Below the pieces are notes generated by a model. The model ran no database searches. It saw only the letters and a program-made list of their open reading frames with translations, and had not been told where the DNA came from. The position numbers were made by a program, and so were the translations under genes. Below, piece by piece: positions 1 to 64,000 of a stretch of DNA of 64,000 bases. The stretch is from the NCBI RefSeq assembly GCF_052119425.1, contig NZ_JBQKFH010000011.1:3155-67154 (forward strand). Direction: 5' to 3'. Positions within the stretch are counted from its first letter, which is position 1; every line of letters starts with the position of its first letter. Source of the stretch: Enterococcus cecorum (GTDB lineage: Bacteria; Bacillota; Bacilli; Lactobacillales; Enterococcaceae).

Positions 1-655
1 CTAACATTTTCTTTGCATCTTCTGGTGTGCGGACATCGCCATTGCCCATAAATGGAATGTCGATGTTTTCTTTGACTTGACGCAAGATTTCCCAGTTTGC
101 ATGTCCTTCATACATTTGCACCCGAGTTCGACCATGCATTGCTAAAGCCGCTGCACCTCCTGCTTGAGCCGCTTTGGCATTTTCCACAGCGAATAAATGC
201 GCTTCATCCCAGCCAGTACGCATCTTCACAGTTACCGGTAATTTCACCGCAGAAGATACCGCATCGACCATTTCATAGACTTTATCTGGATCTAATAGCC
301 ATTTAGCCCCGGCTTCAGCTTTGATCACTTTATTTACCGGACAACCCATGTTAATGTCGATAATGGCTGCTTTAGTATTCGCTTCAACAAACTGAGCCGC
401 TTCTACCAAGCTATCTTTATTGCCACCAAAGATTTGCACGCTTAATGGATATTCGCGCTCATCGATGTAAAGCATGTCTAAAGTCTTTTTATTGCGGAAA
501 TGAATGCCTTGGTCACTAATCATTTCACACACGACCAGACCGGCCCCTGCTTCTTTGACTGTCACCCGAAATGCCGCATTAGAAATTCCAGCCATCGGTG
601 CCACTACGACTCGGTTTTTAATTTCAATATCGCCTATTTTCCAAGTATTTGTCAT
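1..655 (-). CDS. dusB: tRNA-dihydrouridine synthase DusB, truncated at its C-terminus by the window edge
   Basis: Reverse translation from the ATG at 655-653 gives MTNTWKIGDIEIKNRVVVAPMAGISNAAFR...DINMGCPV, which matches the Dus flavoprotein family. The ATG overlaps the hslO stop (ATGA). Confidence 0.75.
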   Translation of the reverse strand, partial: MTNTWKIGDIEIKNRVVVAPMAGISNAAFRVTVKEAGAGLVVCEMISDQGIHFRNKKTLDMLYIDEREYPLSVQIFGGNKDSLVEAAQFVEANTKAAIIDINMGCPVNKVIKAEAGAKWLLDPDKVYEMVDAVSSAVKLPVTVKMRTGWDEAHLFAVENAKAAQAGGAAALAMHGRTRVQMYEGHANWEILRQVKENIDIPFMGNGDVRTPEDAKKML

Positions 656-1539
656 TTGTTTTCCTCAATTTCTGTGATTAATCCTTGTAAGTCTTGCTCA
701 GAGAAGTGATATTTATTCCCGCAAAATGAGCAAACTGTTTCTGCGCCATGATCTTCATCTATCATTTCTTGTAATTCTTTGGTCCCTAAAGTAATCAGTG
801 CTGTGGCGAATTTGTCTTTGTTACAATCGCACTTAAAGCAAACTGGTTGGGTTTCAAGATAAAAAATGGTCGTGTCATCCAAAATGGTTTCTAAAATTTG
901 TTCTGGCGTCATCCCACTATCTAAAAGACTAGATACACGTGGCAGGCTGGCTAATTTTTGCTCTAGGCGTGAAATCAGCTCTTCACTTGCACCCGGCATA
1001 ATTTGTAGCATGAATCCACCTGCTATTTGAATCGTGTCATCTGGATTTACCAAGACACTTAGTCCAACTGCTGAAGGGATTTGTTCAGAAGAGGCTAGAT
1101 AATAGGTGAAATCTTCCCCTAGCTCACCAGATACAATCGGTGTTTGACCGGTAAATGGTTCTTTCAAGCCTAAATCTTTAATCACGACAAATGACCCTTG
1201 CGTACCCACCGCGCCTCTGACATCAATTTTTCCTTGCGCATTTAATGGTAGGGCAACTTTAGGGTTTTGGATATATCCTTTAACTTCTCCTTTGGCATTT
1301 CCATCGACAATGATTGCCCCTGCTGGACCGTCACCTAAGATTTTTACGGTTAATTTATCTTCCCCTTTTAAAGTCGATCCTAAAAGCAAAGTTCCCACTA
1401 AGGCACGACCTAACGCAGCCGATGCCGTATGCCAAGTTTCATGTCTTTTTTGCGCCTCTGCTACGGTATCTGTGGCATTCACCGCATAGGCACGTACCAC
1501 ACCATCATAGGCCAGCGCTTTTACTAAATAATCAGCCAT
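652..1539 (-). CDS. hslO: Redox-regulated chaperone Hsp33 (HslO)
   Basis: MADYLVKALAYDGVVRAYA at the N-terminus and a C-terminal zinc centre CxxC...CxxC (CFKCDC...CSFCG). I re-called the start at the ATG at 1539, which has an AGGAGG SD; the ORF-track start at 1614 lacks an SD. Confidence 0.9.
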   Translation of the reverse strand: MADYLVKALAYDGVVRAYAVNATDTVAEAQKRHETWHTASAALGRALVGTLLLGSTLKGEDKLTVKILGDGPAGAIIVDGNAKGEVKGYIQNPKVALPLNAQGKIDVRGAVGTQGSFVVIKDLGLKEPFTGQTPIVSGELGEDFTYYLASSEQIPSAVGLSVLVNPDDTIQIAGGFMLQIMPGASEELISRLEQKLASLPRVSSLLDSGMTPEQILETILDDTTIFYLETQPVCFKCDCNKDKFATALITLGTKELQEMIDEDHGAETVCSFCGNKYHFSEQDLQGLITEIEENK

Positions 1540-1902
1540 TTTTCTCCTCCTTTGGCTCTTTTCACTTTTTCCTCGATACCTAAAGATAATACCGAATTCA
1601 CGGGAAAAATTCAAATTTAAAGTTTAATTGCAAAAAGAGAACAGCACGGGGGCTATTCTCTACTCATTTCCAAACGCCATTGCATCTTACATGACTCCAG
1701 AAAGTTCAGTGGATTCAGGTTTTAGTTTTTCACCATAAAGTATTCATCCAGCCCATCAAATAGCGGTAAAATCCCTAAATTATTCGCTATAACAAAGTCG
1801 AATTACTTGCTTGATCATACATTTCCCTCCATAATCGCCTAACACCTTAACAATCGCCTAAAATAGAGTTATAATTAGGCGAAAAGTGAAGGAGGTAGGC
1901 GA

Positions 1903-2949
1903 ATGAGAATTTTTAATTATGAAAATCTAGCAAGTATGAAGTGGGATAGCGAAGTTGTAAATCTCCTCACCCAAATTCATGAACATAAGGGAAAACAAGA
2001 ACTTTTTCTTCAAAGAAAGCCTGCTGTTTTAGATAAATTAGTGGAAATTGCTAAAATTCAAAGTGTAGAGGATTCTAACAAAATTGAAGGTATTGTTACG
2101 ACATCAGTAAGAATTAAGGAATTGATGAATCAAAAAACAACACCTAAAAATAGAGATGAAGAAGAAATTCTAGGATATAGAGATGTGCTCAATACAATCC
2201 ACGAAAGCTATGAATACATCCCAATTAATAGTAACTATATTTTACAACTTCATAGAAATCTATTTAAGTATAGTGAGAAAGGTATAGGTGGCCGATATAA
2301 GAACACTCAGAATACTATTGTAGGAAAAGATGCAAATGGTCATACCATCGAAATATTTAAACCTTTATCTCCATACGAAACGCCCGCTGCAGTAGAACAA
2401 ATTTGTAACGAATTAAACAGGGCTCTTGATAGAAAAGAAATAGATTCACTCCTTCTAATCCCAATTTTTATTCATGATTTTCTATGCATCCACCCTTTCA
2501 ATGATGGCAACGGAAGAATGAGTCGATTATTAACCACACTCCTTCTTTATAGACAAGGATATTTTATTGGAAAATATATCAGTTTAGAAAGTAAAATAGA
2601 AAAAAATAAAGATAGCTATTACGTATCTTTAGAAAAAAGCGGAATCGGTTGGTCTGAAAATAAGGATAATCCTCTACCATTTATCAAGTATATCCTTAGA
2701 ACAATATTAGCCGCTTACATTGACTTTGAAGAAAGAGTAGATTATGTAGATGAAAAAACACCTACAATAACCCTTGTGAGAAATGCCGTTGATAGCAAAT
2801 TAGGGAAGTTTACAAAGAGTGATATTATGGAATTAGTGCCTAGCGTAGGAAGAGCAACAATTGAAAATATGCTTAAAAAACTTACTGAAGAAGAATACAT
2901 TGAAAGACATGGTAAAGGAAGAGCGACATTTTATGTAAAAAAACAATGA
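1903..2949 (+). CDS. Fic/Doc-family protein with intrinsic inhibitory helix (class II) and a probable C-terminal winged-helix domain
   Basis: Fic motif HPFNDGNGRMSRLL; N-terminal SNKIEG matches the (S/T)xxxE(G/N) inhibitory motif; strong GAAGGAGG SD. Confidence 0.8.
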   Translation: MRIFNYENLASMKWDSEVVNLLTQIHEHKGKQELFLQRKPAVLDKLVEIAKIQSVEDSNKIEGIVTTSVRIKELMNQKTTPKNRDEEEILGYRDVLNTIHESYEYIPINSNYILQLHRNLFKYSEKGIGGRYKNTQNTIVGKDANGHTIEIFKPLSPYETPAAVEQICNELNRALDRKEIDSLLLIPIFIHDFLCIHPFNDGNGRMSRLLTTLLLYRQGYFIGKYISLESKIEKNKDSYYVSLEKSGIGWSENKDNPLPFIKYILRTILAAYIDFEERVDYVDEKTPTITLVRNAVDSKLGKFTKSDIMELVPSVGRATIENMLKKLTEEEYIERHGKGRATFYVKKQ

Positions 2950-3024
2950 GCAACTATAGACAGTGAATTTTAAGATAAAAACCAAATTGAACCTTTTCAT
3001 TTCTCTTTTCTAATTACCCACAAT

Positions 3025-3064
3025 TAAAAAAAGCGACCGATTGCTAGAATCAGTCGCTTTTTTC
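3025..3064. terminator. Bidirectional rho-independent terminator between fic and ftsH
   Basis: aaaaaaAGCGACcgattgctagaatcaGTCGCTtttttt: stem flanked by an A-run and a T-run. Confidence 0.6.
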
Positions 3065-5107
3065 TTATTCTTCAGTTGTATCATCTGGTGTGATTGTCGT
3101 ATCTTCATCAGATTGCGCTTGTTTTTTCGCATCACGTTCTTCTAGGGCACGTTTTGCTTCTTCATAACTTTGCGCTTTTTCACTTGGAAATTCAGATTCA
3201 TCTTGTGCAGGCATTTTCCCTGTTTCAAACAAGGACTTGATTGCCTTAGCATCTAATGTTTCAAACTCTAATAATTTTTCAGCAATTAATTTATGTTTGT
3301 CACGATGCGTTTCGATGATTTCACGTGCTTTATCATGAGCTTCCATCAAGATACGGCGAACTTCTTGGTCAATTTCATAAGCAATTTGTTCAGAATATGC
3401 TTTAGTTTGACCATAATCACGACCAATAAAGACTTGATGATTACCTTCGTATTGCACAGGTCCAAGCTTGTCACTCATACCATATTCAGTCACCATGCTG
3501 CGCGCTAAGGCTGTGGCTTGTTCAAAGTCATTGGAAGCCCCGGTAGATTGAACACCAAAGATAATTTCTTCAGCTGTACGTCCACCTAATAGACCAACAA
3601 TTTGTTCGAACATATCGTCTTTGGTTAACAACATTTGATCTTCTTTTGGTAAAGCAATCATGTAACCACCGGCGCGTCCACGAGGGATAATCGTTACCTT
3701 GTGTACAACACGCGCACGAGAAAGCACTAAACCAACAATGGTATGTCCGGCTTCGTGATAGGCCACCATTTCGCGCTCACGTTTACTAATGACGCGGTCT
3801 TTCTTAGCAGGACCAGCAATCACGCGGTCTTCAGCTTCATCAATATCAGAAGCATCGATTTTCGTTTTATTACGACGGGCAGCCACTAAAGCCGCTTCGT
3901 TTAAGACGTTTTCCAAATCAGCCCCGGCAAATCCTGGTGTTTGTTGGGCGATTACTTTCAAGTCGACGTCATCAGCCAATGGTTTATTTTTCGCATGGAC
4001 GCGTAAAATAGCTTCACGACCTTTGACATCGGGACGACCGACTAAAATTTGACGGTCAAATCGGCCTGGACGCAATAACGCTGGATCCAAGACGTCTGAA
4101 CGGTTGGTAGCAGCAATGACGATTACGCCTTCATTTCCACTGAAACCATCCATTTCAACAAGCAATTGGTTAAGGGTTTGTTCACGTTCATCATGTCCGC
4201 CACCCATACCAGCACCACGTTGACGACCCACTGCATCAATTTCATCGATAAAGATAATGGCTGGTGAGTTTTTCTTCGCAGTATCAAATAAATCACGTAC
4301 ACGACTTGCTCCGACCCCGACAAACATTTCTACAAAGTCTGAACCAGAGATAGAGTAAAATGGTACGCCTGCTTCACCGGCAACTGCTTTGGCTAATAAA
4401 GTTTTACCGGTTCCTGGAGGTCCTTCTAGTAACACCCCAGCTGGAATACGTGCACCTAATGCTGAGAAGCGACGTGGATCTTTTAAGAATTCCACCACTT
4501 CGACTAATTCTTGTTTTTCTTCTTCAGCCCCAGCTACGTCAGAGAAACGCACGCGGTTGGCTTTTTTATCGGCTTCTTTGGCTTTTGATTTACCAAAGTT
4601 CATCACGCCACGGCCACCACCGCCACCACCGGCTTGTTGACCCATAATCATGTAGAAGAAGAATATCATGATGACAAACGGCACCATGCTAATTAAGAAT
4701 GAAATCCAAACACCGCTGCTAGATTCTTCCTTAATGGTTGTATCTACGTTATGTGTTGCTGCCAAAGATGTAATTTCACTTAATGTGGAATCATTTGGCA
4801 AGACAATCGTTGTAAAACTCGTTGACTTCGTGCTAGTTGAACCTAGAATCGAAAGTCCACTGTTATTACTTACTGTTTGTTCATCTTTGTATTTCCCGCT
4901 AATTTTGTAGACGCCATTTGCCGGTTGTACGGAAAATGACTTGATTTTACCGTCTTCTAATTGCTCAGTAAATTTCGAGTAGTCAATCGATGGTGACTGA
5001 CTGCTACCATTGCCGACAAAGAAGATTAAAATCCCCGCCATTGCAAGAAGCACAAGGATGTAATATAAGGTATTTTTTAACATACCATTATTATTTTTTC
5101 TGTTCAT
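3065..5107 (-). CDS. ftsH: ATP-dependent zinc metalloprotease FtsH
   Basis: AAA+ Walker A GPPGTGKT, second region of homology (SRH) motif, HEAGH zinc site, N-terminal TM segments. Confidence 0.95.
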
Positions 5108-5175
5108 CGAGCTCCTCCTTGCCCTTGTTTGTCTTTTATTGACCTATATATTTTAACATAAGTATCAATATTTTT

Positions 5176-5724
5176 TTACTCATTTGTTTGATAAATTTCA
5201 GGTTTTAATACCCCAACATAAGGTAAATTACGATAACGTTCGCAGTAATCTAAACCATAGCCGACCACAAATTCATTCGGCACATCAAAGCCAACATAAT
5301 CAGCTTCGATATCCACCGCGCGTCCTTCTGGTTTGTCTAAAAGGGTCACAATGGTAATCGAATTTGCTTTACGATATTTGAATAGGTCTACTAAATATGC
5401 CAAAGTACGACCACTATCAATAATATCTTCCACGATTAACATGTCACGGCCTTCTACATTGGTATCAAGATCTTTCACAATTTTGACCTCACCAGATGAC
5501 ACTAAGGCATTTCCGTAACTTGAAACATCCATAAAGTCGATTTCCACATGGCTATCCATCGCACGAATAATATCCGCCATAAAAGGAACAGCCCCTTTTA
5601 AGACACCTACGACTAAAGGAGTTTTTCCTGCAAATTTTTCTTGTAATTCCTTACCTAGTTCTTCACAACGAGCGGCGATTTGCTCTTTTGTAATCAATAC
5701 TTTTTCAATGTCATTCATCAACAT
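5176..5724 (-). CDS. hpt: Hypoxanthine-guanine phosphoribosyltransferase
   Basis: PRPP-binding [10 protein letters not shown] motif, about 180 aa, conserved position between tilS and ftsH. Confidence 0.9.
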
Positions 5725-5744
5725 GACCTTATCCTCCTTAAATG

Positions 5745-7133
5745 CTACTCTATGTATCGATAGACCAGTATGTAACGTATTTTATCAGTTTTAGCATCAA
5801 TACTCAAATAAGAATTCACAAAAGGAAGCAAACTCATGATATTTTTTGACGCATCTAAGACCACAATTGCCTGCATTCTTTGTGCTGTCGGCATCTTTTC
5901 GTCAATAAAATACCGCCGAACCTTTTTTGTTAAACTTGCACTTAACGCGATTTTATCCCCAGGTTTTCTCGGGCGTAACGTTAAAACCGGATTTAATTCT
6001 GCCAAAAATTCATGGCGAAATTCTGAGAAATGTTTGACTTTTTTGGGAATTTTTTCCTCCCCTGCGACAAACAAGCCCACCCAACGATTTTCATCAATCA
6101 TGATTGACTCGCCCACTTTGAGCGTGTAGCAAAAATCTTGACTCGTCACTTTTTCTTTTTGACGCGCAATGATTAGCTTGTCTTGGCTGGCTTGAATTTG
6201 CCACTGGTTTTCTACCGAGAGTACAAAAGTAAGGCGCTTCTCGGCAAGTAGGTCTAACACTTGCGCTACATGGGCTTCTTTTAAGGGAATCTGCGCTTTA
6301 AGTGATAAGCGATGAAAAATCCCCTGTAAAGCAAAATAGCGTTTCGCCGGTGTGAGTTGCAAAAAGGGTTCAAGCAAAATCTGATAAGTATCGTACCTTT
6401 GTCTGACAAGTGTATCATACCATGTATCTTGCATTTCTTCCAAGATTTCCTGTAAAAAGTGCAGCTGCTCACCCAAACGCGCCACTTGGTTTAACGCTTG
6501 CGGATTTTCGCCTTTTAGCACTGGCAGTACCTGATGACGCATACGATTACGCGCATAGGCAAGACTTTGATTGGTTTCATCTTCAAAATAGGTTAATCGC
6601 TTTTCGTGCGCATAATCATAAAGTGTCTTTTTATCCGTAAATAGTAAAGGACGGTACAATGGCAAGTCGGTCTCAGGAAGCACACTTTTGGCTTTCATAC
6701 CAGCTAGATTTTGAAAATTACCGTACTTGACTAACTTCATCAGCATGGTTTCCAGTTGGTCATCGCCATGGTGGGCCGTTAATAGACAAGTAAATCCTTG
6801 TGCTTTCATCACTTGGGCAAAATAACGATATCTTGCTTTTCTTGCCTGCGCTTCAAGATTTGTGGTCGTTTTTTCTTGCCAATTTGCCGTAAAGAAAGGT
6901 AATTGGTGTGTTCGGCAATATTCTTTTATAAAGGCTTGTTCTATCGCTGCACTTTCTCTTAGTTGATGGTTAAAATGCACCACCGCCATTGGGATTTTTG
7001 CAAAACATCGCTGCATCAAATCAAGCAAGACCATCGAATCCACGCCACCAGATACAGCAATTAATATCCGATCACCGGGCTTAAAAAAAGCATTTTTTTG
7101 ACAATGTTGATAGAATTGTTTGGCTAAATCCAT
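5745..7133 (-). CDS. tilS: tRNA(Ile)-lysidine synthetase
   Basis: N-terminal PP-loop SGGVDS, synteny with hpt and ftsH. Confidence 0.85.
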
Positions 7134-7159
7134 AGCACACCCCTTTCCTTATTTGGCGA

Positions 7160-7366
7160 CATCACTCGGACTTTCCCGACATTCCGGACAACCTTAGCTG
7201 CTTGGAGCTAATCGACCCGGCTCACATCCTTATAACTCGGCGTTCAACAGCTAGACATTGTGAAGTTCGCCCTCCCGCTTGAGAAAATCCCCTTTCATCC
7301 GATTTTCTCAGCGGTAGGTAAGCACATAAATTTCTTCGAGGCTTTCCGAGCTACTTCACGACCTTA
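7160..7366. repeat. Interspersed intergenic repeat, copy A (EFAR-like modular repeat)
   Basis: Shares modules cggactttcccgacRttcYggacaaMc, ctgcttggagct..gctcacatcctta..cggcgttca and ..cttcacgacc with 19226-19398, 24735-24799 and 48833-48902. Confidence 0.6.
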
Positions 7367-7441
7367 TAATAAAACGAGCATCAATTAAGTCTCGTCTGGA
7401 ATAATGAGTACTTAACTGATGCTTAGAAATAATAATTTGAA

Positions 7442-7873
7442 TTAGCTACGACGTCCGCCACGTCCACCGCGTTTGCCTTCTGTATTGCGGCGTAAAGAAG
7501 CTAGGCGATCATCGCTATCCTTTAAGAATGAACTCATCAGCGCATCGAAGTCTTGCTTAGGTGCATTTTCTTTGCGGCCATTATGATTTTTGTTAAATGG
7601 TTTTTTGTGTGAATGTTCCTTCTTTTCTTCTTTTGGCTTGTCAATTGCTTTACGAATGGATAAACCAATCTTCCCATCTTCGCCTATAGCAGTTACCAAA
7701 ACAGTCACTTCATCGCCAACTTTGAGTACTTCATTAATGTCTTTGACGAAACCATTTGAAACTTCACTAATATGCACTAGGCCGGTTTTTCCCTTTCCCA
7801 AATCTACAAAAGCACCAAAATTGGTAATTCCTGATACTTTTCCTGGTAGTTTTGCTCCAACTTCGATTGACAT
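7442..7873 (-). CDS. S1 RNA-binding domain protein (YabR-like)
   Basis: S1 fold signature (GxV..I..FGAFV); position upstream of tilS as in Bacillus yabR. Confidence 0.8.
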   Translation of the reverse strand: MSIEVGAKLPGKVSGITNFGAFVDLGKGKTGLVHISEVSNGFVKDINEVLKVGDEVTVLVTAIGEDGKIGLSIRKAIDKPKEEKKEHSHKKPFNKNHNGRKENAPKQDFDALMSSFLKDSDDRLASLRRNTEGKRGGRGGRRS

Positions 7874-7937
7874 AAAAAAATAGTTCCTCCTAATATAACC
7901 CTTGTATATAATTCAACGTGACTTGCACGATGGATCC

Positions 7938-8327
7938 TTAATCATTTGAATCGCTAGTCTCCGGCAACACATAAACTAGCTCTCCTTCTTTTGTATAAAA
8001 ATAACGACTTCTAGCAAGTTTACCCACATAGTCATCGTCTTTTAATTGCGCCACTTCTTTTTCTAGAGCAGCCTTTTCTTCCTTAGTCGTTTTATTCTTT
8101 TCCTTTGTTTCTTGTGCGTAAGTCTTTAATTCACGCAAACGCATTTGATCTTTGAAAAGCGCCACACCTGCACTAGCAAACAAAATAAAGGCAATCGTGA
8201 ACAGGAGGGTCAAACGACGTCTGCGAAAGATTAACTGTCGCTGTGTATAGTTAGTGCTTGCATGAAATTGTTTGGTTGCAGCATTATCCAACATATGTAC
8301 ATTATCTTTTTTTGCCTTTTTCAACAC
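7938..8327 (-). CDS. divIC: Septum formation initiator (DivIC/FtsB family)
   Basis: Single TM segment, coiled coil, then the C-terminal YVGKLARSRYFYTKEGELVY motif; synteny yabQ-divIC-yabR. Confidence 0.6.
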   Translation of the reverse strand: MLKKAKKDNVHMLDNAATKQFHASTNYTQRQLIFRRRRLTLLFTIAFILFASAGVALFKDQMRLRELKTYAQETKEKNKTTKEEKAALEKEVAQLKDDDYVGKLARSRYFYTKEGELVYVLPETSDSND

Positions 8328-8455
8328 CCTTGCCTCCTATTGATTCTTTCATACTTGTCAATTATACCAATATCTAAAAACAATGTCTAGATAGCTAAAT
8401 TGAAAGTCAGACAAAAAATAGCCTTCCTCTTTTTTAGAGAAAGACCATTTTCTTT

Positions 8456-8716
8456 TTAAGCTTCTATGCGTTTTTCAGAAAGAATTTCATACATCTTACT
8501 TGCATCTTCTTTTTTTGTAGAATCTTGCAAAGCGAGCACTTTGACTTCAAGCGTTTTATTGCCAAATTGAATTTGCAATACATCGCCGACTTTTAACGTG
8601 CTACTTGATTTGGCTAATTTGCCATTAATTTGAATTCGTCCTTTATCTGCTACTTCCTTGGCAACAGAGCGACGTTTAATGATTCTGGATACTTTTAAAA
8701 ATTTATCTAATCTCAT
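8456..8716 (-). CDS. S4-domain RNA-binding protein (YabO/Hsp15-like)
   Basis: [17 protein letters not shown]4 N-terminus. I re-called the start at the internal Met at 8716; the ORF-track start at 8770 would overlap the upstream gene by 58 nt. Confidence 0.7.
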
Positions 8717-10305
8717 TTTTTCCCTCGCATTAATACTAAAATTTGTTTTCCTTTTGGTAATAAGAGCCACTCACGAATCGTCAATAAGCGGACTTTTAAA
8801 GCTGTTACTAAAAATAATGTCGCACCAATTATCACGCCGAGAATACATACCGCTAATGAAGCCAGCCGCGATAAGTCAGTCGGTAAAAGCTGTAGATAAC
8901 CGATTAACCCTATCGTCATCACTAATAAACACACAGCTAATTTTAGCACAAATTGATCTTCTTTCCAAAATCCATTGACTACACGACTTGTCTTTAGCAT
9001 AAAATAGCCCAAAGCATATCCTAAAGCAAGAATGGTGGAAAGACTCGCACCATTAATCGAAAAGAAAATCGTGAGCGGATAAGATAAAATCATTTTTAGC
9101 ACAATCGCACCTACAACAGCATAAAAAGCCGGTCGAAAATGATTTTTGCTTTGTTCAATGGCTTGGTAACTCTGAATCATCGACATCATAAAAATCGCAA
9201 TAGCAAAAATACTCAAGGCGCTACTTCCTAAGGTGTCTCTAAACAAGGCTTTATTCATCAAAGGTAAGATTAAAATCAGCCCCACGGTAGCCGCACTCGC
9301 CAAGGTAGCTATCAAACGCAAATACATCTTACTAGAACGTAGGTGAGAAAATTCCTTCTCTTGCATCTGATAACGGGTCAGATTAGGCAGAAAACTCGCA
9401 GACAAAGCGGTTGAAACGACTAAGCCTAATTGTACAAAAGGTTGACCACGGTCGTAAATGCCTTTTAAATTTTGCGCCTCAAGCATAGAAAGCCCCGCCT
9501 GATGCAATCCGTTCGCAACTGTAAAGCTATCCACTAACTGAAAGACAATCAATAGTCCGGTATAAAGCGTAAGTAAGCCACCTTCAATTATTAAGCGTGA
9601 TAACAGATAGCGTTCGGTTTGGAAAAGTTCTTTGATTTGTGCCACAGACGGCCAAGCAAAGTGTAGCCAAGATAACTGTTGCTTTTGATATTTCTTTAAA
9701 ATGCATAAGGCAATTATCCCACCAATCACTGAGCCTGTCATCGCCCATTGTGCCGTCTGGTAGACATCAAAATACCCGAAAGAAAATCCCAAAGCTGCCA
9801 AAATGATGATGAGTACGCGAATCAGCTGCTCATATACCTGGGAGACCCCACTAGCTAGCATCGCCAATTCACTCTGATAAGCGCCACGATAAATAGAAAG
9901 CAACGGTACTAAGAAAAAGGTACAGGCACTCACCATCAACACACCAGTTAATCGTTCATTGCCCATCCATCTGGCAAGCAGTGGACTCAGTAGCAGCAAA
10001 CCAATCGCCATCGTAAAAGATAAAATCACCAATAGTGGAAAGATTTTCGCTGCTTTTTTCTGTTTTTCTAAATCATTTGGACTTTCCGCTAAAAACTTGG
10101 ATAAAAATTGCGGAAAGCCTGTTAACGCCAAAGTCATCGCTACTCCATAAAAGGGGTAAGCTTGCTGATAGACATAAAAGCCCAAATCACCCACAAAGTT
10201 TTGGAAAGGAACGCGATAAACCGCACTTAAGATTTTTGATAAAAAGGCCGCAAATGTTAATATAAACGCCCCTTTGAGTAATTGTTTCATACTTTTATCG
10301 GACAT
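8713..10305 (-). CDS. MOP-superfamily polysaccharide biosynthesis/flippase protein (YabM-like, MurJ/Wzx-type)
   Basis: About 530 aa with about 14 predicted TM segments; position downstream of mfd as in B. subtilis yabM. Start re-called at MSDKS (10305), which has a GAGGA SD. Confidence 0.7.
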
Positions 10306-10312
10306 TGGATCC

Positions 10313-13300
10313 TCAATTCTGCACATCTGTTTGTTTTTGTGCGACTTGTTTTTCGTATTTTATGTCACGTAAAGCTTGCATAAATTGATTTAATTCCATC
10401 AGCCAGACCATCGCCGGCATTTTTGGTGTCAAGCTTAAAGTGATTTCCATCTTATCTTTGGCTTGGTTCATATTTGCTTTTAATTTGGTAGCCGTTAATG
10501 CTTTAAACAAATCTTGCACCACATATTGCTGCGTGCCGACTTTGCTCAAGGTAATTTTGACAGCTAGTCCTTGTTTTTTCACAGCTTCTACTAAGGCACG
10601 TTCTGCATTCATTTTTAACTCACCGACTGCTAATAAATGCGCGACTTCATCTGGATATTCTCCAAAGCGATCGAGTAAATCATCTTGTAACTCGTCCAGT
10701 GCTTCTTGACTATCCAACTCGCGAATCCGTTTATAAATCTCGATTTTTTGCCGTTCATCTTCAATATAGCTCGTTGGTAAGTACGCATCCAAGCCCAAAT
10801 CGATTTCGACCATCGTTTTTTCCAATTGGGTATTTTTCCCTTGCTTGCGATTGACCGCTTCAGCTAGCATTTGCGAATACATATCAAAACCGACTGAATC
10901 GATAAAGCCGTGTTGTTGCGCACCTAATAAATTACCCGCACCACGAATCGATAAATCACGCATCGCAATCTTAAAGCCAGAACCCAACTCAGTGAAGTCC
11001 TTGATTGCTTGGAGTCGCTTTTCACTGACTTCATTTAAGATTTTTTGCTGTTCATACATAAAGTACGCATAGGCTACACGATTACTACGGCCCACTCGAC
11101 CACGCAATTGATACAAGGTAGAAAGCCCCATATAATCGGCGTTTTCGACAAATAACGTATTGGCATTTGGAATATCGACCCCAGTTTCAATAATTGTTGT
11201 CGTGACCAAAATATCATATTGGCCTTCAATAAAGTCAAATAGCGTATTTTCTAGCTGAACTTCTGTCATCTGTCCATGCGCAAAGGCAATCCGAGCATCA
11301 GGAACTAAAGCTTGGAGTTCTGCTACTTTGCTTTCGATACTCTCCACCCGATTATATAGATAAAAGACCTGGCCGCCTCGAGCCATCTCACGCATAATGC
11401 CTTCACGAATCGCCCCGGCATTATACTCCATCACATAAGTTTGAATAGGATAGCGATTGGCAGGTGGCGTCTCAATCACTGATAAATCACGCACACCTAA
11501 CATCGACATATGCAACGTTCGCGGAATAGGCGTGGCAGTTAAGGTTAACACATCCACTTGGGTACGCAATTGTTTCAAACGTTCCTTATGACGGACTCCA
11601 AAGCGTTGTTCCTCATCAATGACTATCAGACCTAAATCACTAAAAGTCACGTCTTTAGAAAGCAAACGATGGGTGCCAACGATAATGTCAATTTGTCCAT
11701 GTTTAAGCTGTTCGATGGTTTCGTTTTGTTGCTTTTTGGTTCTAAAACGACTCAGCAAGCCAACATTTACTGGAAATCCTTCAAAACGTTCCAAAATCGT
11801 CTCGTAGTGTTGCTGTGCCAAAATCGTAGTAGGCACTAAGAAGGCGACCTGCTTACTTTCTTTAATGGCTTTAAAGGCTGCACGCAAAGCTACTTCTGTC
11901 TTACCAAAGCCGACATCTCCCACCAACAAGCGATCCATTGGTTTTGCTTTTTCCATATCTTTTTTGATTTCAGCGGCACTCTTTAATTGGTCCGGTGTCT
12001 CTGAATAAGCAAAAGCATCTTCAAATTCTCGTTGATAGCCATCATCTGGTTGGTACGCATAGCCTTTTTGCGCTTCTCGTTTGGCATATAGCTCAATCAA
12101 ATCATCAGCAATATCTTCAATCTTTTTGGCAACTTTACGCTTGGTCTTGGTCCATTCGCTGCCACCTAATTTGTTAATCTTAGGTTGCTTAGATTCTGAA
12201 GAGACATACTTTTGAATTAAGTTCAGCTGCGTCACCGGGATAAACAATTTATCATCATTTTGGTACTGAATGGTCATGTAATCTTGGTGGACGCCATCTA
12301 CTTCCAAAGTCTGCAATCCTAGATACTTCCCGATACCGTGATTGGCATGAACGACATAATCGCCCACTTTTAATTCGTTATAGCTCTTTAAGCGTTCGGC
12401 ATTGGTAATATTTTGACGGCGTGCTCGTTTTTTTGCGACTTTTTGGAAGATTTCACGCTCGCTAATCACCACCAAATGACTTTCTGGCAATTCAAAACCA
12501 GCTTGTAGCTCAGAAACAATTATCTGACTACGGTTAGTAAAAATCTTCTCCGGTGTGGTTTCTACCGCATAAATTTCGTGCTCTTTAAAGGCTTGCATCA
12601 ACTTTTCTTGTTGGGTCGTGCTGCTGACTAAAAAGAGGACGGTTTGTTGTTGGCGTTCAAAGCGGTCTACTTCTGCCTTCAACAAGCCCATTTGTCCAAA
12701 GAATTGCTGCATCGGACGGTATTGTACCTGACAAATCGCCTTGAAACGCAAATTACCCATCCCTTTTTGGAAAAGGGAGAAAAAGGTAGTTGGCGCCTTG
12801 TGTTTGGTTAAGAGTGGCTGGATTTCCCGGAAAAATTCTTGGCTTGAAAAAATGCGCATTTCTTCTAATTTTTGGGCTACCCATTCCATCGTTTCTTGCT
12901 CTAACTGACGGGCTGATTCCATTACACGGGCATAGTCATCCACGATAAAGTAATGCTCATCGCTAAAGTAATCTAAAATCGTGACTGGCTTGTCGTAAAG
13001 TAAATCAACATAGTAATGAACGACATCAGTGGCTTCCAAATGGCGCCAGCGTTCCATCAACTCTTGGAAATACTCGGTTAAACGCACTTGATCTTCTTCA
13101 TGCTTAGTTACGGCCAGGCGCTTTTGTAATAACTTTTCTACTTTTTCAATTCCGCGGATAAAATCTTGCGGAAGAAATACATACTCACTCGTCGGCGAAA
13201 TCAAGACTTCCTCAATCTTTTCAATCGAACGTTGGGTTTCTACATCAAATAAACGTAAAGAGTCAATCTCATCATCAAATAATTCGATACGGCATGGATA

Positions 13301-13858
13301 AGTCTGGTCAAGCGGATAAATATCAATAATGCTGCCACGAATACTAAATTCACCTGGTTTGGCTAACATTTGCTCTCTTGTATAGCCCATTAAAGTTAAT
13401 TTTTGCGTGATAGCTTCTAAATCCAAGGTTGCCCCGATTTTTAAAGCGAGATGACTATCTTGCCAAGTACTTTTTGCTGGCAAAGCTTTTCTTAAACTTG
13501 CAACCGGCAAAATATAAATTCCTTTTTGCCCTGAGCTAATCGCATTTAACGTAGCGACACGCTGACTTTTCGCTTCAGGGGACGCAAAAGCCATCTCCGC
13601 AGATAGTACTTCATCCACCGGGAACACAAACACTTCATCTATCTGCGTACGTAAATCATCGGCTAACTGGTTGGCATAAAACAAGTTAGGACAGATGATC
13701 ACAATTGATTTTTTTAGCTGTTGAAATGTATCGATTAAAGCTAAAGTCTTGGCCGAACCTGCTAACCCTAAGACCAGTTGGCGCGATAAGCTTTCTTGTA
13801 ATCCTGCTTGCCAAGACGCAATGGCCGGATCTTTTCCGACGATTCTTGCTAAACTCAT
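10313..13858 (-). CDS. mfd: Transcription-repair coupling factor Mfd
   Basis: 1181 aa; UvrB-homology N-terminus, CarD/RNA-polymerase-interacting domain, superfamily 2 helicase motifs (GDVGFGKTEVA, DEEQRFGV). Confidence 0.95.
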   Translation of the reverse strand: MSLARIVGKDPAIASWQAGLQESLSRQLVLGLAGSAKTLALIDTFQQLKKSIVIICPNLFYANQLADDLRTQIDEVFVFPVDEVLSAEMAFASPEAKSQRVATLNAISSGQKGIYILPVASLRKALPAKSTWQDSHLALKIGATLDLEAITQKLTLMGYTREQMLAKPGEFSIRGSIIDIYPLDQTYPCRIELFDDEIDSLRLFDVETQRSIEKIEEVLISPTSEYVFLPQDFIRGIEKVEKLLQKRLAVTKHEEDQVRLTEYFQELMERWRHLEATDVVHYYVDLLYDKPVTILDYFSDEHYFIVDDYARVMESARQLEQETMEWVAQKLEEMRIFSSQEFFREIQPLLTKHKAPTTFFSLFQKGMGNLRFKAICQVQYRPMQQFFGQMGLLKAEVDRFERQQQTVLFLVSSTTQQEKLMQAFKEHEIYAVETTPEKIFTNRSQIIVSELQAGFELPESHLVVISEREIFQKVAKKRARRQNITNAERLKSYNELKVGDYVVHANHGIGKYLGLQTLEVDGVHQDYMTIQYQNDDKLFIPVTQLNLIQKYVSSESKQPKINKLGGSEWTKTKRKVAKKIEDIADDLIELYAKREAQKGYAYQPDDGYQREFEDAFAYSETPDQLKSAAEIKKDMEKAKPMDRLLVGDVGFGKTEVALRAAFKAIKESKQVAFLVPTTILAQQHYETILERFEGFPVNVGLLSRFRTKKQQNETIEQLKHGQIDIIVGTHRLLSKDVTFSDLGLIVIDEEQRFGVRHKERLKQLRTQVDVLTLTATPIPRTLHMSMLGVRDLSVIETPPANRYPIQTYVMEYNAGAIREGIMREMARGGQVFYLYNRVESIESKVAELQALVPDARIAFAHGQMTEVQLENTLFDFIEGQYDILVTTTIIETGVDIPNANTLFVENADYMGLSTLYQLRGRVGRSNRVAYAYFMYEQQKILNEVSEKRLQAIKDFTELGSGFKIAMRDLSIRGAGNLLGAQQHGFIDSVGFDMYSQMLAEAVNRKQGKNTQLEKTMVEIDLGLDAYLPTSYIEDERQKIEIYKRIRELDSQEALDELQDDLLDRFGEYPDEVAHLLAVGELKMNAERALVEAVKKQGLAVKITLSKVGTQQYVVQDLFKALTATKLKANMNQAKDKMEITLSLTPKMPAMVWLMELNQFMQALRDIKYEKQVAQKQTDVQN

Positions 13859-13934
13859 TAAAATCCTTCCTTCATGTTATTTTTGAAACAGACTTAGCCA
13901 CTTTTACTTTTTTATCAGTAAAAATGGCTGATGA

Positions 13935-14495
13935 TTAATTAAATTGATTCATGGTTTTCATAAAATCATTGGTCTGGATAAAATATTCCAGAGCTTCGAC
14001 TGTTTTATCCATCGCTTGGTTGATAACAGGCTGTTCATCCTTATCAAAATTGGTCAATACATGGTGAATGACCGTCTGATTTTGTTTTGGCCGAGCAATT
14101 CCGACTTTGATGCGGTTAAAAACTTGACTATTCAGATGTGAAATCACACTTCTGACCCCATTATGACCCCCAGCGCTTCCTTTTTGACGCAGACGAATCT
14201 TCCCTAGTGTCAAATCTAAATCATCATAAACAATCACTAGCTCTTCTGGATAAATATTGAAATAAGTCATCAACGGTCCAACTGCTTTTCCTGACTCATT
14301 CATAAAGGTTTGCGGCTTCACGAGTAGAATCTTTTCCCCATTTTCAAAATACTCGCCGACCAAGGCTTGGAAGGCATTCTTTTTAAAGGTTACCTGATGT
14401 TTTTTTGCCAATTCATCAATAACCATAAAGCCGACATTATGCTTGGTTTTTTCATATTTTGTTCCCGGATTTCCCAGGCCTACAATCATTTTCAT
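13935..14495 (-). CDS. pth: Peptidyl-tRNA hydrolase
   Basis: MKMIVGLGNPG...HNVGF Pth signature; 186 aa. Confidence 0.9.
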   Translation of the reverse strand: MKMIVGLGNPGTKYEKTKHNVGFMVIDELAKKHQVTFKKNAFQALVGEYFENGEKILLVKPQTFMNESGKAVGPLMTYFNIYPEELVIVYDDLDLTLGKIRLRQKGSAGGHNGVRSVISHLNSQVFNRIKVGIARPKQNQTVIHHVLTNFDKDEQPVINQAMDKTVEALEYFIQTNDFMKTMNQFN

Positions 14496-14891
14496 GAATA
14501 TTTTCCTTTCAAATTTAACAAAAAATCTTCATTATCCTACTATTAATTGTCAAAAAAATCAATAGCTTTGCCTATTCAGTATAGCACACTTCCGAATGAT
14601 AGCGAATATTTCGTGATTTTTGTTTTCTATTTTTATGAAAATCATTTACGAAAAACACCAAAACTGAATTTTCTCATCTGTACCACTCTATGAAAATAAA
14701 AACATAAAAATGAAAAGAGTGTTTTTTCATTATATGCTAGCAAAATATCATTCTCTATCCTTTTCATCTATCGCAACAAACAATCTTGAACCTTACTTTC
14801 AAACACATAAAAATCAAGAAACGACCTTTTTTATCTCCTTTTCCTTCTTGTTCGTGAAGCAACGAACGAAGAATGAGAATTTTTCTCATTT

Positions 14892-14909
14892 TAGTGTATA
14901 TTTTCACAA
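14892..14909 (+). promoter_or_regulatory. Rex-like operator upstream of ldh (candidate)
   Basis: TAGTGTAtattTTCACAA against the Rex consensus TTGTGAAwwwwTTCACAA. A further half-site TTCGTGAAAA (15001-15010) sits in the spacer of the putative ldh promoter. Confidence 0.35.
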
Positions 14910-14990
14910 TTGAACAAAGCCGATTTAAAGCCAAAGAAAACATTTGCATAAAAACAGTTCAAAATTCTGTTACATTTTTTGAAAAAAGTA

Positions 14991-15019
14991 ATGACAAATC
15001 TTCGTGAAAATGGTAGCAT
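14991..15019 (+). promoter_or_regulatory. Putative ldh promoter (-35 ATGACA, 17-bp spacer, extended -10 TGgTAGCAT)
   Basis: Hexamer spacing read from the sequence; lies about 40 nt upstream of the ldh start. Confidence 0.35.
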
Positions 15020-15033
15020 AGACATAGAAATAA

Positions 15034-16026
<993 letters not shown>

Positions 16027-16046
16027 GCACTAAATATAGATAAGTA

Positions 16047-16087
16047 AAAAACGTCTATCTTGATTCTTCAGGATAGGCGTTTTTTAT
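16047..16087 (+). terminator. ldh rho-independent terminator
   Basis: aaaaACGTCTATCttgattcttcagGATAGGCGTtttttt. Confidence 0.6.
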
Positions 16088-16096
16088 ATTTCTAAC

Positions 16097-16137
16097 AAAA
16101 AAACACCTACTTATGGAGCAAATACCATAAGTAGGTG
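16097..16137 (-). terminator. Terminator for the L,D-transpeptidase gene
   Basis: Perfect 13-bp stem CACCTACTTATGG/CCATAAGTAGGTG preceded by an A-run on the plus strand. Confidence 0.6.
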
Positions 16138-16149
16138 CCTATTATTATT

Positions 16150-17565
16150 TTAGAAAATCACTACTGGTGTACCGACTTCAACCGCATTGAATAGTTGCGC
16201 CATCACACTAGGTGGTGTATTCACACAGCCATGAGAGCCACGGGTTTTCCATAAATCGCCCCCATAAGCAGGTTGCCAATCAGAATCATGAATACCGACT
16301 CCCGTCCAATCCACTGGCATCCAGTAACTTACTGGACTTGCGTATTTACTACCATCATCATTGGTACCACGTAAAGTTGCATTGCGTTCTTTCTTCCAGA
16401 TGTAGTCGACTCCCTTAGGTGTAGGGGTCGTTGGTTTCCCTGTGACGACATCCGTTTCAATGACTACAGCACCATCTTTGTAGTACCACATGTGTTGATT
16501 TGTTAAGTCTACTTCGATATAGGTGTTCCCTACAAGTGGTTGACTCGCTTTAGCACTCCCTTTTGTAATTGGTGAGCGCGTGAAGTTTTCTCCAGCTAAA
16601 ATTTGTTCAGTAAGGGCGGCGGCTTCATCTGCCACTTGGATACTCCAACTTAGCGTTCCCGATGGTACGCTCACTGTGCCACGTTTTGTACTATTAAAAC
16701 TTGTTGGGTTCGTGCTAGTATTGTATTGATTGGCCAATTGTTGCACATATGCTTGCACTTTTTCTTGATTCAACGTTACTTGTTTATTTTCATAAGTCAC
16801 CCAATCCGCAATTTGTTCAGTTGGAATTTGGAAAGTGGTGCCATTAATCGAATAATTAGCTTGAACTTGAATCACTTTATTCACAGTGTTTAATTCTTCT
16901 TGTAAGTGCGCATCTTTAGAAGTTACGCTTGGTTTTTGAATAAAATCATTTAAGCTGACAGATGTCTGACCACTCTTTAAACCTTTTTCAATGGCCTTCA
17001 TCGCTTGGTCTACATTGAAATTATTTCCTTGAACTTCTGGCGTAATCACAAAACCTGAAGCCTCTCTGGCAATTCCGGCGTCTTGTGTTTGCGTACGCCC
17101 TTGATTGACTTGATCTAGCTCAGTCTTTAAGCTATTTAACTGTTGTGTTAACACTTCTTGGTTAAAAGTTGTTTTATTCGCAGTGGCTTTCTTACTTGAA
17201 AAGAATGATCCACCCCAAGACCAAGGATTTTGCGCCTTTAAGATAGATTCCAAAGTCGCTTTTGAATTTGATTCCATCCCAAAGTCAGACTTCTTGATTT
17301 CTTTAAGCACTTGATTGTCTAACTTAATTTGGAAGGATTGATTTTTATGTTGATCATCCACGGTTTTTTGTGCTTGCTCCAAGGACATATTGCTAATTTC
17401 AACGGCTTCTACCTGGGTGTTAGGTAAAAAATGTTTTGAATAATAATTGCTGCCCAGTGCATAGCCGCCGACTGCTACAATCCCAACAGCAGCAATGGAG
17501 CCAAGGATGAGTTTGGTATTTTTATTTTTTTTATGACGTTTTCTTCTATTTGAAACTTCTGGCAT
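16150..17565 (-). CDS. L,D-transpeptidase (YkuD catalytic domain) with N-terminal membrane anchor
   Basis: C-terminal catalytic motif HDSDW...SHGCVN; N-terminal TM segment; 471 aa. Confidence 0.8.
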   Translation of the reverse strand: MPEVSNRRKRHKKNKNTKLILGSIAAVGIVAVGGYALGSNYYSKHFLPNTQVEAVEISNMSLEQAQKTVDDQHKNQSFQIKLDNQVLKEIKKSDFGMESNSKATLESILKAQNPWSWGGSFFSSKKATANKTTFNQEVLTQQLNSLKTELDQVNQGRTQTQDAGIAREASGFVITPEVQGNNFNVDQAMKAIEKGLKSGQTSVSLNDFIQKPSVTSKDAHLQEELNTVNKVIQVQANYSINGTTFQIPTEQIADWVTYENKQVTLNQEKVQAYVQQLANQYNTSTNPTSFNSTKRGTVSVPSGTLSWSIQVADEAAALTEQILAGENFTRSPITKGSAKASQPLVGNTYIEVDLTNQHMWYYKDGAVVIETDVVTGKPTTPTPKGVDYIWKKERNATLRGTNDDGSKYASPVSYWMPVDWTGVGIHDSDWQPAYGGDLWKTRGSHGCVNTPPSVMAQLFNAVEVGTPVVIF

Positions 17566-17658
17566 ATAAACACTCTTCCCCTATTTACTTTCTGTATCAA
17601 TTATCATACCACATTTTCCCCAAAAAAGTTTTAACATATGCTTAAATTTTATATTTGC

Positions 17659-19182
17659 TTAAAAGATACGCTGTAAGCCGGTTTTATCAAGTTGATAGAT
17701 TTTCTCGCAAACCTGTTCTAGAAAATAACGATCATGCGATACCGTCAGCAAGGCGCCGTTATATTGCTGAAGTTGTTGTGTTAAGACTTGGTTGGAAGTT
17801 GGCGATAAATTACGCGTCGGTTCATCTAGCAATAATACATTAGCTTGGGATAAAAGTAGGCCTAAAATCACCAATTTTGCCCTTTGACCGCCAGATAGAT
17901 AGGCTATAGGGCGCTGCATCTCTTGAACAAAAAACTGCAAACTACCCAGATAAGTCATCACTGTTGCTTGATCTTGCTTGGTTTGGGATAACAAATATGC
18001 GACAGGACTTTGCGTGGTATCCAACGCTTCAAAATAATTTTGTGGCATATACTTCATTTGAATATCGGTTCGCTTTTGTAGCATTTCAGCGATTTTGTGT
18101 AAGAATAGGCTCTTACCAATCCCATTATTGCCCACGATACCTACTTTTTCTTGACCAAAAAACGTAAAATCAATCTGCTCAACCAATATTTTATCCGCGA
18201 CTTTAAGCTGATCATTTTCTAAGTGAATGAGTGGCTTACTAGAAGGCACCGCTTGAACAGTCTGCCATTTTAAACCAATTACCTCTTCTTGTTGCGGCAT
18301 TTCGGTAAATTGAGCGCGCTCTTTTTCAAATCGTTTTTCACGAGATTTTAAACTCGCCATTTTTTTCGCTAACAACCGCCCCTTCGTATCCAACTTAGTG
18401 GTTCGCAATTGATGTTGGACCTTTTGCTTGACCTGCTGGAGTTGAGCATTACGTTTTTTATCTTCGCTTCGTTGCTTAAGAGCGATTTGCAACTGTTTAT
18501 CTGCCGCACTTTTTCTTTGTTCAATATAGGTTTGGTAATCTTCTTTGACAAAATGGACGACGGCACGCTGTTGATGCGCAATTTTTTCCAGATGAATGAT
18601 GCTTGTTGCGGTATTTTTTAATAACACTACATCATGTGAAATATAAAGTATTGCTAAATCACTCGTTCGAATAAAGTGTTCTAACCACTGGATACTTTCA
18701 TAATCTAAATCATTCGAAGGTTCATCCAATAACAATATATCCGGATGATGTAACAGAATTTTCACTAGCTGGATTTTGATTTTTTGCCCACCAGAAAGTG
18801 TACCCATCTTTTGGCTTGAATATAGAAAATCTTGATCCAATTGAAAATCACTCGCCAACTTTGCTAAGTAGGAATAATCAATTTCATTGGCATCTAAATC
18901 ACAAAACAGAAAATCATAGACACTTAATGGTTCATCTTTGCTAGGTAAAAATTGCGGCAAATACCCAATTTGCTGAAAGGTACATTGATAACTGCCTTGC
19001 GCTTCTAAATAATCATTGACTTCAGGGCAGCGACAAAGCCACTTTAGTAACGATGACTTACCCGTTCCTTCTTCTCCGATAATAGCGACCTTATCCCCCG
19101 CATGAACAACGCCCGTTAAGCCATCTACCAAACGAAATTGGTCTTTTTGGTGGATTAAGGTTAAGTTTTGAAACTGCAACAT
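17659..19182 (-). CDS. ABC-F family ATPase (two ABC domains, no TM domain)
   Basis: Two Walker A motifs (GEEGTGKS, GNNGIGKS) and two LSGGQ signatures with a charged linker. Start re-called at MLQFQNL (19182), which has a GGAGG SD. The ORF-track start at 19251 lies inside the EFAR-like repeat. Confidence 0.8.
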   Translation of the reverse strand: MLQFQNLTLIHQKDQFRLVDGLTGVVHAGDKVAIIGEEGTGKSSLLKWLCRCPEVNDYLEAQGSYQCTFQQIGYLPQFLPSKDEPLSVYDFLFCDLDANEIDYSYLAKLASDFQLDQDFLYSSQKMGTLSGGQKIKIQLVKILLHHPDILLLDEPSNDLDYESIQWLEHFIRTSDLAILYISHDVVLLKNTATSIIHLEKIAHQQRAVVHFVKEDYQTYIEQRKSAADKQLQIALKQRSEDKKRNAQLQQVKQKVQHQLRTTKLDTKGRLLAKKMASLKSREKRFEKERAQFTEMPQQEEVIGLKWQTVQAVPSSKPLIHLENDQLKVADKILVEQIDFTFFGQEKVGIVGNNGIGKSLFLHKIAEMLQKRTDIQMKYMPQNYFEALDTTQSPVAYLLSQTKQDQATVMTYLGSLQFFVQEMQRPIAYLSGGQRAKLVILGLLLSQANVLLLDEPTRNLSPTSNQVLTQQLQQYNGALLTVSHDRYFLEQVCEKIYQLDKTGLQRIF

Positions 19183-19225
19183 AAACATCCCTCCTCGTGT
19201 ATTTTCTGAACGAATGCATTTTTTA

Positions 19226-19398
19226 TAACCAAGCTGCTTGGAGCTGATCAACCCAGCTCACATCCTTAATATCGGCGTTCAGCGACTAGCCACTTCGGCG
19301 TATAAGCCAGCTCGTCTGGGAAAGTCTTTACTTCTCGGACTTTCCCGACGTTCTGGACAAACTTATACGCTCGTGGCTGACCAAGTCGCTTCACGACC
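19226..19398. repeat. Interspersed intergenic repeat, copy B (EFAR-like)
   Basis: Same modules as copy A in a different order: gctgcttggagctgatcaacccagctcacatcctta..cggactttcccgacgttctggacaaac..gctcgtggctgaccaagtcgcttcacgacc. Confidence 0.6.
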
Positions 19399-19399
19399 T

Positions 19400-19449
19400 A
19401 AAAAAAAGATACTTACTTTTGTTATTAAACAACAAGAGTAAGTATCTTT
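19400..19449. terminator. Bidirectional terminator abutting repeat copy B
   Basis: A8-AGATACTTACT...AGTAAGTATCT-TTT; perfect 11-bp stem. Confidence 0.6.
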
Positions 19450-19802
19450 GCATGCAAATATATAGGATGATGACTGCAGCTATTAGGCTTTCCTACTACG
19501 ATTGCTAAATTTGATGGTGCAAAACTCTATGTTTAATAACGCATCTATCTTGTTTTTAGCAAAAGTAGCCAATGCACAACAGTCCTTTCTTTTTGGAGCA
19601 GCTAACTTAGCGCTCGTATTTACGACTTCATTATCACTCAATTCTCATCAAAAGTCAATCTTTTTTTAATCTGTGTTTGGCAGCTAGTCATTTTGAAAAT
19701 TCGCCCCAACGATTGTGAAAGTCTTTAAAACTAACTGATTTTCACATCTGTGGGTACGCACGAGTTTTCTCATGTCTGCCCAATCTGCCACACATCCTTT
19801 TT

Positions 19803-20528
19803 TTAGTGATTGCTATTCATCTCAAAGGCTTCTTTCATCGCTTTGGTTCCATGGTCAAAATCAACAATTTCTTTTAATTCACCTTGAATGACGCGTCTGG
19901 TTTCCCCGCTCATTTCACCACAAGTCACCAGTGTTACCAAGCGTTTTCCTGGCACCACATCTAGCAAATCCACCCGATCAGGAGAAACGCGCTGATTGTT
20001 AATCGCTTGGTAGACATAAATTTTAGATAAATCTGTCAAATAAATTTTGTCGCCCACTTTCACATGATCAAGCGGCGTAAATAACAAACTTTCATCAAAC
20101 ATTCGATGGGAAGCAAGGCCATAATTTCCCTCGCCCATCTTCTGTTGCTCACTTGTCGTCCCAGCTCCGTAAAGCAAAACTTCATTGGCTAACCCTTTAA
20201 ATATCGGCAAATTCACTTTTACACTTGGAATGGCAATCCCACCAATCACCGGCAAATCTTTAGCACTTACTTGGTTTTTCATAATTGCTTCTAAACTAAT
20301 CGGCTCGACCTGATCAAAATCAAAAGTTGCCCGAGCTTTTTCATTGTCTTTCACTTGTTTTTTATCTAATTTCGTCACCTGATAGCTGTTGATTTTTTGA
20401 TGGAGTAAATATTTTTGAATCGGCTTATTAAAAACTAAAACCAAGCCCACAACTAATAAAACAACTGTCAGGATATTTAGAATAACAGAGACTAGCTTAC
20501 GTTGTTTCTTTTCCGCCATATCGCACAC
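19803..20528 (-). CDS. srtA: Class A sortase
   Basis: N-terminal TM anchor, catalytic His region, TLVTC active-site motif and conserved Arg. Confidence 0.85.
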   Translation of the reverse strand: MCDMAEKKQRKLVSVILNILTVVLLVVGLVLVFNKPIQKYLLHQKINSYQVTKLDKKQVKDNEKARATFDFDQVEPISLEAIMKNQVSAKDLPVIGGIAIPSVKVNLPIFKGLANEVLLYGAGTTSEQQKMGEGNYGLASHRMFDESLLFTPLDHVKVGDKIYLTDLSKIYVYQAINNQRVSPDRVDLLDVVPGKRLVTLVTCGEMSGETRRVIQGELKEIVDFDHGTKAMKEAFEMNSNH

Positions 20529-20607
20529 CTCGCCTTTATTTATAACAAAATTATGCTATAATTTCTTTGTTATGTCCAGTAATTCAATTGTAGAAAAGGT
20601 GAATAAT

Positions 20608-21543
20608 TTGAAAAAAGGTGTACTCATCATCAATCTTGGGACCCCTAAAAGCCCTGAGGTGAAAGATGTGAAAAAGTATTTAAAAAAATTTTTAAGCGAT
20701 CCACGAGTAATTCAAATGCCGCGTTGGTTTTGGTTGCCGCTTTTAAATGGTATTATTTTACAGACGCGTCCCAAAAAATCAGCACAATTATATCAACAAA
20801 TTTATACAGACCAGGGGTTTCCATTGCTTCATTATACGCAAGCACAAAAAGAACACTTAGCGCAACTCTTACCTAATTATGAGGTCGGGTTTGCTATGAG
20901 TTATAGCGATCCAAGTATTGAAGACGCCCTAGATGCCATGTTAGCCAAAAAGGTAACGGATTTGACGATTGTACCGATGTATCCACAATATTCTGGTACC
21001 ACAGTCGGTTCGGTATTTGATAGCGTGATGAATTATTTTAAAGGGAGCGATAAAATTGTTACTACGCGATTTATTCGTTCTTATTATGACCATCCCGATT
21101 ATATTCAGTACTTTGCTGAAAAAATCAAAAACTTCCTGACCCATCATCAGGTGGATGCCATTTTGTTTTCTTACCATGGCTTACCTGAAAGCTATGTACA
21201 AAAAGGGGACACCTATCCAGATGAATGTCATAGCACCACGCAAGAAATCATGGCAAAAGTCGGTCCTATTCAGTATTTTGAAAGTTTCCAATCCAAATTT
21301 GGTCCCGGAAAATGGCTCACTCCGGCTACTGATGCCCTGATGAAAGAACTACCGACACAAGGAATCAAAAATCTCTTAGTCGTAGCGCCGGGATTTGTCG
21401 TGGACTGTCTGGAAACCATTGAAGAACTTGAAGAAGAAAATAAGGCGTACTTTTTACAAGCTGGCGGCCAACATTTTTACTATTTGCCACCCTTTAATGC
21501 CGATTCTGATTTCGCCCAATTAGTAGTGAAATTACTATCCTAG
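20608..21543 (+). CDS. hemH: Ferrochelatase (HemH/CpfC)
   Basis: GVLIINLGTP...FLSDPRV N-terminus and conserved His/Glu regions. Start re-called at the TTG at 20608 (AAAGGTG SD, giving MKKGVLIINLGTP); the ORF-track ATG at 20572 has no SD and lies 18 nt after an extended -10 TGCTATAAT. Confidence 0.8.
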   Translation: MKKGVLIINLGTPKSPEVKDVKKYLKKFLSDPRVIQMPRWFWLPLLNGIILQTRPKKSAQLYQQIYTDQGFPLLHYTQAQKEHLAQLLPNYEVGFAMSYSDPSIEDALDAMLAKKVTDLTIVPMYPQYSGTTVGSVFDSVMNYFKGSDKIVTTRFIRSYYDHPDYIQYFAEKIKNFLTHHQVDAILFSYHGLPESYVQKGDTYPDECHSTTQEIMAKVGPIQYFESFQSKFGPGKWLTPATDALMKELPTQGIKNLLVVAPGFVVDCLETIEELEEENKAYFLQAGGQHFYYLPPFNADSDFAQLVVKLLS

Positions 21544-21589
21544 CCGCCCTTTTCATGATATAATGAGGGTAAGAAATGGAGGCGATTTT

Positions 21590-21703
21590 ATGTGGTTAGA
21601 TGTATTAAAAATTGTCGTTGTTGTCTTCGTTTTAGGTGCGCTTGGTTTTAAGGGTCAGTTCTTGACTCGTTGGCTAAGTGACTTAACAGAAAAAAGTAAA
21701 TAA
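21590..21703 (+). CDS. Unannotated 37-aa hydrophobic small protein (MWLDVLKIVVVVFVLGALGFKGQFLTRWLSDLTEKSK)
   Basis: GGAGG SD 7 nt upstream of the ATG; a single predicted TM segment; followed by a T-rich hairpin. Below the ORF-track length cutoff. Confidence 0.4.
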   Translation: MWLDVLKIVVVVFVLGALGFKGQFLTRWLSDLTEKSK

Positions 21704-21822
21704 TCGTATAGAGAGCTGATCTAAGTGGAGTGGCTCTTTTTTTAGAATTCGCTACCAATGTTGATTTACTTTTTTCATGATGTGCTACAATTAATTATAT
21801 AAATATTCTGACAATTCAAGAG

Positions 21823-22287
21823 GTGATTGGTATGCGTCAATTTCTAAGATTCCTATTATCGATTGGTTTACTTTTTATACTTACAGGCTGCCAAAGTACT
21901 GCCAGTAAATCTGCTGAAACTCATGAAAGCACCCAAAAGACAAGTTTAAGTACTGCCCTGAGTAATTCGACAACAACCAGTACGCAACAGGCTACCACGC
22001 AAACACTCAGCAAAACGTATCAAAGTCTAAGTGATATTCCTAAAACCTTAACAGAGGAAAAGCAAACGTGGCAATTATTATCCGTTGACGTAAAAAACGA
22101 GAGTCAGCTAGAAGCCACCTTCATTCCTGAAACTGATCACACGCAAGCAAAAGACGAATGGACCGAAAAATACACGGACCTCAAAGCTATTCCTAAAACG
22201 ATTACACAAGCAAACCACAGCTATCATCTTATCAGAGTACAATTGATTGGCGAAGTATTCGAAGCAACCTTTACCAGCGAAAAATAA
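21823..22287 (+). CDS. Lipoprotein of unknown function with an internal tandem duplication
   Basis: Signal peptide with lipobox LTGC; two ~45-aa repeats of the form KxYxxLxxIPKTxT...EATF. Confidence 0.7.
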   Translation: MIGMRQFLRFLLSIGLLFILTGCQSTASKSAETHESTQKTSLSTALSNSTTTSTQQATTQTLSKTYQSLSDIPKTLTEEKQTWQLLSVDVKNESQLEATFIPETDHTQAKDEWTEKYTDLKAIPKTITQANHSYHLIRVQLIGEVFEATFTSEK

Positions 22288-22296
22288 AATATTAGC

Positions 22297-22336
22297 AAAC
22301 AGGCCAGAGATGACATGCATTCTGACCTGTTTTTTC
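22297..22336. terminator. Bidirectional terminator
   Basis: AAACAGGCCAGA...TCTGACCTGTTTttt; 12-bp stem with one mismatch. Confidence 0.55.
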
Positions 22337-23777
22337 ATTTATTTTCAAAAGTCCATGTAACACCCTCATCTTGAGAATAAAAGCTTAAGTGTTCTGTCTC
22401 GCTGGCACTTGTAGATACATGAATGACCAGTTTACCCTCTTGATAAAATGGCATAGAAAGATATTGAAAATCCTCCAATTTCAATCCATAGGTCTTTACT
22501 TTTTCTGGCATTTCTTTCAATTGATTAAAGGGAAGAAGTACCTCTGTAAATGTTTTTCCGCCATCTTTGGTCATAAATATTTGAGAATGTGTCTGTGAAG
22601 CACCTGTCACACCGATAAAACCAAAGTCACTCGTAAAAAATTCGATCCCTTCTGCCACACCAGCTACTCCAGCAAACGGATTTTCATGTATCATCTGCCA
22701 GTGCGTTCCGCTATCTTCTGTTTTTTCTAGCACATAGTATCTAGATCCGGCTGCTGCATCTGCCACTTTTAAGCGATAACCAATAGATTTCTGTTCAGGA
22801 ACAAAATAATACACACTACCATCCTGTGAATCTGTAGTCCATGTTTCGCTTTGCTGTGATTGGTTGATTATTTGCTTTTCTTGGGATTGATCGATTGAAT
22901 CTGGCGTAAGATATTTTGGATTCAGAATTAATCGTAAAGGCGAAATATCTTCACGCTGTGGAATAAATAAGGAAACGGCAAAACCTTCGACAGCTCCTCC
23001 ATTGTTGAGTTTAGCCAGTTCTTCTCTTCCTTTTTCGTCTATGGATTCCAAACCTTCTGCTGTTGTAAATTGGCGTTTCCCAGTGTAAAGAAGGCCATAT
23101 ACATCGGCATCATTTGTAACTGTCAATGGAGAAATTTTTGCCCGAATATCCACCTGATTGAACATTTGAAGTAAGGGCGCAAATGAGGCAGCTTCATCAA
23201 AAGTAGTGTTTGCCTTGCCATTCATCTGAATAATGAGCTTTTTAGATTGTGCTTCATCGTAGGAAAGCAAAAAAGTCTGAACCTTTCCCGAAGTATCGCG
23301 TCCGTATAAAAAACCATCCACCTTTGTTATGGTGCCATTCTTTTTAAACTGCACAGAAAATTCATCCAGCACATACAATGTGTCTGGTACGTTCATTTTT
23401 TTCCTGATATCCTTTAACAAACCATATACGCCATCCTGATAAAGATTACGATGGACGAATTCGACTTGCTTCTCATTTAAGAGTTGCATTATCTTCCAGG
23501 AGAGTTGCCCATGATAAGGAATCCCTGTATAAGTAATCAAGCCACCAAAAAACAGCGTAATTGCTAGAAAAGTAATCAGGCGAATCCGACTAAAAGAAGG
23601 CCAGTTTCCAAGACCTCTTAGAATCAACTTTACAAGCAAAAATACAATGAGTATCCCCAAGCAAATCAGTAAAAGAGGCAGTCTACTTCTAAGCCCTCCT
23701 TTAAAACAAATCTGGTATACTTGATAAAGAACAAACGCATACAGCAGCAAAATCAGCCAGTCAACACTTTTTTTCAT
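22335..23777 (-). CDS. Membrane-anchored protein with BNR/Asp-box (SxDxGxTW) repeats
   Basis: N-terminal TM helices; Asp-box motifs TEDSGTHW, TKDGGKTF, SQDEGVTW. Confidence 0.55.
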   Translation of the reverse strand: MKKSVDWLILLLYAFVLYQVYQICFKGGLRSRLPLLLICLGILIVFLLVKLILRGLGNWPSFSRIRLITFLAITLFFGGLITYTGIPYHGQLSWKIMQLLNEKQVEFVHRNLYQDGVYGLLKDIRKKMNVPDTLYVLDEFSVQFKKNGTITKVDGFLYGRDTSGKVQTFLLSYDEAQSKKLIIQMNGKANTTFDEAASFAPLLQMFNQVDIRAKISPLTVTNDADVYGLLYTGKRQFTTAEGLESIDEKGREELAKLNNGGAVEGFAVSLFIPQREDISPLRLILNPKYLTPDSIDQSQEKQIINQSQQSETWTTDSQDGSVYYFVPEQKSIGYRLKVADAAAGSRYYVLEKTEDSGTHWQMIHENPFAGVAGVAEGIEFFTSDFGFIGVTGASQTHSQIFMTKDGGKTFTEVLLPFNQLKEMPEKVKTYGLKLEDFQYLSMPFYQEGKLVIHVSTSASETEHLSFYSQDEGVTWTFENK

Positions 23778-24071
23778 AAATAAATACTCCTTGAAATCAA
23801 CGAATTCACCATAACATCAGATTATTTTCAGATTTAAACTAAATTAGACACAATAATAAGCAAAATAATCTTTACTTAACTATTGTACAATGAAATAGAC
23901 TGTATAGACTACTCCTAATATTTCTGCATTATTATCTTAACCTTATCTGACAAAGTTCCTATAAGAATTTTGTTGAAAGGTTCATCCAGAAGTTTGATAG
24001 TTTTGTGAACAAATGATTACGCACCATCTTGAGACTGCCTTAAAAGAACGGTGCGACCGAATCATTGAACT

Positions 24072-24118
24072 ATAAAATAAGCCCTTATCTCTGACTTTAC
24101 TTCAAAGATAAGGGCTTA
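24072..24118 (-). terminator. Terminator for the VanZ-like gene
   Basis: Perfect 12-bp stem AAGCCCTTATCT/AGATAAGGGCTT. Confidence 0.55.
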
Positions 24119-24125
24119 AAGTTTG

Positions 24126-24623
24126 CTATCTTTTCTTCCATGCACGAAACAACAATACAATTACTACGGCACATAAAGCTCCAGCACCATCTAGCATCAC
24201 ATCTTGGAATAATGGTGTCCGTCCACCGGTTAACATTTGGTGAAACTCATCGCTGGCCGCATAACCCAAAGCCGCAAAAACACTAACCGGGGCACACAGC
24301 CAAGCAAGATTTAATTTCGCGCTTAATCCTAAAAATAAACTTCCACCTAAAATAAAGTAAGTGGTAAAGTGAGCAGCTTTGCGAATAAAAAATTCCACAA
24401 AATGAAAATAACCCGAATGTGCAATACTCACGGTTGAACCGGCATAATCAAAAGAAATCTTACTCAACCAGTCACGTAGCGGCTCGTCTTTTAATAGTTT
24501 GGTCAGCAAAGATATTTGAGATTGTTGCTCATAAGTTTGCGATGAACTGTAAAATAAGATTGCCATCATGATTAACGTAACAATAAGATAAAAGTTCCCA
24601 TTTTTTCTAGATTGTTTAAACAT
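24126..24623 (-). CDS. VanZ-like family membrane protein
   Basis: About 165 aa, 4 predicted TM segments, family-like sequence features. Function unknown. Confidence 0.5.
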   Translation of the reverse strand: MFKQSRKNGNFYLIVTLIMMAILFYSSSQTYEQQSQISLLTKLLKDEPLRDWLSKISFDYAGSTVSIAHSGYFHFVEFFIRKAAHFTTYFILGGSLFLGLSAKLNLAWLCAPVSVFAALGYAASDEFHQMLTGGRTPLFQDVMLDGAGALCAVVIVLLFRAWKKR

Positions 24624-24734
24624 TTTTGTCCTCTACTTATGTCATTATTATGAAGAAATACTTGACCTACTTCTTTTCTTTTTATAGCTTAACACGAATG
24701 ACAACTTTTGAATAGTCGATATCTTTTGAAGTAG

Positions 24735-24799
24735 AGCGGACTTTCCCGACGTTCCGGACAACCTTATCCGCTCGTGGCTGAGCAAGTCGCTTCACAACC
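24735..24799. repeat. Partial EFAR-like repeat, copy C
   Basis: cggactttcccgacgttccggacaaccttatccgctcgtggctgagcaagtcgcttcacaacc, ending one base before the stop codon of the next gene. Confidence 0.55.
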
Positions 24800-24800
24800 T

Positions 24801-25346
24801 TTATTCATATTTTGCGCGTGGGCCGCCGATGTATTTTGGTCGGCTATAAAGGGCAGTTACATGTGCACCGCCAAGTTCGCGGATACTTGGGCGAATCGGT
24901 ACTTGGACGTGTTTGATATGCATGCCAATTGAGGTATCTCCTAAATCGATTCCTGCTTTGGCCACGAGATGCTCCACTTCGACTGGTTCGGTAAAATAGC
25001 GAAAAGCAGCCACACTACAAGCCCCACCTGCATGTAACTGAGGGACAACGGCAACTTCTTCTAGATTGTAACGTTCTTGCGCGGCTCTTTCCACAACCAG
25101 GGCACGATTTAAATGCTCACACCCTTGGACTGCTAGAAAAATTTGCTGCTCTGACAAAATCGCAAGCAAAGTTTCAACGACCCATTCTCCAATCTCTTGA
25201 CTCGAATTTTTGCCAATCACGCCACCAGCAATTTCACTAGTGGAACAACCCAAGACAAAAATATCCCCGGCTTTTAGCTGTGCTTTAGCCAAAACCTCTC
25301 GCGTAATCGTTGTTAACTCACGGATTAATCGTTCTTTTTCAATCAT
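24801..25346 (-). CDS. Conserved hypothetical protein (TIGR01440/DUF436-like, UPF0340)
   Basis: 181 aa; [24 protein letters not shown] resembles the YwlG-type family. Confidence 0.45.
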
Positions 25347-25853
25347 TTACTTTACCCCCAGATGTAGCATTTTCTTACTGCGCGAAATAGCTCCATAGCT
25401 TAAATAGGTCACACCCATTCCAAATGCCGTCTGAACGATATTTCCTGGAATCGAGGCAATCCCTGCTGGCCATGTATAAAGCAGACTGGTCGCAAAAAAA
25501 TAACCAACAACCATCCACACACTAGCTAAAAGTAAACTCCAAACTTTGGCAAAGGGTAGACCACTATGAAAGAGTTGACCGGCAATATATCCTTGAAGTC
25601 CATGAATTACAAAAGAAAAAATCATCCACTGTGGATATCCTGATAATAAGTCAATGAGCCCGCCACTTAAACTACCCACAATCAAACCACCTGTGCCACC
25701 AAATAAACAAGCACTCAAATAAATACCCACTTCACACAATGTCACAATTCCTTTTGTCGCAGGTATTGGAATAATCACCATCATTGATAAGGCGACGGTC
25801 AAAGCTGTCATCATCGCCAATTGTGCTAATCTTTTTACTTTCATTTTCTTCAC
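25347..25853 (-). CDS. ECF transporter S component (HmpT/ThiW/PdxU-like substrate-capture subunit)
   Basis: 168 aa with about 5 TM segments; immediately downstream of a ThiD-family kinase gene. Confidence 0.55.
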   Translation of the reverse strand: MKKMKVKRLAQLAMMTALTVALSMMVIIPIPATKGIVTLCEVGIYLSACLFGGTGGLIVGSLSGGLIDLLSGYPQWMIFSFVIHGLQGYIAGQLFHSGLPFAKVWSLLLASVWMVVGYFFATSLLYTWPAGIASIPGNIVQTAFGMGVTYLSYGAISRSKKMLHLGVK

Positions 25854-26651
25854 CTAATTTCCTTTTATTTGCGGCCAAACATTGCCACTTTCCTCTGTGA
25901 CAAAAAATCCAGCTTGAATGGCCTGATACACATATTTTTTAGCTTCCTGACTGGCTCCAAGAAGTGAATGATTTTGTGCCAATGCCCCACACAACGCACT
26001 GGATAAACAGCAACCCGCACCATTGATTGTCGCCTGCTTGATTTTGGGTGCCTGTAAAACATGAACCACATCATCCAAAACCAAAAAGTCCACTGCTTGA
26101 TTGCCTGACAAACGCGCGCCAACTTTCAAGTAAACCGCACACTGAAACCGCGCTTGCAAACTTTGGGCCAAATTCTGCACGCTAGCCAGGTCATCGGGAA
26201 TCTTTTCTCCCAATAATAAACAAGCTTCTGGCAAATTCGGCGTAAGGATGGTCGCAATTGCCAATAAGGGTTGTAAAGCAGCAAGATAGTCTTGATTCGC
26301 TTGCTGAGAAGTTTCCTTAAAAGCCAATACCGGATCAATGACTATCGGAATTTTTCCAATAAACGGCTGACAAAATTGATAAACTGCTTTTATTTGTTCA
26401 GGATTTGCTAGCAGTCCAATCTTAATGCCCGCCAATCGATTTTGAAAATTTTGCGCAATCGTAGCCAGTTGCATCTCAAAGGTTGCAATGTCCATTTCGT
26501 GAAAAACAAATTCTCCTTGCTCTATACCAGCCACTAGACTAATCACGCTCAACGAAAAGAAACCATAATGCTCCATCGTTTTCATATCTGTACCAATACC
26601 GCCACCGCCGAGCACATCTAGCCCGCCAATGGTTAATAAACATCGCTTCAT
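25854..26651 (-). CDS. ThiD/PdxK-family hydroxymethylpyrimidine (phosphate)/pyridoxal kinase
   Basis: LTIGGLDVLGGGGIGTD and GAGCCLSSAL motifs of the ribokinase-like ThiD family. Confidence 0.75.
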   Translation of the reverse strand: MKRCLLTIGGLDVLGGGGIGTDMKTMEHYGFFSLSVISLVAGIEQGEFVFHEMDIATFEMQLATIAQNFQNRLAGIKIGLLANPEQIKAVYQFCQPFIGKIPIVIDPVLAFKETSQQANQDYLAALQPLLAIATILTPNLPEACLLLGEKIPDDLASVQNLAQSLQARFQCAVYLKVGARLSGNQAVDFLVLDDVVHVLQAPKIKQATINGAGCCLSSALCGALAQNHSLLGASQEAKKYVYQAIQAGFFVTEESGNVWPQIKGN

Positions 26652-26837
26652 CCATACACCTCACTTCTTTTCTTTTATTATACCGATTTTTGATGATTCC
26701 CCTACAACCAATTGGACGAAAATTTACCCAACCAATTTATGATTTTCAAATCAGCTAGTTCTGCTTCCCTTTTCCTAGCTTTTTCAAGAAAATAACATTA
26801 TAATGAGAATGATTTCATAATTGAAAGGATGACTGAA

Positions 26838-28622
26838 ATGAAGTATGCAATCAACTGGGATTTAGAATCAATTTTTGCTGGCGGAAGTAGTTCTGAAAGC
26901 TTGCAACAAGAATTACAAGAAATCAGCACAAAAATAAAAGAATTCCACCAATTAGTCGACGCTTTTACACCAAATACTGAAAATCAAGTAGAAGCATTGA
27001 CCGATATTTTAGCAGTTCACGAAGAAATTCAAAAAAGCTTTACTGAATGTGGCTCATTTATCGAAGCTTTGAACTCTGCAAATATCCACGACCAACAAGC
27101 CAAATTATTAACTGGTCAACTTTACAGCAATCTTCCTGCTTTTCAACTAGCCACAACAATTTTAAATAAGAAATTTGCTAGCTACAGCGAAGAAGATTGG
27201 CAAAACTTAATGACACACTTTAGTCAAATTGCTTTCCGACTATCTGAAATGCGCAGAGATGGCCAAGAATTATTAGATGAACAATCTGAAAATATTATCA
27301 ATACCTTGGCACTAGATGGTCAAAGTGCTTGGAGTCAACACTACGATACCATCGTCGCAAGTATCCAAATTCCATTTAACGGCGAAATGCTTTCAGCCGG
27401 TCAAGCCTTCAACACCATGATGTCTAGCCAAGATAAAGCGGTCCGTCAAGAATTATTCGAAAAATGGGAAAAAGCTTGGAGCGAAAAAGCAGATATTTTT
27501 GCTGACACGTTAAATCACTTGGATGGGTTCCGTTTAAATAACTACAAATTACACGGCGTACAAGATTACCTAAAACAACCTTTGGAATACAACCGTTTGG
27601 ACAAAGAAACGCTAGACATGATGTGGGGAACCATTCAAAAAAATAAACAACCAATTATCGACTTCTTGACACGTAAAGCGCAATTGTTCGGTAAGGATAA
27701 AATGGATTGGCAAGACCAAGATGCACCGATTGTTTTAGGTGATTTTGAAGAACGTCGCTATACTTTTGATCAAGCCGCAGATTTTATCGTGGAAAACTTT
27801 AAGAAATTTTCTCCTAAAATGTCTGAATTTGCGCAAATGGCCTTTGATAAAGCCTGGATTGAAGCAGAAGATCGCCCTGGTAAACGTCCTGGTGGTTATT
27901 GTACAAGTCTACCTAAGTCACAAGAATCTCGTATCTTTATGACTTATGGTGAATCAGTCAATGAAGTTTCCACTTTGGCGCACGAATTAGGACATGCTTT
28001 CCATAGCCATGTCATGTGGGATTTACCTACTTTGAACCAAGACTACGCGATGAACGTTGCTGAAACGGCAAGTACTTTTGCAGAATTAATCGTGGCAGAT
28101 GCAACCTTAAAAGAAGCCAAAACAGATGAAGAAAAAATCAATTTGCTAGATGTGAAATTACAAAATGCAATTGCAATGTTTATGAACATTCACGCACGCT
28201 TTATCTTTGAAAGCAACTTCTATGCAGCACGTCAAAAAGGCTTAGTAGCAACGGATGAAATTACACGTTTAATGGTCGAAGCACAAAAAGAAGCTTATAT
28301 CGATGGTTTAGGCAGCTATCACCCACATTTCTGGGCAGCTAAACTACACTTCTTTATTGATGAAGTACCATTTTATAACTTCCCATACACATTTGGTTAC
28401 TTATTCAGCTTAGGAATTTATGCCAAAGCTAGCCAACATGCAGATGGTTTTGAAGATCAATACATTGCGTTACTCCGCGATACAGCAAGTATGACGACGG
28501 AAGAATTAGCGAAAAAACACCTAGATACCGACTTACACCAAGCAACTTTCTGGCAAGCAGGTATCGATATGGTTCTAAAAGATATCGCAACCTTCATGGA
28601 ATTAACAGAAAAATATATCTAA
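26838..28622 (+). CDS. pepF: Oligoendopeptidase F (M3B family)
   Basis: HELGHAFH zinc motif; about 595 aa. Start re-called at MKYAINW (26838); the ATG at 26829 sits too close to the AAAGGA SD. Confidence 0.85.
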   Translation: MKYAINWDLESIFAGGSSSESLQQELQEISTKIKEFHQLVDAFTPNTENQVEALTDILAVHEEIQKSFTECGSFIEALNSANIHDQQAKLLTGQLYSNLPAFQLATTILNKKFASYSEEDWQNLMTHFSQIAFRLSEMRRDGQELLDEQSENIINTLALDGQSAWSQHYDTIVASIQIPFNGEMLSAGQAFNTMMSSQDKAVRQELFEKWEKAWSEKADIFADTLNHLDGFRLNNYKLHGVQDYLKQPLEYNRLDKETLDMMWGTIQKNKQPIIDFLTRKAQLFGKDKMDWQDQDAPIVLGDFEERRYTFDQAADFIVENFKKFSPKMSEFAQMAFDKAWIEAEDRPGKRPGGYCTSLPKSQESRIFMTYGESVNEVSTLAHELGHAFHSHVMWDLPTLNQDYAMNVAETASTFAELIVADATLKEAKTDEEKINLLDVKLQNAIAMFMNIHARFIFESNFYAARQKGLVATDEITRLMVEAQKEAYIDGLGSYHPHFWAAKLHFFIDEVPFYNFPYTFGYLFSLGIYAKASQHADGFEDQYIALLRDTASMTTEELAKKHLDTDLHQATFWQAGIDMVLKDIATFMELTEKYI

Positions 28623-28642
28623 TTTGTTACAGATTAAATGCG

Positions 28643-28681
28643 CACCCTATATCTAATCGCTATGGTATAGGGTGTGTTTTG
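28643..28681 (+). terminator. pepF terminator
   Basis: CACCCTATA...TATAGGGTG followed by TGTTTT. Confidence 0.6.
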
Positions 28682-28696
28682 GTAAGGAGGATTTTG

Positions 28697-29263
28697 ATGG
28701 AATATATTACCCCCATACTAACTACACAACGATTAATCTTACGCCCACTCAGTGTTGAAGACGCCCATGAAATGTTTCATCATTGGGCTAGTGATACTAA
28801 AGTAACAAAATACCTCACCTGGACAGCTTATCAATATGAGCATGAAGTAAAAGAGCGACTCCGATTACGGGAAAAACGCTACCAAAACAAAGAAATACTG
28901 GACTGGGGATTGGTGGTCAAAGAAACAAATACATTAATTGGCACAATCACCGTGGTTGAATATGATGAAAATATTGGCACAATGGAGATTGGTTATGCCA
29001 TTGGTCGCCCTTGGTGGCATCAAGGATATACGTCAGAAGCATTCAGCCGAGTGATTACCTACTTATTTGAACACTACCCTTGGTTAAACCGTATTGAAGC
29101 AAGTCATGACGTGAACAATCCAAATTCCGGTAAAGTAATGCAAAAATGTGGACTACAATTTGAAGGAATTCTGCGACAAAAAGGAAAAAATAACTGTGGA
29201 ATTGTTGATATTGCGATGTATGCTATCTTACGCAAAGATTATCTTTCACAAAATACTCCATAG
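28697..29263 (+). CDS. GNAT-family N-acetyltransferase (RimJ/RimL-like)
   Basis: Start re-called at MEYITPILTTQRL (28697), which has an AAGGAGG SD; GNAT core motifs (WWHQGYTSEAF). Confidence 0.75.
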   Translation: MEYITPILTTQRLILRPLSVEDAHEMFHHWASDTKVTKYLTWTAYQYEHEVKERLRLREKRYQNKEILDWGLVVKETNTLIGTITVVEYDENIGTMEIGYAIGRPWWHQGYTSEAFSRVITYLFEHYPWLNRIEASHDVNNPNSGKVMQKCGLQFEGILRQKGKNNCGIVDIAMYAILRKDYLSQNTP

Positions 29264-29376
29264 CATTGAACAAATACCCGTTGTAAAAATTCGTCCTCCC
29301 ATCTATATGTTTCTCAACGGAAGATAAACTTCTGAATTTTTTCCTGTCTGATTACACAGTTTAAGACCTCATAATG

Positions 29377-29415
29377 AAAACGCATGACTCATTCACTTTG
29401 AGTCATGCGTTTTTG
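29377..29415 (+). terminator. Terminator after the GNAT gene
   Basis: Perfect 14-bp stem AAACGCATGACTCA/TGAGTCATGCGTTT followed by TTT. Confidence 0.6.
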
Positions 29416-29419
29416 CAAC

Positions 29420-29447
29420 AAAAAAGCCCACTATAAAAGCGGGCTTT
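29420..29447 (-). terminator. Terminator for the hxlR-like gene
   Basis: A6-GCCCACtataaaaGCGGGC, read on the minus strand. Confidence 0.45.
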
Positions 29448-29451
29448 TCTC

Positions 29452-29817
29452 TTATCCTCGATTTTTTTGTTCCAGATAAGCGCGATGTTTTAAACCGAAA
29501 TAATGTAATTGGTCCAAAATAGGTGCTAATTCTTTACCATGTTCCGTCAAGCAATACTCGACTTTTGGTGGAACAGTTGGGTAAACGACACGCTTAATTA
29601 AATCTTCTGCCTCTAATTCGCGCAAATTTTTCGTCAACATTTTCTGCGTAATACCAGGAATCGCTCGTTGTAAGACTGAAAAACGTACGGTCGGATTTTT
29701 AAATATTTGCATCAGGATTTTCAATTTCCACTTACCGCTCAAGACTTCCAAACCATCTTCCACACGGCAAGTCATCACATTAAGCGTCTTAGGATTTGCG
29801 ATTGTTTCTTCGTTCAT
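29452..29817 (-). CDS. HxlR-family transcriptional regulator
   Basis: 121 aa winged HTH; CRVEDGLEVLSGKWKLKIL matches the HxlR signature; divergent from the oxidoreductase gene. Confidence 0.8.
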   Translation of the reverse strand: MNEETIANPKTLNVMTCRVEDGLEVLSGKWKLKILMQIFKNPTVRFSVLQRAIPGITQKMLTKNLRELEAEDLIKRVVYPTVPPKVEYCLTEHGKELAPILDQLHYFGLKHRAYLEQKNRG

Positions 29818-29937
29818 AGGCCATTCCTTCCAATAGTATCTTTTTGGTAACTAGGGCAATAAAAAGTGCCTACTTCTCAAATGCTTTTTGATGTTCTATA
29901 GTGATTATACGAAAAAGAAAAGAAAAGAGGAAATAAA

Positions 29938-30984
29938 ATGATTGAATTAGGAATTTCTACTTTTGGTGAAACAACCCCTATTGAACATACCGGCGAAGTA
30001 TTATCCCACGATCAACGCATTCGCAATATGATTAAAGAAATCGAGCTTGCCGATCAAGTCGGATTAGACATTTATGCCGTTGGTGAACATCACCGCAAAG
30101 ATTTTGCCGTCTCTGCTCCTGAAATTATTCTAGCTGCAGGTGCCGTGAATACGAAACATATCAAGCTATCGAGCGCCACCACAAACATTTCGCCCAACGA
30201 TCCCGTGCGCGTATTTCAAAATTTTGCAACAGTGGACGCTTTATCCAATGGTCGTGCAGAAATCATGCTTGGTCGCGGCTCATTTATCGAATCTTTCCCA
30301 TTATTTGGTTATAACTTAGAAGATTATGAGGAATTATTCAATGAAAAATTAGCCATGATGCTAGAATTGAACAAAGGTGAAATACTGACATGGAAAGGAG
30401 ATTTCACGCAAACAGTTGATCATCGGGGAGTCTATCCGCGTCCCGTTAATGGGAAGTTACCATTATGGGTAGCGACAGGCGGCTCACCAGATTCAACCTT
30501 ACGTATCGCAAGTCTAGGCTTACCGATTGTTTATGCGATTATCGGAGGCAATCCAATGCATTTTAAACCATTAATTGATTACTATCATCGCGTGGGGAAA
30601 GCTTACCATCATCCTGCTGAAAACTTAAAAGTCGCCGCACATTCTTGGGGATTTGTGAAGGAAAATCATGAGGAGGCCATCGAGCAATATTTCCATCCTA
30701 CGAAAACTTTAACCGATCAATTGGCTATGGAACGTCCACATTGGCAAGAAATGACAAAAGAACAATATCTACAAGCTGTTTCCGATGAAGGGGCGATGTT
30801 TGTCGGTAATGTTGAACATGTCGCGAACAAAATCATTCGTATCATGGAAACCCTTGGCCTAGAGCGCTTTATGCTGCATCTGCCGGTTGGTTCGATTCCT
30901 CATGAAGATACCATGCACGCGATTAAATTATATGGTGAGGAAGTCGCTCCTCGTGTAAGACACTATTTTGAGAAGAAAATCTAA
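29938..30984 (+). CDS. LLM-class flavin-dependent oxidoreductase (luciferase-like monooxygenase)
   Basis: 348 aa, TIM-barrel LLM features; divergent from the HxlR regulator gene, which is a common pairing. Confidence 0.75.
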   Translation: MIELGISTFGETTPIEHTGEVLSHDQRIRNMIKEIELADQVGLDIYAVGEHHRKDFAVSAPEIILAAGAVNTKHIKLSSATTNISPNDPVRVFQNFATVDALSNGRAEIMLGRGSFIESFPLFGYNLEDYEELFNEKLAMMLELNKGEILTWKGDFTQTVDHRGVYPRPVNGKLPLWVATGGSPDSTLRIASLGLPIVYAIIGGNPMHFKPLIDYYHRVGKAYHHPAENLKVAAHSWGFVKENHEEAIEQYFHPTKTLTDQLAMERPHWQEMTKEQYLQAVSDEGAMFVGNVEHVANKIIRIMETLGLERFMLHLPVGSIPHEDTMHAIKLYGEEVAPRVRHYFEKKI

Positions 30985-31039
30985 GAAATAAAATAAAAAT
31001 TTATGTTTTCATTTGAATTTTTTCTAAGCTTTTGCGACA

Positions 31040-31315
31040 ATGAAGAAAACAGTTACCATAGGAGTTTATACGATTATTATGAGTAAAATCCATCGTCTCA
31101 GTCAAGTGGCTGCCTTTATCTTTTTGTTAGTCGCACTTAGTTCATTTTTACTTGTGTATGCCCCACTTCGCAGTATCGATGGGGATAAACAAAATTTGAT
31201 TTTCTGGCTTGATTATGGGCTAATCATTTACCGCATCGGCATCTTCTCTTTGTGCCTAGCTGTATTTAGCCAACTTATCAGCCTGTTAAGCAAAAAAAGT
31301 GAAGCAACACAATAA
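31040..31315 (+). CDS. Small membrane protein, hypothetical
   Basis: 91 aa, 2-3 predicted TM segments; the start is uncertain (weak SD). Confidence 0.35.
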   Translation: MKKTVTIGVYTIIMSKIHRLSQVAAFIFLLVALSSFLLVYAPLRSIDGDKQNLIFWLDYGLIIYRIGIFSLCLAVFSQLISLLSKKSEATQ

Positions 31316-31336
31316 ACATGTTGCTTCACTTTTTGT
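31291..31336. terminator. Bidirectional terminator (small membrane protein gene / copA)
   Basis: A7-AGTGAAGCAACA...TGTTGCTTCACT-TTTT; perfect 12-bp stem. Confidence 0.65.
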
Positions 31337-33786
31337 TATCCTTTAAATCTTTTTAGACGTAGGGCATTTAATAATACTGAGACGGAACTAAAACTCATCG
31401 CCGCACCTGCTAACATCGGGTTAAGCAAAGGGCCACCGAATAAGTGTAATACCCCCATCGCTACCGGAATTCCTAAAACATTATACGCAAAAGCCCAGAA
31501 TAAGTTTTCTTTGATATTGCGCATGGTAGCTTTACTCAAACGTAAGGCTGAAACGACACCATTTAAATCTCCGCGCATCAAAACGATATCGGCAGACTCA
31601 ATGGCAATATCCGTACCTGTACCTATTGCGATACCAACATTTGCTTGGGCTAAAGCTGGGGCGTCATTAATGCCATCGCCAACCATCGCCACTTTTTTCC
31701 CTTGTGCTTGTAATTCTTGAATCACTTGTGACTTTTGATCTGGTAACACTTGGCTAATCACCTGCGTAATACCGGCTTGTTTGGCAATCGCTTGGGCAGT
31801 CTGTTCATTATCACCGGTTAACATCACAACTTCTAAGCCCATTTTTTGCAAGGCTTGAATCGCTTGAGGACTGCTTGTTTTGACCGGATCACTCACCGCA
31901 ATAAGTCCAATCAATTCTCCTTGGCTTGCGACATACATCACCGTATTGCCCTGGCTAGATAATTGAGCCACTTGAGCTTGCACCGCTTCAATTTCGATAT
32001 CAAAACTTTGCATGAGTTTTTCATTTCCTAATAGGACTTGTTTTTCATCGACTTTGGCTTGAATCCCTTGACCAGTCACGGTATGCACTTCAAAAGCTTG
32101 TCCAAGAGTGATCTGTGCCTCTTTGGCTGCTTGTAAAATGGCTTGAGCTAATGGGTGTTCTGAGCGTTTTTCGACACTGGCTGCTAAATAAAGCATTTCT
32201 TCAGTTGTGAAATTGGCAAAAGTTTGGATGTCGCGGACTTCTGGTTGACCTTTTGTAATCGTGCCAGTTTTATCAAGGACAATGGTTTGGATTTCTTGAG
32301 CAGTTTCTAGTGCTTCCCCATTTTTAAAGAGGACTCCTAGTTGTGCGCCTTTTCCAGTACCGACCATAATTGCCGTTGGAGTCGCCAAGCCCAATGCACA
32401 TGGACATGCAATGACTAAAACGGAAATCATAATCGTTAAAGCAAACACTAAACCAGAGTGACCAAAAATCAACCAAGCAAGCCCGGCTAAAATGGCCAAG
32501 CTCATCACCACGGGAACAAAAATCGCTGAAACTTGATCGGCTAATTTAGCAATCGGTGCCTTGGTGCCTTGTGCTTCTTCAACTAATTGAACGATTTGTG
32601 AAAGGGTGGTATCTTCGCCGACTTTGGTTGCTTTAAATTGGAAGCTCCCTGTCTTATTAATGGAAGCACCAATAACAGTATCGCCCACTTGTTTTTCTAC
32701 AGGCATGCTTTCTCCGGTCAACATCGATTCATCCACCGTACTTTGACCTTCTGTAATCACGCCATCGACTGGGATACGTTCTCCTGGTTTGACTAAAATG
32801 ACATCTCCTACTGCCACTTGTGCGATATCGACTAATTTTTCTTTACCATCTTTCAAAACAACTGCTTTTTTCGGTGCTAAAGCTAATAATTCCTTGATAG
32901 CTTCCGAAGTTTTGCCTTTACTGATGGCTTCAAACGTTTTACCAAGCGTAATCAACGTCAAAATAACCGCTGCCGACTCATAATATAAATGCATGGCAAA
33001 TTCCACTTGACCTTGATACACGGCAAATGTACCAACTAAACTATAGATAAAAGCGGCACTCGTTCCTAATGCGACCAAAGAATCCATATTCGGATGGCCC
33101 TTAAATAACATCTTAAAACCATTTAGATAAAAAGAGCGGCCAAAGTACAACACTGGCAAGGTTAAAACCAACTGCGCTGTCACAAAAGCAATCGGTGAGG
33201 TACTTGGATGAAGAAAACCAGGTAGTGGCAAGCCAACCATGTGTCCCATCGATAAATATAATAAAGGTGCCGTAAAGACTAATGAAAGAAAGAACCTACG
33301 CCACATTTGTTTAATAGCTGCTTGTTTTTCTTGCGCTAATTTTTCTTCATCGTCTTTTTTTAAGATAAACGCTTGATAGCCTGCTTCTTTGACCGCTTGC
33401 ATGATTTCATTAGCTGTTAGTTCTTGATGATTATACTCAATATTTAATTTTTCCGTAGCTAAGTTCACATTGGCACTGGCAACCCCAGGTAAATTACGGG
33501 TCGCTTGCTCAATTTTGGCCGCACAAGATGCACAGCCCATCCCTTGAATCCCAAACACTTCTGTATCGCTTGGTTTAACTAATTCAAAACCGATTCCCTT
33601 CACCGCTTGCGCCATATCATCGACATTGACTTGGTTTTGTTCATAATCAACGGTTAGCTTTTCGCTGGCTAAATTCACATTGGCCCTCTTTACTCCCGGC
33701 AAGGCTTTAATCGTGCGTTCGACATTTTGCGCACACGAAGCACAGTGCATGCCTTTAATTGGATAAGTTGCCTGACTCATAAACAT
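31336..33786 (-). CDS. copA: Copper-translocating P1B-type ATPase with two N-terminal heavy-metal-associated (HMA) domains
   Basis: GMHCASCA and GMGCASCA metal-binding motifs, CPC ([11 protein letters not shown]), DKTGT phosphorylation site, GDGINDAP. Confidence 0.9.
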
Positions 33787-33834
33787 CCCTCACAATCTAT
33801 ATTTGCTTGCAAACAACTTGCAAGTTATTTCGTC

Positions 33835-33844
33835 TACATTTGTA
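33835..33844. promoter_or_regulatory. Candidate CopY-type cop box (TACAnnTGTA), about 50 bp upstream of copA
   Basis: Exact TACATTTGTA. A nearby looser palindrome TACAACTATAGTGTA (33853-33867). Putative minus-strand promoter TTGCAA-16-TATAGA (-35 at 33813-33818, -10 at 33791-33796) lies between the box and the copA start. Confidence 0.4.
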
Positions 33845-34048
33845 ATCAACTTACAACTATAGTGTACGCATCTAGGGTTCATTCGTCAATCATTTTTGCT
33901 TGATTTTTATGAAAAATGGCTATACTGTTTGACAAGCCAAGTGATTCTCATTTGAAAAAAATCGCTTACATGTTATACTTAAGCTAGTAGAGGAAGTCAG
34001 GCAGGAAAATAGTTGTTAAGCTTACGAAAAATGAAAGGTGTGAGCACA

Positions 34049-34165
34049 ATGATGATGTATACTCATTTATTACCGTTGCTAAGTTTTATATTTGGACTCG
34101 TTCCCATCGCTTTACAAGTCGTGATGTGCGTATTACTATACAAAATCTGGCAGAAAATGAAATAA
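34049..34165 (+). CDS. Unannotated 38-aa hydrophobic peptide (MMMYTHLLPLLSFIFGLVPIALQVVMCVLLYKIWQKMK)
   Basis: AAAGGTG SD 7 nt upstream of the ATG; one TM helix with a basic C-terminus; followed immediately by a strong terminator. Confidence 0.35.
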   Translation: MMMYTHLLPLLSFIFGLVPIALQVVMCVLLYKIWQKMK

Positions 34166-34210
34166 AAAAATAGGCTCGTCTAGCTATTGAAACTAGATGA
34201 GCCTTTTTTA
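34165..34210. terminator. Bidirectional terminator
   Basis: A6-GGCTCGTCTAG...CTAGATGAGCC-T7. Confidence 0.6.
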
Positions 34211-34561
34211 TTTTGTTTCACTAGACCACTCAAAGCCGTCAAATTGTTCGCCGTCATAATATTTCAGCAATTCTTCATAGCTAAGTAACGAAGAAGTCAT
34301 CGGTTCTTCTTCTAAATCTTGGGCATATAATTTACGTTGCTCCTCGACATAAGCATAATACTGCTCCATCAAGGCTTTATTGAGTTCGCGCTTGGAGTTG
34401 GCCATGGCTTGCATATAGGGGAATTCTTGGATAAATCCTTGATAGACAGGCTTGCCATCTTGAACTTCTACAGGTAATTCGACAATATGTAAATCAATTT
34501 CTGAAAAATGTTCGAACATCACTTTCACCTCAAAACCATTATACACAAAACTCTTGCGCAA
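34208..34561 (-). CDS. Hypothetical cytoplasmic protein (possible HicB/UPF0150-like fold)
   Basis: The ORF-track start is a TTG abutting the upstream stop (TAATTG). An alternative ATG at 34519 (MFEHF) has a GAGGTG SD. Residues FEVKVMFEH..HIVELP...ELNKAL show a weak pattern similarity to HicB-like antitoxins. Confidence 0.4.
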   Translation of the reverse strand: MRKSFVYNGFEVKVMFEHFSEIDLHIVELPVEVQDGKPVYQGFIQEFPYMQAMANSKRELNKALMEQYYAYVEEQRKLYAQDLEEEPMTSSLLSYEELLKYYDGEQFDGFEWSSETK

Positions 34562-35332
34562 TTATAGACTATGATGGCGTCTTGCTTGGCGTGAAATCGT
34601 CGGAACTTCCTTGACCACTTGATTTTTGGCCATTAATTTTAATTGATAAGGTTCGTGGAAAAGTTGACCATTCATATAAAAATCGCCACCAGATAAGAAT
34701 AATCCCACTGGTTTCAATTCCTCCTCCTCGTTTAGGCGAATCATTCCGACTTCAAATAAACGTTGATAACTCGATCCGATGCGCACTACATATTCTTTTT
34801 GTCCGACTTGGGCCAAATCATAAAATGGAAAGAGTGTATTTTTTTCCAATGCATACCCTTGTTGCTGCTTGATAAAAGGCTCAGCAAGTGGCAATTGTTT
34901 GGTTTGGATACATTGTTCAACCACTTGATTGACTAGGAGTTGATAATCTTTGCCAAAGTGAATCGGTACTTGCATTAAGTCTAATTCGCCGGCAAAAGCA
35001 TTATTTTTCTTAGAGCTGCTCGTTTGTATATTCAGCGCATCCTCTGGTAAATATTTGGCGAAAAGTTGCGTCACATCGTATTTAGAATTTTTATCCAGAA
35101 AATAATAAAAACTATTCAATACGATAAAATAAACCAAAACTAAAAAGACTAGGCTATATAAAAGCATTTGCAGATAGTGTTGATTTAAAAACAAGCCATA
35201 AATAATCCGCAAAATATACAAGGTCGGAAAAATACTAAGAATCGTATACGCGCGATTTAAATATTTGGGACTGATTTCCAAATAACCTAGAAACTTATGA
35301 AAAGAACTAATTAAATCAATTAATAATGTCAA
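34562..35332 (-). CDS. Hypothetical membrane protein (N-terminal TM helices plus a 180-aa soluble domain)
   Basis: 256-aa ORF in tandem with the flanking hypothetical genes; no recognisable motif. Confidence 0.45.
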   Translation of the reverse strand: MTLLIDLISSFHKFLGYLEISPKYLNRAYTILSIFPTLYILRIIYGLFLNQHYLQMLLYSLVFLVLVYFIVLNSFYYFLDKNSKYDVTQLFAKYLPEDALNIQTSSSKKNNAFAGELDLMQVPIHFGKDYQLLVNQVVEQCIQTKQLPLAEPFIKQQQGYALEKNTLFPFYDLAQVGQKEYVVRIGSSYQRLFEVGMIRLNEEEELKPVGLFLSGGDFYMNGQLFHEPYQLKLMAKNQVVKEVPTISRQARRHHSL

Positions 35333-35345
35333 TTTCGTTCACCTC

Positions 35346-35804
35346 TTAGGACTGACTGGCTTCATTCGCATTTGCTTGCGTGTCTGTTTGGGGCTTTTCT
35401 TGTGTGCTACTCGTTGATTCTTGGGTCTTTTCTTGGTCGCTTTCAGTCTTATTTTGATTGTCTTGATTGGTATTTTGGTTATTGGTATTTTGATTTTGTT
35501 TCTCTTCTGTTGCGTTATTTTGACTCTCGGTATCTTGACTGGTTGTCGTCTGCGCTTTATCAGTGGTTTGGTCTTTTTTTGTCGGTGTACTTTCCGTCGA
35601 ACTAGTTGTTGTTTGCGTTTTTTCTTCTTTTGTCGTACTCGTTTTTGGCGTGGAAACAACCGTGCTCGTAGTCGTTGTACTCGTTGGTGTTTTTACGCTT
35701 GGTTGACGGTAACTTTCACTATTGATAATTCCCGTTGTGGTCGCAATTAATACCGATAAAGTTAAGACGGCAATAGGTTTTACAATCGGCGCTACTTTCT
35801 TCAA
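35346..35804 (-). CDS. Secreted low-complexity Thr/Ser/Gln/Asn-rich protein
   Basis: TTG start with AGAGGGAAAGG upstream; signal peptide MKKVAPIVKPIAVLTLSVLIATTTGIINS; the mature part is about 75% T/S/Q/N/E/K. Confidence 0.5.
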   Translation of the reverse strand: MKKVAPIVKPIAVLTLSVLIATTTGIINSESYRQPSVKTPTSTTTTSTVVSTPKTSTTKEEKTQTTTSSTESTPTKKDQTTDKAQTTTSQDTESQNNATEEKQNQNTNNQNTNQDNQNKTESDQEKTQESTSSTQEKPQTDTQANANEASQS

Positions 35805-35933
35805 AGCCTTTCCCTCTCTTCTTTGATTTCTTATTCTTTATACGCCGATTTGCTGAAACTTTCAATAAGTCCGCCTAAAACTTAGCCAACTTTTAAGAGT
35901 CTTAAGATTAACTTTACTTTTGTGAATTTTGCA

Positions 35934-35964
35934 TGAAAAAAGCACCGGCGCAATTACCGATGCT
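35934..35964 (-). terminator. Terminator for the relE/parE-like gene
   Basis: On the minus strand: GCAUCGG-uaauugcg-CCGGUGC-U6. Confidence 0.5.
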
Positions 35965-35978
35965 CTTGATGTTTGCCC

Positions 35979-36299
35979 TTATTTCAATTGATTCACTACG
36001 TCCTGTCTCTTATTCAATATACGGACAACAAGAATTTGAGATTTTATTTTTATTAATTTGTAAAAGACGATATAGCTTTTCACATTAAAATATCTCAATC
36101 CTAAAGATGTCCACGGCTCATCAGGAAACACAGGATATCTTTCTGGAAATATTCTTAACTTTTCGATTGCAGAAATAATGGATAATACGTACCTACTAGC
36201 ATATTCTTTTGAAGAGTAAAAAGTTAAATACTCTTTAATATTTATCAAATCATTATCCGCTTCTTTTGAGTATACAATATTCCAATAAACTGAGCTCAT
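35979..36299 (-). CDS. Type II toxin, RelE/ParE family
   Basis: MSSVYWNIVYS...VVRILNKRQDV C-terminal signature. Start re-called at 36299, which has a GAGGAG SD; the upstream antitoxin stop lies 5 nt before it. Confidence 0.75.
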   Translation of the reverse strand: MSSVYWNIVYSKEADNDLINIKEYLTFYSSKEYASRYVLSIISAIEKLRIFPERYPVFPDEPWTSLGLRYFNVKSYIVFYKLIKIKSQILVVRILNKRQDVVNQLK

Positions 36300-36303
36300 C
36301 AAG

Positions 36304-36606
36304 TTACTCCTCAAATTTTGCCTTTACTTCTGCAACAGTTAAAACTCTACCCTTTTCATAATCATCCAAGCCTTTTTGAATTTCACGGTCAAAGGCTTCT
36401 TTGGTTAAGGAATCATAATTTACTGGTTTTTGCGGTAGTTTTATTTCAAATGGGATTCTCTGTTGATTCACCACTTGTTGTAAAAACATGCTTAACGCGG
36501 TTGACATTGGGATTTGTAGCTGTTCGAGAACTTTTTCCGCTTCTTCTTTTAATTCGGGCGTCACTCTGGTAAAAATACTAGCTGTTTTTTTTGATGATAC
36601 AGACAC
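36304..36606 (-). CDS. Type II antitoxin, RelB/DinJ family (ribbon-helix-helix)
   Basis: ASIFTRVTPELKEEAEKVLEQLQIPMSTALSMFLQQVVNQQRIPFEI closely parallels the E. coli DinJ N-terminal domain. Confidence 0.75.
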   Translation of the reverse strand: MSVSSKKTASIFTRVTPELKEEAEKVLEQLQIPMSTALSMFLQQVVNQQRIPFEIKLPQKPVNYDSLTKEAFDREIQKGLDDYEKGRVLTVAEVKAKFEE

Positions 36607-36654
36607 ACTTATCGCCTCTTTCTTTTCTTCTTACCGTAAATTTAACACAACAAA

Positions 36655-36696
36655 AAGCAAAAAAGCAATCATTTGATATACAAACGATTGCTTTTA
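36655..36696 (-). terminator. Terminator of the immunity-like gene
   Basis: A-run then AAGCAATC...GATTGCTT stem. Confidence 0.5.
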
Positions 36697-36752
36697 GTAA
36701 AAAGGATGTCAAGCAATGTACGATTCTTGCCTCACATCCTGTTATGATTCAT

Positions 36753-37106
36753 CTATCTTCTAATTGGCATATACTCGGTTAAATCATAGAACTGTGATTT
36801 ATCCACTGCATTGGCACGATATTGCCGATTGATACCCGCCTCATTAGCATAGTGGTTCAATTCGTTAATCAACCCTTCTTCTTGCGGTGTAAAATGTAAA
36901 CGAGCATCCACTGCGGTTAGATAAATATAGTTTACGAGCTTACTCACCAAAATCGGCGGAGAAGGATTGGTGTCGATTTTTTTGTAAACTTGCAAGAGAC
37001 AATCCGTAATATCTAACCATGATGTCGCTTGTTCTTCCTTCGTATGCGCAATTAGTAACTTATACAACTCATGTACCTTTTCTTTTACAGCTGATACTTC
37101 CATCAC
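36753..37106 (-). CDS. Class IIa bacteriocin immunity protein homolog (enterocin A immunity family), orphan
   Basis: VHELY...LVNYIYLTA..RLHFTPQEEGLINEL...AGINRQYRANAVDKSQF aligns along its length with my recollection of enterocin A immunity protein (..LVNYLYFTA..IRFTEYQEELIRNL..AGINGLYRADYGDKSQF). Confidence 0.65.
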   Translation of the reverse strand: MMEVSAVKEKVHELYKLLIAHTKEEQATSWLDITDCLLQVYKKIDTNPSPPILVSKLVNYIYLTAVDARLHFTPQEEGLINELNHYANEAGINRQYRANAVDKSQFYDLTEYMPIRR

Positions 37107-37376
37107 AAACCCCCCCCTCTTTAGCTATACTATCACTTCGAATTTCTTTGCTCACCCCATATTTAAGCGTTTACATTTTATCCGCTTAAAAAAGGAAAAT
37201 CAAAAATTCAGAATTTTCCCATACCCTTATTTTACTCCTATTTTACTATTTACTCAAGAGATAAGTATTGGTTTCCGATTGACATCCAGCTTAGTTAAAG
37301 TATGCTATAATAAGCTAGGCCATGTACCTCTAGTCAAGAGTATTCGTGGTACGTTCAGCAAAAGTGAGGCAATCCG

Positions 37377-37679
37377 ATGGAAGTTAACGAATTAATCAAC
37401 CGCAGTATTCAAATTAGACAACGTTACCATGAATTAGAACGCCAGCATCATGGCAGCGAATGGTCAGTTGAAGAAGATCTTTTAGCTCTCAGTAATGATA
37501 TTGGCAATCTCAATCGACTAGTGATGACCAAATTTGGCCGCTATTATGATGAGACACCCTATACTTTAGAACATAAATTAGCAGAAAATGTCTGGTGGTT
37601 AATTGAATTAGCGAATCGATTAGACATAGACATTGAACAAGAGCTCGAAAATTTTTTAACCGAAAAAGAACAATTATAA
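37377..37679 (+). CDS. MazG-like nucleotide pyrophosphohydrolase domain protein (small YpjD-like)
   Basis: 100 aa; EVNELINRSIQIRQRY...ENVWWLIELANRLDIDIE resembles the all-alpha NTP pyrophosphatase fold. Confidence 0.65.
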   Translation: MEVNELINRSIQIRQRYHELERQHHGSEWSVEEDLLALSNDIGNLNRLVMTKFGRYYDETPYTLEHKLAENVWWLIELANRLDIDIEQELENFLTEKEQL

Positions 37680-37730
37680 GCCAAAAAACGTTACTAACTC
37701 TCTCTTGAGCAGTAACGTTTTTGGGTTTCA

Positions 37731-38042
37731 TTATTTAAATTTTACAGCTGTACCGTAAGCAACCACGCTTTGCATCTCTTGCATGATTGAGCCGCTATCA
37801 AAGCGCATCATGACAACCGCATCGGCACCCATGGCTTTGGCGTTTTCTTTCAAACGTTCAACTGCTACTTCCCGTGATTCTTCTAACATCTTCGTATAGG
37901 CTCTGACTTCTCCACCAACTAGACTCTTCAAACTTGCGCCAATATCTGAAAAGGCGTTTTTCGATTGGGTTGTTAAGCCAAATACTTCGCCAATAATTTC
38001 ATATTCTTTTCCTGGAATTCTTTCTGTTGTTGTAACAATCAT
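37731..38042 (-). CDS. YbjQ/UPF0145 family protein
   Basis: 103 aa; [14 protein letters not shown]...[12 protein letters not shown]. Confidence 0.8.
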
Positions 38043-38044
38043 CT

Positions 38045-39472
38045 TTATTCTCCCTCTTCTTCTATCTTTTCTTTTACTTCTGGTTGTACTTTTTGTCCTT
38101 CAATCGCTGCAACAATTTCTTGATTAGCTTGTTTTCTAGACATCGTTTCATTGATTAAGTTCACTAAATCAAGGCCTGTGGTTTCTTTGATGGTTTCAAA
38201 GGTGCGAGCTAATCCTGCTTCTCCCATTTGATGAACACCATCGCCAGCTCCAAAGCTAACCACTTTATCGATATTGCTAATTGGCGCATTGACTTCTTTA
38301 GCAATGGCAGGTAAGACTTTGATAAATTCGACTAATACCCCAGCTTCGTTTAATTTTTGTAAAGCCAAGGCCATTTGTTCCTTGCTTTGCGCTTGTGCTT
38401 GACCGACTTTGGCAATCTTTTCGGCTTCAGCTTGCCCTAGTTTTTCAATTCTTTGGGCTTCAGCTTCGGCAGCTAATTTGATTTTTTCGGCTTCAGCTTG
38501 GGCATAGGCAATTTCTTGAGCTTTTTTCGCTAAGGCATTTTGTTCTACCACATATTTATCGGCTTCAGCTTTTTTACGAAGGGTTGCGGTTAATTCTTTT
38601 TCAGTTAATTCGGCTTGTTTTTCTTGAATTTCGATATTCTTTTCTTGTTCAATCAAACGAACCTTCATCTTTTCACCAACAGCCACTTGTTCTGCTTGTG
38701 CCACAGCTACTTCTTGTTCTTGTTTATAGTGCGCTTGTTTTAAGGCCATGTTTTTATTCGCTTCAGCAATTTCGGTTTTGCGGCGAATTTCTTCTTGTTG
38801 CGCCAATTGTTCGTTTTCGGCTTGTTTGATACGAGTTTCGCGCAACGCATTAGATTCTGCAATTTCAGCATTTTTCTTCACTTCGGCAATTTGTGGACGT
38901 CCCAAAGCATCTAAGTAACCATTTGGATCACTCACATCTTTAATGGTAAAGGAGACAATTTCTAGACCCATTTTTTGTAAGTCAGTAGATGCCACGGCTT
39001 GGACTTGTTCCGCAAAGTCATCACGGTTTTTGTAGATGGCTTCTACGGTCATAGTCCCTAAAATTGCACGTAAATGACCTTCCAATACTTCTTGTGCTTC
39101 ATCTTCTAGTTCAGCGGTTGATTTGCCTAAATATTGTTCAGCAGCTGTTTTAATCGCTTCGGTACTATTGCCCACTTTCACTAAAACGGTCGCACTGGCT
39201 TTGATTGGCACGCCTTGTTCGGTATAAACTTCTGGTGTGCCGATTTCTAATTTGTGGGTAAGTAAACTCAATTTATGCGCTTTTTGCACAATTGGAATTA
39301 CGAAAGTCCCACTGTTTTTTAAAATCTTGATGCCTTCTTTACCTAAGAATGAACCGGTTACAATCAAGGCTTCATCGGGTTTTCCTATACGATAACGGAC
39401 CATCAAGAAGATCACTAAAGCTAAAACAACAAATACAATCCAAAAAATCGGATTTCCCAAAAAACTAAACAT
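38045..39472 (-). CDS. floT: Flotillin-like SPFH/band-7 protein (FloT/YuaG-type)
   Basis: N-terminal TM segment, SPFH domain, long EA-rich coiled coil ([27 protein letters not shown]). Confidence 0.8.
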
Positions 39473-39492
39473 CTACACCACTTCTTTCTTTT

Positions 39493-39912
39493 TTAACGCG
39501 GATAATTGACGACGAGCGCCCGACCTTCAGCATCAAATTCGACAATCAAGACCTTACTACCAGCCGGAATCTCAAGGTTTGCTTTGATATCTTTTGGACG
39601 GAATAATTTGGCAGGAAAAGTCGCACGTGCATGACCACTACCTGTTTCCATTACTTCCCCAATCGAATCCCCTTTAATCTTGACGGTCAATTCACCTAGC
39701 AAATAATCTTCCTTTGAGAGTGAATTGCTTTGATTGCGGTCGGTCCACTTATTATAAAGATACATAAACGGCGCAAAAATTAGACTAAAAATCAGGTAAA
39801 GTCCGATAAGCCCCAAACTAATGATACCTACCCACACCAGGGCTTGCATCAAATCTGGTAAGGTGGCTATTGACTGATTTAACCAATTGATTAGTGCTTG
39901 CATTTTGCTCAT
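39493..39912 (-). CDS. NfeD-family membrane protein (YuaF-like), partner of flotillin
   Basis: 139 aa; N-terminal TM helices plus a C-terminal OB-fold; operon arrangement as in B. subtilis yuaF-floT. Confidence 0.7.
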   Translation of the reverse strand: MSKMQALINWLNQSIATLPDLMQALVWVGIISLGLIGLYLIFSLIFAPFMYLYNKWTDRNQSNSLSKEDYLLGELTVKIKGDSIGEVMETGSGHARATFPAKLFRPKDIKANLEIPAGSKVLIVEFDAEGRALVVNYPR

Positions 39913-40143
39913 CCCTTTAAGTTCTATAGTTGTATAATAACACTATTTGATTTTCTATTCAAGCAAGTTAAAGTAAAATCCATCTTAAGTCCTAGATGTT
40001 AATCCTTATGATGCAAACAATTGAAAGAGATTTATCTACAATTCAAACAATTTATTCAGTCGTAGTAAAAAAACAAATATAGGTAAAAACGCACTTTTTC
40101 TTCCTATATGTATAGCACAAAAAAAGACCGCCAAGAAAGCGAT

Positions 40144-40977
40144 CTAATTTTGATAATCGATTTGAATCGCGATGCCGTCTGTATCTAGCAATTGAAGTTG
40201 GCGGGTGGTTTGATGCTTGATTTGAAACCCTAGCTTCGAGGCGCGACTGGCGATGGCTAAAAGTTCGGCTGCCTGGTCACTTACAAAACCGATTTTAGAA
40301 AGTCCGGCTTGCTTGTCTTGATGCACTGTATGACGTCGTTGCCACTGGTTAAAAGCTAAATGATGATGATAACTTCCGCTCGCAATCCAGGAAGCCTTGG
40401 CATATTGGTGCTTTTCTTGCATATCGAGTAACGCTTGATAACGTTTGGAACTAGCCAATGCATCGCCTACTGCTAAATGAACGTGCCCCATCTTAGTGCC
40501 TTGAGATAAGAAAAAGGGCTCAGGTGCTTGCGAAATCATATCATAAATCTCTTGAGCGGCTAATTCTTCAGTGACGCCAATGATCCGTCCATCGCTTCTG
40601 ACATCCCACTGATTTTGCGGTTTATCGCGATAAATTTCAATTCCATTACCTTCTAAATCATGAAAATACAAAGCTTCACTATAGCCATGGTCCGCCCCAC
40701 CTTCTAATGCCACCCCACATTGAATTAAATGATGCAAAACTTCAGAGAGTACAAGCCGTGTCGGTACCAAAATCGCCAAATGATAAAGTCCGGCTGTTTG
40801 CTTATCTTCCTTAGTGGCTTGTTGCAAGATCACTAATGGCCGCTGATCTGCCGGAATGCCTAATACGATTTGTTCTTTTGTTTTGGACAATACACTTAAC
40901 CCGACAACTTCTTGATAAAACTGCGATAGTCTTGGTAAGTCAAGTACATTGAGATAAACGGGACCTAATTGTAACAT
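40144..40977 (-). CDS. VOC-family protein (glyoxalase/extradiol dioxygenase fold, two tandem domains)
   Basis: 277 aa with two VOC modules; conserved metal-ligand His/Glu pattern. Confidence 0.6.
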   Translation of the reverse strand: MLQLGPVYLNVLDLPRLSQFYQEVVGLSVLSKTKEQIVLGIPADQRPLVILQQATKEDKQTAGLYHLAILVPTRLVLSEVLHHLIQCGVALEGGADHGYSEALYFHDLEGNGIEIYRDKPQNQWDVRSDGRIIGVTEELAAQEIYDMISQAPEPFFLSQGTKMGHVHLAVGDALASSKRYQALLDMQEKHQYAKASWIASGSYHHHLAFNQWQRRHTVHQDKQAGLSKIGFVSDQAAELLAIASRASKLGFQIKHQTTRQLQLLDTDGIAIQIDYQN

Positions 40978-41159
40978 ATATATTCCTTCTTTCTGCTCTT
41001 TACTATAGACCTAAAGCCAACAGATAGGAAGTAGGCACTTTTTTTACCGTAAGTTTCCCAAAAGATACCTTTGCGAAAACTCAGACTTGTGAAACTTCAC
41101 TTATTGAAACTTTATGACCTGTGCTATAATGAAATCAAAAAGAAGAAAGGGTGGCAGCA

Positions 41160-42262
41160 TGAACTATTTAATTGTCGGCGCGGGACTTTTCGGGGCAACG
41201 ATGGCACACAAACTCGCTAAAGCTGGACATCAAATCACCATCATCGAAAAACGCGACCATCTCGCCGGAAATATTTATACCAAAGAAGTAGCGGGTATCC
41301 AGGTCCATCAATACGGCGCGCACATTTTTCATACCTCGAATGAAGAAGTTTGGCAATTTGTGAATCAGTTTGCTGAATTTAACCATTTTATCAATTCGCC
41401 GTTTGCCTTCAGCCGTGGCGAACTCTACTCTCTGCCTTTTAATATGAGCACCTTTTATCAGCTTTGGAAATTAACCAAACCTAAAGAGGTTCAAGCAAAA
41501 ATCGATGAGCAGCGCCAAGTCCTTCATGGGAAAAAACCGGAAAACTTAGAAGAACAGGCGATTGATTTAGTAGGAACGGATATTTACGAAACGTTGATTA
41601 AGGAATATACCGAAAAACAATGGGGCCGTAAATGCAGTGAATTGCCGCCGTTTATCATCAAGCGTCTGCCAGTCAGATTGACTTTTAATAACAACTATTT
41701 CAATGATAAATATCAGGGAATCCCGATTGGTGGCTATACGAAAATGGTGGAGAAGATGCTCGATTTACCAAACATTACCGTGCATCTCAAGACAGATTTT
41801 TTTGCTAAGAAAGCGGACTATTTGAACAATTACGATAAAATTATTTTCACCGGAATGATTGATCAGTTTTTTGATTACAGGTACGGTCCTTTAGAGTATC
41901 GTTCTTTACGCTTTGAACATGAATTGCTAGATGAAGCCAATTATCAAGGTAATGCGGTCATTAATTATATTGATGCCAAATATCCTTTTACGCGCATCAT
42001 CGAACATAAGCATTTTGAATTTGGTCAACAGGAAAAAACGGTGATTACCAAAGAATATCCTGCGAATTGGCAAAAAGGCGACGAACCTTATTATCCCGTA
42101 CAAACACCGGAAAATGCCGCCTTATATCAAAAATATTGTCAGCTTGCTAAGGACTATCCGAATGTGATTTTTGGTGGGCGTTTGGGTATGTATCAGTACT
42201 TTGATATGCATAAAGTCATTGAAGCTGCCTTAAACGTAGCGAAACAAGAATTAGCTCAATAA
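41160..42262 (+). CDS. glf: UDP-galactopyranose mutase
   Basis: N-terminal FAD-binding YLIVGAGLFGA. Start re-called at MNYLIVGAG (41160), which has an AAAGGGTGG SD; the ORF-track start at 41114 lacks one. Confidence 0.85.
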
Positions 42263-42265
42263 ACC

Positions 42266-42304
42266 CTTCCCCGCACTTTGAATGAAAGTGGTGGGGATTT
42301 TTTA
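42266..42304 (+). terminator. glf terminator
   Basis: CCCCGCACTTT...AAAGTGGTGGGG followed by T5. Confidence 0.55.
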
Positions 42305-42415
42305 TGCACCAAAAACTTGCTCTGTACTGAAAATTTACCTCTACAGTTCTCCTTGTTTCTTGGCATCATTTTTGCTAGAATCTACTCATTCAATCATCTT
42401 GAAAAGAGGGGTATT

Positions 42416-43142
42416 TGTGCCAGTAGGAATTATCGTCAATAGTATTGCCATTTTTCTAGGAGGAATTTGTGGCGGATTATTAGAAGAACGGCTATCAGAT
42501 CGTTTCAAACAAGAAATCACCCTTATCTTTGGATTATGTTCGATGGGAATGGGTGTCAGTAGTATTGTCTTAATGAAAAACATGCCCGCTGTGGTATTTG
42601 CGGTCATTATTGGGACTGCTGTTGGATTAGCCTTTCATGTAGAGCAACGATTACGAGGCGCAGCAAGTGTGATGCAAAAGCCAATCAGTAAACTAGTCGG
42701 TGAGCAAACCCATATGAGTCAAGAAGCTTTTCAAATTCAACTCGTTACCATCATCGTGTTGTTTTGTGCTTCAGGTACTGGGATTTATGGAAGTTTGGAT
42801 GCAGGGATGACTGGCGACCACACCATATTGATTGCTAAGTCGATTTTGGATTTCTTTACCGCGGCGATTTTTGCTTGTAATCTTGGCTATGTAGTATCCG
42901 TGATTGCTTTGCCACAATTTGTCATTTTCTTTTTATTATTCCTTGGTGCAAAGCTGATTTTTCCACTAACCAACCCAACAATGATCGCGGATTTCAAAGC
43001 AGTGGGTGGCTTTTTAATGTTAGCTACCGGATTTCGCATGGTCAATATCAAACAATTCCCAACCGCTGATATGATTCCGGCGATGGTGTTCGCGATGCCT
43101 TTTAGTTATCTCTGGACAGCAATCATTATGCCGATGCTATAA
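42416..43142 (+). CDS. DUF554 (YqgA-like) membrane protein
   Basis: Probable GTG start at 42416 with an AGAGGGG SD, giving (M)PVGIIVNSIAIFLGGICGG. The ORF-track start at 42282 has no SD. Confidence 0.55.
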
Positions 43143-43150
43143 TTTAATCA

Positions 43151-43187
43151 AAAAGTCACTCAGTTTGTGGGCTGAGCGACTTTTTTT
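43151..43187. terminator. Bidirectional terminator (DUF554 gene / UDG-family gene)
   Basis: A4-GTCACTCAG...CTGAGCGAC-T7. Confidence 0.6.
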
Positions 43188-43764
43188 ATTTCAAAATATT
43201 TTCGACTTGTTTTTTTAAGCAAGGCAGCACTTCTTGATCAAACCAGGGATGTTTTTTCTGCCAAATTTGATTTCTTGGTGAAGGATGGATCAATGGAAAA
43301 TACGTAGGCAAATAACGCTGATAGTCTTGCACCACTTGTGTTAAGGGAGTGCTTTTTTTGATGCCTAGATATCTTTCCATCGCATAATGTCCGATTAAAA
43401 GGGTTAGTTGAATATCCGGCATTTGTTCTAATAGCAGAGGATGCCATTTTTGCGCAAAACCTTTTCTAGGTGGAAGGTCCCCTGATTTACCAGCTCCTGG
43501 AAAGTAAAAGTCCATTGGCAAAATCGCAATTTGACCACTTTCATAAAACAGCTCCTCATCTACCCCTAGCCATGCTCTTAAGCGATTCCCACTCGCATCC
43601 GCAAATAATTTTTGACGATCTTGGGCTTTTTGACCAGGTGCCTGTCCTATAATAAGCACTTTAGCTGTAGGGCTCACCTGATATAATGGCGCTATTTGCT
43701 GTTGTGTATAAATTTGATTGGCTTCATCTTGCATGATTGATTGTTTAATTGTTTGCATCGACAT
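43186..43764 (-). CDS. Uracil-DNA glycosylase superfamily protein (family 4/5-like)
   Basis: GQAPG and HPSPRN motifs of UDG-superfamily members. Confidence 0.6.
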   Translation of the reverse strand: MSMQTIKQSIMQDEANQIYTQQQIAPLYQVSPTAKVLIIGQAPGQKAQDRQKLFADASGNRLRAWLGVDEELFYESGQIAILPMDFYFPGAGKSGDLPPRKGFAQKWHPLLLEQMPDIQLTLLIGHYAMERYLGIKKSTPLTQVVQDYQRYLPTYFPLIHPSPRNQIWQKKHPWFDQEVLPCLKKQVENILK

Positions 43765-44001
43765 TCCTCTTTTAAACTAATTTTTTTCGTATAAAGCTCT
43801 ATTTAATAATTTTTATTATGCAAAAGATGAAAATAAACAGGTTTCAAAAAGACAATCCACTTATTTTCTTAATAGTTTTCAAAACTATTGTAACATGAAT
43901 TCTTTCAGCGTAGAATTATTCTGTTTTTAACAGTTTATAAAGGCCGGATAGCAATGGAAATGCAAGTATTCTTCCTAATTTTAGGTATCCGTGAATAAAA
44001 A

Positions 44002-45993
44002 ATGAAAGCACAACACATACGACCTACTACCAGTACAACAGCAGGTATTCTATTAGCCTTAGGGATTGTTTATGGAGACATTGGTACTAGTCCACTTTAT
44101 GTAATGAAAGAAATTATCCATGGCAATCAAGGAATTATTAGTCGTCCATTTATCTTTGGCGTTATTTCACTTATTTTTTGGACGGTTACTTTGCTTACCA
44201 CTGTCAAATATGTATTTCTCGCTTTAAAAGCAGACAATCATGGTGAAGGTGGCATCTTTTCTTTATACACACTCTTACGCAAGCAAAAAAAATGGTTAAT
44301 CGTCCCGGCTATGATTGGTGGTGCCGCTATTTTAGCAGACGGGATACTAACTCCTGCAGTAACCGTTACTTCAGCCGTTGAAGGGTTAAAAGGACTCCCT
44401 ATGCTGAGCTCATTTTTTGACCTTCATCAGCAAGGAATTTTATTGATTACACTAGGTATTTTAATGTTTTTATTTTTCATTCAACAATTTGGAACAGACA
44501 TTGTAGGTAAAGCCTTTGGTCCAGTTATGTTATTATGGTTTAGTTTTCTAGGCATATGTGGTTTATTACAAATCAGCCATGATGTTAGTATCTTAACCGC
44601 CATTCATCCTAAATATGCCTGGGATTTACTATTCTATCGTCCGGAAAATCATCTGGGTATTTTTATTTTAGGAAGTGTTTTTCTGGCAACGACGGGTGCA
44701 GAAGCTTTATACTCTGATATGGGACATGTTGGTAAAAATAATATTCGGCTAAGTTGGCCTTTTGTTTTCATCTGTTTGCAATTGAACTACATGGGACAAG
44801 CAAATTGGATCTTACAACATGCGCAACATTTACAGATGGAAAATCCCTTTTTTGCTATGGTACCTGAACACGCACGCTTAATAGCGATTATTTTAGCAAC
44901 CCTAGCTGCCATCATTGCTTCACAAGCATTAATTACTGGTTCATTTACTTTAGTTTCTGAAGCAATTAAATTAAAATTACTACCTAAATTACAAATTCGT
45001 TATCCTGGAAAAAGTATTGGGCAAATGTATATTCCTACAGTAAATTGGTTGTTATTAATTGGCTGCAGTGGCATTGTTTTAGGATTTCAAACATCTAGTC
45101 GCATGGAAGCAGCTTATGGATTAGCCATTACGGTAACAATGTTGATGACTACTATTTTGCTTTACCAATTTTTACTAGTTAAGCACGTGTATAAAGTATT
45201 TGCATTCATCGTATTTTTATTTTTCACTAGTATTGAAAGTATTTTCTTACTGGCCAGTCTCGTAAAATTTATTCATGGTGGCTTTGTTGCTGTCTTATTG
45301 GCATTATTTATTTTAAGCATCATGTATATCTGGTATCAAAGTAATGAAATTCAAGAACAAAATATTCGTGCAGTCAACCTAAAAGACTATTTACCTCAAC
45401 TTAAGCAATTAACTACAGATGAGTCTATTCCGACTTATCAAACCAATCTGGTCTTTTTGGTTCCTCAACTGCAAGGTGAAAAAATTGCACAACAATATCT
45501 TTACTCTATTCTTGATAAAAAAGTCAAGCGAGCAAAAGTTTATTGGTTCGTCAGTGTTGTCGTTACTGATGAGCCGTATACAAAAAAATATGCTATTGAT
45601 ATGATGGGAACTAATTTTGTAGTCAAAGTACAGCTATTTTTAGGGTTCCGCGTGGCTCAGGAAGTCAATATTTACTTACGCCAAATTATCCAAGAGCTAA
45701 TGGATCAAAAACGATTACCAGAGCAACCACAAAAATACTCACTCACTCCTGGAAGAAAAGTGGGTGACTTCCGCTTTGTACTCATTCGCGAGGAATTATC
45801 TAATTTGACCACCTTATCACGTTGGCAAAGACAAATCATGCAAACAAGGCTTTTAATCAAAAAGTTTACCGTCGCACCAGAAAAATGGTTTGGTTTACAG
45901 TATAGCGATGTGGTTCATGAAACAATTCCATTAAATGTAGGTAAAAAAAGAAAAATTTATCTAGAAGAATGTTTATTTGCTAAAAAAGGATAA
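44002..45993 (+). CDS. kup: KUP/HAK/KT-family potassium transporter
   Basis: 663 aa, 12 TM segments plus a cytoplasmic C-terminal domain; GDIGTSPLY signature. Confidence 0.9.
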   Translation: MKAQHIRPTTSTTAGILLALGIVYGDIGTSPLYVMKEIIHGNQGIISRPFIFGVISLIFWTVTLLTTVKYVFLALKADNHGEGGIFSLYTLLRKQKKWLIVPAMIGGAAILADGILTPAVTVTSAVEGLKGLPMLSSFFDLHQQGILLITLGILMFLFFIQQFGTDIVGKAFGPVMLLWFSFLGICGLLQISHDVSILTAIHPKYAWDLLFYRPENHLGIFILGSVFLATTGAEALYSDMGHVGKNNIRLSWPFVFICLQLNYMGQANWILQHAQHLQMENPFFAMVPEHARLIAIILATLAAIIASQALITGSFTLVSEAIKLKLLPKLQIRYPGKSIGQMYIPTVNWLLLIGCSGIVLGFQTSSRMEAAYGLAITVTMLMTTILLYQFLLVKHVYKVFAFIVFLFFTSIESIFLLASLVKFIHGGFVAVLLALFILSIMYIWYQSNEIQEQNIRAVNLKDYLPQLKQLTTDESIPTYQTNLVFLVPQLQGEKIAQQYLYSILDKKVKRAKVYWFVSVVVTDEPYTKKYAIDMMGTNFVVKVQLFLGFRVAQEVNIYLRQIIQELMDQKRLPEQPQKYSLTPGRKVGDFRFVLIREELSNLTTLSRWQRQIMQTRLLIKKFTVAPEKWFGLQYSDVVHETIPLNVGKKRKIYLEECLFAKKG

Positions 45994-46005
45994 TTCGCTA
46001 TTTCT

Positions 46006-46048
46006 CACCCTAGCAAGGAGCAAAATTTTCTTGCTAGGGTGCTTTTTT
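46006..46048. terminator. Bidirectional terminator (kup / phosphatase gene)
   Basis: Perfect 12-bp stem CACCCTAGCAAG/CTTGCTAGGGTG followed by T6. Confidence 0.65.
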
Positions 46049-46649
46049 ATTTACCCGTGATTGCCCATTGAATCAGTTGTGCCTGTGATGTGTGTAACTG
46101 ATAATCTACAATCGTCACACTCGCATTAGGTAGTAAACCATCTTTACGAAAATCAGCGATACCATTCCCTAATAAACATTGAATTAACAACGTCAAATGA
46201 ACACCATGACCGGCTATTAGCACATGACCATCTGGAAAACGTCTTGCTAACTCATCAACAACAGCCTTACCACGAGCGAAAACTTCTTCATAAGATTCCA
46301 TCTGATAGTCTGCAGTCGGAAAAGCTTCCGGATGATCACGATAAAGTTGGCGGGTTTCTTGTGGGACTTCTTCAAACAAGATTCCTTCCCAATCGCCAAA
46401 ATAAAACTCACGCAAACGTTCATCGACCACATATTGCTGCGGATTGACGGCTAATTGTAAAGTCGTTTGCGCACGAAATTGAGGCGATACATAAATAGCC
46501 GCAAAATCTATCCCTTCAAAAAAAGGACGTAATCTTTTGGTTTGTTCGATGCCTTCTGGTGTTAACGGCGAATCCACACGCCCCCCATTAAAGCGCCGTT
46601 GTTCATTAATTTCAGTAATACCATGTCGTAAAAAATAAAATCTTGTCAT
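46047..46649 (-). CDS. Histidine phosphatase family protein (phosphoglycerate mutase-like)
   Basis: RHG catalytic motif at the N-terminus (FLRHGIT); 200 aa. Confidence 0.75.
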   Translation of the reverse strand: MTRFYFLRHGITEINEQRRFNGGRVDSPLTPEGIEQTKRLRPFFEGIDFAAIYVSPQFRAQTTLQLAVNPQQYVVDERLREFYFGDWEGILFEEVPQETRQLYRDHPEAFPTADYQMESYEEVFARGKAVVDELARRFPDGHVLIAGHGVHLTLLIQCLLGNGIADFRKDGLLPNASVTIVDYQLHTSQAQLIQWAITGK

Positions 46650-46831
46650 ACTTACACTCTTTTCTTCGCTGTTTTTCTTTTATGATACAAGAGTTTGCTT
46701 TTATTGACCAGTCTTTGCTCCTTTTGAATTGATGTATCGATAAAGTTCGATAGAGAATCTACCTGCTTTGCCTGGTGCTGAAAGTATTCGTTCGATACAC
46801 ATCGGACGTTTTGATATGTATCGTAAATAAT

Positions 46832-46876
46832 AAAAAATGCCGTTCTCACGTGATTGCGAGAATGGCATTTTATTTT
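46832..46876 (-). terminator. dtpT terminator
   Basis: ATGCCGTTCTC...GAGAATGGCAT with a U-run on the minus strand. Confidence 0.55.
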
Positions 46877-48339
46877 TAATGAATATTTCCCATTAATTTT
46901 TGGATAGGTTTGCGATTGAAGTACAGGATAATTCCGGCAATCACCGCAACCGCACCGACAATCCCGTAATAAGCGGACTCGGTTTGCGGGGTATAAAAGC
47001 GAGCAATTTGCGCATTGATGACTTGTGAAGATGCATCAGCCAATAACCAAATCGCTAAAGTTTGCGCTTCAAAGGCTTTTGGTGCTAATTTAGTCGTTAC
47101 GGATAAACCAACTGGAGATAGACACATTTCCCCCGCAATCATAATGAAGAAGCTACCGATTAACCATAATGGACTGACGCGACCTTCTACGCCATAAAGC
47201 ATCCCTGGTAACATTAATAGCACAAAAGAAAGACCGGCTAAGACTAAACCAATTGAGAATTTCACAACGGTTGATGGTTGTTTCTTGCCCATTTTAGACC
47301 ATAACCACACAAAGAACGGTGTCATTAACACAACGAATAATGGGTTGAGCGTTTGATACCAACTAGCTGGAATGGTAAAGCCAAAGAAAGTTGCTTGGGT
47401 TCTTTCACTAGCAAATAAAGCTAAAATGGATGAGCCTTGTTCTTCTAAGGACCAGAAAATAATCGCCGCAAGAAATAGTGGGATATAAGCACGTACCTTT
47501 GATTTTTCCTCGGCAGTCACTTCATCAGAAACTAACATACGAGTAAAGTAGATAATCGGAATCGCAATCCCCACCACGCTGACAAAGTTCACAAAGAAAT
47601 CAATCGTTAGCACCCCTAAAGCATAGGCACCGACAAAAATAACTAAGACGGCTACAATTAATAGCGCAATGGTACGAAATACTTTTTGACGCTCGGTACC
47701 TTCAATTGGATTCGTTGGCTGAGTCGCAATGCCGTTTAATGTAGATTTGCCTTGGAAGTAGTAAACTAAAAGTCCGATAAACATCCCTACCGCAGCAATC
47801 CCAAAGCCTAGATGATAGCTGTAGCCTTGACCGACTGTTCCGACAATAATCGGGGCAAGTAGCGAACCGATATTAATGCCCATATAAAAAATCGAAAAAC
47901 CTGCATCGCGGCGTAAATCTTCTTTAGAGTATAGATGACCTACCATACCTGAAACATTGGCCTTAAGCATCCCGGTACCGATGACGATTAAAATCATTGA
48001 AACGAAAAGGCCAATCACAGCTAATGGTAAAGCCAAGACGATATGACCAAACATGATAAATACGCCACCGTAAAAGACGGTCTTATGCGAACCAAATAGT
48101 CGGTCTGATAACCAACCACCTAAAATACTAGACATATACACTAACGCACCGTAAACCGACATAATGGCTACGGCTGTTGATTTTGGTAATCCTAGACCGC
48201 CATTCGTGACTTGATCATACATGAAATACAGTAAAATCGCACGCATCCCATAATATGAAAATCGTTCCCACATCTCCGTGAAGAACAAGGTGGCGAGTCC
48301 TCTAGGTTGACCTAAAAAAGTTTTTTCTTCGTTTTGCAT
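46876..48339 (-). CDS. dtpT: POT/PTR2-family di-/tripeptide:proton symporter
   Basis: PTR2 signatures GGLGLPKSTA and FSYYGMRAIL. Start re-called at MQNEEK (48339), which has a TAGGAGG SD. Confidence 0.85.
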   Translation of the reverse strand: MQNEEKTFLGQPRGLATLFFTEMWERFSYYGMRAILLYFMYDQVTNGGLGLPKSTAVAIMSVYGALVYMSSILGGWLSDRLFGSHKTVFYGGVFIMFGHIVLALPLAVIGLFVSMILIVIGTGMLKANVSGMVGHLYSKEDLRRDAGFSIFYMGINIGSLLAPIIVGTVGQGYSYHLGFGIAAVGMFIGLLVYYFQGKSTLNGIATQPTNPIEGTERQKVFRTIALLIVAVLVIFVGAYALGVLTIDFFVNFVSVVGIAIPIIYFTRMLVSDEVTAEEKSKVRAYIPLFLAAIIFWSLEEQGSSILALFASERTQATFFGFTIPASWYQTLNPLFVVLMTPFFVWLWSKMGKKQPSTVVKFSIGLVLAGLSFVLLMLPGMLYGVEGRVSPLWLIGSFFIMIAGEMCLSPVGLSVTTKLAPKAFEAQTLAIWLLADASSQVINAQIARFYTPQTESAYYGIVGAVAVIAGIILYFNRKPIQKLMGNIH

Positions 48340-48769
48340 CGAAGACCTCCTATACAATAATTATGTACTGACTGTTTAGATTCAGCCAAATAAAAAAAGA
48401 CAATAAATATTTTACCCCTAATTATAGTGTTATGTAATAAAAAAGAGAATATCTTAATTTATCACAACTTGCATCTCGAAAAATTTCTATTAATTTTATT
48501 GTATAGACATTTTTATATGAAAGAAAATTATTTTTTATCATAATTTATTCATTTTTATTCGAGATATTTTTAATAATTAATATCCTATACCAAATATTAG
48601 TTATTTATTACACTTGTTTTCTTAATAGTCTGACAATTGAAAGCCTTTCGAATATACAAAACATCTGAAATTTTATAAATCGTTGCAACTATTCATCCAA
48701 CGTAAATTTTTCGTTGCATAATCGTTGGATAAAAATAGTGGGAATTGACCGAAAATCCTTATACGACGC

Positions 48770-48807
48770 AAAAAAATCGTTGCACCCGAAAATGCAACGA
48801 TTTTTTA
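48770..48807. terminator. Terminator downstream of the cyd operon
   Basis: A7-ATCGTTGCA-cccgaaaa-TGCAACGAT-T6. Confidence 0.6.
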
Positions 48808-48832
48808 TGATTATTATGAAACGAGCTTTTTT

Positions 48833-48902
48833 ACCATCCGATTTTCTCAGCGGTAGGTAAACACACGAATTTCTTCATGTCTAAACGAGCTGGTTCACAA
48901 CC
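48833..48902. repeat. Partial EFAR-like repeat, copy D, overlapping the 3' end of the cydC/cydD-type ABC gene
   Basis: catccgattttctcagcggtaggtaaacacacgaatttcttcatgtctaaacgagctggttcacaacc is about 80% identical to the tail of copy A (7306-7366). Confidence 0.55.
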
Positions 48903-50644
48903 TTTCCTTCATCTATGGCTTTGAGTTGTTGGAAGCGTGCGTTGTTTTGGGCTAAGGCAGCGGGGGTTCCAGACATTTCTAGGCGGCCATCTTCAATGAA
49001 AATGACGCGGTCCATGATTTCGATTCCTTGTAGATGGTGGGTAATCCAAATCACGGTCTTATCTTGCAGCTGACTAAAGAACGTATCGATTAAGGCTTGC
49101 TCAGTTAATGGATCAAGGCCGACAGTTGGTTCATCGAGTAAAACAATCGGGGTATCTTGTAATAAAATACGTGCTAAAGCCATTCGATGACGCTCTCCAC
49201 CTGAAAAACGCAAGCCAGCTTCATCCACCATGGTATGTAATCCTTCTGGCAATTGTTCGACTAATTTTTTCAAACCAACTCGTTCTAGCACTTGCCAAAC
49301 TTCTTCTTCACTCTTATTCGTGTTTGCCATACGGACATTATTTAAAATCGTCGTATGGAATAAATAAGGTGCTTGCTGAATGACGCTGATGTAATGACTC
49401 ATCGCATCACCAAACTGATAAGTCGGCACACCACCAAGCGTTAACAGTCCATTTTGCGGTTTCAAATCTCCGCGAATCAAACTAGCCAACGTACTCTTCC
49501 CTGAGCCACTCTTACCTAAAATCGCAATTTTTTCACCTGGTTCAATCGTTAAGTCCAAGCGATCCAAAACAAGATGATGATCATAGCTAAAACTCAAATC
49601 CTCCACTTGAATACGTGTATCGGTCACTTCTATGGTTTTAGGTGCTTCATCAGGTGTTTCATCTAAGGCATTTAAACGATTGATGGAATCTTTATAGACA
49701 TTGCTTTCTTGCATCGCTTCAGGTAACACCACAAAAGCATCCACCACTGGAAAAGCACTTAATACAAAAGCCGCAATCCAGTTCGCTGCGCCCCCATGAT
49801 TTCCGACAAAACGCTGCGAAGTCCAAACGATTAAACCAATCACGACAAAACTATAAATCAATTGGAATAAGACCTGCACTCGTCTGTTAAAGAGGCGTTT
49901 TTGATCTTGCACTTGATAGAGTTCTTGCTCGACTTGTAAATGCGTATCGACATACTCACTTCCACGTTGACTGAAAATCCAATCCGCAACACCTAGCACA
50001 TTATCGGTCAAATCCGTATATAATTCTGTTTTAAGCGTTTTTTCTCTTTCTTGGCGCGCCCCATTGACAACCACGGACCAAACAGGCAAAACAATAACCA
50101 AGATAAAGAGCAACAAGGCTAAATACAAGGCAAAAAAGATAGAGAACATACCGACTGCGATGACGATAAAGGCATATAAAATCAAGGCAATAATCAATGG
50201 GAAAATCGTCCGCAAATAAAGGTTTTGAATATATTGAATGTCTTCTGCTAATAAGCCCAAAATATCTCCCATACGATACTTTTGCTTAAAGACCATCGCA
50301 TCTTTTTCTAAAGTATGGTACAGTTTGCGACGAAGTTTAGAGGTCATCTTCAATACCCAGTTATGACTCGTTAAACGTTCGATATAGCGAAAGACCGGAC
50401 GACTCACCCCAAAGGCCCGCGTTAAGACAATCGGCACATAAACCAGTAAAATATTTTCCGGTAATGAAGCCGACTTACTAATTAAGTATCCTGAGTTGAA
50501 CATTAAAGCGCCGGCACTAAAGAACGTACAAAATCCTAAGAAAATTGCCAACATCAAAGGTGCTTTATAACGTTGAAGGTATGGTTTAACCCAGGTATCC
50601 TTTTCAAAAGCTTTTAGGATAGGAATTTTAGACATGACGTTCAC
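48881..50644 (-). CDS. cydD: CydC/CydD-type ABC transporter (permease fused to ATPase), second gene of the pair
   Basis: 6 TM segments plus an ABC domain (GKSGSGKST, LSGGERHR); position downstream of cydAB. Which gene is cydC and which is cydD depends on naming convention; I follow Bacillus gene order. Confidence 0.75.
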   Translation of the reverse strand: MNVMSKIPILKAFEKDTWVKPYLQRYKAPLMLAIFLGFCTFFSAGALMFNSGYLISKSASLPENILLVYVPIVLTRAFGVSRPVFRYIERLTSHNWVLKMTSKLRRKLYHTLEKDAMVFKQKYRMGDILGLLAEDIQYIQNLYLRTIFPLIIALILYAFIVIAVGMFSIFFALYLALLLFILVIVLPVWSVVVNGARQEREKTLKTELYTDLTDNVLGVADWIFSQRGSEYVDTHLQVEQELYQVQDQKRLFNRRVQVLFQLIYSFVVIGLIVWTSQRFVGNHGGAANWIAAFVLSAFPVVDAFVVLPEAMQESNVYKDSINRLNALDETPDEAPKTIEVTDTRIQVEDLSFSYDHHLVLDRLDLTIEPGEKIAILGKSGSGKSTLASLIRGDLKPQNGLLTLGGVPTYQFGDAMSHYISVIQQAPYLFHTTILNNVRMANTNKSEEEVWQVLERVGLKKLVEQLPEGLHTMVDEAGLRFSGGERHRMALARILLQDTPIVLLDEPTVGLDPLTEQALIDTFFSQLQDKTVIWITHHLQGIEIMDRVIFIEDGRLEMSGTPAALAQNNARFQQLKAIDEGKVVNQLV

Positions 50645-52349
50645 CTCGCATTTTCTTCGTTAGTTCAAAGAAGGCGCCCCGTTTTTCGGTTAATTCGTTA
50701 AAGGTTCCCGCCTCGACTAATTTTCCTTCTTCTAAGACTAAAATATAATCCATTTGGTGCATCCAGTGCATACGGTGAGTCGCAAAAAAGACCAAACGAT
50801 TTTCCATTAGCGGTAACATCTGATTCTTTAATTCGACCTCGGTTTCAATATCCAAATGGGCAGTTGGTTCATCTAAAATCAACACTTTGCGATTCTTATC
50901 TAAAAAGGCCCGTGCTAAGGCAATTCGCTGTGCTTGACCCCCACTTAGACTCCGTGCCCCTTCACCGATTAAGGTATCCAAGCCATCTGGTAATTGGGCG
51001 AACAATTCGCTAAGCCCAGCAACTTCAATGGCTTGCATAATCGCCGCATCATCAGCTTCTGGTGTATAAAAGGCAATATTTTCTCGTAAACTTGCCCGGA
51101 AAACATAAGGATTTTGCGGAATATAAATCAACTGCTTTTGCCAATCTTCTTGTTTAAAGCTAGTCGTTTCTTCGCCATTAAAGAGAATCGAGCCTTGCTT
51201 AGGTGTTAAAAAGCCACTCATGACATTCATCAGCGTGGACTTCCCTGAACCACTCATCCCAATGACGCCAATTTTTTGGTAGCCACTTACTTGTAAATTC
51301 ACTGGTTGTAAGCCTGAGCCTTGACCATAATCAAAGGAAAGCTCACTTAAATCAAGCGTTGAGGATTCATTCCAAGGAGCAATGGCGATTTGTTCCACTT
51401 CATTTTCGGGTAATTCTAAAATTTCACGAATCGCTGTCATCGCATTTTTCCCATCTAAAGTCGCATGATAATCACTTGAAAAATCACGAACCGGCAAGAA
51501 ATATTCTGGTGCTAAAATAAGAACCGTCAATGCTGGGAATAATAAGATTTCCGCATTTAACAAACGCAAACCTAAAAAGACCGCCACAATCGCTACTGAT
51601 AATGTCGTAAAGAAATCTAAAGCAAAGGTGGACAAAATCGCAATCCTTAACGTAGACATGGTCGCTTTCCGGAATTGTTCACTGGTTTGATAGATGCCTT
51701 TTTCATAAGATTTACTCATGCCAAATAGTTTCAACGTATCAATCCCACGCAACGAATCGATGAAATGGTTCGATAAAATTTGGAAGGAACGATATTGACG
51801 GTCGGCCTTGGCTTGAGCAGCATATCCTAATACAATCATAAAAATGATAATTAATGGAAATACTAAAAGCAAAATCACGCCACTGACCCAGTCATAGTAA
51901 AAGACCACGACTAAAATCACCCAAGGCACAATCATCATATTCATCATCTTGGCTAAAATCAGATGTATATAATTTTCGACTTGACTGATACCATCTACGG
52001 TCATAGTCGTTACATTTCCCGTACCATGTGCTTGAACCACGGTAGGACCAAGTTTAAAGATTTTTTGCAATAATTGGGTACGTAGCTTTTTGGCTTGTTC
52101 TTGCGCATAATTATCTAAAAGTCGTTCACGCAAGTAAGTAATCACATGTCGAGCCATGAAAAATAGGAAAAAACCAAGCACGTAAAGTCCGACTTCTTTA
52201 AGTGTGTGACCTTCCCATAAATGAGTAATCGCCGCACTTAACATCCATGCTTGGCCAATGATAAAGATTGCTTGCAAGAAAGCAAATCCTGCAAGCAACC
52301 CAAACATTTGTCTAATTTTTTCAAGGCGCATAATTGCCTTATCTATCAT
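50628..52349 (-). CDS. cydC: CydC/CydD-type ABC transporter (permease fused to ATPase), first gene of the pair
   Basis: 6 TM segments plus an ABC domain (GMSGSGKST, LSGGQAQR); overlaps its neighbours by 17 nt and 4 nt. Confidence 0.75.
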   Translation of the reverse strand: MIDKAIMRLEKIRQMFGLLAGFAFLQAIFIIGQAWMLSAAITHLWEGHTLKEVGLYVLGFFLFFMARHVITYLRERLLDNYAQEQAKKLRTQLLQKIFKLGPTVVQAHGTGNVTTMTVDGISQVENYIHLILAKMMNMMIVPWVILVVVFYYDWVSGVILLLVFPLIIIFMIVLGYAAQAKADRQYRSFQILSNHFIDSLRGIDTLKLFGMSKSYEKGIYQTSEQFRKATMSTLRIAILSTFALDFFTTLSVAIVAVFLGLRLLNAEILLFPALTVLILAPEYFLPVRDFSSDYHATLDGKNAMTAIREILELPENEVEQIAIAPWNESSTLDLSELSFDYGQGSGLQPVNLQVSGYQKIGVIGMSGSGKSTLMNVMSGFLTPKQGSILFNGEETTSFKQEDWQKQLIYIPQNPYVFRASLRENIAFYTPEADDAAIMQAIEVAGLSELFAQLPDGLDTLIGEGARSLSGGQAQRIALARAFLDKNRKVLILDEPTAHLDIETEVELKNQMLPLMENRLVFFATHRMHWMHQMDYILVLEEGKLVEAGTFNELTEKRGAFFELTKKMRGERHV

Positions 52350-53362
52350 TCTTCATACCCCGCTACATCAGCAGTCACACGTTTTCTGAAGATATAGTAT
52401 GTCCAAGCAAAGTAAGCTAAGACAAATGGTAATAAAGTAATTGCGACAATACTCATAATCTTCAAGGTGTAAGGTGTTGAAGAAGCATTCTTAATCAATA
52501 AGTCAAATTTAGAACTGATTGAACTAATCATCACACGTGGGAATAAACCAGTAAATAGTAAAGCCACTAGTGAGACTAAAGTTAAACCACTGGCTAAAAA
52601 GGCTGCTAATTCTTTTCCTTTTAAGACTGAAATATTTGCAAAAACCGTTAATAACACGATTAACACCACTAAAGCTAAAGTTGTTGCAAAGTGTAGTTTA
52701 AAGAAGTCTGTTTGTAAGTATAATAGAATCGCAAATACGACTAAACCTGCGTAAAGTACGTAATATAAAACTTTCGCATAATCGCGCGCACGATGACGGA
52801 TTGGGCCATCTGTTTTTAGCGCGATATAGTTTAAGCCGTGTAAGTAGCAAAGTAAAGTTAAAGCAACGCCACCCACGATAGAGAAAATATTAAAGTAATC
52901 TGTAAAGTGAGCAGTCATATTTCCATTGGCATCTAAAGGCATTCCTTGAATCATGCTGATAAAGATAATCCCAAAGAAGAATGGCACGATAAAACTACCA
53001 ATCGTTAATGTCCAGTTCCAGAAATTCTTTTTACTTGGTTCGACTTTGTGACGGAATTCAAATGAAACCCCACGGATGATTAAACCAAATAAAATCGTGA
53101 ACAATAGTAGGTAATAACCACTGAACAATGAGGCATACCAGAAAGGAAATGACGCAAACATCGCTCCACCAGCAGTTAATAACCAAACTTCATTTCCATC
53201 CCAAACTGGGCCGATTGTCGCAACTAATTGATCTCTTTCTTTTTCATTTTTGGCTAATGTATGCATAGACATGCCCACACCATAGTCAAAACCTTCTAAA
53301 AAGAAATAACCTGAGAATAATACACCAATTAAGAAGAACCATAAAAGTTGTAAATTACTCAT
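52346..53362 (-). CDS. cydB: Cytochrome bd ubiquinol oxidase subunit II
   Basis: Start re-called at MSNLQL (53362), with a GGAGGTG SD inside the end of cydA (ATGAGTAA overlap); polytopic membrane protein. Confidence 0.85.
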   Translation of the reverse strand: MSNLQLLWFFLIGVLFSGYFFLEGFDYGVGMSMHTLAKNEKERDQLVATIGPVWDGNEVWLLTAGGAMFASFPFWYASLFSGYYLLLFTILFGLIIRGVSFEFRHKVEPSKKNFWNWTLTIGSFIVPFFFGIIFISMIQGMPLDANGNMTAHFTDYFNIFSIVGGVALTLLCYLHGLNYIALKTDGPIRHRARDYAKVLYYVLYAGLVVFAILLYLQTDFFKLHFATTLALVVLIVLLTVFANISVLKGKELAAFLASGLTLVSLVALLFTGLFPRVMISSISSKFDLLIKNASSTPYTLKIMSIVAITLLPFVLAYFAWTYYIFRKRVTADVAGYEE

Positions 53363-54797
53363 GAACGGCACCTCCTTCAAATGGATCGACCGGACTTTCT
53401 ACTGCGACTTCTTCTAATTCAGGGCCTTTGCGAACTTCTTTGACCACTAAAGTCACCATCACAGCAGCTAATCCTGTAAATAGTAAGAAGTAAATCGTAT
53501 TAGAAATTAATAATGAAGTAGTAGATACATTTGGTGACACACTATCCATGATGGTAAATACACCATAAACTGTCCATGGATAACGACCTAATTCAGTAAT
53601 TAACCAACCAGTTGTATTAGCTAAGAATGGCGCAAAAGTCGTTAAAGCCATGACCCAAATGACCCAACGTTTCTTAAATAGACTTGGATCTGGTTTTCTT
53701 GTCATCACTAGTCCAACGATTGAAACTAAAAGCATCAATACGCCAAAGCCAGCCATCACACGGAAGCTCCAGAACAAAGCATTTACTGGTGGGTAGAAGT
53801 TCAAATCTTCACCCGTTGATTTTTTGTAAGCTGCTACTTGATCTTTGAAATCTTTTTGGAACTGTTCGTTTAATTCGTTCATCCCTTTGATTTCTTTATT
53901 TGGGTTATTGAAAGCTAAAATCCCTAACATGTAAGGCACTTTCACCCCAAAGACTTCTTGTTTGTTTAATTCATCTGCCCAGCCGACGATGGTCCAAGCA
54001 TTGGTCTTTTCGTAAGCTCCTTCAGTGGCAGCTAATTTCATTGGTTGTGTTTCTACTAAGTCTTTCATTTGTAAGTCCCCAGCAAGTAACACGCCTAATG
54101 AACCGACTAAAGCAACGGTTAACCCTACACGAATAGATTTGCGGTAGAAGTCTTTGAATTTGTCTGTAAGATTTTTGTTGCGTAATAATTGGAAAGCCGT
54201 TAATCCAGCAACAATAATCCCACCCATTGTAATCGCCGCAGTAATGACGTGTGAGTATTCATACCAAGTTTGTGGGTTTTTAATTAAAGCGAAGAAATCA
54301 GTCATTTCCGCGCGACCATTACGTAGTGCATAGCCTGTTGGGTGTTGCATGAACGCATTGGCAATTAAAATCCACAAGGCAGATAACATCGAACCTAATG
54401 TTACCAACCAAATAAAGACTACGTGAAGTTTAGGACTTACTCGCTTCCAAGTAAACATCCATAGTCCTAAGAAAGTTGATTCCATAAAGAAAGCTAATAG
54501 GGCTTCAACAGCTAGCGGTGCACCGAAAATATCACCAACGAATCGAGAATAATCTGACCAGTTCATCCCGAATTGGAATTCTTGAATAATACCAGTAACG
54601 ACACCGACCGCAAAGCTTAGAAGAAAAATATTTCCCCAGAACTTAGCCATCTTTTTGTACATTTCGTCCTTTTTAACAACATACAGTGTTTCCATCACAG
54701 AAATTACTAAAGCGGTACCGATAGAAAAGGGTACGAAGAAATAGTGAAACACTGTTGTCATCGCAAATTGGAAACGTGCTAATGACACAATATCCAT
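53355..54797 (-). CDS. cydA: Cytochrome bd ubiquinol oxidase subunit I
   Basis: CydA conserved N-terminus (FHYFFVPFSIG), Q-loop region; GGAGG SD. Confidence 0.9.
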   Translation of the reverse strand: MDIVSLARFQFAMTTVFHYFFVPFSIGTALVISVMETLYVVKKDEMYKKMAKFWGNIFLLSFAVGVVTGIIQEFQFGMNWSDYSRFVGDIFGAPLAVEALLAFFMESTFLGLWMFTWKRVSPKLHVVFIWLVTLGSMLSALWILIANAFMQHPTGYALRNGRAEMTDFFALIKNPQTWYEYSHVITAAITMGGIIVAGLTAFQLLRNKNLTDKFKDFYRKSIRVGLTVALVGSLGVLLAGDLQMKDLVETQPMKLAATEGAYEKTNAWTIVGWADELNKQEVFGVKVPYMLGILAFNNPNKEIKGMNELNEQFQKDFKDQVAAYKKSTGEDLNFYPPVNALFWSFRVMAGFGVLMLLVSIVGLVMTRKPDPSLFKKRWVIWVMALTTFAPFLANTTGWLITELGRYPWTVYGVFTIMDSVSPNVSTTSLLISNTIYFLLFTGLAAVMVTLVVKEVRKGPELEEVAVESPVDPFEGGAVHE

Positions 54798-55377
54798 TTC
54801 AAATCCTCCAATATAAAATGATTTGCTCGAAAAACTTCAAGCAGTGACGAATAAAGCAAATCTCATCATCAGACATCGGACTTGCTACAAACAAACGGCT
54901 TTTCGCTGTACTCACTTATTTCAAACGGCTTATCAGTGAAATCAACAAAAAGTTTGTCCGAGTGATAAAAATAATGAAAATACATTCACTCTATAGCTTT
55001 ATTGTATACTTTTTTCTTATATTTTCAAAGATTTTATTTCGCACTTTATCATAAGTTTTTATTGAAATATCAAATAAAAAGAACAATTGCTATGTAAAAA
55101 TTTTATCATTTGACCCATTTTCATAAAAATACAAAACAAAAGATATTTTAATGTACGTTATCTATTTTTTAGTTAGAATAATTATAAATTTTATCAACCT
55201 ATCAAATTTATCCCTATTTTTCAACTTTATGAAAATTTAAGATAACATTTATTTATTTTTGAACAGAGATAAACATGTAGATATCAGTATTTAAATAGCA
55301 ACCACGGACATTCTTGTGGGGATTTTCTAGTTCGGGGTGAAGTTTTTTGGTCGATGCCTAGCTATTTTTAAAAAATT

Positions 55378-55490
55378 TGCTATAATGTAGATGAAAGCAA
55401 TCGTCCGTTTTTGACGGTCGCATAGTTATTTAGGCAAAATAGCCGTTCTAACCTCGCGAAAAAATTAAGTTAGAGGAACGGCTATTTTTC
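55378..55490 (+). ncRNA. Candidate small RNA 1: extended -10 promoter TGcTATAAT (55378-55386), a ~100-nt transcript and an intrinsic terminator
   Basis: Conserved core tccgtttttgacggtcgcata plus the GC-rich hairpin aatagccgttctaac...gttagaggaacggctattttt. Paralogous to 55585-55724. Confidence 0.45.
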
Positions 55491-55493
55491 TTG

Positions 55494-55541
55494 CCTTATT
55501 TTCCATATTTACACAAAAACCAGAGAATAAGTCCCTGGTTT
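55494..55541. repeat. 48-bp direct repeat copy 1 (hairpin AAAACCAG-N11-CTGGTTTT); also found at 56022-56069
   Basis: cttattttccatatttacacaaaaaccagagaataagtccctggttt versus ctattatttcccatatttacacaaaaaccagagagcaagtccctggttt. Confidence 0.6.
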
Positions 55542-55584
55542 TATAGTTGTAAAATTAAAAAAAATCGACAAATAAAAAAAAGTA

Positions 55585-55724
55585 TGCTAGAATACAAATG
55601 AAAAGAGGGACTGCTGGTACAATCCCCCTTATCAGAGATAGTCCGTTTTTGACGGTCGCATATTTATACTTGGCAAAATAGCCGTTCTAACGTAGCGAAA
55701 AAGTTAGAGGACGGCTATTTTTTC
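55585..55724 (+). ncRNA. Candidate small RNA 2 (paralog of sRNA 1): extended -10 TGcTAGAAT (55585-55593), a ~125-nt transcript and an intrinsic terminator
   Basis: Same core gtccgtttttgacggtcgcata, and the hairpin aatagccgttctaac..gttagaggacggctattttttc. Its 3' end converges on the peptide gene at 55757-55834. Confidence 0.45.
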
Positions 55725-55756
55725 TTGCCATTGTTGCCTAGGATTAAACCTATGAT

Positions 55757-55834
55757 TTAGATCACTAATGATAGCGTACCAAAAATCACCGCAACTACGA
55801 TTGAAATAATCGCAATAATGTCGCTGGCTGACAT
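55757..55834 (-). CDS. Unannotated 25-aa hydrophobic peptide (MSASDIIAIISIVVAVIFGTLSLVI), candidate type I toxin
   Basis: AAAGGAG SD 10 nt upstream of the ATG; a single predicted TM helix; convergent with sRNA 2 across its terminator. Putative minus-strand promoter TGaTAGAAT (plus coordinates 55926-55934). Confidence 0.4.
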   Translation of the reverse strand: MSASDIIAIISIVVAVIFGTLSLVI

Positions 55835-56021
55835 GAAAGCAAATCTCCTTTCTGATAGATTTTGCATAAGCACCACCTACTTCCAGTTGAATTTGCAACC
55901 GCCATAACTGCATATCTCAAAACTTATTCTATCACAAATTAATTTTAAATAAGAACAGAAATACCCCAATCATTTTCTCTTTTTTCGCTATATAATTTCA
56001 CTTAATTTTGAGAATTTTATC

Positions 56022-56069
56022 TATTATTTCCCATATTTACACAAAAACCAGAGAGCAAGTCCCTGGTTT
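56022..56069. repeat. 48-bp direct repeat copy 2, which doubles as the LysR-gene terminator
   Basis: See copy 1. It ends exactly at the LysR stop codon. Confidence 0.6.
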
Positions 56070-56979
56070 ATTTTGATGGATGAAAATGTTGTAAATAGTC
56101 TTTCAGTCGCGTCAAAAAGCTTTCCGCCATATCTGAAAGGACACGGTCTTTTTGATGAATCGCAATTAACTGACTTTTCGGCGCATTGGCTAGCGGAATC
56201 AGTAAAATCCCCTGCGAAGGCCCATCTTCTACCAAGCCAGAGCCAGAACCATAGGCATTTGTGCGTGTTAAGATACCGGTTAATGTCGCGCGGTCAGAGG
56301 CGTGAATGACCTGCACCACCTCTGGAAAATCCAATAAATCCTCTGAAAAATAAGTATAATGGTCACTTTCTTGTGAGAAACGGATTTGCGGATAAGGCAT
56401 TAAATCATCTAAGGTAATCTCTGCTTTGGTCGCTAAAGGATGATTTTCACCTAAAAAGATATGCGTTTGAAACTCATGCAACACCTCATAAGTCAGCTCA
56501 CTAGCCTTAAACATCCGCTCTAAAGCTACTTTATTGGAAGCATTCAGATATAAAATACCCAATTCACTACGATATTCTTCCACATCTTTAATCACGCTCA
56601 AAGTCGTATTTTCGTATATGCGGAAAGATTCACACTCTGGAAAATCCTGAATCATCTCGCTTAGAATAATAGATAAGAAATCATAGTGCTGACTGGCAAT
56701 CGAAAAATGCTTGGTATGATCGCTTTTCGTGGCATAACGATTTTCAAGCAACTCCACTTGCGATAAAATTTGTTGCGCATATTGGAAAAAATCGCTACCT
56801 TCTTTAGTCAGATAGGCCCCTTGACTCGTGCGTTCAAATAGTTGCACATTTAATTCTTGTTCTAATTCTTTAATCGCATGGGACAGACTCGGTTGCGATA
56901 CATAGAGTTTTTTGGCTGCTTCTCGAAAACTCCCATTATTCGCAATCGCCGTCACATAACGCATTTGTTGAATATTCAT
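56068..56979 (-). CDS. LysR-family transcriptional regulator
   Basis: N-terminal HTH (MNIQQMRYVTAIANNGSFREAAKKLYVSQPSLSHAIKELE) plus a substrate-binding domain. Confidence 0.85.
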   Translation of the reverse strand: MNIQQMRYVTAIANNGSFREAAKKLYVSQPSLSHAIKELEQELNVQLFERTSQGAYLTKEGSDFFQYAQQILSQVELLENRYATKSDHTKHFSIASQHYDFLSIILSEMIQDFPECESFRIYENTTLSVIKDVEEYRSELGILYLNASNKVALERMFKASELTYEVLHEFQTHIFLGENHPLATKAEITLDDLMPYPQIRFSQESDHYTYFSEDLLDFPEVVQVIHASDRATLTGILTRTNAYGSGSGLVEDGPSQGILLIPLANAPKSQLIAIHQKDRVLSDMAESFLTRLKDYLQHFHPSK

Positions 56980-57120
56980 CCTAAAACCACCTTTTTACCT
57001 TCCTTTTTTCCCATTATACCTTTTTATCTGCTCATTTGTGAACAACTTCTAGACTTTCATTTGATAGCCTTTATCTATCACGCTTCGCAACTCGCGTCTA
57101 AGCAAGCTACCTCATAACCT

Positions 57121-58473
57121 TTATCTCATTGTCACAAATTCTTCGGCGCCGGTTGGGTGGATGGCTACGGTGTTGTCAAAATCGGCTTTGGTTGCGCCCA
57201 TTTTAATCGCCACCGCAAAGCCTTGAAGCATTTCATCGACTCCTACGCCAATGCCATGAAGTCCGATAATTTTTTCTTCTTCACCTAAGCAGACTAGTTT
57301 CATCACAGATTTTTCGCGGAAGTCGCTTAACGCATAATGCATCGGTGTGAAAGTGGAGCGATACACTTTGATATTTTCGGCACCATATTTTTCAATGGCT
57401 GCTTCTTCACTATCGCCAATTGTTGCAATAGCTGGATGCGTGAAAATCACAGTTGGTACTAAATTGTAATCCAAATGCGCATCGGTTTGACCATTGAATA
57501 AACGCTCAGACAATCGACGTCCAGCCGCAATTGCCACTGGGGTTAATTCTAATTTACCAATCACATCGCCCACTGCAAAAATATGATCCACGCTTGTCTT
57601 TTGATATTTATCCACTGCAATAAAGCCTCGGTCATCCAGCTTGACATCCGTATTTTCCAAACCAATCTTTTCCACATTTGGCACGCGTCCTCCGGCAAAC
57701 AATACATAATCTGTCGCAATAACCGCACCATTTTCAAAAGTCACTTCATAACCGCTAGCTGTCTTTTCGATTTTGGCTGGTACATGATTGGCCTTAGTCG
57801 TAATGCCGCGCGCTTGATATAAATTCACTAAAGATTCGATTATTTGGGTGTCAAACTGGCGCAATGGTCGTGCTTTGCGATACGCCCAAGTCACCTGTGA
57901 ACCTAAACCATGCATCACACCGGCCAATTCTGCCGCAATATAACCAGCCCCTAAAATCAAAACATGCTTAGGTAACTTAGTTAAAGCAAAGAAATCATCG
58001 GAGTTTTTCGCATATTCGCCACCAGGAATCGCTAAGGGCATCGGTCTAGCTCCGGTCGCAATCAAAATGTTTTCCCCATAAAATTGTTGGTTGTCCACAG
58101 AAATCACATGGTTATCCACAAATTGTGCATAACCGTGAATAACTTCAACTTTATTGCTATCAAGGCCTCTTTGGTACGCACCATGTAGAAATTCAATATA
58201 CTTTTCACGGTTTTCCACAAGTTTTGCGAAATCAAACTTATCCACATGTGCATAAATACCGTAGCCTGCTGCTTCTTTTTCCACAGCTTCAATCACATGA
58301 CTCGCTTGCCACATCACCTTTTTAGGGACACAGCCGACATTCACACAGGTACCCCCTAGATGACGACTTTCAATCAATAACACTTTAGCACCACGCATCG
58401 CAGCTCGGTTCGCAGAGGCAATTCCCCCACTCCCGCCACCAATAACAATATAATCATAAGTTGGTATACTCAT
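57121..58473 (-). CDS. gor: Glutathione-disulfide reductase
   Basis: FAD ADP-binding site IGGGSGG, redox-active [14 protein letters not shown]-terminal HPT dimerisation motif. Confidence 0.85.
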
Positions 58474-58707
58474 TTACATCACCTTAAAAAATTATTTTCA
58501 ACACTTTTTGGTTGAATATTTGCTTTGAGTATAACATAACCTTGAAAAATCCCCAAAATATCTGCCATTGGCGAAACAACATTTACAAATTGCATATATT
58601 TTTTGCTATTATTTTGTAAATACTATTTGAATTCCACTGTAAACGCTTATCAATTCACACACCTTTTGATACGATAAAGATAAGAAAACAACAAAGGAAG
58701 AGGTACT

Positions 58708-59547
58708 ATGTCAAAAATTATTTTTCTCGATGTTGATGGGACTTTAGTAGATTATGATAACACGTTGCCTGAATCTGCCAAACTGGCTATTCAAAAGGCA
58801 CGGGCAAATGGGCATCTAGTTTACGCATGCACTGGGCGAAGTAAAGCGGAAATGCCCGATTATATTTTAAATATCGGACTGGATGGGATGATTGGGGGCA
58901 ACGGGGCCTATGTCGAACATGACGGCAAGGTGATTATGCATCAAATGTTGTCTGCCAAAGATGTTCGTGAAATTGTCGATTGGTTGCATGAGCGGCAATT
59001 AGAATTTTACATCGAGAGCAATAACGGGCTTTTTGCGAGTGAAAACTTTCGTGAAGTGGCGCGTCCAGTCATGAAAAAATACGCACTGAAAAAAGGAAAA
59101 AAGCTAGAAGAAGTAGCTGATCAAGAAGTAGAAGACGTGCTACATGGCGTCGTTTTCGGTGGGAAGCTGTATCGGGATGATGTGAATAAAATCAGCTTTA
59201 TCCTCAACTCTTATGAAGACCATGAAGCAAGCAAACAAGCCTTTGCCCATCTAAAAGCTGGCACATGGGGTGGTGTTGGCGAAACAGCCTTGTTTGGTGA
59301 TTTAGGTGTGAAAGACATTACCAAAGCGCATGCCATTGATGTTTTACTTGACCATCTGCACGCTTCAAAGACAGATACGATTGCCTTTGGAGATGCGAAG
59401 GTCGATATTCCGATGCTTGAATATTGCCAAATTGGTGTCGCAATGGGCAATGGTGGCGAAGAAATCAAAGCTATGGCCGATTTTATTACCGATGCAGTAG
59501 AAGACGATGGACTTGCCCATGCTTTTGAAAAATTAGGTTTAATCTAA
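58708..59547 (+). CDS. Cof-type HAD-IIB family phosphatase
   Basis: Motif I FLDVDGTL; 279 aa with a cap domain typical of the Cof subfamily. Confidence 0.8.
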   Translation: MSKIIFLDVDGTLVDYDNTLPESAKLAIQKARANGHLVYACTGRSKAEMPDYILNIGLDGMIGGNGAYVEHDGKVIMHQMLSAKDVREIVDWLHERQLEFYIESNNGLFASENFREVARPVMKKYALKKGKKLEEVADQEVEDVLHGVVFGGKLYRDDVNKISFILNSYEDHEASKQAFAHLKAGTWGGVGETALFGDLGVKDITKAHAIDVLLDHLHASKTDTIAFGDAKVDIPMLEYCQIGVAMGNGGEEIKAMADFITDAVEDDGLAHAFEKLGLI

Positions 59548-59548
59548 C

Positions 59549-59592
59549 AAAAAAAAACGCTCAGCCTTGAAAATGAGGTTGAGCCTTTTTTG
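59549..59592. terminator. Bidirectional terminator
   Basis: A9-CGCTCAGCC...GGTTGAGCC-T6. Confidence 0.55.
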
Positions 59593-59594
59593 CC

Positions 59595-59837
59595 TTAATA
59601 TTGCGCTTGAATCGTGACTTGATTTTGCTTTAAGCCTGTTTTTTTGAAAAAGTCCTGAATAAAAAGTTGTGAATGTGTATAAGGACTTTCTGCATCCGTT
59701 AAGGTCAGTACGTAAAACTTATCATAGGGATTCATCCAGACCCCAAAATTCTTCAAAGCCACGATGTCGATATTGGGGGCATCTGCGGTTAATTCGATTT
59801 TGTATTGACGAACATTATGCATATTGTTGAAATTCAT
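59595..59837 (-). CDS. Hypothetical 80-aa protein
   Basis: ORF with a downstream terminator; no recognisable motif. Confidence 0.4.
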   Translation of the reverse strand: MNFNNMHNVRQYKIELTADAPNIDIVALKNFGVWMNPYDKFYVLTLTDAESPYTHSQLFIQDFFKKTGLKQNQVTIQAQY

Positions 59838-59911
59838 TTCCTGCCTCGATTCTATGGTTTATTTATTTATATGATAACACTTTCACAAAAAGAAAGCTAT
59901 TTTCTGAAGTA

Positions 59912-60185
59912 TCAATCAAATAAATCATCATGTTTACCCGTTCTAGTTAACACCAAAGTTATACTTTCTTTCTCTATTTTATAAATCAAAAGCCAATCAT
60001 TTTCAATATGTAACTCTCTATATCCTTGCCAATTTCCTTTTAGCGAATGGTCCTTATGTCTTTAACTTATAAGTATCCTTTGAAATAATGCATTCGACAG
60101 CAACTTTAACTTTAGTAATATCATAGTGCTTCTTTTTGTATCTTTTCAAGTCTCTTTTAAATGCAGGAGTTTGCCTAATCTTCAT
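59912..60185 (-). pseudogene. YafQ/RelE-family type II toxin, disrupted by a single-nucleotide frameshift
   Basis: Fragment 1 (60185-60054) reads MKIRQTPAFKRDLKRYKKKHYDITKVKVAVECIISKDTYKLKT*. The +1 frame continues KDHSLKGNWQGYRELHIENDWLLIYKIEKESITLVLTRTGKHDDLFD*, which parallels E. coli YafQ ...KDHPLQGSWKGYRDAHVEPDWILIYKL..RTGTH. The total length is 274 nt, i.e. 91 codons plus one extra nucleotide. Confidence 0.6.
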
Positions 60186-60372
60186 TGATACTCTGCCACC
60201 ATTCTTCTACACTATCAAACGCTTCTGTATTTCCGCTTTCTACGTCTAACCGTGCTTTGATGTTTTCTAAATCTTTTAGTGTATAGATATATTCAATAAT
60301 TAAGTCAAGTTCTTCAGCATTGAGACCATTAATCATCCTAGTTAATTCATCCACTTTTGCAGACATTTTCAT
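60175..60372 (-). CDS. Putative antitoxin, upstream of and overlapping the yafQ-like toxin start
   Basis: 65 aa, acidic C-terminus; a possible short beta-strand plus two helices (RHH-like); its stop overlaps the toxin ATG by 11 nt. Confidence 0.45.
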   Translation of the reverse strand: MKMSAKVDELTRMINGLNAEELDLIIEYIYTLKDLENIKARLDVESGNTEAFDSVEEWWQSINED

Positions 60373-60427
60373 CGCTCCATTCTTTTAATAAAAAAAGCTG
60401 ACTTCAACTATAATATATCATTCATTG

Positions 60428-60456
60428 TGATAAAAGTGAATGAATTAGTATGAAAC
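60428..60456. promoter_or_regulatory. Inverted repeat ATTCATTgtgataaaagtgAATGAAT just downstream of a TATAAT (60406-60411): candidate auto-operator of the TA operon
   Basis: 7-bp arms with a 12-bp spacer, placed at the putative transcription start site of the antitoxin gene. Confidence 0.35.
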
Positions 60457-60505
60457 TACAAATGAAAACAGAGATTATTCTTTATTTAGTTTATTCACAA
60501 AGAGT

Positions 60506-60549
60506 TAAAAATGTGTAGCAAGAATATTTCACCTTACTACACATTTTTG
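60506..60549. terminator. Bidirectional terminator downstream of the ABC-2 permease gene
   Basis: A5-ATGTGTAG...CTACACAT-T5. Confidence 0.55.
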
Positions 60550-60551
60550 AG

Positions 60552-61823
60552 TTATTTCACGGTTTTCATTAATTTGATGGATTGTTTAAAGGCCGCCAAT
60601 ACCCCACGGTCATTGTAAACGAGGACATTGGCTTTATACATTTTCGCTGATAAGACCATCACCACGGTACTAATCACGATATTTAGCGCTAAACTGATGA
60701 AAGCACCTGGATAGCTGACCACTTCATTGACAATTCTAAGTGGCATCGCAAAACTAGACCAATATGGAATATAAGAAGTAATGGTTAAAATCGGACTTTG
60801 CGTATTGGTAAAGCTAAAGACCAAGCCGCCAAAATAGCCAATCATCGCCAAATACATCACCGGCATAATGGCTTTGGAGGTTTCTTCTGCGCGATTGACA
60901 AGAGAGCCTGCCACCGCTGATAAGACCGCATATTGGACAATTCCCGTCAAGACAAACAGCGCCACTAAGACAATATTTAAAAATAAAGTCCAACTAAAGT
61001 GCGCCCCAAAATCCACACTTGCTAAAAATGGCGCCAGTTGCTCATTATCCTTGAATTGATATAAACCAAACAAAAAGACGGGAATGTAGACAGCCATCTG
61101 CGTCAAACCAACCAAGATGACCCCCATGATTTTTCCATAATAATGCGTGCTTGCCTTGGTACTCGATAAAATAATTTCCATAATCCGACTACCTTTTTCC
61201 GTCGCAATTTCTTGGGCGATAATATTGGCATAATTAGCAATAAACAAGAATAAAATAATCGTGCAGGCAAATCCGATAATCATCTGAACCGCTGCGCCAT
61301 CTTCTTGTTTTTTCGTTAAGTGGCCTTGATCATTGACGGTCACTTTATTCACCGTAAGTGGCACTTGTTGGTCGAGTTGGGCCAATTGTTGCGCACTTAA
61401 CCCTAACTTTTGGGCAGAAACTTGGCGTTGGATTTGACTTAACATCATGCGCAATTTCAGCTGCGTACTGGTTTCCACACTATCTTTGGCCAATAATTTT
61501 GCTTCAAGGACCTCTTTTGAAGTATCTAAAATTAAGAAGGCATCAATTTTATCCTCTGCCAGTTGCTTTTCACCGGCCTTTTCAGATTTCATCGCAATAA
61601 ATTCGAATTCCTTTGATTGGCTCAAGGCGTTGGCAAGCACCATCTGTTGGTCATACACACCAATTTTGTCAATGCTAGACGCGTCACTCATAAATTTACC
61701 CATGCCATAATATAAAGCACCAATTACAAGTGGCGCCAACACCATAATCAAAAAGGCAGCCGAACGTACTTGTTTTTTATAAACATTTAATGCAATAATC
61801 CAAAACTTACTCATTTTCCGCAC
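60552..61823 (-). CDS. ABC-2 family transporter permease
   Basis: 423 aa; N-terminal TM segment, a large extracytoplasmic loop, then 5 C-terminal TM segments (ABC-2/YhgE-like topology). Overlaps the ATPase gene by 17 nt. Confidence 0.7.
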   Translation of the reverse strand: MRKMSKFWIIALNVYKKQVRSAAFLIMVLAPLVIGALYYGMGKFMSDASSIDKIGVYDQQMVLANALSQSKEFEFIAMKSEKAGEKQLAEDKIDAFLILDTSKEVLEAKLLAKDSVETSTQLKLRMMLSQIQRQVSAQKLGLSAQQLAQLDQQVPLTVNKVTVNDQGHLTKKQEDGAAVQMIIGFACTIILFLFIANYANIIAQEIATEKGSRIMEIILSSTKASTHYYGKIMGVILVGLTQMAVYIPVFLFGLYQFKDNEQLAPFLASVDFGAHFSWTLFLNIVLVALFVLTGIVQYAVLSAVAGSLVNRAEETSKAIMPVMYLAMIGYFGGLVFSFTNTQSPILTITSYIPYWSSFAMPLRIVNEVVSYPGAFISLALNIVISTVVMVLSAKMYKANVLVYNDRGVLAAFKQSIKLMKTVK

Positions 61824-62715
61824 CTGCTTTCATCTTGAAAATCTCTTCTAAGGTTGGTGGCTGCTGAATAAACATCGGAATATAGCCGTCTTTAGTCACC
61901 ATTTGGAAGATTTCTTTTCCTACTTCAGGATCTGACAAATGCAAAATAGTGCGATTGGCTTGGTGGGTCTCGACTTTTGCTACACCTGGTAAAGTCTCAA
62001 AATGATACTCGGTATAATCGCCTTCTAAATATAAACGACTACGACCAAAGGATTCTCTGATTTCATCGACTTTGCCATGTAGGACGGTTTGCCCATTTTT
62101 CAGCATAATTAACTGGTCACAAATTTGCTCGACATTGTCCATATTATGACTTGAAAAAATGACACAAGCATTGGATTGGCGCAATTCGATAATCGCATTT
62201 TTCATAATTTGAGCATTTACCGGATCCAAGCCGCTAAATGGTTCATCTAAAATCACTAACTTCGGCTGATGAATTAAGGTCGCAATTAGCTGAACTTTTT
62301 GCTGATTCCCTTTTGAGAGCGTCTGAACTTTATCGGTTTTCTTGCCTTTTACTTGGAATTTTTCGAGCCAACCGTCAATTTGTGGGGCGATTTCTTTCCT
62401 TGATTTGCCCCGTAACTCTGCAAAAAATAATAATTGCTCTTCTATCGTTAACTTCGGATACAATCCACGCTCTTCAGGTAAATAGCCAATGAAATTATAG
62501 TCTGCTTCCCCGATTGGATGACCGTTGAATAACACTTCCCCTTCATCTGCTTGTAAAAAATCTAAAATCAAGCGGAAAGTCGTGGTTTTCCCTGCACCAT
62601 TTTGACCAATTAATCCTAAAATCGAGCCCGGTTCAATGGTAAAGGATAGCTGATCCAACGCTTTGTAATCCCCAAAAGTCTTGGATAAATTTCGTACACT
62701 TAACACAGCAAACAC
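61807..62715 (-). CDS. ABC transporter ATP-binding protein
   Basis: Walker A GQNGAGKTT, signature LSKGNQQK, Walker B ILDEP. Confidence 0.85.
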   Translation of the reverse strand: MFAVLSVRNLSKTFGDYKALDQLSFTIEPGSILGLIGQNGAGKTTTFRLILDFLQADEGEVLFNGHPIGEADYNFIGYLPEERGLYPKLTIEEQLLFFAELRGKSRKEIAPQIDGWLEKFQVKGKKTDKVQTLSKGNQQKVQLIATLIHQPKLVILDEPFSGLDPVNAQIMKNAIIELRQSNACVIFSSHNMDNVEQICDQLIMLKNGQTVLHGKVDEIRESFGRSRLYLEGDYTEYHFETLPGVAKVETHQANRTILHLSDPEVGKEIFQMVTKDGYIPMFIQQPPTLEEIFKMKAGAENE

Positions 62716-62734
62716 CTCTTTAATGAATCATCTT

Positions 62735-63505
62735 TCAATTTAATTTTTGTTTACGTAACTTTAAATAATAAACTTGGAATAAAATATTAAACGTCGCAAA
62801 TAACGCGGTAACTATCAGTACTGCAAAAAATCCTGTATCGAAAAGTAATTGGCCGATAAACGCAAGAAACATCGCAATAATAAAAACGATTTGCATTTTA
62901 CTAAACGTTGAATAGGCGCTTTGGTAAGTGAGTTCTTTTTCGGCTTCATCACTATAGGATAACCATTGCTCTAAATAATTCACCGAAGTCGGATCAGCCT
63001 TACTTTTCTCAGGATAAACCTTAATGGATAGACGATACAACTGGATAATAACATAGTCGATATAGAAAAAATTGAAAATATATAAAACTGCAATGATAAG
63101 ATAGATATCTATCTCAATAATTGTATTTAATAAGCACGCACCCAAGATGAAGAAACAGATACTCACAGCCGCCAAAATCTGACCACGAGCAAACTGTATT
63201 TCAAATTTATCTTCTAAAAAATCCAATGCCTCTTCCTCTGCTTGGACAATCCTTTGTACAGTCCGCTTCGTTTTTCCATAGTAAATCCCCAACACGATAT
63301 TCGTAACGATACATCCAAACAAAAAGAGATAAACAAAAGCTTGTTGTAAAAATAATTTAAACTGATTTAAATCGATATGCCAAAAACTACGATTCAATCC
63401 TCCGATAATTGATCCTACCAGACCAATCACAGCGCCTAATAAAGCAAATTTCATCGTTTTGCCTACCCATTTCTTCAACACCTTATCCTTTTTCATCTTC
63501 GTCAT
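62735..63505 (-). CDS. Polytopic membrane protein (possibly DUF3169-type, commonly paired with XRE regulators)
   Basis: 256 aa with about 6 TM segments; overlaps the 3' end of the XRE regulator gene. Confidence 0.4.
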   Translation of the reverse strand: MTKMKKDKVLKKWVGKTMKFALLGAVIGLVGSIIGGLNRSFWHIDLNQFKLFLQQAFVYLFLFGCIVTNIVLGIYYGKTKRTVQRIVQAEEEALDFLEDKFEIQFARGQILAAVSICFFILGACLLNTIIEIDIYLIIAVLYIFNFFYIDYVIIQLYRLSIKVYPEKSKADPTSVNYLEQWLSYSDEAEKELTYQSAYSTFSKMQIVFIIAMFLAFIGQLLFDTGFFAVLIVTALFATFNILFQVYYLKLRKQKLN

Positions 63506-63704
63506 CCTCCTCTAATTGAAAAATGTCTTCTACTTTGGCTTGGCAAATTTGAGCAATTTTTAGGGCAAGGGCCACAGAGGGTGAATAGTCACCACGCTCG
63601 ATTAAACTAATGGTTTGCCTAGATACCCCCGCTAATTTGCCAAGCTCGGTTTGATTCAATCCTAAAGAAGAACGATACTCTTTTAAATGGTTAATCAGTC
63701 CCAT
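63483..63704 (-). CDS. XRE-family helix-turn-helix transcriptional regulator
   Basis: Start re-called at MGLINHLKEYRSSLGLNQTELGKLAGVSRQTISLIERG (63704), which has a GAGGTGGGGG SD; Cro/C1-type HTH. Confidence 0.75.
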   Translation of the reverse strand: MGLINHLKEYRSSLGLNQTELGKLAGVSRQTISLIERGDYSPSVALALKIAQICQAKVEDIFQLEEDDEDEKG

Positions 63705-63739
63705 CTTCCCCCACCTCGATATTCTTTTTTGAATCATTT

Positions 63740-63817
63740 TTGACAAATATCCTTGTCATCTACACTCTAACATTGACAACTATTCTTGTCAATCGTTTTT
63801 GACAAGTTTTTTTGTCA
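63740..63817. promoter_or_regulatory. Three tandem palindromic operators TTGACAA-N6-TTGTCA(A/T) upstream of the XRE regulator gene
   Basis: Sites at 63740-63758, 63773-63792 and 63799-63817, with centre-to-centre spacing of 33 and 26 bp. Confidence 0.55.
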
Positions 63818-63888
63818 TTTTTGGCAAAGGCGCTAGTAAAGGAAGGAAGGTTCGTATTTTTTTCAACCCTTCTCAAAGCAAAAAAAAC

Positions 63889-63948
63889 CGGGTCTAAGAT
63901 ATTTAGTGTTGTTACTCAAACGGAGGATAACACTAAATATCTTTTTTT
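63889..63948. terminator. Bidirectional terminator near the window edge
   Basis: A8...AGATATTTAGTGTT...AACACTAAATATCT-T7; perfect 14-bp stem. Confidence 0.6.
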
Positions 63949-64000
63949 ATACTCATAATAATAGAAAAAGACATCTGTTTCCTCTATAATTAAGTCGACC

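Follow-up and report, generated by a model that had tools for sequence, protein, structure and literature searches.

The closest described counterpart of the gene reported here is EntA-im, Enterococcus faecium's immunity protein for enterocin A (2BL7/2BL8, group A), whose gene lies directly downstream of entA in the operon of the producer. As a rule, an immunity gene that is cognate shares a transcript with its bacteriocin gene. According to PMC2806384, the immunity family divides into groups A, B and C, and immunity genes of the "orphan" type have been known since the work of Fimland, Eijsink and Nissen-Meyer 2002; orphans are homologues that have no cognate bacteriocin in the same locus, and for them cross-protection from foreign class IIa bacteriocins is presumed. 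Cryo-EM work, as summarised in PMC10783117, has immunity proteins entering the bacteriocin-opened man-PTS IIC/IID pore from the cytosol and blocking leakage. For the second feature of interest, a G-run ahead of the start codon, a described parallel is espR of Mycobacterium tuberculosis, in which a poly-G insertion in the 5' UTR re-folds the UTR and measurably raises translation (PMC11898584).

The gene studied here, from Enterococcus cecorum, encodes a member of the same Pfam family as EntA-im, with 35–40% identity over aa 6–105. The two share the motifs VHELY, LVNYxYxTA, AGINxxYRA and DKSQF and, in our model, the same antiparallel four-helix bundle. EntA-im has 103 aa and ends at DKSQF, whereas the subfamily of the E. 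cecorum protein adds a conserved tail of ~11 aa, Y..(T/S)E..MP(I/R)R(R). The gene for EntA-im sits in a bacteriocin operon; the E. cecorum gene stands alone, like the described orphans. It differs from them in that it forms a cassette with a promoter and terminator of its own, present species-wide and under purifying selection; its protective role is one that we infer by homology.

A homologue in E. hirae (L037; P0007) has 46% identity and belongs to the same C-terminal tail subfamily. That gene begins at the base after the stop codon of a 71-aa PF01721 YGNGV bacteriocin gene (sec-dependent, with cleavage at ...VEA|), so the tail subfamily includes cognate YGNGV immunity genes. The E. hirae gene is paired with a bacteriocin; none accompanies the E. 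cecorum gene. The E. hirae bacteriocin and immunity genes occupy positions 3785–4342 of their contig (GCA_018088745.2), on which a resolvase and a gene for a ParE-like toxin are found too; the locus looks like one in a mobile or plasmid context.

Identity of the immunity gene and its product

The window, by which we mean the whole 64-kb stretch of E. cecorum DNA analysed, carries the bacteriocin immunity coding sequence on its minus strand at 36753..37103 (116 aa, ATG start, TAG stop included). The open reading frame extends to 37106 (36753..37106, minus strand), with adjacent in-frame starts, GTG at 37106 and ATG at 37103. A sequence-only reading of the window had taken the GTG and given a product of 117 aa. 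The reading frame is real, but the length had to be revised. The commonest public allele (L026/L027) reads GTTATG, with GTT in place of the GTG; public gene calls give 116 aa in every case; and the 117-aa form was absent from the database look-up. We rejected GTG 37106 on these grounds. Because the upstream GTG is not conserved and all public calls are of 116 aa, ATG 37103 is almost certainly the true start.

The sequence-only reading had assigned the gene to the enterocin A type from motifs shared with the enterocin A immunity protein and had proposed an HMM search against PF08951 (EntA_Immun) as a check. That search gave a clear match of 44.7 bits (E = 1.6e-11, profile positions 5–73 of 73), against a gathering score of 22.1. 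PF08951 was also present in all 42 database homologues bar one fragment; no NCBIfam model matched the protein. Searching PDB sequences with phmmer aligned aa 6–105 of the query with aa 5–103 of EntA-im (2BL8) at E = 8.2e-14, and all of these motifs, VHELY, LVNY(I/L)Y(L/F)TA, FT..(E)E.LI, AGIN..YRA and DKSQF, are found in this alignment.

Structure prediction pointed the same way. An AlphaFold (AF2) model built from an alignment of 32 homologues (alignment A1) had a mean pLDDT of 87.5 and four helices (aa 3–22, 26–42, 49–66 and 73–88) forming a four-helix bundle, with the C-terminal tail DKSQFYDLTEYMPIRR less ordered. Foldseek against the PDB placed EntA-im (2BL8/2BL7) best, with target-normalised TM of 0.75–0.84, followed by PedB (2IP6), with Mun-im lower. 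The protein is hydrophilic (GRAVY −0.40, maximum KD19 1.10), and a hydropathy scan found no transmembrane or hydrophobic segment. Class IIa immunity proteins are small (about 90–120 aa), soluble, cytosolic, antiparallel four-helix bundles with a C-terminal part that is flexible, and this 116-aa product is predicted to be one as well. The HMM match, the 2BL8 alignment, the model and the Foldseek ranking all bear out the enterocin-A-type, group A-like assignment, and by sequence the product is clearly a class IIa (PF08951) bacteriocin immunity protein.

The nearest database entry, 98% identical, is a "bacteriocin immunity protein [Enterococcus cecorum]". Homologues of 40–50% identity were found in E. 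hirae, Carnobacterium, Dellaglioa, Pediococcus and others; DKSQF is invariant in these, and they have in common the tail ...MPRR, which EntA-im does not have. The gene is thus an uncharacterised new addition to a well-known immunity family, already named automatically by NCBI. Among 17 nucleotide alleles dN/dS was 0.058, with dS of up to 0.38, purifying selection was seen along the full length of the protein, and the reading frame was intact in 36 of the 36 copies examined. With dN/dS near 0.06 and every one of those 36 copies intact, the gene appears to be maintained by selection, and we read it as an ordinary, well-conserved, core-like gene in E. cecorum.

Cassette boundaries, flanks and the search for a bacteriocin partner

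A promoter-like sequence, TTGAGT-17-TAAAAT (37229..37257, minus strand), is conserved when nine diverse loci are aligned. The nine become homologous just upstream of the −35 element, even where the DNA further upstream is unrelated, and in one of the loci with foreign upstream DNA (L048) homology to the window stops at 37262. At the other end lies an intrinsic terminator (36698..36740, minus strand), a 13-bp interrupted stem-loop at 36740..36703 followed by U5. Its hairpin folds at −17.8 kcal/mol (z = −4.0) and recurs in L001; homology with an alternative downstream context stops at 36699. With a promoter and a terminator of its own, and homology breakpoints at ~37262 and 36699, the gene forms a self-contained cassette of ~560 bp. 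As read from these features the cassette would be monocistronic, consisting of the promoter, a leader of ~118 nt, a strong Shine-Dalgarno (SD) sequence, the 116-codon coding sequence and the terminator. A second promoter-like site (37203..37175) was set aside; it is conserved neither in leader haplotype B nor in L029.

Both cassette edges (~37262 and ~36699) are recombination or insertion breakpoints, as seen in L001, L015, L026, L030 and L048. Downstream, the window has RelB/ParE, a Ser/Thr-rich protein and DUF6681, with variants at other loci that lack ParE or the whole pair; another downstream type in E. cecorum has two RpiR regulators and a PTS EIIC. Upstream, loci come with or without a divergent 100-aa ORF, with unrelated sequence (L026/L030/L034), with Tn916-like int/xis (L015), or with a replication-protein-like gene of 348 aa (L048).

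Several neighbours of the cassette were noted. Directly 3' of it in the window (35979–36606, minus strand) are a RelB/DinJ antitoxin gene (100 aa, TIGR02384, 68.5 bits) and, next to this, a ParE/RelE toxin gene (111 aa, PF05016). Since across E. cecorum loci the pair is present, reduced to RelB, or absent, we take it to be a small variable insert. The 152-aa ORF at 35346–35804 (minus strand) encodes a hydrophobic N-terminal segment and, after it, a long low-complexity region rich in Ser, Thr, Gln and Asn; it matches no Pfam family, overlaps ORFs in alternative frames, and lies beside DUF6681 at other loci too. Its product is probably secreted or surface-anchored. On the upstream side, the divergent 100-aa ORF (37377–37679, plus strand) has no Pfam or NCBIfam match. 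In the public contig collection its exact sequence occurs in 327 blocks; it is missing from L026, L030 and L034.

The window was searched in several ways for a bacteriocin that the immunity protein might serve. YGNG occurs nowhere in the six frames of the entire 64 kb, and no double-glycine-leader ORF of 25–110 aa was found there. Searches by tblastn with six class IIa peptides matched neither the window nor any E. cecorum locus; as a positive control, the E. hirae locus was matched by all six. A Pfam scan of 28 window ORFs, about half of those of at least 90 aa, included no C39 bacteriocin exporter, man-PTS component, histidine kinase or response regulator. The larger ORFs scanned have ordinary chromosomal functions (FtsH, Kup, PepF, a POT transporter, cytochrome bd with an ABC pair, UDP-galactopyranose mutase, a copper ATPase). 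A family profile search found no second immunity copy in the window. The possibility that the 270 bp upstream hold a decayed bacteriocin gene was also considered and rejected; motif search, ORF search and tblastn found nothing there.

Across ~45 loci with several different flanks, a bacteriocin gene was never adjacent. A cognate immunity gene is marked by an adjoining, co-transcribed YGNGV gene, and this was seen neither in the window nor at the E. cecorum loci. Having no bacteriocin neighbour, the gene falls in the orphan subclass, with its family membership unaffected. The earlier reading had called the gene an orphan with no bacteriocin precursor upstream or nearby. Our searches agree with this and support orphan status for 27 kb on one side of the gene and 37 kb on the other, with no linked bacteriocin, transport or regulatory gene found within those distances.

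The G-run in the ribosome-binding region

The sequence upstream of the immunity ORF start is AAAGAGGGGGGGGTTTGTG. Within it, the translation-initiation region AAAGAGGGGGGGG-TTTGTG (37104..37122, minus strand) comprises an SD purine tract (37110–37122) and a 6-nt spacer (37104–37109), whose T-run is polymorphic as well (TTT or TT). The SD region reads AAAGAGGGGGGGGTTTGTGATG, just as the sequence-only reading had it, and the run of eight G described there is real; it lies at 37110..37117 (minus strand; C8 on the plus strand), however, 3 nt away from the 37113–37120 first given. This G8 is the sole G/C run of at least 7 in the window. Dinucleotide shuffles of the window contained 0.44 such runs on average, with at least one in 30 of 100 shuffles, and a G8 somewhere in 64 kb of such composition is not surprising.

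We surveyed the tract in 43 independent copies, namely that of the window, those of 36 loci obtained by looking up the exact protein and by scanning for patterns, and 6 reached via a neighbouring gene. Most (35/43) have the interrupted sequence GGGGAGGG, a canonical GGAGG SD placed 7 nt from the ATG, with zero length changes among them. This group covers all of the allele diversity and both leader haplotypes, and it includes Ca. E. stercoripullorum as well as the complete genome CP010062.1. The pure G-run was found in the other 8 copies, only in the near-clonal haplotype of the window, with identical protein. Its states were G8TTT in two (the window and L002), G8TT in four (L003, L005, L006 and L007), G7TT in one (L001) and G9TT in one (L004), requiring at least three tract-length events within the haplotype. 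Flanks of these contigs differ by 0–2 SNPs over 1–6.3 kb; L001 and L003, for example, align over 4,871 nt with 0 mismatches and 1 gap. A Fisher test of 6/8 against 0/35 gave p = 4.6e-6, a crude figure, since the sequences are not phylogenetically independent. The variant contigs are short-read metagenome assemblies. One assembly each has the G7 state (SRR22535152) and the G9 state (ERZ28574963 / SAMN11097735), while SRR23493883 is among those with G8TT and SRR33888816 among those with G8TTT.

Two loci, L029 and L045, have the leader of the window but retain the interrupting A, which indicates that the pure run arose by a single A-to-G transition from GGGGAGGG. The tract appears to be length-unstable, because G7, G8 and G9 vary while kilobases of flank differ by 0–2 SNPs. 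It would be the most mutable site of the locus, and its variation fits slipped-strand mispairing. The earlier proposal of a slippage site, against which a length invariant across isolates would have counted, is borne out by the finding of G7, G8 and G9 among near-identical contigs. As in contingency loci, a homopolymer of at least 7–8 nt lies in the translation-initiation region and its length differs among near-identical contigs; but a contingency repeat is kept across a species or lineage, and here 35 of 43 copies are interrupted. From this distribution we read the G8 as a recent accident of one lineage, not a conserved contingency repeat.

Calculations suggest that tract length matters little for translation. 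The SD:anti-SD duplex energies were −16.3 kcal/mol for GGGGAGGG, −15.4 for G8TTT, −15.8 for G8TT, −16.3 for G7TT and −17.6 for G9TT; they were computed with the canonical Firmicute 16S 3' end, which may differ from that of E. cecorum, and such thermodynamic predictions of SD strength are crude. Folding of the whole leader gave the same structure at every tract length, with the SD 0.69–0.86 unpaired. Poly-G would pair with the CCUCC of 16S rRNA via G.U wobble, and all natural lengths have at least 7 G with the 3' end of the run 5–6 nt from the ATG. With wobble pairing retained and the run ending at that distance, only a slight change in translation is expected. We predict that tract length alters translation at most modestly and that the polymorphism is neutral or weakly modulating; a real effect on expression of G.U versus A-U pairing, or of TT versus TTT spacing, is possible. 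The tract lies in the 5' UTR, so a change in length would not shift the reading frame. The conserved promoter is ~110 nt further upstream, and its −35/−10 spacing would not be affected either; a role of the tract as promoter spacer was discarded. The likeness to espR is in a G-run upstream of a start codon that varies in length among natural isolates, and the difference is that the espR indel re-folds its UTR (PMC11898584), whereas the E. cecorum tract has no predicted change in structure or pairing.

The leader itself (37104–37222, minus strand) exists as two haplotypes that are ~60% identical over ~50 nt, between the conserved promoter and the SD (alignment A3). Leader haplotypes are mosaic with coding-sequence alleles; L029 combines the leader of the window with a coding sequence having 21 synonymous differences. 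A search for Rfam families in the leader gave no match better than E = 0.25. Within the ~118-nt leader, the pyrimidine stretch UUUUCCUUUUUU (37188..37199, minus strand) is complementary to the SD purine tract, and RNAalifold, given 22 distinct leaders, chose a long-range helix between the two. In this helix 99.3% of cells were paired, versus 83–84% when the partner was slid by one column; two adjoining helix pairs covary, reflecting one haplotype split. Partition-function probabilities for the helix were 0.87 in L026, ~0.37 in L028/L030 and ~0 in the window, where the pyrimidines are predicted to pair with AUAUGGGGUGAGC instead. The stretch might, speculatively, be an anti-SD element of translational control. 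Sequestration of the SD dependent on G-run length was rejected for the haplotype of the window, whose leader folding did not predict it.

Alternative explanations and proposed function

The sequence-only reading had gone further and suggested that slippage in the G-run alters SD strength or spacing and makes immunity phase-variable, as at a contingency locus. Variation in tract length (G7/G8/G9; TT/TTT) among contigs with otherwise identical flanks is what this would require, the poly-G indel in the 5' UTR of M. tuberculosis espR offers a precedent (PMC11898584), and where the SD pairs with leader pyrimidines, as in some haplotypes, a tract change could in principle shift the equilibrium. The suggestion did not hold up well in other respects. 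A run that is missing from 35 of 43 copies and goes back to a single substitution was not selected as a mutable repeat; it is specific to one lineage, lies outside the ORF, so that no frameshift results, and is not between −35 and −10. All lengths keep at least 7 G at 5–6 nt from the ATG, with nearly constant predicted duplex energy and accessibility. Phase variation by this route is, on these models, unlikely, and we think it quite improbable as an account of the locus. A related idea, that a new hypermutable SD tract and the leader anti-SD tune orphan immunity in a recently expanded clone, making a contingency locus at birth, seems more doubtful still; if true, subpopulations would trade the cost of immunity against protection from the pediocin-like bacteriocins of competitors. 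The length variation might instead be an artefact of sequencing or assembly. Every variant contig is from a short-read metagenome assembly, the singleton G7 and G9 states are possibly artefacts of assembly or population consensus, and homopolymers are known trouble spots, a caveat of a kind also raised in PMC4488443. Yet G8TT was assembled four times, in at least three projects, and G8TTT twice, and among 35 comparable assemblies the interrupted tract never changed in length. A homopolymer of 8 nt is also short for consensus-level error with Illumina reads, and we regard an artefact as rather unlikely.

Doubts about the gene itself take two forms. The E. cecorum genome could hold a cognate pediocin-like bacteriocin, or a controlling regulon, elsewhere, in which case the gene would not truly be an orphan; the search covered 64 kb, and homologues can be cognate, as is the E. 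hirae gene beside its YGNGV bacteriocin. Cognate genes are co-transcribed as a rule, however, and the E. cecorum gene is equipped with a promoter and a terminator of its own; no bacteriocin gene adjoined it at ~45 loci with several flanks, and a search of the literature turned up no class IIa producer described in E. cecorum. A hidden partner seems distinctly unlikely to us. Alternatively, the EntA_Immun fold might serve in regulation or under stress, for example, and not in protection from bacteriocins. Fusions of PF08951 with HTH or PMSR domains exist, what orphans do is presumed only (PMC2806384), and the gene is core-like in a species without known bacteriocin production. Set against this, the protein closely resembles two immunity proteins that are proven or cognate, also in the specificity-bearing C-terminal half, it retains the invariant DKSQF...R tail, and purifying selection acts over its entire length. 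We give such an alternative role very little credence.

We consider it likely that the locus is a conserved chromosomal orphan class IIa immunity cassette, and that the G8 is a by-product, neutral or weakly modulating, and not an on/off switch. By homology with EntA-im and PedB, the cytosolic four-helix protein would bind the mannose-PTS IIC/IID receptor when a pediocin-like bacteriocin has wedged it open, and its C-terminal tail would plug the pore from inside. E. cecorum would in this way be protected from the YGNGV bacteriocins that other enterococci of the gut, and lactobacilli, produce. In one lineage the SD GGGGAGGG, found species-wide, would have become an uninterrupted run through one A-to-G transition, and this run would now slip at replication to give G7–G9. 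E. cecorum CECO0009 was not inhibited by synthetic EntA, EntP or SE-K4 and was sensitive to L50A/B (PMC10855908 Table 2). This insensitivity is consistent with protection by the immunity gene, and a non-susceptible man-PTS fits it equally well.

The G-run offers a clean natural case of a single transition in an SD sequence creating a slippage-prone tract. E. cecorum is an emerging broiler pathogen, and the species-wide immunity cassette is a candidate cause of the insensitivity of one tested strain to enterocins A, P and SE-K4. Orphan immunity genes of this kind may help to explain why pediocin-like bacteriocins, proposed as alternatives to antibiotics in poultry, fail on some targets.

What the first reader, a model, noticed from the sequence alone, without database searches (positions are those of the whole stretch)
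48833..48902. EFAR-like repeat fragment supplies the last codons and stop codon of the cydC/cydD-type ABC transporter gene
The 3' end of the ORF at 48881-50644 (...EGKVVNQLV*) runs into a 70-bp segment that is about 80% identical to the tail of repeat copy A (…ttcttcRNGNctNNNcgagctRSttcacRacc). The final 6-7 codons and the TAG stop therefore derive from the repeat. The cyd operon terminator follows 25 bp later. The repeat apparently inserted into, or recombined with, the gene terminus and re-defined the protein C-terminus. Three other copies in this window (7160-7366, 19226-19398, 24735-24799) also abut gene ends. One reaches the stop of the DUF436 gene at 24801. One overlaps the extended reading frame upstream of the ABC-F gene.
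Basis: partly seen in the sequence, partly recalled or inferred. Interest (0 to 1): 0.5.

Follow-up and report, generated by a model that had tools for sequence, protein, structure and literature searches.

The report
Hairpin repeat supplies cydC's last codons
In Enterococcus cecorum, half of a 130-base hairpin repeat sits directly on the end of the cydC transporter gene and encodes its last six or seven amino acids and its stop codon; this kind of event is already documented for other bacterial repeat families and is probably harmless to the protein.

Summary
Window 48834-48903 (minus strand) matches the first 70 positions of a ~135-nt repeat unit. It is 83% identical to the copy at 7296-7365, and a profile built without any cydC locus gives E = 2e-19. 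The unit begins at the second base of codon K578 of cydC, so it encodes (K)VVNQLV and the TAG stop.

Orthologous CydC proteins are conserved up to ...AIDxG (G577) and then carry short unrelated tails. The two closest repeat-free relatives end AIDEGR* and AIDDGRIN*, with a terminator right after the stop.

E. cecorum strains carry at least three alleles at this junction. Each places a different repeat unit against GGA-A and gives a different tail: KVVNQLV/D*, KVVQRLG* or KVVG*. A 7-nt copy of cydC coding sequence (GAAGGAA) reappears between units.

The "EFAR-like" label fails. There is no detectable similarity to the E. faecalis Efa-1/EFAR sequences, the fold differs, and the host is E. cecorum. 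The repeat is a clade-restricted family that I did not find described. Its units are long hairpins arranged head to tail, and they usually start at or within a few bases of a gene's stop codon.

The phenomenon is known: pneumococcal BOX elements encode the stop codon of 36 genes. Interest is modest.

The parts
48834..48903 (-). Half of a 'gamma'-type repeat unit: the 5' arm of the hairpin plus half the apex loop. It begins AGGTTGTGAACCAGCTCG and ends ...GAGAAAATCGGATG.
   Evidence: 83% over 70 nt to 7296-7365. (profile positions 1-70, E 2.1e-19). (the apex loop of the consensus hairpin is GGATGAAAGGA, and the fragment stops inside it).
48884..48904 (-). Codons K578-V584 of CydC (AAG GTT GTG AAC CAG CTC GTT). 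All but the first base of AAG are repeat-derived.
   Evidence: The tail is absent from all orthologues outside the E. cecorum clade.
48881..48883 (-). TAG stop codon of cydC, located inside the repeat unit at profile positions about 21-23.
48881..50635 (-). cydC, the thiol reductant ABC exporter subunit. It is 584 aa from the ATG at 50635; the mechanical ORF starts at GTG 50644. It is the last gene of cydA (53355-54797), cydB (52346-53380), cydD (50628-52349), cydC.
   Evidence: Pfam. (99-100% identity to annotated E. cecorum CydC). (E. coli CydC structures, E 1e-67; the alignment ends at query residue 572).
48771..48806 (.). Intrinsic-terminator hairpin flanked by an A run and a T run, so it can act in both directions. 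It ends the cyd transcript about 27 nt after the repeat fragment.
   Evidence: scan. (minimum-free-energy fold of the minus-strand RNA: a 16-bp stem followed by a U run).
7237..7364 (-). Full-length gamma unit, the reference copy for the cydC fragment.
   Evidence: E 1.3e-41..
7164..7230 (-). Half unit (5' arm of a delta/alpha-type unit, cut at the apex) following the gamma unit. It lies just upstream of the start of the PP-loop gene at 5745-7133.
   Evidence: E 1e-17 and 4e-15..
19270..19399 (-). Full-length alpha unit.
   Evidence: E 1.3e-42..
19229..19266 (-). First ~38 nt of a delta unit. It overlaps only the mechanically extended ORF of the ABC-F gene, not its likely start (RBS GAGGAGGG plus ATG near 19185).
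19669..19798 (-). Diverged gamma-like full unit starting 5 nt after the TAA of the sortase gene (19803-20528).
   Evidence: E 3.9e-19..
24733..24800 (-). Alpha half unit (5' arm, cut at the apex). Its first base directly follows the TAA (24801-24803) of the DUF436 gene.
   Evidence: E 4e-19..

Best explanation
The window comes from Enterococcus cecorum. The genomes of this clade carry a family of non-coding repeat units, mostly 130-135 nt with one longer type. Every unit starts AGG(T/A)(T/C)GTGA, ends ...GAACAC(CGTC/AGATT), and folds into one long imperfect hairpin. Units sit head to tail in arrays of one to four. They are co-oriented with the upstream gene and usually begin at or within a few bases of that gene's stop codon.

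At cydC, a unit became joined to the gene directly after the last conserved codon (GGA, G577). The ancestral final codon(s) and stop were lost, and translation now runs 20 nt into the unit until it meets an in-frame TAG. In this window only the 5' arm of that unit survives, so no unit hairpin can form here. The operon's own terminator follows.

The junction is a hot spot. Other strains have one to three extra units between GGA-A and the old half unit. Each extra unit brings its own in-frame tail and stop, and each is followed by a copy of cydC's own GAAGGAA or AGGAA.

Shown: the repeat origin of the tail and stop, the position of the junction, the allelic series, and the family anatomy.

Inferred: that the units arrived by insertion with duplication of a few target bases, that the half unit arose by deletion from the hairpin apex, and that the new tail is functionally neutral.
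For: Repeat identity: (E 2.1e-19 with a profile that excludes cydC loci).

Species and gene.

The conserved CydC sequence ends at AIDxG. Orthologue tails are short, unrelated and never KVV... (for 34 diverse representatives; for 120 Enterococcus/Lactobacillales sequences). The closest repeat-free loci read GAT GAA GGA CGA TAA followed by a terminator (L108) and GAT GAT GGT CGT ATA AAT TGA followed by a terminator (L109). E. cecorum shares GAT GAA GGA and diverges at the next base. No units occur in L108 or L109.

Alleles: 120 E. cecorum CydC proteins are 99% identical in the body but end NQLV, NQLD, NRLV, RQLA, QRLG or G after KVV. Three of 7 tail sites vary, against 57 of 577 body sites (p = 0.03). 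The DNA shows a different unit abutting GGA-A in each allele class, and L012 carries a 611-nt array. The GAAGGAA of cydC is duplicated at the inner junction in L001/L069, and AGGAA/GAAGGAA in L012.

Family-wide features:
- The flank before the first unit reappears (>=5 nt) before an inner unit in 17 of 34 arrays, against 5.8% between arrays.
- The upstream gene is co-oriented in 48 of 54 cases.
- 25 of 68 repeat regions contain or touch the stop of an ORF of at least 100 aa.
- The hairpin has 40 pairs, 10 of them with compensatory changes. All four unit types fold this way.
- 126 of 139 profile hits keep the 5' end, and truncations cluster at the apex.

Distribution: multi-copy only in E. cecorum-clade genomes.

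Precedent: BOX elements encode the stop codon of 36 pneumococcal genes (PMC3049150). Repeats extending gene 3' ends are reviewed in PMC3184786.
Against: No 'empty' cydC site exists within the E. cecorum clade: all 120 proteins already carry KVV. The ancestral E. cecorum terminus is therefore inferred from species that are only 69-72% identical.

The order of events among alleles is not resolved. Unequal or homologous recombination between units could produce the same alleles without any new insertion.

The junction duplications vary in length (4-12 nt), which is unlike a classical fixed-length target-site duplication.

Many harvested loci are orthologous across five genomes, so the counts are not independent events.

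Neutrality of the tail is inferred, not measured. No expression data were available.
Confidence: 0.9

Rival explanations
1. The allelic diversity at the cydC end arises only from homologous or unequal recombination and deletion between resident units, such as between the 15-nt GAAGGAAAGGTYGTG junction repeats or between the two gamma 5' arms of an L012-like array. No unit is mobile today. The window allele would be a deletion derivative of a long array.
For: L012 carries a full gamma unit next to cydC and a truncated gamma 5' arm at the far end of the array. Both share the same rare variant AACCAGCTCGATTAG. One crossover between them yields exactly the window/L004 allele. Units in arrays are direct repeats with shared 5' ends.
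Against: The L001/L069 allele (alpha unit, then GAAGGAA, then an intact gamma half) cannot be derived from the L012 order by a single crossover. The duplicated GAAGGAA is cydC coding sequence, not unit sequence. Locus-specific junction duplications recur at many other arrays, which fits insertion better.
Confidence: 0.35
2. The fragment is a member of the E. faecalis EFAR family.
For: General resemblance only. It is an enterococcal, modular, size-variable, hairpin-forming repeat found near gene ends.
Against: There is no sequence similarity to the 65 published Efa-1 sequences. The fold is a single long hairpin rather than a double hairpin (PMC2267715). The exact-pattern scan of one genome per species found multi-copy hits only in the E. 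cecorum clade.
Confidence: 0.03
3. The repeat-encoded tail is functional and maintained or diversified by selection, for example as a C-terminal signal on CydC or as programmed variation.
For: All sampled E. cecorum alleles keep K-V-V after G577 and stop within 1-4 further codons.
Against: KVV is simply the translation of the conserved unit terminus AGGTYGTG in this frame. The residues after it differ between alleles and are polymorphic within an allele. Orthologue tails are short and unconserved. The structurally characterised E. coli CydC aligns only to residue 572.
Confidence: 0.05
4. The similarity is a chance match, or the repeat family originated from the cydC 3' end (direction gene to repeat).
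For: None beyond the bare fact that the two sequences overlap.
Against: E = 2e-19 with an independent profile. The same 5' terminus heads four unit types, with 139 profile hits across the harvested loci, which are partly orthologous between genomes. CydC orthologues outside the clade lack it.
Confidence: 0.01

Closest known systems
BOX elements of Streptococcus pneumoniae and BOX-type elements of S. suis (Croucher et al. 2011, PMC3049150)
   Same: Both are Lactobacillales repeats built from modules in variable number. Both are strongly base-paired and lie mostly downstream of genes. In 36 pneumococcal genes the BOX element encodes the stop codon without evident truncation of the conserved protein, which is the situation at cydC. 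The first eight bases of the E. cecorum units (AGGTTGTG) equal the outer end of boxC read on the complementary strand (TTGAGGTTGTGGAT...).
   Different: A BOX profile finds nothing in the E. cecorum loci (best E = 1), so apart from the octamer there is no detectable homology. The units here are ~130-nt self-contained hairpins repeated head to tail, not an A-Bn-C composite. Orientation with the upstream gene is much stronger (48 of 54) than the ~61% reported for BOX.
EFAR / Efa-1 repeats of Enterococcus faecalis (Venditti et al. 2007, recalled from memory; Efa-1 in PMC2267715)
   Same: Same genus. Both are modular and size-variable, form hairpins, are intergenic, and tend to lie near gene ends.
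   Different: No sequence similarity. Efa-1 is a 163-167-nt double hairpin, whereas these are single long hairpins of ~130 nt. The host clade differs.
Generic bacterial MITEs and other repeats fused to ORF ends (ERIC, Correia/NEMIS, MIRU, Rickettsia RPE; Delihas 2011 PMC3184786; PMC10969869)
   Same: [quoted passage not shown] MIRU ends overlap adjacent genes.
   Different: No parent IS or transposase is known here. The junction duplications are variable in length (4-12 nt). Units pile up head to tail at the same junction, and truncated copies keep the 5' end.

Membership tests
EFAR / Efa-1 (E. faecalis) | Sequence similarity to the 163-170-nt Efa-1/EFAR consensus | tested here: not met
   Nine Efa-1 sequences and a profile of the full-length ones were run against the window and all E. 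cecorum loci. nhmmer gave a best E of 2.7. The best blastn hit was E = 0.008, and the best-scoring hits listed lie outside the repeat regions. That Efa-1 equals EFAR is my inference from species, size and double-hairpin fold.
EFAR / Efa-1 (E. faecalis) | Fold made of two adjacent independent stem-loops | tested here: not met
   The consensus fold of 19 gamma units is one long hairpin of 40 pairs. Alpha, delta and epsilon units fold likewise. The Efa-1 double hairpin is described in PMC2267715.
EFAR / Efa-1 (E. faecalis) | Variable assemblies of sequence modules; location at gene 3' ends or terminator hairpins | tested here: inconclusive
   The modular arrays and the gene-end location are seen. 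Targeting of terminator stem-loops is recalled from Venditti 2007 and could not be tested, because no empty site exists within the clade. Repeat-free relatives do have a terminator 1-3 nt after the cydC stop.
BOX-type elements (Streptococcus) | Homology to boxA/boxB/boxC modules | tested here: not met
   A BOX profile against all loci gave a best E of 1. Only the terminal octamer AGGTTGTG is shared.
BOX-type elements (Streptococcus) | Composite of modules in variable number; elements encode stop codons of upstream genes | tested here: met
   for E. cecorum. for BOX (36 genes).
MITE (generic) | Small, non-coding, with terminal inverted repeats that pair into a long stem-loop | tested here: met
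   Unit ends pair (alignment columns 2-16 with 116-129), and 10 pairs show compensatory changes. Units are 130-135 nt, one type about 170-190 nt.
MITE (generic) | Target-site duplication of fixed length | tested here: inconclusive
   Flank duplications are enriched (17 of 34 arrays at >=5 nt, against 5.8% background), but their lengths vary from 4 to 12 nt. At cydC they are 5 and 7 nt.
MITE (generic) | A parent IS or transposase with matching terminal repeats in the same host | not tested
No transposase search was made.
REP/BIME (RAYT-associated) | 20-40-nt palindromes tagged by a GTAG or CGTC tetranucleotide at one end | tested here: not met
   Units are ~130 nt and begin AGGTYGTG. The definition is from PMC3733652.
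CydC (thiol reductant ABC exporter subunit) | ABC transmembrane domain plus ABC ATPase domain, encoded after cydA, cydB and cydD, and similar to characterised CydC | tested here: met
   Pfam and operon order. 99-100% identity to annotated E. cecorum CydC. E. coli CydC structures at E 1e-67.

The most novel reading that the evidence does not exclude
The ~130-nt hairpin units are an undescribed and possibly still active mobile element family of the E. cecorum clade. They would insert strand-specifically at the boundary between a stop codon (or a gene's last codons) and the 5' end of a resident unit, duplicate a few flank bases, and so build head-to-tail arrays that repeatedly rewrite gene termini. 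The shared terminal octamer with pneumococcal boxC could mean that they and BOX elements are moved by a related, still unidentified enzyme.
Probability: 0.25. Interest if true: 0.55.

Novelty: new member of a known kind. Interest (0 to 1): 0.3.

Why it matters
This is a clean natural example of a small repeat overwriting the last codons and stop of a conserved housekeeping gene. It is unusual in that one species carries three different repeat-encoded tails on the same protein.

It has three practical consequences:
- The annotated C-terminus of E. cecorum CydC is repeat sequence, and tail differences between strains should not be read as functional variation.
- These repeats break short-read assemblies; the L003 contig ends inside one.
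- The cydC-PTR2 spacer (about 70 to 610 nt of repeats) is a ready-made strain-typing marker for a poultry pathogen.

Biologically it adds an enterococcal family to the BOX, EFAR and MITE catalogue. It does not open a new principle.

Tried and rejected
- Rfam: no family matched at gathering score over the whole window. Only chance-level hits appeared at E <= 1 around two repeat loci, and none lay on a unit.
- PLSDB plasmids with copy A in distant mode: no match.
- Literature on EFAR: the primary paper is not in the library. I used the Efa-1 sequence file of PMC2267715 instead. No paper in the library describes an E. cecorum repeat family.
- EFAR homology: rejected.
- BOX homology: rejected at profile level.
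- Folding the cydC fragment with its flank shows mainly the terminator. Single-sequence folds of copy A on either strand are not much better than shuffles (z about -1.8). The alignment-based fold was needed to see the hairpin.
- The first protein search returned only E. cecorum sequences. More distant orthologues came from the representative search and a second search seeded with P0122.
- The excess of G.U over A.C in predicted pairs (81 versus 17) agrees with a sense-strand structure. It is biased by predicting on that strand, so I do not rely on it.
- I considered using GC skew to separate replication bias from transcription bias in unit orientation. I dropped it because the two are confounded in 8-kb loci.

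Full report
**What is at the coordinates**

The minus strand of the window carries cydA (53355-54797), cydB (52346-53380), cydD (50628-52349) and cydC (48881-50644 as a mechanical ORF; 584 aa from the ATG at 50635). The CydC protein is 99-100% identical to proteins annotated as thiol reductant ABC exporter subunit CydC of Enterococcus cecorum. It also matches the solved E. coli CydC chains at E 1e-67. The window is therefore E. cecorum, not E. faecalis.

The gene ends ...GCC ATA GAT GAA GGA AAG GTT GTG AAC CAG CTC GTT TAG, with the TAG at 48881-48883. A terminator hairpin follows at 48771-48806.

**Is the repeat match real?**

Yes. The repeat finder pairs 7296-7365 with 48835-48904, 70 nt ungapped at 83% identity. 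I then collected full-length units of this type from other E. cecorum loci, left out every cydC locus, and built a profile. It hits window 48903->48834 (minus strand) over profile positions 1-70 with E = 2.1e-19.

Profile position 1 falls on the second base of codon K578. So 23 nt of coding sequence, including the stop, are repeat sequence.

**What the repeat is**

An exact-pattern scan of one genome per species found multi-copy matches only in E. cecorum DSM 20682, E. cecorum ESM13AIC1, an E. cecorum MAG, Ca. Enterococcus stercoripullorum, and a 'Bacillota' MAG whose flanks equal E. cecorum loci. All other hits are singletons in unrelated phyla.

Harvesting those loci gave 68 repeat regions of 45-611 nt. 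Written on one strand, they resolve into units that all begin AGG(T/A)(T/C)GTGA and end ...GAACAC(CGTC or AGATT) plus a few A/T-rich bases. The units are arranged head to tail, one to four per array, often followed by a partial unit.

I distinguish four unit types, which I call alpha, gamma, delta and epsilon. An alignment of 19 gamma units folds into a single long hairpin of 40 pairs. Ten pairs show compensatory double changes, and the apex loop reads GGATGAAAGGA. The other three types also fold as long hairpins.

The cydC fragment stops at ...GAAAATCGGATG, inside that apex loop. It is therefore the 5' arm of a gamma unit, not the 'tail' of a larger element.

Family-wide features:
- 126 of 139 profile hits keep the unit's 5' end, and truncated copies tend to end near the apex.
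- Units are co-oriented with the upstream gene in 48 of 54 cases.
- In 25 of 68 regions, the stop of an ORF of at least 100 aa lies in or at the edge of the repeat, mostly by 1-4 nt. The base(s) before a unit are typically (A/T)TA or TAA. An example is the DUF436 gene ...GAATAA|AGGTTGTG at 24801.
- cydC is the deepest overlap with a long, identifiable gene (23-24 nt). Three deeper overlaps (133-181 nt) involve only 100-118-aa ORFs that lie largely inside the repeat.

These counts include orthologous loci from five genomes, so they overstate the number of independent events.

**Does the repeat really replace the native C-terminus?**

Thirty-four diverse CydC representatives align up to a conserved ...L-x-A-(I/L/F)-D-x-G and then carry 0-13 unrelated residues. 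In 120 Enterococcus and Lactobacillales CydC proteins the motif AID(R/Q/K/E)G is followed by 1-4 residues, at most 12, and none has KVV.

The two closest relatives, at 72% and 69% identity, end AIDDGRIN* and AIDEGR*. Their DNA reads GAT GAT GGT CGT ATA AAT TGA and GAT GAA GGA CGA TAA. In both, a terminator hairpin begins one to three bases after the stop, and neither locus contains a repeat unit. E. cecorum shares GAT GAA GGA and diverges at the very next base, where the unit begins.

The solved E. coli CydC aligns only to residue 572. So the junction lies immediately after the last conserved residue, and the repeat-encoded residues are an appendage beyond the folded domain.

**The junction is polymorphic within the species**

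Among 120 E. cecorum CydC sequences the body is 99% identical. After IDEGKVV, however, the protein ends NQLV (84 sequences), NQLD (13), NRLV (5), RQLA (1), QRLG (13) or G (4). Within the window-type allele, 3 of 7 tail positions vary against 57 of 577 in the body.

The DNA explains the classes:
- Window/L004 type: cydC...GAAGGAA | gamma half | terminator.
- L001/L002/L069 type, which includes the type strain DSM 20682: cydC...GAAGGAA | alpha unit (tail KVVQRLG*) ...GAAGGAA | the same gamma half, now non-coding.
- L003 type: cydC...GAAGGAA | an epsilon-like unit (tail KVVG*). The contig breaks inside the repeat.
- L012 (Ca. E. stercoripullorum): a 611-nt array of full gamma, alpha, and an epsilon-like unit with a further part, ending in the truncated gamma half before the terminator.

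K-V-V is simply the translation of the conserved unit start (A)AG GTY GTG in this frame.

The GAAGGAA (or AGGAA) before each inner unit is cydC's own E576-G577 coding sequence. At other loci the corresponding spacer is locus-specific, and it repeats the flank before the first unit in 17 of 34 arrays (>=5 nt), against 5.8% for between-array comparisons. That pattern is what unit insertion with duplication of a few target bases would leave.

Unequal recombination could also generate part of the series. One crossover between the two gamma 5' arms of an L012-like array yields exactly the window allele. I cannot polarise the series without a strain tree.

**How it most likely works**

Shown:
- The last 20 coding nucleotides and the stop codon are repeat sequence.
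- The conserved protein is intact up to G577.
- The tail changes with whichever unit is adjacent.

Inferred:
- A gamma unit was joined to cydC just after GGA, removing the original last codon(s) and stop. In relatives these sit right against the terminator stem.
- The 3' arm of that unit was later lost by a deletion starting at the hairpin apex. This is a recurrent truncation point in the family.
- Further units entered at the same boundary in some lineages.
- The tail is selectively neutral.
- The units in longer alleles add long hairpins to the cyd 3' UTR, with unknown effect on mRNA stability.

**Comparison with known families**

This is a 163-167-nt double-hairpin family with 65 copies, which I take to be EFAR. 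There is no significant similarity, and the fold differs.

The nearest analogue in behaviour is the pneumococcal BOX element. It is modular and base-paired and lies downstream of genes. In 36 genes it encodes the stop codon without evident truncation of the conserved protein (PMC3049150). The first octamer of the E. cecorum units, AGGTTGTG, equals the outer end of boxC on the complementary strand. A BOX profile finds nothing else, so I treat this as a lead, not as membership.

Repeats fused to or extending ORF ends are also reviewed for ERIC, MIRU, RPE and others (PMC3184786; PMC10969869). Rfam has no matching family. I found no paper in the library describing an E. cecorum repeat family.

**Verdict**

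The family name is wrong, and the phenomenon is a known one. What is new is modest. First, the repeat family is apparently undescribed and restricted to this clade. Second, one conserved gene carries three alternative repeat-encoded C-termini within a species. Interest 0.3; new member of a known kind.

Noticed in passing
It is a diverged gamma-like full unit starting 5 nt after the TAA of the sortase gene (19803-20528); nhmmer E = 3.9e-19.
   Followed up: partly
window 29278-29351 (minus strand): A decayed gamma-like remnant (AGACAGGAAAAAATTCAGAAG...GGGAGGACGAATTTTTACAA) with an internal deletion; nhmmer E = 9e-5. It suggests old copies erode in place.
   Followed up: no
window 55400-55740 and 56024-56069: Two ~238-nt direct repeats, plus a third partial copy, lie upstream of cydA. 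Each carries a strong hairpin (GGCAAAATAGCCGTTCTAAC...GTTAGAGGAACGGCTATTTT). The minus strand at about 55762-55839 encodes a 25-aa hydrophobic peptide, MSASDIIAIISIVVAVIFGTLSLVI, behind a good RBS. This looks like a type I toxin-antitoxin (Fst-like) module.
   Followed up: no
unit 5' ends, e.g. window 48896-48903, 24793-24800, 7357-7364: The unit's first octamer AGGTTGTG is identical to the outer end of pneumococcal boxC read on the complementary strand (TTGAGGTTGTGGAT...). A BOX profile finds no further similarity (best E = 1), so this may be coincidence or a shared recognition site.
   Followed up: partly
E. cecorum loci L006-L105 and the window: Repeat units almost always keep their 5' end (126 of 139 profile hits). 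Truncated copies are cut on the 3' side, often at the hairpin apex. Examples in the window are 24733-24800, 7164-7230 and 48834-48903.
   Followed up: partly
arrays in L013, L014, L046, L081, L008, window 7160-7366 and others: The 5-12 nt before the first unit of an array reappear before an inner unit in 17 of 34 arrays, against 5.8% between arrays. Examples are AGATTGGGCATA in L013 and TTGCATTA in L014. This looks like a target or junction duplication of variable length.
   Followed up: partly
L003 (Logan SRR27143243 contig, end at 4868): The short-read contig ends inside the repeat array downstream of cydC. These units evidently break assemblies, so array length and order in draft genomes should be treated with care.
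   Followed up: no
window 17659-19251 (minus strand): The mechanical ORF of the ABC-F gene starts at a TTG inside a repeat unit. The likely true start is the ATG near 19185, behind the RBS GAGGAGGG. The overlap with the repeat is an artefact of ORF extension, not a gene fusion.
   Followed up: partly

Follow-up and report, generated by a model that had tools for sequence, protein, structure and literature searches.

Type I toxin-antitoxin modules of the RatA/rli28 class take in txpA/RatA, bsrH/bsrE and the "holin-like toxin" modules. In Bacillus subtilis, txpA/RatA, bsrH/as-bsrH and bsrE/SR5 combine toxin mRNAs of 255-294 nt with antitoxins of 160-220 nt that overlap them by 100-140 nt at the 3' ends (PMC6562991, PMC3531473). 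Listeria plasmids, pLM80 among them, carry rli28/RatA modules with a BsrH-like "putative holin-like toxin" (PMC9484302). In Enterococcus faecalis, the TxpA-like EF3263 (27 aa) is faced by ref40/ref46, an antisense RNA of ~110 nt over the toxin 3' end, at a locus with a duplicated direct repeat, drm1/drm2, that is single-copy in other strains (PMC2887945, PMC3074167).

Here we describe the spacer between cydA and a LysR gene in Enterococcus cecorum, a site flanked by housekeeping genes within a 64,000-nt stretch of DNA (the window). We conclude, with a probability of about 0.8, that this spacer holds a chromosomal type I module of the RatA/rli28 class, and that the copy in the window is partly decayed. 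The layout is that of type I systems: a minus-strand ORF with Shine-Dalgarno sequence and promoter, convergent with a plus-strand sRNA that has its own promoter and terminator. The first-pass annotation had already read the locus as type I, and homology supports that reading; its species, toxin length, extent of overlap and likeness to par had to be revised.

The spacer belongs to E. cecorum

Direct reading of the sequence found every element that had been named, each where it had been placed (Table 1). The host had been taken for E. faecalis, wrongly: LysR, CydA and the 39-aa protein of the spacer match E. cecorum records exactly, LysR being identical to WP_171312088.1 and CydA to RBR29256.1. 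We also rejected Ref35B, an ncRNA antisense to ef2062 in E. faecalis (PMC3074167), as an earlier mapping of this spacer, because the window is from E. cecorum.

The spacer had been described as lacking any ORF longer than 60 aa and as unannotated. It contains a 69-aa minus-strand ORF (55704-55913) that several public assemblies annotate as a gene and that we judge spurious because its frame is closed in homologues. Database entries exist for the 39-aa ORF, as a hypothetical protein, and for a 50-aa form, named "Holin-like toxin" in UniRef (the UniRef homologue query was the 39-aa form plus one added K). We found no evidence for the suggested contribution to cyd regulation.

Table 1. Features of the cydA–LysR spacer, in window coordinates
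Feature	Position	Strand	Basis or remark
Extended -10 of unit-1 sRNA, TGcTATAAT	55378-55386	+	kept in single-unit strains, e.g. L010
sRNA 1, ~105 nt, predicted ends	55393-55495	+	repeats D2-D4, alignment A1, fold
D1a, 46-nt copy of LysR terminator region	55496-55541	.	repeat D1, 93% identical to 56024-56069
sRNA 2 promoter: TCGACA, 17 nt, TAGAAT, TG extension	55565-55593	+	promoter scan, 10/12 matches plus TG
Extended -10 of sRNA 2, TGcTAGAAT	55585-55593	+	sequence reading
Predicted toxin mRNA, ~320 nt, rli28-like	55597-55918	-	Rfam rli28, fold, homology
sRNA 2, ~128 nt, RatA-like putative antitoxin, predicted ends	55600-55727	+	fold, Rfam, 11-sequence alignment
sRNA 2 5' hairpin	55603-55630	+	
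Distal hairpin then UUUUCAUUU, predicted toxin-mRNA terminator	55603-55630	-	terminator scan, 12 pairs
Clamp 3' arm, complement of sRNA "conserved core"	55635-55660	-	RNAalifold, pair counts, duplex comparison
sRNA 2 invariant hairpin, CCGUU-UUU-GACGG	55643-55655	+	invariant 5-bp stem, 11-sequence alignment
sRNA 2 terminator	55672-55727	+	
Ancestral 39-codon toxin frame, MSASDIIAIISIVVAVIFGTLSLVIQIIGLILGNNGKKK	55715-55834	-	intact in other strains
TAG stop of 39-codon frame	55715-55717	-	inside sRNA-2 terminator stem
Truncated toxin ORF, 25 codons, MSASDIIAIISIVVAVIFGTLSLVI	55757-55834	-	comparison with 39-codon alleles
TAA stop at codon 26, C-to-T change (CAA→TAA)	55757-55759	-	
Shine-Dalgarno, GAAAGGAG	55845-55852	-	10 nt before ATG; invariant in alignment A2
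Clamp 5' arm of toxin mRNA	55894-55918	-	RNAalifold consensus, pair counts, duplex in 7 lineages
Extended -10 of toxin mRNA, TGaTAGAAT, poor -35	55926-55934	-	sequence reading
D1b, LysR gene terminator, right boundary of module	56024-56069	.	directly after LysR stop at 56068

Homologous modules support a place for the locus in the RatA/rli28 class

The rli28 model (RF01492) matches the window full-length at 55752-55941 (model positions 1-186) with 37.3 bits (E = 0.022), below its gathering threshold of 45 bits, and RatA (RF01776) matches with 23.5 bits (E = 6.6), below its threshold of 49 bits; strand and order are as expected for both matches. Because the RatA score falls under the gathering threshold, the window joins that family by transitive homology only, along a chain that leads through L044/L050 and L066/L060 to the E. 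faecalis plasmid pE509-2 (NZ_CP086562.1). From toxin promoter to sRNA promoter, a module of ~340 bp is 77-78% identical to conjugative-element-like modules in relaxase/TraG/RadC contexts, on ICE-like elements of which some are in E. cecorum itself. Scores for rli28 are 44.2 bits in L044 and 52.4 bits in both L050 and L052, where RatA gives 34, 45.9 and 41.6 bits, respectively. Relatives sharing the RNA chassis of the module reach 81 bits (L066) and 93 bits (L058) for rli28, and pE509-2 reaches 143 bits for rli28 and 58.4 bits for RatA; the module on this plasmid is annotated "putative holin-like toxin," as are the toxin genes of distant relatives on the same chassis.

The 27-aa toxins that share this chassis score 38 bits against Hol_Tox. 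Between L044 and L066 the coding cassettes are not alignable and the flanks are almost identical, and a testable idea is that the toxin coding cassette was exchanged within a conserved RNA chassis. No plasmid or phage matched 55560-55960 in a blastn search; enterococcal plasmid matches came only via L066, the Hol_Tox-type relative. Of 33 matches to an exact 18-mer of the sRNA core in genome contigs, only L037 and L041 were real and the rest were due to chance, the pattern being too rigid to reach relatives and not long enough to be specific. Scans of metagenome and viral sequences with a degenerate core likewise returned mostly chance matches, the useful ones being L058, L060, L064, L065 and L066.

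The module is not par/Fst-like, although par was among the systems to which its layout had first been likened: the Fst family gave no Pfam match and par-type RNAs no Rfam match at E ≤ 10 in the window, and complementarity is found at the 3' ends only.

Two paralogous antitoxin-like units

The plus-strand units are paralogous, as had been proposed, with direct repeats (55400-55504 versus 55638-55738) whose blocks are 91-93% identical; the predicted sRNAs align over ~86 nt with 6 mismatches and 3 indels. Their 21-nt core, TCCGTTTTTGACGGTCGCATA, has exactly two copies in the 64 kb, at 55404 and 55642, versus none in shuffled sequence even when 3 mismatches were allowed. Both units end in long GC-rich terminal hairpins followed by U-tracts, which a simple terminator scan missed because their loops exceed 8 nt. 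Predicted folds are stable, at -33.5 kcal/mol for sRNA 1 (z = -3.8) and -40.6 kcal/mol for sRNA 2 (z = -3.6), and the sRNA structure is conserved across an 11-sequence alignment. sRNA 2 has the RatA architecture of a 5' hairpin and a CCGUU-loop-GACGG hairpin in an RNA convergent to the toxin gene.

sRNA 1 is RatA-like and has neither the 5' hairpin nor a downstream toxin gene; judged by its sequence, unit 1 is an orphan antitoxin copy with no toxin partner. It is followed by D1a, a hairpin with T-runs on both strands that would stop transcripts from either direction. The interval between the D1 copies is exactly the segment absent from strain L009, and we infer that unit 1 is a remnant of duplication and recombination.

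Could the units be mere terminators or leaders of neighboring genes, and the small ORF a chance occurrence? Intergenic hairpins with T-tracts are common, and D1 is a true duplicated terminator. We give this explanation almost no credence, as the units have no plus-strand gene upstream and possess conserved extended -10 elements of their own (the antisense -10 with its TG is conserved in homologous modules); the whole unit and ORF are 77-78% conserved in unrelated contexts with dN/dS far below 1, and the strands of the Rfam matches are the expected ones.

The toxin mRNA is predicted to be long, clamped and antisense to all of sRNA 2

The predicted toxin mRNA extends from a start site after TGaTAGAAT, an element with equivalents in homologues (TGTTATAAT, GGGTATAAT), to the distal terminator, and includes all of sRNA 2; its MFE fold has z = -8.4. 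The distal hairpin, missed in the first-pass annotation, is complementary to the sRNA-2 5' hairpin and is present in some form in all homologues though its sequence changes, and homology with the ICE-borne modules stops exactly at the sRNA promoter. The overlap had been thought confined to the sRNA terminator, but the ancestral ORF itself ends within that terminator, and the toxin mRNA most likely continues across sRNA 2 in full, for an overlap of ~130 nt. Since a minus-strand hairpin at 55675-55721 carries a short U-run (AUUUUGCC), some toxin transcripts may end there, with an sRNA overlap of only ~55 nt.

The 5' end of this mRNA is predicted to pair with a 3' segment in a clamp helix, recovered by RNAalifold consensus. 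Clamp positions are 98.7% paired, versus 27-48% in slid controls, with 2 compensatory pairs, covariation within the close family drawing on only three lineages; the predicted duplex is worth -24 to -34 kcal/mol in 7 lineages with differing arm sequences. Sequestration of the Shine-Dalgarno sequence, a further suggestion, is only partial: a small local hairpin pairs part of that sequence with CUUUC.

The putative toxin is conserved among strains and truncated in the window

The 25-codon ORF first reported is present, but as a truncated allele of a 39-codon ORF. TAA at codon 26 occurs in the window and in L003, L008, L076 and L077, whereas all other strains have CAA and the 39-aa ORF (intact in L001, L002, L004, L005, L010, L037, L041, L065 and L078-L087). 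The ORF linked to the nonsense allele was found in 3 contigs of the collection, and the intact peptide in 52 blocks. The nonsense allele is not a sequencing error, because it is present in at least three independent samples.

Comparison of synonymous and nonsynonymous change, which had been suggested as a check, indicates purifying selection on the 39-aa frame, with dN/dS of 0.03-0.23 over codons 1-33. Differences are mostly in third positions (18/29, 12/22 and 8/9), also past the window's stop, where codons 26-32 are conserved and show synonymous changes only. An in-frame upstream AUG would give forms of 50-52 aa (P0005, P0006). We favor the SD-proximal start because this N-terminal extension, which overlaps the Shine-Dalgarno sequence, has been altered by compensating indels so that lineages differ (RFAF versus SLLL).

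The toxin of the window is probably disabled, because the 25-aa peptide is the nonsense product of a 39-aa gene and its tail is gone. It is unlikely, though worth weighing, that the window strain instead retains a working pair, its 25-aa peptide still toxic and checked by sRNA 2 and sRNA 1. The window still has an intact promoter, Shine-Dalgarno sequence, start codon, clamp and antitoxin; the peptide keeps a 20-residue hydrophobic span at a length near that of canonical 27-30-aa toxins, Hol_Tox toxins on the same chassis have only 27-28 aa, and the recurrence of the allele across samples is also in its favor. Such a hydrophobic peptide could still be membrane-active. Canonical short toxins, however, keep a charged C-terminal tail that the 25-aa product lacks, the missing part, QIIGLILGNNGKKK, is strongly conserved with synonymous changes only in relatives, and independent losses of the toxin elsewhere, through deletion or TnpB insertion, point to selection on it being relaxed or negative.

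Searches of Pfam, NCBIfam and PADLOC matched the peptide to no curated toxin family. Pfam PF16935 Hol_Tox (threshold 23.3 bits) did not match the 25-, 39-, 41-, 50- or 52-aa forms at E ≤ 10, the 41-aa form being that of the ICE modules, nor did the PADLOC defence-protein models match P0001, P0006 or P0007; weak matches to DUF4190, CCC_membrane and TatA were rejected as reflecting hydrophobic composition. On the evidence of these searches, the putative toxin belongs to a very small peptide family outside Pfam Hol_Tox. We found no published work on toxicity or repression in this peptide family, nor any in E. cecorum.

That no toxin family matched would also suit a non-toxic small membrane protein under antisense control, for example a modulator of a membrane complex, which we hold to be very unlikely. 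Peptides of the ComI or YhzE type, although relatives of toxins, act otherwise or are not lethal. A precedent is YhzE-2, which Fozo et al. found non-toxic in spite of its type I-like arrangement (PMC2887945). Among NCBIfam models, ComI, a competence inhibitor, comes nearest to the 27-aa peptides on the shared chassis. But the RNA chassis is common to bona fide holin-like toxin modules via cassette exchange, paralogues lie on mobile elements, and the gene has been inactivated repeatedly whereas its antisense RNA was never lost, as one would expect for a toxin.

Antitoxin-like sRNAs outlast the putative toxin among strains

Across strains the toxin is intact, truncated, deleted, or separated from its promoter by a TnpB element, and both one-unit and two-unit alleles occur. 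Every structural variant, including three that are toxin-less, has at least one sRNA, no strain has toxin without sRNA, and the layout is kept in homologous modules.

This persistence raises the question of whether the retained RatA-like sRNAs, especially those of orphan unit 1 and sRNA-only alleles, now have a job of their own, either as anti-addiction RNAs against toxin mRNAs of conjugative elements or in trans regulation of other mRNAs. Besides the survival of an sRNA copy in every structural variant, the occurrence of related toxin modules on ICE-like elements in E. cecorum itself and of orphan RatA-like sRNAs elsewhere (L064) would fit such a role. We nevertheless consider it distinctly unlikely: the ICE modules are only ~78% identical and differ in the likely recognition elements, namely the loop of the invariant hairpin (UUUAA versus UUUUU) and the 5' hairpin, and neutral decay also predicts that antitoxin outlasts toxin. 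It is similarly improbable, and if anything more so, that chromosomal sRNAs outliving their toxin confer immunity to incoming modules and that unrelated cassettes were swapped into the chassis to escape it.

Discussion

We favor a partly decayed type I module, and the following mechanism would apply to its intact form. A minus-strand mRNA of ~320 nt (about 55918 to 55597) would once have coded for a 39-aa membrane peptide with a long hydrophobic segment and a GNNGKKK tail, while the clamp helix would keep this mRNA closed. sRNA 2 would be fully complementary to the last ~130 nt of the mRNA, including the final five sense codons and the stop. By analogy with B. subtilis, the sRNA, predicted to be the more strongly promoted, would meet the mRNA first by loop-loop pairing and then in a long duplex, leading to RNase III-dependent decay and perhaps refolding of the ribosome binding site, so that the peptide is not made (on mechanism and rli28/RatA pairing: PMC6562991, PMC9484302, PMC2887945).

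We regard this as an ordinary selfish module, decayed in part, that does not overturn current understanding. It adds to the RatA/rli28 class an unstudied species, the poultry pathogen E. cecorum, and a very rare new peptide, and conservation of the 5'-3' clamp over the wider family, together with cassette exchange, offers testable ideas on how type I systems diversify. With intact, nonsense, promoter-disrupted, deleted and antitoxin-only alleles at a single chromosomal site, E. cecorum provides a natural series that could test selection-based upkeep against simple decay of chromosomal modules.

Among known systems, hok/sok resembles the module in fold rather than in sequence, its RNAs and peptide being unrelated. 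A 5'-3' fold-back keeps the full-length hok mRNA closed, as the clamp would here, and chromosomal hok/sok copies have often lost function to point mutations, deletions or IS insertions, much like the alleles of this module. The hok/sok antisense RNA acts at the 5' leader (mok), whereas the overlap here is at the 3' end; hok mRNA is activated by 3' processing, for which we found no evidence in E. cecorum. The par system of pAD1 (fst RNA I / RNA II) shares convergent transcription, a bidirectional terminator common to both RNAs and a small hydrophobic enterococcal peptide, but interacts via 5' direct repeats, whereas the E. cecorum interaction surface would be the whole 3' overlap.

EF3263, compared by description only, is likewise an enterococcal chromosomal module of the TxpA/RatA type, and the resolution of drm1/drm2 resembles the one-unit and two-unit alleles described here; species, locus and toxin peptide differ. 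With the B. subtilis systems the module shares a 3' overlap in the range of 100-140 nt, small hydrophobic peptides, an association with mobile or prophage DNA and, by analogy alone, duplex formation followed by RNase III-dependent decay; it differs in its shorter sRNA (~128 nt) and unrelated peptide sequence. The Listeria and E. faecalis plasmid modules agree with it in the order and strands of an rli28 toxin mRNA convergent with a RatA-like sRNA, in the 5'-3' clamp and CCGUC-NNN-AACGG element, in a distal hairpin adjoining the sRNA promoter and in a stop codon adjoining the sRNA terminator. The window departs from these plasmid modules in that both Rfam scores are below threshold and the 39-aa toxin is outside Hol_Tox, and in its chromosomal site, truncated toxin and extra orphan antitoxin.

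A probable RatA/rli28-class locus in the cydA-LysR spacer

Judged by homology, the locus in the cydA-LysR spacer works like type I toxin-antitoxin modules of the RatA/rli28 class and derives from them, with the window itself falling below the Rfam thresholds. Matches to rli28, the Rfam family of the toxin mRNA, and RatA, that of the antitoxin, lie on the expected strands and in the expected order, and both are sub-threshold. Two homologous modules score higher: L050 (rli28 52.4 bits, RatA 45.9 bits) and L044 (44.2 and 34 bits). Homologous modules are 77-78% identical to the window in nucleotides from toxin promoter to sRNA promoter; the similarity ends there, defining a unit of ~340 bp.

All sequence elements named by the first-pass annotation are present in the spacer at the coordinates it assigned. 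The two plus-strand units (55400-55504 and 55638-55738) are direct repeats with blocks 91-93% identical, each terminated by a long GC-rich hairpin and a U-tract, and the RNAs predicted from them have folding energies of -33.5 and -40.6 kcal/mol (z about -3.7). Their shared 21-nt core has only two copies in the 64 kb, where none is expected by chance even with 3 mismatches. The spacer had been said to hold no ORF longer than 60 aa; this is incorrect, as there is a 69-aa ORF at 55704-55913 (minus). This ORF runs over the toxin gene in a different reading frame, one that is closed in homologous modules; we therefore reject it as spurious, and the gene calls made for it in a number of public assemblies are artefacts.

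Assignment of the DNA to E. faecalis is refuted: the LysR is identical to the E. cecorum record WP_171312088.1 and the CydA to RBR29256.1. The protein cluster of the window's glutathione reductase carries E. cecorum names only. An ncRNA, Ref35B, reported antisense to ef2062 in E. faecalis V583 (PMC3074167), was considered as a prior mapping of the spacer and dropped, since with E. cecorum as host it could not be linked to the locus.

Features of the cydA-LysR spacer and its flanks
Feature	Position	Strand	Remarks
cydA	53355-54797	minus	
cydA-LysR spacer	54798-56067		between two minus-strand genes
LysR-family gene	56068-56979	minus	
Extended -10, unit 1	55378-55386	plus	TGcTATAAT
Extended -10, sRNA 2	55585-55593	plus	TGcTAGAAT; -35 TCGACA at 17-nt spacing
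21-nt core	55404 and 55642	plus	
D1a	55496-55541		copy of LysR terminator D1b; unit-1 terminator leads straight in
D1b	56024-56069		LysR terminator
25-codon ORF	55757-55834	minus	GAAAGGAG 10 nt upstream
Promoter-like element	55926-55934	minus	TGaTAGAAT
Clamp 5' arm	55894-55918	minus	fold of predicted toxin mRNA
Clamp 3' arm	55635-55660	minus	fold of predicted toxin mRNA; complement of sRNA core
Distal hairpin	55630-55603	minus	followed by UUUUCAUUU; abuts sRNA-2 promoter
rli28 match	55752-55941	minus	37.3 bits, threshold 45, E = 0.022
RatA match	55590-55680	plus	23.5 bits, threshold 49

Two further features lie close to cydA. Two direct repeats of 23 nt (CAAACGGCTT(T/A)TC..., 54892-54944) with a spacing of 30 nt lie ~100-150 nt ahead of the cydA start; they are unrelated to the toxin-antitoxin module and may serve as an operator in the control of cyd. 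The cydA 5' leader also contains, ~27 nt before the start codon (54824-54843, minus), a small hairpin, TGCTTGAAGTTTTTCGAGCA, with a T-rich run after it; it was picked up by a terminator scan and may be a leader structure.

The window carries a truncated allele of the putative toxin gene

The hydrophobic 25-codon ORF and its Shine-Dalgarno (SD) sequence were correctly recognized, but the ORF is a truncated allele of a 39-codon gene. When we compared the spacer among other contigs encoding an identical LysR, most strains had CAA in place of the window's TAA (55757-55759), and their ORF runs on to a TAG equivalent to 55715-55717, within the sRNA-2 terminator stem, giving a 39-aa product, MSASDIIAIISIVVAVIFGTLSLVIQIIGLILGNNGKKK. 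This peptide is deposited as the E. cecorum hypothetical protein RBR29257.1, adjoining cydA (RBR29256.1), and a 50-aa form starting at an upstream AUG bears the UniRef name 'Holin-like toxin'. The nonsense allele recurs in L003, L008/L076 and L077, which excludes a sequencing error. It is apparently the less common form, the 69-aa ORF being linked to it on 3 contigs versus an intact peptide in 52 collection blocks, counts that are not strictly comparable.

When 1.84 billion representative proteins were searched exhaustively with a profile, just three related clusters came up: the E. cecorum 39-aa form, a 41-aa form (P0007), and a 52-aa form from Candidatus Streptococcus faecavium (P0006) that contains the 41-aa sequence. 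Over codons 1-33, dN/dS was 0.10 and 0.23 when the window lineage was compared with each of the others, and 0.03 when the others were compared with each other; third codon positions hold most of the differences (18/29, 12/22 and 8/9). By this substitution pattern the toxin frame is a real gene. Codons 26-32 (QIIGLIL), 3' of the premature stop, are identical in protein with six synonymous changes, which argues that the deleted tail is under selection in relatives and that the window allele is a derived truncation. The window's toxin lacks 14 C-terminal residues, among them the positively charged tail, so it is probably inactive.

An in-frame upstream AUG at 55865-55867 (minus), within a 5' UTR hairpin, would yield 50-52-aa forms (e.g., MQNLSERRFAF-); its equivalent is seen in L044, L050, L066 and L058, that is, in all module types examined.

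Toxin cassettes differ within a shared RNA chassis

Using a degenerate core pattern we found more relatives in metagenomes and IMG/VR. Two of these, L060 and L066, are nearly identical to L044 at the 5' end and over the 3' ~150 nt and differ in the coding cassette: L060:1330-1770 and L066:280-720 encode a 27-aa peptide, MSVYEALSLMIAFATLIVLVNNKDNKK, unrelated to the 41-aa peptide of L044:2885-3274. The 27-aa peptide is a clear member of the Pfam toxin family Hol_Tox (38 bits, threshold 23.3); the window's toxin peptide fails this model. These comparisons indicate that toxins have been swapped by recombination inside one RNA chassis. L066-like DNA has matches on E. faecalis plasmids that carry the annotation 'putative holin-like toxin', and one of these plasmids, pE509-2, scores 143 bits for rli28 and 58 bits for RatA. 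The 41-aa genes adjoin relaxase, TraG-like, RadC, Replic_Relax and ImmA-like genes, contexts like those of conjugative elements.

The RatA-like region of pE509-2 (L088:1595-1693, minus) also weakly matches the Rfam family Ref66, 'Enterococcus sRNA 66' (32.6 bits, threshold 92), a hint that RatA-class antitoxins include some of the enterococcal sRNAs already catalogued. On an IMG/VR contig classed as viral, a Hol_Tox-type rli28/RatA module (L058:6700-8502) has a tmRNA gene ~1.1 kb away, which would fit integration of an element at ssrA.

A predicted long-range clamp and extended antisense overlap

On the minus strand, the RNA spanning ~55920 to 55595 folds much better than shuffles (z = -8.4), and a helix joining its 5' and 3' regions, which we call the clamp, was recovered by RNAalifold across eight modules. 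Its 19 pairs are 98.7% paired, versus 27-48% with slid partners, and at two of them compensatory changes occur (AU/UA 4:4; UA to CG). Just 1 of 500 shuffles equalled the covariation score, a test that with three lineages is modest evidence on its own. Seven lineages, L058 and pE509-2 among them, form the clamp at energies of -24 to -34 kcal/mol, with arm sequences that vary from one to another (GAGAUA/UAUCUC, GUGAUAGG/CUUAUCAC, GAUAGC/GCUAUC, GUAGAA/UUCUAC). Because the clamp is conserved, the toxin mRNA must reach beyond the bidirectional hairpin, whose minus strand has a weak U-run in the window and none in L044. The mRNA likely ends at the distal hairpin, and sRNA 2 (~55600-55727, predicted ends) would be complementary over its full length to the last ~130 nt. 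The convergent antisense layout proposed at first stands, with a predicted overlap larger than had been suggested and similar to the 100-140 bp of B. subtilis type I systems (PMC6562991). Directly before the AUG, a CUUUC pairs with part of the SD.

In an alignment of 11 sRNA sequences, a 5' hairpin is present in every one though its bases change freely, a CCGUU-NNN-GACGG hairpin is invariant, and two compensatory pairs occur in the terminator. In unit 1 the 5' hairpin is missing; the unit has its own -10 directly upstream and aligns with sRNA 2 over ~86 nt with 6 mismatches, 3 indels, and perfect runs of 22 and 20 nt. There is no toxin gene downstream of it. As an antitoxin, sRNA 1 is either redundant or a relict. 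An orphan antitoxin also occurs on an unrelated metagenomic contig with a truncated tRNA match at its 5' end, where a RatA-like sRNA (L064:1800-2000, 37.5 bits) accompanies a 10-codon remnant in place of the toxin ORF.

The toxin is the part of the locus that is lost

We surveyed ten contigs picked solely for an identical LysR; the samples behind the allele frequencies are small and partly query-biased. The two-unit layout occurs with an intact toxin in 4/10 and with the nonsense allele in 2/10. One contig (L010, a recombinant between units 1 and 2) pairs one sRNA of unit-1 type with an intact toxin, and another (L009) has unit 1 alone and no toxin, the missing part being exactly the D1-D1 interval. 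The remaining two (L006:3312-6312 and L007:2972-5972) are toxin-less and have, after their sRNA, a Phd/Fic/type I restriction-modification island in which Phd/YefM antitoxin, Fic and HsdM genes replace the cydA-proximal sequence (window left of ~55559); this site is an insertion hot spot. In a related genome (L041:891-2745, 91-96% identical), a ~1.85-kb insertion with a 429-aa TnpB/IS605-OrfB-like ORF, at the point equivalent to window ~55912 and ~7 nt downstream of the predicted toxin transcription start, parts the 39-aa toxin ORF, itself intact, from its promoter. No variant has lost all sRNA copies, and wherever a toxin is present an sRNA accompanies it; such one-sided loss of the toxin is predicted by toxin-antitoxin logic. 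The pattern also resembles the decay of chromosomal hok/sok copies.

Proposed mechanism and relation to known systems

To the established layout, conservation of coding frame, clamp and sRNA structure, RatA/rli28 homology and natural-variant pattern we add a mechanism drawn by analogy with txpA/RatA, bsrE/SR5 and bsrG/SR4 (PMC6562991, PMC3531473). The sRNA would be produced in excess from its near-consensus extended promoter and would meet the mRNA via loops; the invariant sRNA hairpin loop fits the YUNR U-turn motif. The two RNAs would then zip into a ~130-bp duplex competing with the clamp, leading to RNase III-dependent decay and possibly to refolding near the SD. The interest of the locus lies in an unclassified, very rare toxin peptide that cassette exchange has put into a conserved RNA chassis, a 5'-3' clamp across the whole family, and a natural series of alleles inactivating the toxin.

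We found no type I systems described for E. cecorum in the literature. The type I reading of the first-pass annotation holds by homology to the RatA/rli28 class, but its likeness to par/Fst does not, the locus not being of that kind. Comparable modules are known elsewhere: Listeria plasmids pair rli28 with RatA around a BsrH-like toxin (PMC9484302), and validated TxpA-like toxins with ~110-nt 3' antisense RNAs occur at EF3263 in E. faecalis (PMC2887945, PMC3074167).

Follow-up and report, generated by a model that had tools for sequence, protein, structure and literature searches.

The intergenic region between cydA (53355-54797, minus strand) and a lysR-type regulator gene (56068-56979, minus strand) of Enterococcus cecorum, a chicken gut bacterium, encodes a small hydrophobic peptide and two small RNAs, sRNA1 and sRNA2. 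sRNA2 overlaps the peptide mRNA. sRNA1 lies apart from it, and its 5' end is complementary to the translation-initiation region of that same mRNA. Two main scenarios may explain this match. First, sRNA1 could be a second antitoxin that blocks translation of the peptide. Alternatively, it may be a decaying leftover of a duplication, in which the match has no regulatory consequence. We weighed these and two further readings using the window (the whole 64-kb stretch of DNA analyzed) and 31 related E. cecorum-type loci, which show several architectures.

The locus can be assigned with high confidence to the Rli28/RatA family of type I toxin-antitoxin modules (TxpA/BsrG-like "holin-like toxins"), of which it appears to be a diverged member. 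It combines a hydrophobic toxin ORF, a Shine-Dalgarno (SD) sequence, and an antisense sRNA complementary to the toxin mRNA, the generic hallmark of type I systems. More specifically, as in Rli28/RatA loci, the two genes converge, the stop codon lies within a shared bidirectional terminator, and the antitoxin has two hairpins. Rfam matches to rli28 (RF01492; toxin mRNA, 37.3 bits, E = 0.011, over 55941-55752) and to RatA (RF01776; sRNA2, 23.5 bits) are convergent and in the expected arrangement, both below their gathering thresholds of 45 and 49 bits, respectively; sRNA1 gave no match to RatA. When the window was searched with an nhmmer profile of 10 plasmid RatA-like sRNAs, sRNA2 likewise came out on top (E = 0.013). 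In all 10 of these plasmid loci, from Enterococcus, Listeria, Staphylococcus, and Vagococcus, rli28 (76-163 bits) is convergent with RatA (31-53 bits) and the toxins match Pfam Hol_Tox. Protein searches returned toxin homologs with 67-69% identity in mobile-element-like contexts of E. cecorum and "Ca. Streptococcus faecavium". Namely, the E. cecorum paralog P0005 lies beside a UPF0236 transposase and an ImmA/HTH gene, and the "Ca. Streptococcus faecavium" homolog lies beside Replic_Relax and RadC. The antitoxins of such loci score 50.7 (L055), 45.9 (L043), and 34 (L050) bits against RatA, and their rli28 scores are 52.4, 44.6, and 44.2 bits. Since these homologs reach up to the Rfam thresholds (52.4/50.7 bits), they bridge the chromosomal locus to the family; together with the Rfam arrangement and the plasmid sRNA profile, they point to a diverged Rli28/RatA module. 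UniRef likewise labels the E. cecorum protein "Holin-like toxin".

The divergence is apparent in other searches. Neither the 25-aa nor the 39-aa form of the peptide matched PF16935 (Hol_Tox; threshold, 23.3 bits), against which the plasmid toxins score 38 bits, and comparison of the peptide with Pfam, NCBIfam, and PHROGs returned nothing meaningful. Blastn of the locus against plasmids and phages and tblastn of the 25-aa peptide against plasmids gave no match. The E. cecorum locus shares with the Rli28/RatA loci of Listeria, Enterococcus, and Staphylococcus plasmids a small hydrophobic toxin whose ORF ends in K-K-stop within an A-rich terminator arm, and a convergent sRNA with the 5' sequence AUGAAAAGAG, hairpin 1, a CCGUU...GACGG core hairpin, and the shared bidirectional terminator. 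(RNAalifold applied to the plasmid RatA alignment recovered the core hairpin alone, because hairpin 1 was misaligned.) In contrast to the plasmid loci, the toxin is 39 aa long and lacks a PF16935 match, the loop of the core hairpin is U rich (UUUUUG) rather than A rich, an extra orphan sRNA without hairpin 1 is present, and the 5' end of that sRNA is significantly complementary to the initiation region. On Listeria plasmids, rli28, which overlaps a BsrH-like ORF, lies opposite ratA (PMC9484302). TxpA-family loci occur in multiple copies in enterococci, with six in E. faecalis V583; among them, EF3263 has been found toxic and is paired with a 3' antisense RNA (PMC2887945).

The toxin mRNA (55672-55918, minus strand; start site deduced from the promoter TGATAGAAT at 55934-55926) carries the toxin ORF at 55715-55834. 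Its translation in the window reads MSASDIIAIISIVVAVIFGTLSLVI*IIGLILGNNGKKK*, a nonsense allele in which TAA at 55759-55757 ends the peptide after 25 aa; in the ancestral frame, translation runs on to TAG at 55717-55715 for a total of 39 aa. Of the 23 toxin-bearing loci, 19 have CAA as codon 26 and specify the 39-aa protein; TAA takes its place in the window, L003, L008, and L032. The full-length protein ends in ...GKKK-TAG inside the terminator sequence AAAAAATAGCCGTC, as is typical of the Rli28/RatA family. When the E. cecorum toxin subfamily was compared with the plasmid toxins by hhalign, the C-terminal half was aligned (only 65% probability). Because this is the part lost in the window, the toxin is probably inactive in this strain, and given the nonsense codon, any regulation of it here may be vestigial.

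sRNA2 (55600-55726, plus strand) is the cis RatA-like antitoxin. Its promoter (55565-55593, plus strand) consists of TCGACA, a 17-nt spacer, and TG-n-TAGAAT (TGCTAGAAT), an extended -10 element, and matches the consensus at 10 of 12 positions. The RNA comprises hairpin 1 (55603-55630), the core hairpin (55643-55655), and the bidirectional terminator (55675-55721) that it has in common with the toxin gene, and it forms a perfect 55-bp complement of the 3' end of the toxin mRNA (predicted hybridization energy, -97.1 kcal/mol; net, -53.3 kcal/mol).

sRNA1 (55391-55492, plus strand; 5' end placed at 55391-55394; fold, -28.9 kcal/mol) has an extended -10 promoter with a weak -35 (TGCTATAAT; 55378-55386, plus strand), homologous to that of sRNA2 and at the same 4-nt spacing from ATGAAA. 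A long terminator stem (55436-55488) and a U-run (55485-55489) close the unit. An earlier note on this DNA, made from the sequence alone, had called sRNA1 an orphan, and this description holds: it is a promoter-to-terminator unit of its own and a paralog of the cis antitoxin, with 91-93% identity to sRNA2 over the core and terminator. It lacks about 37 nt, including hairpin 1, which is found in all RatA-like sRNAs, and has GCAATC instead. Just 3' of its terminator, CTTGCC is the remnant of the last codons of the toxin (...GGC AAG), directly followed by REP1 (55496-55541, no strand assigned). REP1 duplicates the lysR terminator region, being 93% identical to 56024-56069; the latter segment, REP2 (minus strand), is the lysR terminator and the module boundary, as judged from sequence reading and repeat comparison. 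Relative to the second unit, 290 bp are absent (equivalent to 55734-56023), comprising the toxin ORF, its leader, and its promoter. The toxin remnant and the missing 290 bp indicate that a unit was duplicated and lost its toxin gene by deletion, with sRNA1 as the antitoxin left behind.

The anti-start-site 5' end of sRNA1 would follow from the loss of hairpin 1. The predicted target is the initiation region of the toxin mRNA (55832-55858, minus strand), where the SD sequence GGAG (55848-55845) is followed by a 10-nt spacer and the ATG (55834-55832). The 10-mer ATGAAAGCAA has exactly two copies in both strands of the 64-kb window, at 55391-55400 and 55833-55842, against 0.61 expected. The earlier note had described a near-direct repeat. 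Its right-hand copy, 55832-55845, indeed reads CATGAAAGCAAATC and covers the start of the peptide gene, with CAT at 55832-55834 as the minus-strand ATG and the SD-to-ATG spacer included; its left-hand copy, GATGAAAGCAATC, had been placed at 55391-55403 and lies 1 base further left, at 55390-55402. The 10 contiguous Watson-Crick pairs proposed there, plus UC/GA across a 1-nt bulge, were all recovered (14-mer duplex, -13.1 kcal/mol), and the match is even longer. Aligned with the antisense of 55833-55855, the segment of sRNA1 at 55391-55414 (plus strand; AUGAAAGCAA-UC...UCC.UUUUUGA), delimited by duplex prediction, alignment, and chance tests, has 21 identical positions, 3 gaps, and 1 mismatch over about 25 nt. 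According to the predicted pair list, the duplex spans the AU of AUG, the whole spacer, the GGA of the SD sequence, and UCAGAAA upstream of it. The start of sRNA1 is deduced from the promoter TGCTATAAT, whose TATAAT ends at 55386; A55391 is no likelier than G55393 or A55394. A start at G55393, which has the more usual spacing, loses two AUG pairs and leaves the spacer and the SD sequence covered.

We are highly confident that this complementarity is non-random. Compared with 31,986 natural 28-mers from the window, the 28-mer duplex between sRNA1 and the toxin mRNA (-23.3 kcal/mol) ranks among the lowest 0.15%, and its energy is reached by 0.13% of shuffles. Local DNA alignment of the sRNA1 5' end with the antisense of the initiation region gave a P value of 0.0005. 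When the first 45 nt of sRNA1 were compared with any site in the whole nonterminator toxin mRNA, the P values were 0.0017 (dinucleotide shuffles) and 0.0029 (natural 45-mers). The comparison with shuffled controls that the earlier note had suggested thus favors the duplex, and the four different controls together give P values of about 0.0005 to 0.003. Lengthening the duplex to 41 nt (-28.8 kcal/mol) brought no gain in significance, the P value rising to 0.006.

The feature is specific to sRNA1. sRNA2 had been said to share only the ATGAAA part, and this is correct; as a carrier of an anti-initiation-region or anti-SD segment, it is not significant (P = 0.43 by alignment and 0.24). The 5' ends of cognate antitoxins showed no significant match to their own initiation regions in the 10 plasmid loci (P = 0.12-0.7) or in four mobile-element loci (P = 0.2-0.9), and it is from this that we take the complementarity to be particular to sRNA1. 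The complementarity, whose conservation the earlier note had named as a check, is kept in 22 of 22 toxin-bearing loci with an sRNA1-type 5' end and is not significant in the 14 other family loci. The founding pair of the family, txpA/RatA, is stated to lack a match of this kind (PMC4147584).

Our main reading, to which we give a probability of roughly 40%, is that 5' pairing of sRNA1 represses translation of the toxin, making sRNA1 a second, nonoverlapping antitoxin. Loss of hairpin 1 would have placed the conserved 5' AUGAAAG beside CAAUC and the U-rich core loop, creating a stretch of about 24 nt whose duplex with the toxin mRNA could begin at the AUG, or at position -1, and reach over the spacer to the SD sequence. 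Two steps can be envisaged. sRNA1 would first dock through its partly complementary terminator, in which the loop GCGAAAAA versus UUUUUCGC is kept; its 5' end would then cover the site of ribosome binding, in the manner of RNA II in par and of the trans-acting SprA1AS.

The predicted energies bear on this model in several ways. Once the opening of both RNAs is paid for, the 5' pairing is left, in every allele, with a net energy of only about -2 to -4 kcal/mol. This weakness arises because G7, C8, and AUCG of the seed are engaged in a stem of sRNA1 itself and the target CUUUC lies in a local hairpin; in the fold of the toxin mRNA, GAAAG and CUUUC form this hairpin around the SD sequence. The strongest contact predicted for sRNA1 is with the terminator and 3' end of the toxin mRNA (hybridization, -72.9 kcal/mol; net, -30.2 kcal/mol). 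RNAcofold of the full RNAs returned the terminator duplex alone. Simultaneous 5' and 3' contacts cross topologically and are beyond what a cofold can represent, so this program is silent on the two-site model.

A neutral relic is the alternative that survives best, and we regard it as possible. sRNA1 would then be a decaying leftover of a tandem duplication, and its match to the initiation region would be a by-product of hairpin 1 removal; a template switch at ATGAAA/TC, mediated by microhomology, is another possible source. All three matching pieces are present in sRNA2, in the same order. The weak accessibility-corrected energy fits this reading, as does the fact that action through the 3' overlap is the norm of the family, being how the characterized TxpA/BsrG-like antitoxins work (PMC4147584). 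Against it stand the strength of the match, which by chance has a P value of about 0.002, and its exact placement at the 5' end of the sRNA and over the SD-AUG region.

The strain comparison cuts both ways. All of the 28 sRNA1-bearing loci examined retain the pairing potential; the single disruptive change belongs to a locus that has no toxin. Every toxin-bearing locus with an sRNA1-type 5' end has the seed (A/G)TG(A/G)AAGCAATCG, whose variable positions form G-U pairs against U, so that the seed polymorphisms in these loci are all pairing compatible, which argues against a relic. In 21 of the 22, the duplex energy is -20.1 to -23.3 kcal/mol; for the remaining one, L026, the 5' sequence was read and no energy was computed. 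L031 has the perfect 10-mer together with an intact toxin. Outgroups suggest an ancestral G at 55394, which would make the perfect 10-mer of the window derived. The substitution pattern of the seed (four of five variable sites pairing compatible, against about 50-64% by a hand estimate from the pair list) was not significant. The toxin initiation region is invariant, with 0 segregating sites in 26 nt (55835-55860) among 10 aligned full-length loci, so there is neither covariation nor any compensatory change.

Nucleotide diversity is 0.07-0.08 throughout sRNA1, seed included, and 0.005-0.04 in sRNA2, while the spacer upstream of sRNA1 reaches 0.14. sRNA1 is thus about 10 times as diverse as sRNA2, and its seed does not stand out from the remainder of the RNA in conservation, as expected of a relic; on the other hand, it is about half as diverse as the adjoining spacer (0.08 versus 0.14). 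From these comparisons, constraint on sRNA1 appears at best moderate. Most alleles retain an intact promoter and terminator, against the relic reading. TATAAT is likewise retained in most; L004 and L025 have lost 1 nt of the -10 element, L024 reads TATAGT, and L026 lacks the TG. Core-hairpin changes (G55407A, T55404G) occur in some. These promoter and hairpin lesions in several alleles count in favor of decay, as does the persistence of sRNA1, further damaged, in the five toxin-less loci, which carry sRNA1 only (L009, L012, L025, L035, and L036). Here the lesions comprise the -10 deletion in L025, GACAG in the core of L035, and the seed ATGGCAGCAA in L036. Recombination between REP1 and REP2 would explain L009, L012, L035, and L036.

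It is unlikely, in our view, that sRNA1 is functional solely in the manner of RatA or SR4, namely by pairing in trans with the terminator and 3' untranslated region of the toxin mRNA and setting off RNase III-type decay or altering its structure, with an incidental 5' match. This mechanism is established for txpA/RatA and bsrG/SR4 of B. subtilis (PMC4147584), and it draws on the 3' contact, the strongest predicted for sRNA1, and on the conserved loop GCGAAAAA. However, the duplex is broken by loop and stem mismatches and is far weaker than the perfect one of sRNA2, to which it would add little, and the significant 5' complementarity would be left unexplained.

Last, the orphan could serve mainly for anti-addiction, neutralizing homologous toxins on incoming mobile elements rather than the resident toxin. 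The 67-69% identical paralogs in mobile-element-like contexts would be its targets: the initiation region of the E. cecorum paralog has an identical GGAGATTTGCTTTCATG, the 28-mer of sRNA1 pairs with paralog initiation regions at -20.3 (P = 0.008) and -18.8 (P = 0.012-0.014) kcal/mol, and sRNA1 is retained in toxin-less strains. We hold this to be improbable, as pairing with the paralogs is weaker than that with the resident toxin and the orphan copies of toxin-less loci carry lesions consistent with decay. Equally slim are the odds of a broader version, in which sRNA1 is a chromosomal immunity RNA that would block translation of both resident and incoming mobile-element holin-like toxins in trans. 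Were it true, it would explain why sRNA1 is retained by the module and in toxin-less strains, and a RatA-type antitoxin would have been turned into a par-like translational blocker by the loss of one hairpin.

Returning to the translational-repression reading, precedents exist for its components. In Staphylococcus aureus, the antitoxin RNA SprA1AS represses translation of SprA1 through a 5' domain outside the overlapping segment, and in multicopy type I systems such as SprG/SprF, paralogous antitoxins can act on noncognate copies. The likeness of sRNA1 to either concerns the idea of the mode of action alone, its function here being predicted. In par, pairing of DRa and DRb blocks ribosome binding (PMC4147584), and the earlier note had seen par logic in the E. 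cecorum locus. The layout does resemble par: as in par of pAD1 (Fst; RNA I/RNA II), convergent transcripts share a bidirectional terminator, and direct repeats give the antitoxin 5' complementarity, which sRNA1 has and sRNA2 does not. The family is Rli28/RatA and not par/Fst; no Fst toxin family was matched in Pfam or NCBIfam at an E value of ≤10, and par antitoxin RNA was absent from the Rfam matches listed at an E value of ≤10. Also unlike par, the toxin is not Fst-like, and the complementarity in the window resides on a separate, nonoverlapping sRNA instead of the cis antitoxin. Dual action has also been considered for bsrG/SR4 (PMC4147584), to which the proposal for sRNA1, itself a prediction, is similar in idea.

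The closest approach to par is found in a natural hybrid allele. In L010, L024, L027, L029, L033, and L034, the sole antitoxin beside an intact 39-aa toxin is a recombinant RNA that joins an sRNA1-type 5' end to the cis terminator, which gives the L010 type exactly the two-site layout of par. With the class that has two sRNAs and a toxin, the orphan-only loci, and the nonsense-toxin alleles, these hybrid single-sRNA loci offer ready-made variants. The module type is known, and the orphan sRNA1 with its anti-initiation-region 5' end appears to be new, both on computational grounds. If sRNA1 is functional, a single type I module would rely on a pair of antitoxin RNAs that work differently, one by 3' overlap in cis and the other, a truncated paralog, by blocking translation at the ribosome-binding site, and a simple deletion could switch the mechanism of an antitoxin. 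If it is not, sRNA1 would be an ordinary decaying duplicate in a recombination-prone hotspot of toxin-antitoxin and defense genes.

Two other candidates were set aside. The cydA leader, as a second target of sRNA1, shares the 12-mer AAAGCAAATCTC (54853-54864), but the match is not significant (P = 0.43) and the site is polymorphic. Peptide coding by the sRNAs would rely on a 7-codon ORF from the ATG at 55391 and a 27-aa ORF at 55598-55681; in the pCF10 and Staphylococcus homologs, the ATG is directly followed by TAA. A metagenome scan with a promoter-to-core pattern returned no loci, and one with a looser core pattern added three. Sequence exchange between the two sRNA copies is evident in L016 and L019, where the CATAGTTAT-TTAGG and CATATTTATACTTGG variants are swapped, and in L006 and L007, an orphan sRNA2-type RNA lies beside a Phd/Fic island.

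The lysR terminator region occurs in two copies (55496-55541 and 56024-56069) that share 93% identity, and the cores of sRNA1, the orphan paralogue, and sRNA2, the cis antitoxin, lie 238 bp apart. Recombination between the terminator copies and between the sRNA cores accounts for the natural deletion variants, namely the related loci that lack the toxin and those that have a single hybrid sRNA, in which an sRNA1-type 5' end is joined to the cis terminator. The short variable stretch 3' of the core hairpin (55425-55435 in sRNA1 and 55663-55674 in sRNA2) reads either CATAGTTAT-TTAGG or CATATTTATACTTGG, and the sRNA1 and sRNA2 versions are swapped in two related loci, L016 and L019. Such an exchange points to either gene conversion or a crossover event involving both sRNA copies.

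The toxin itself is polymorphic. In the window, codon 26 of the minus-strand ORF is a premature TAA (55757-55759). The same codon is CAA in 19 of the 23 toxin-bearing related loci, giving a 39-amino-acid protein that ends in ...GNNGKKK, with its stop codon inside the terminator. Three related loci (L003, L008, and L032) carry the same truncated allele as the window.

In some strains, the lysR-cydA interval holds other cassettes. Four loci (L006, L007, L028, and L031) have a Phd/YefM-Fic (Doc-like) module there, which L006 and L007 combine with a gene of type I restriction-modification (HsdM). This interval thus appears to be a hotspot for cassettes of the toxin-antitoxin and defence types. Paralogous modules of a holin-like toxin and RatA were found in E. 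cecorum GCA_034090505.1 (L050, positions 1394-1760) and in L043, L053, and L055, which come from "Ca. Streptococcus faecavium" and metagenomes. Their toxins show 67-69% protein identity to the resident toxin. Since the neighbours are either transposase and ImmA/HTH genes or Replic_Relax and RadC genes, these paralogues appear to reside on mobile elements. The start region of the E. cecorum paralogue, GGAGATTTGCTTTCATG, is the same as that of the resident toxin.

The 12-nt sequence AAAGCAAATCTC of the toxin initiation region recurs as an exact copy upstream of cydA (54853-54864, minus strand). We considered the cydA leader as a partner of sRNA1 and rejected it: the predicted pairing was no better than that of shuffled sequences (p = 0.43), and the site varies among strains. 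The copy is probably due to chance.

Both sRNAs begin with an ATG-led mini-ORF, of 7 codons in sRNA1 (55391-55414) and 27 amino acids in sRNA2 (55598-55681). A coding role seems unlikely because TAA comes immediately after the sRNA ATG in the homologues from pCF10 and Staphylococcus. The roughly 100 nt directly 5' of the sRNA1 promoter (55270-55377) form two deep haplotypes, and their nucleotide diversity (0.14) is the highest within the aligned region, locus edges excepted. This segment includes a plus-strand terminator-like hairpin (55302-55319), although no gene that it might terminate is obvious upstream. In RatA-like sRNAs, both in the window (55603-55611) and in the plasmid loci L020-L023 and L037-L042, hairpin 1 has a 5' arm that looks like a Shine-Dalgarno or initiation region (AAAGGAG, AAAGAGG), and the profile built from plasmid RatA sequences gives a weak match to the toxin initiation region (minus strand, 55858-55835; E = 3.4).
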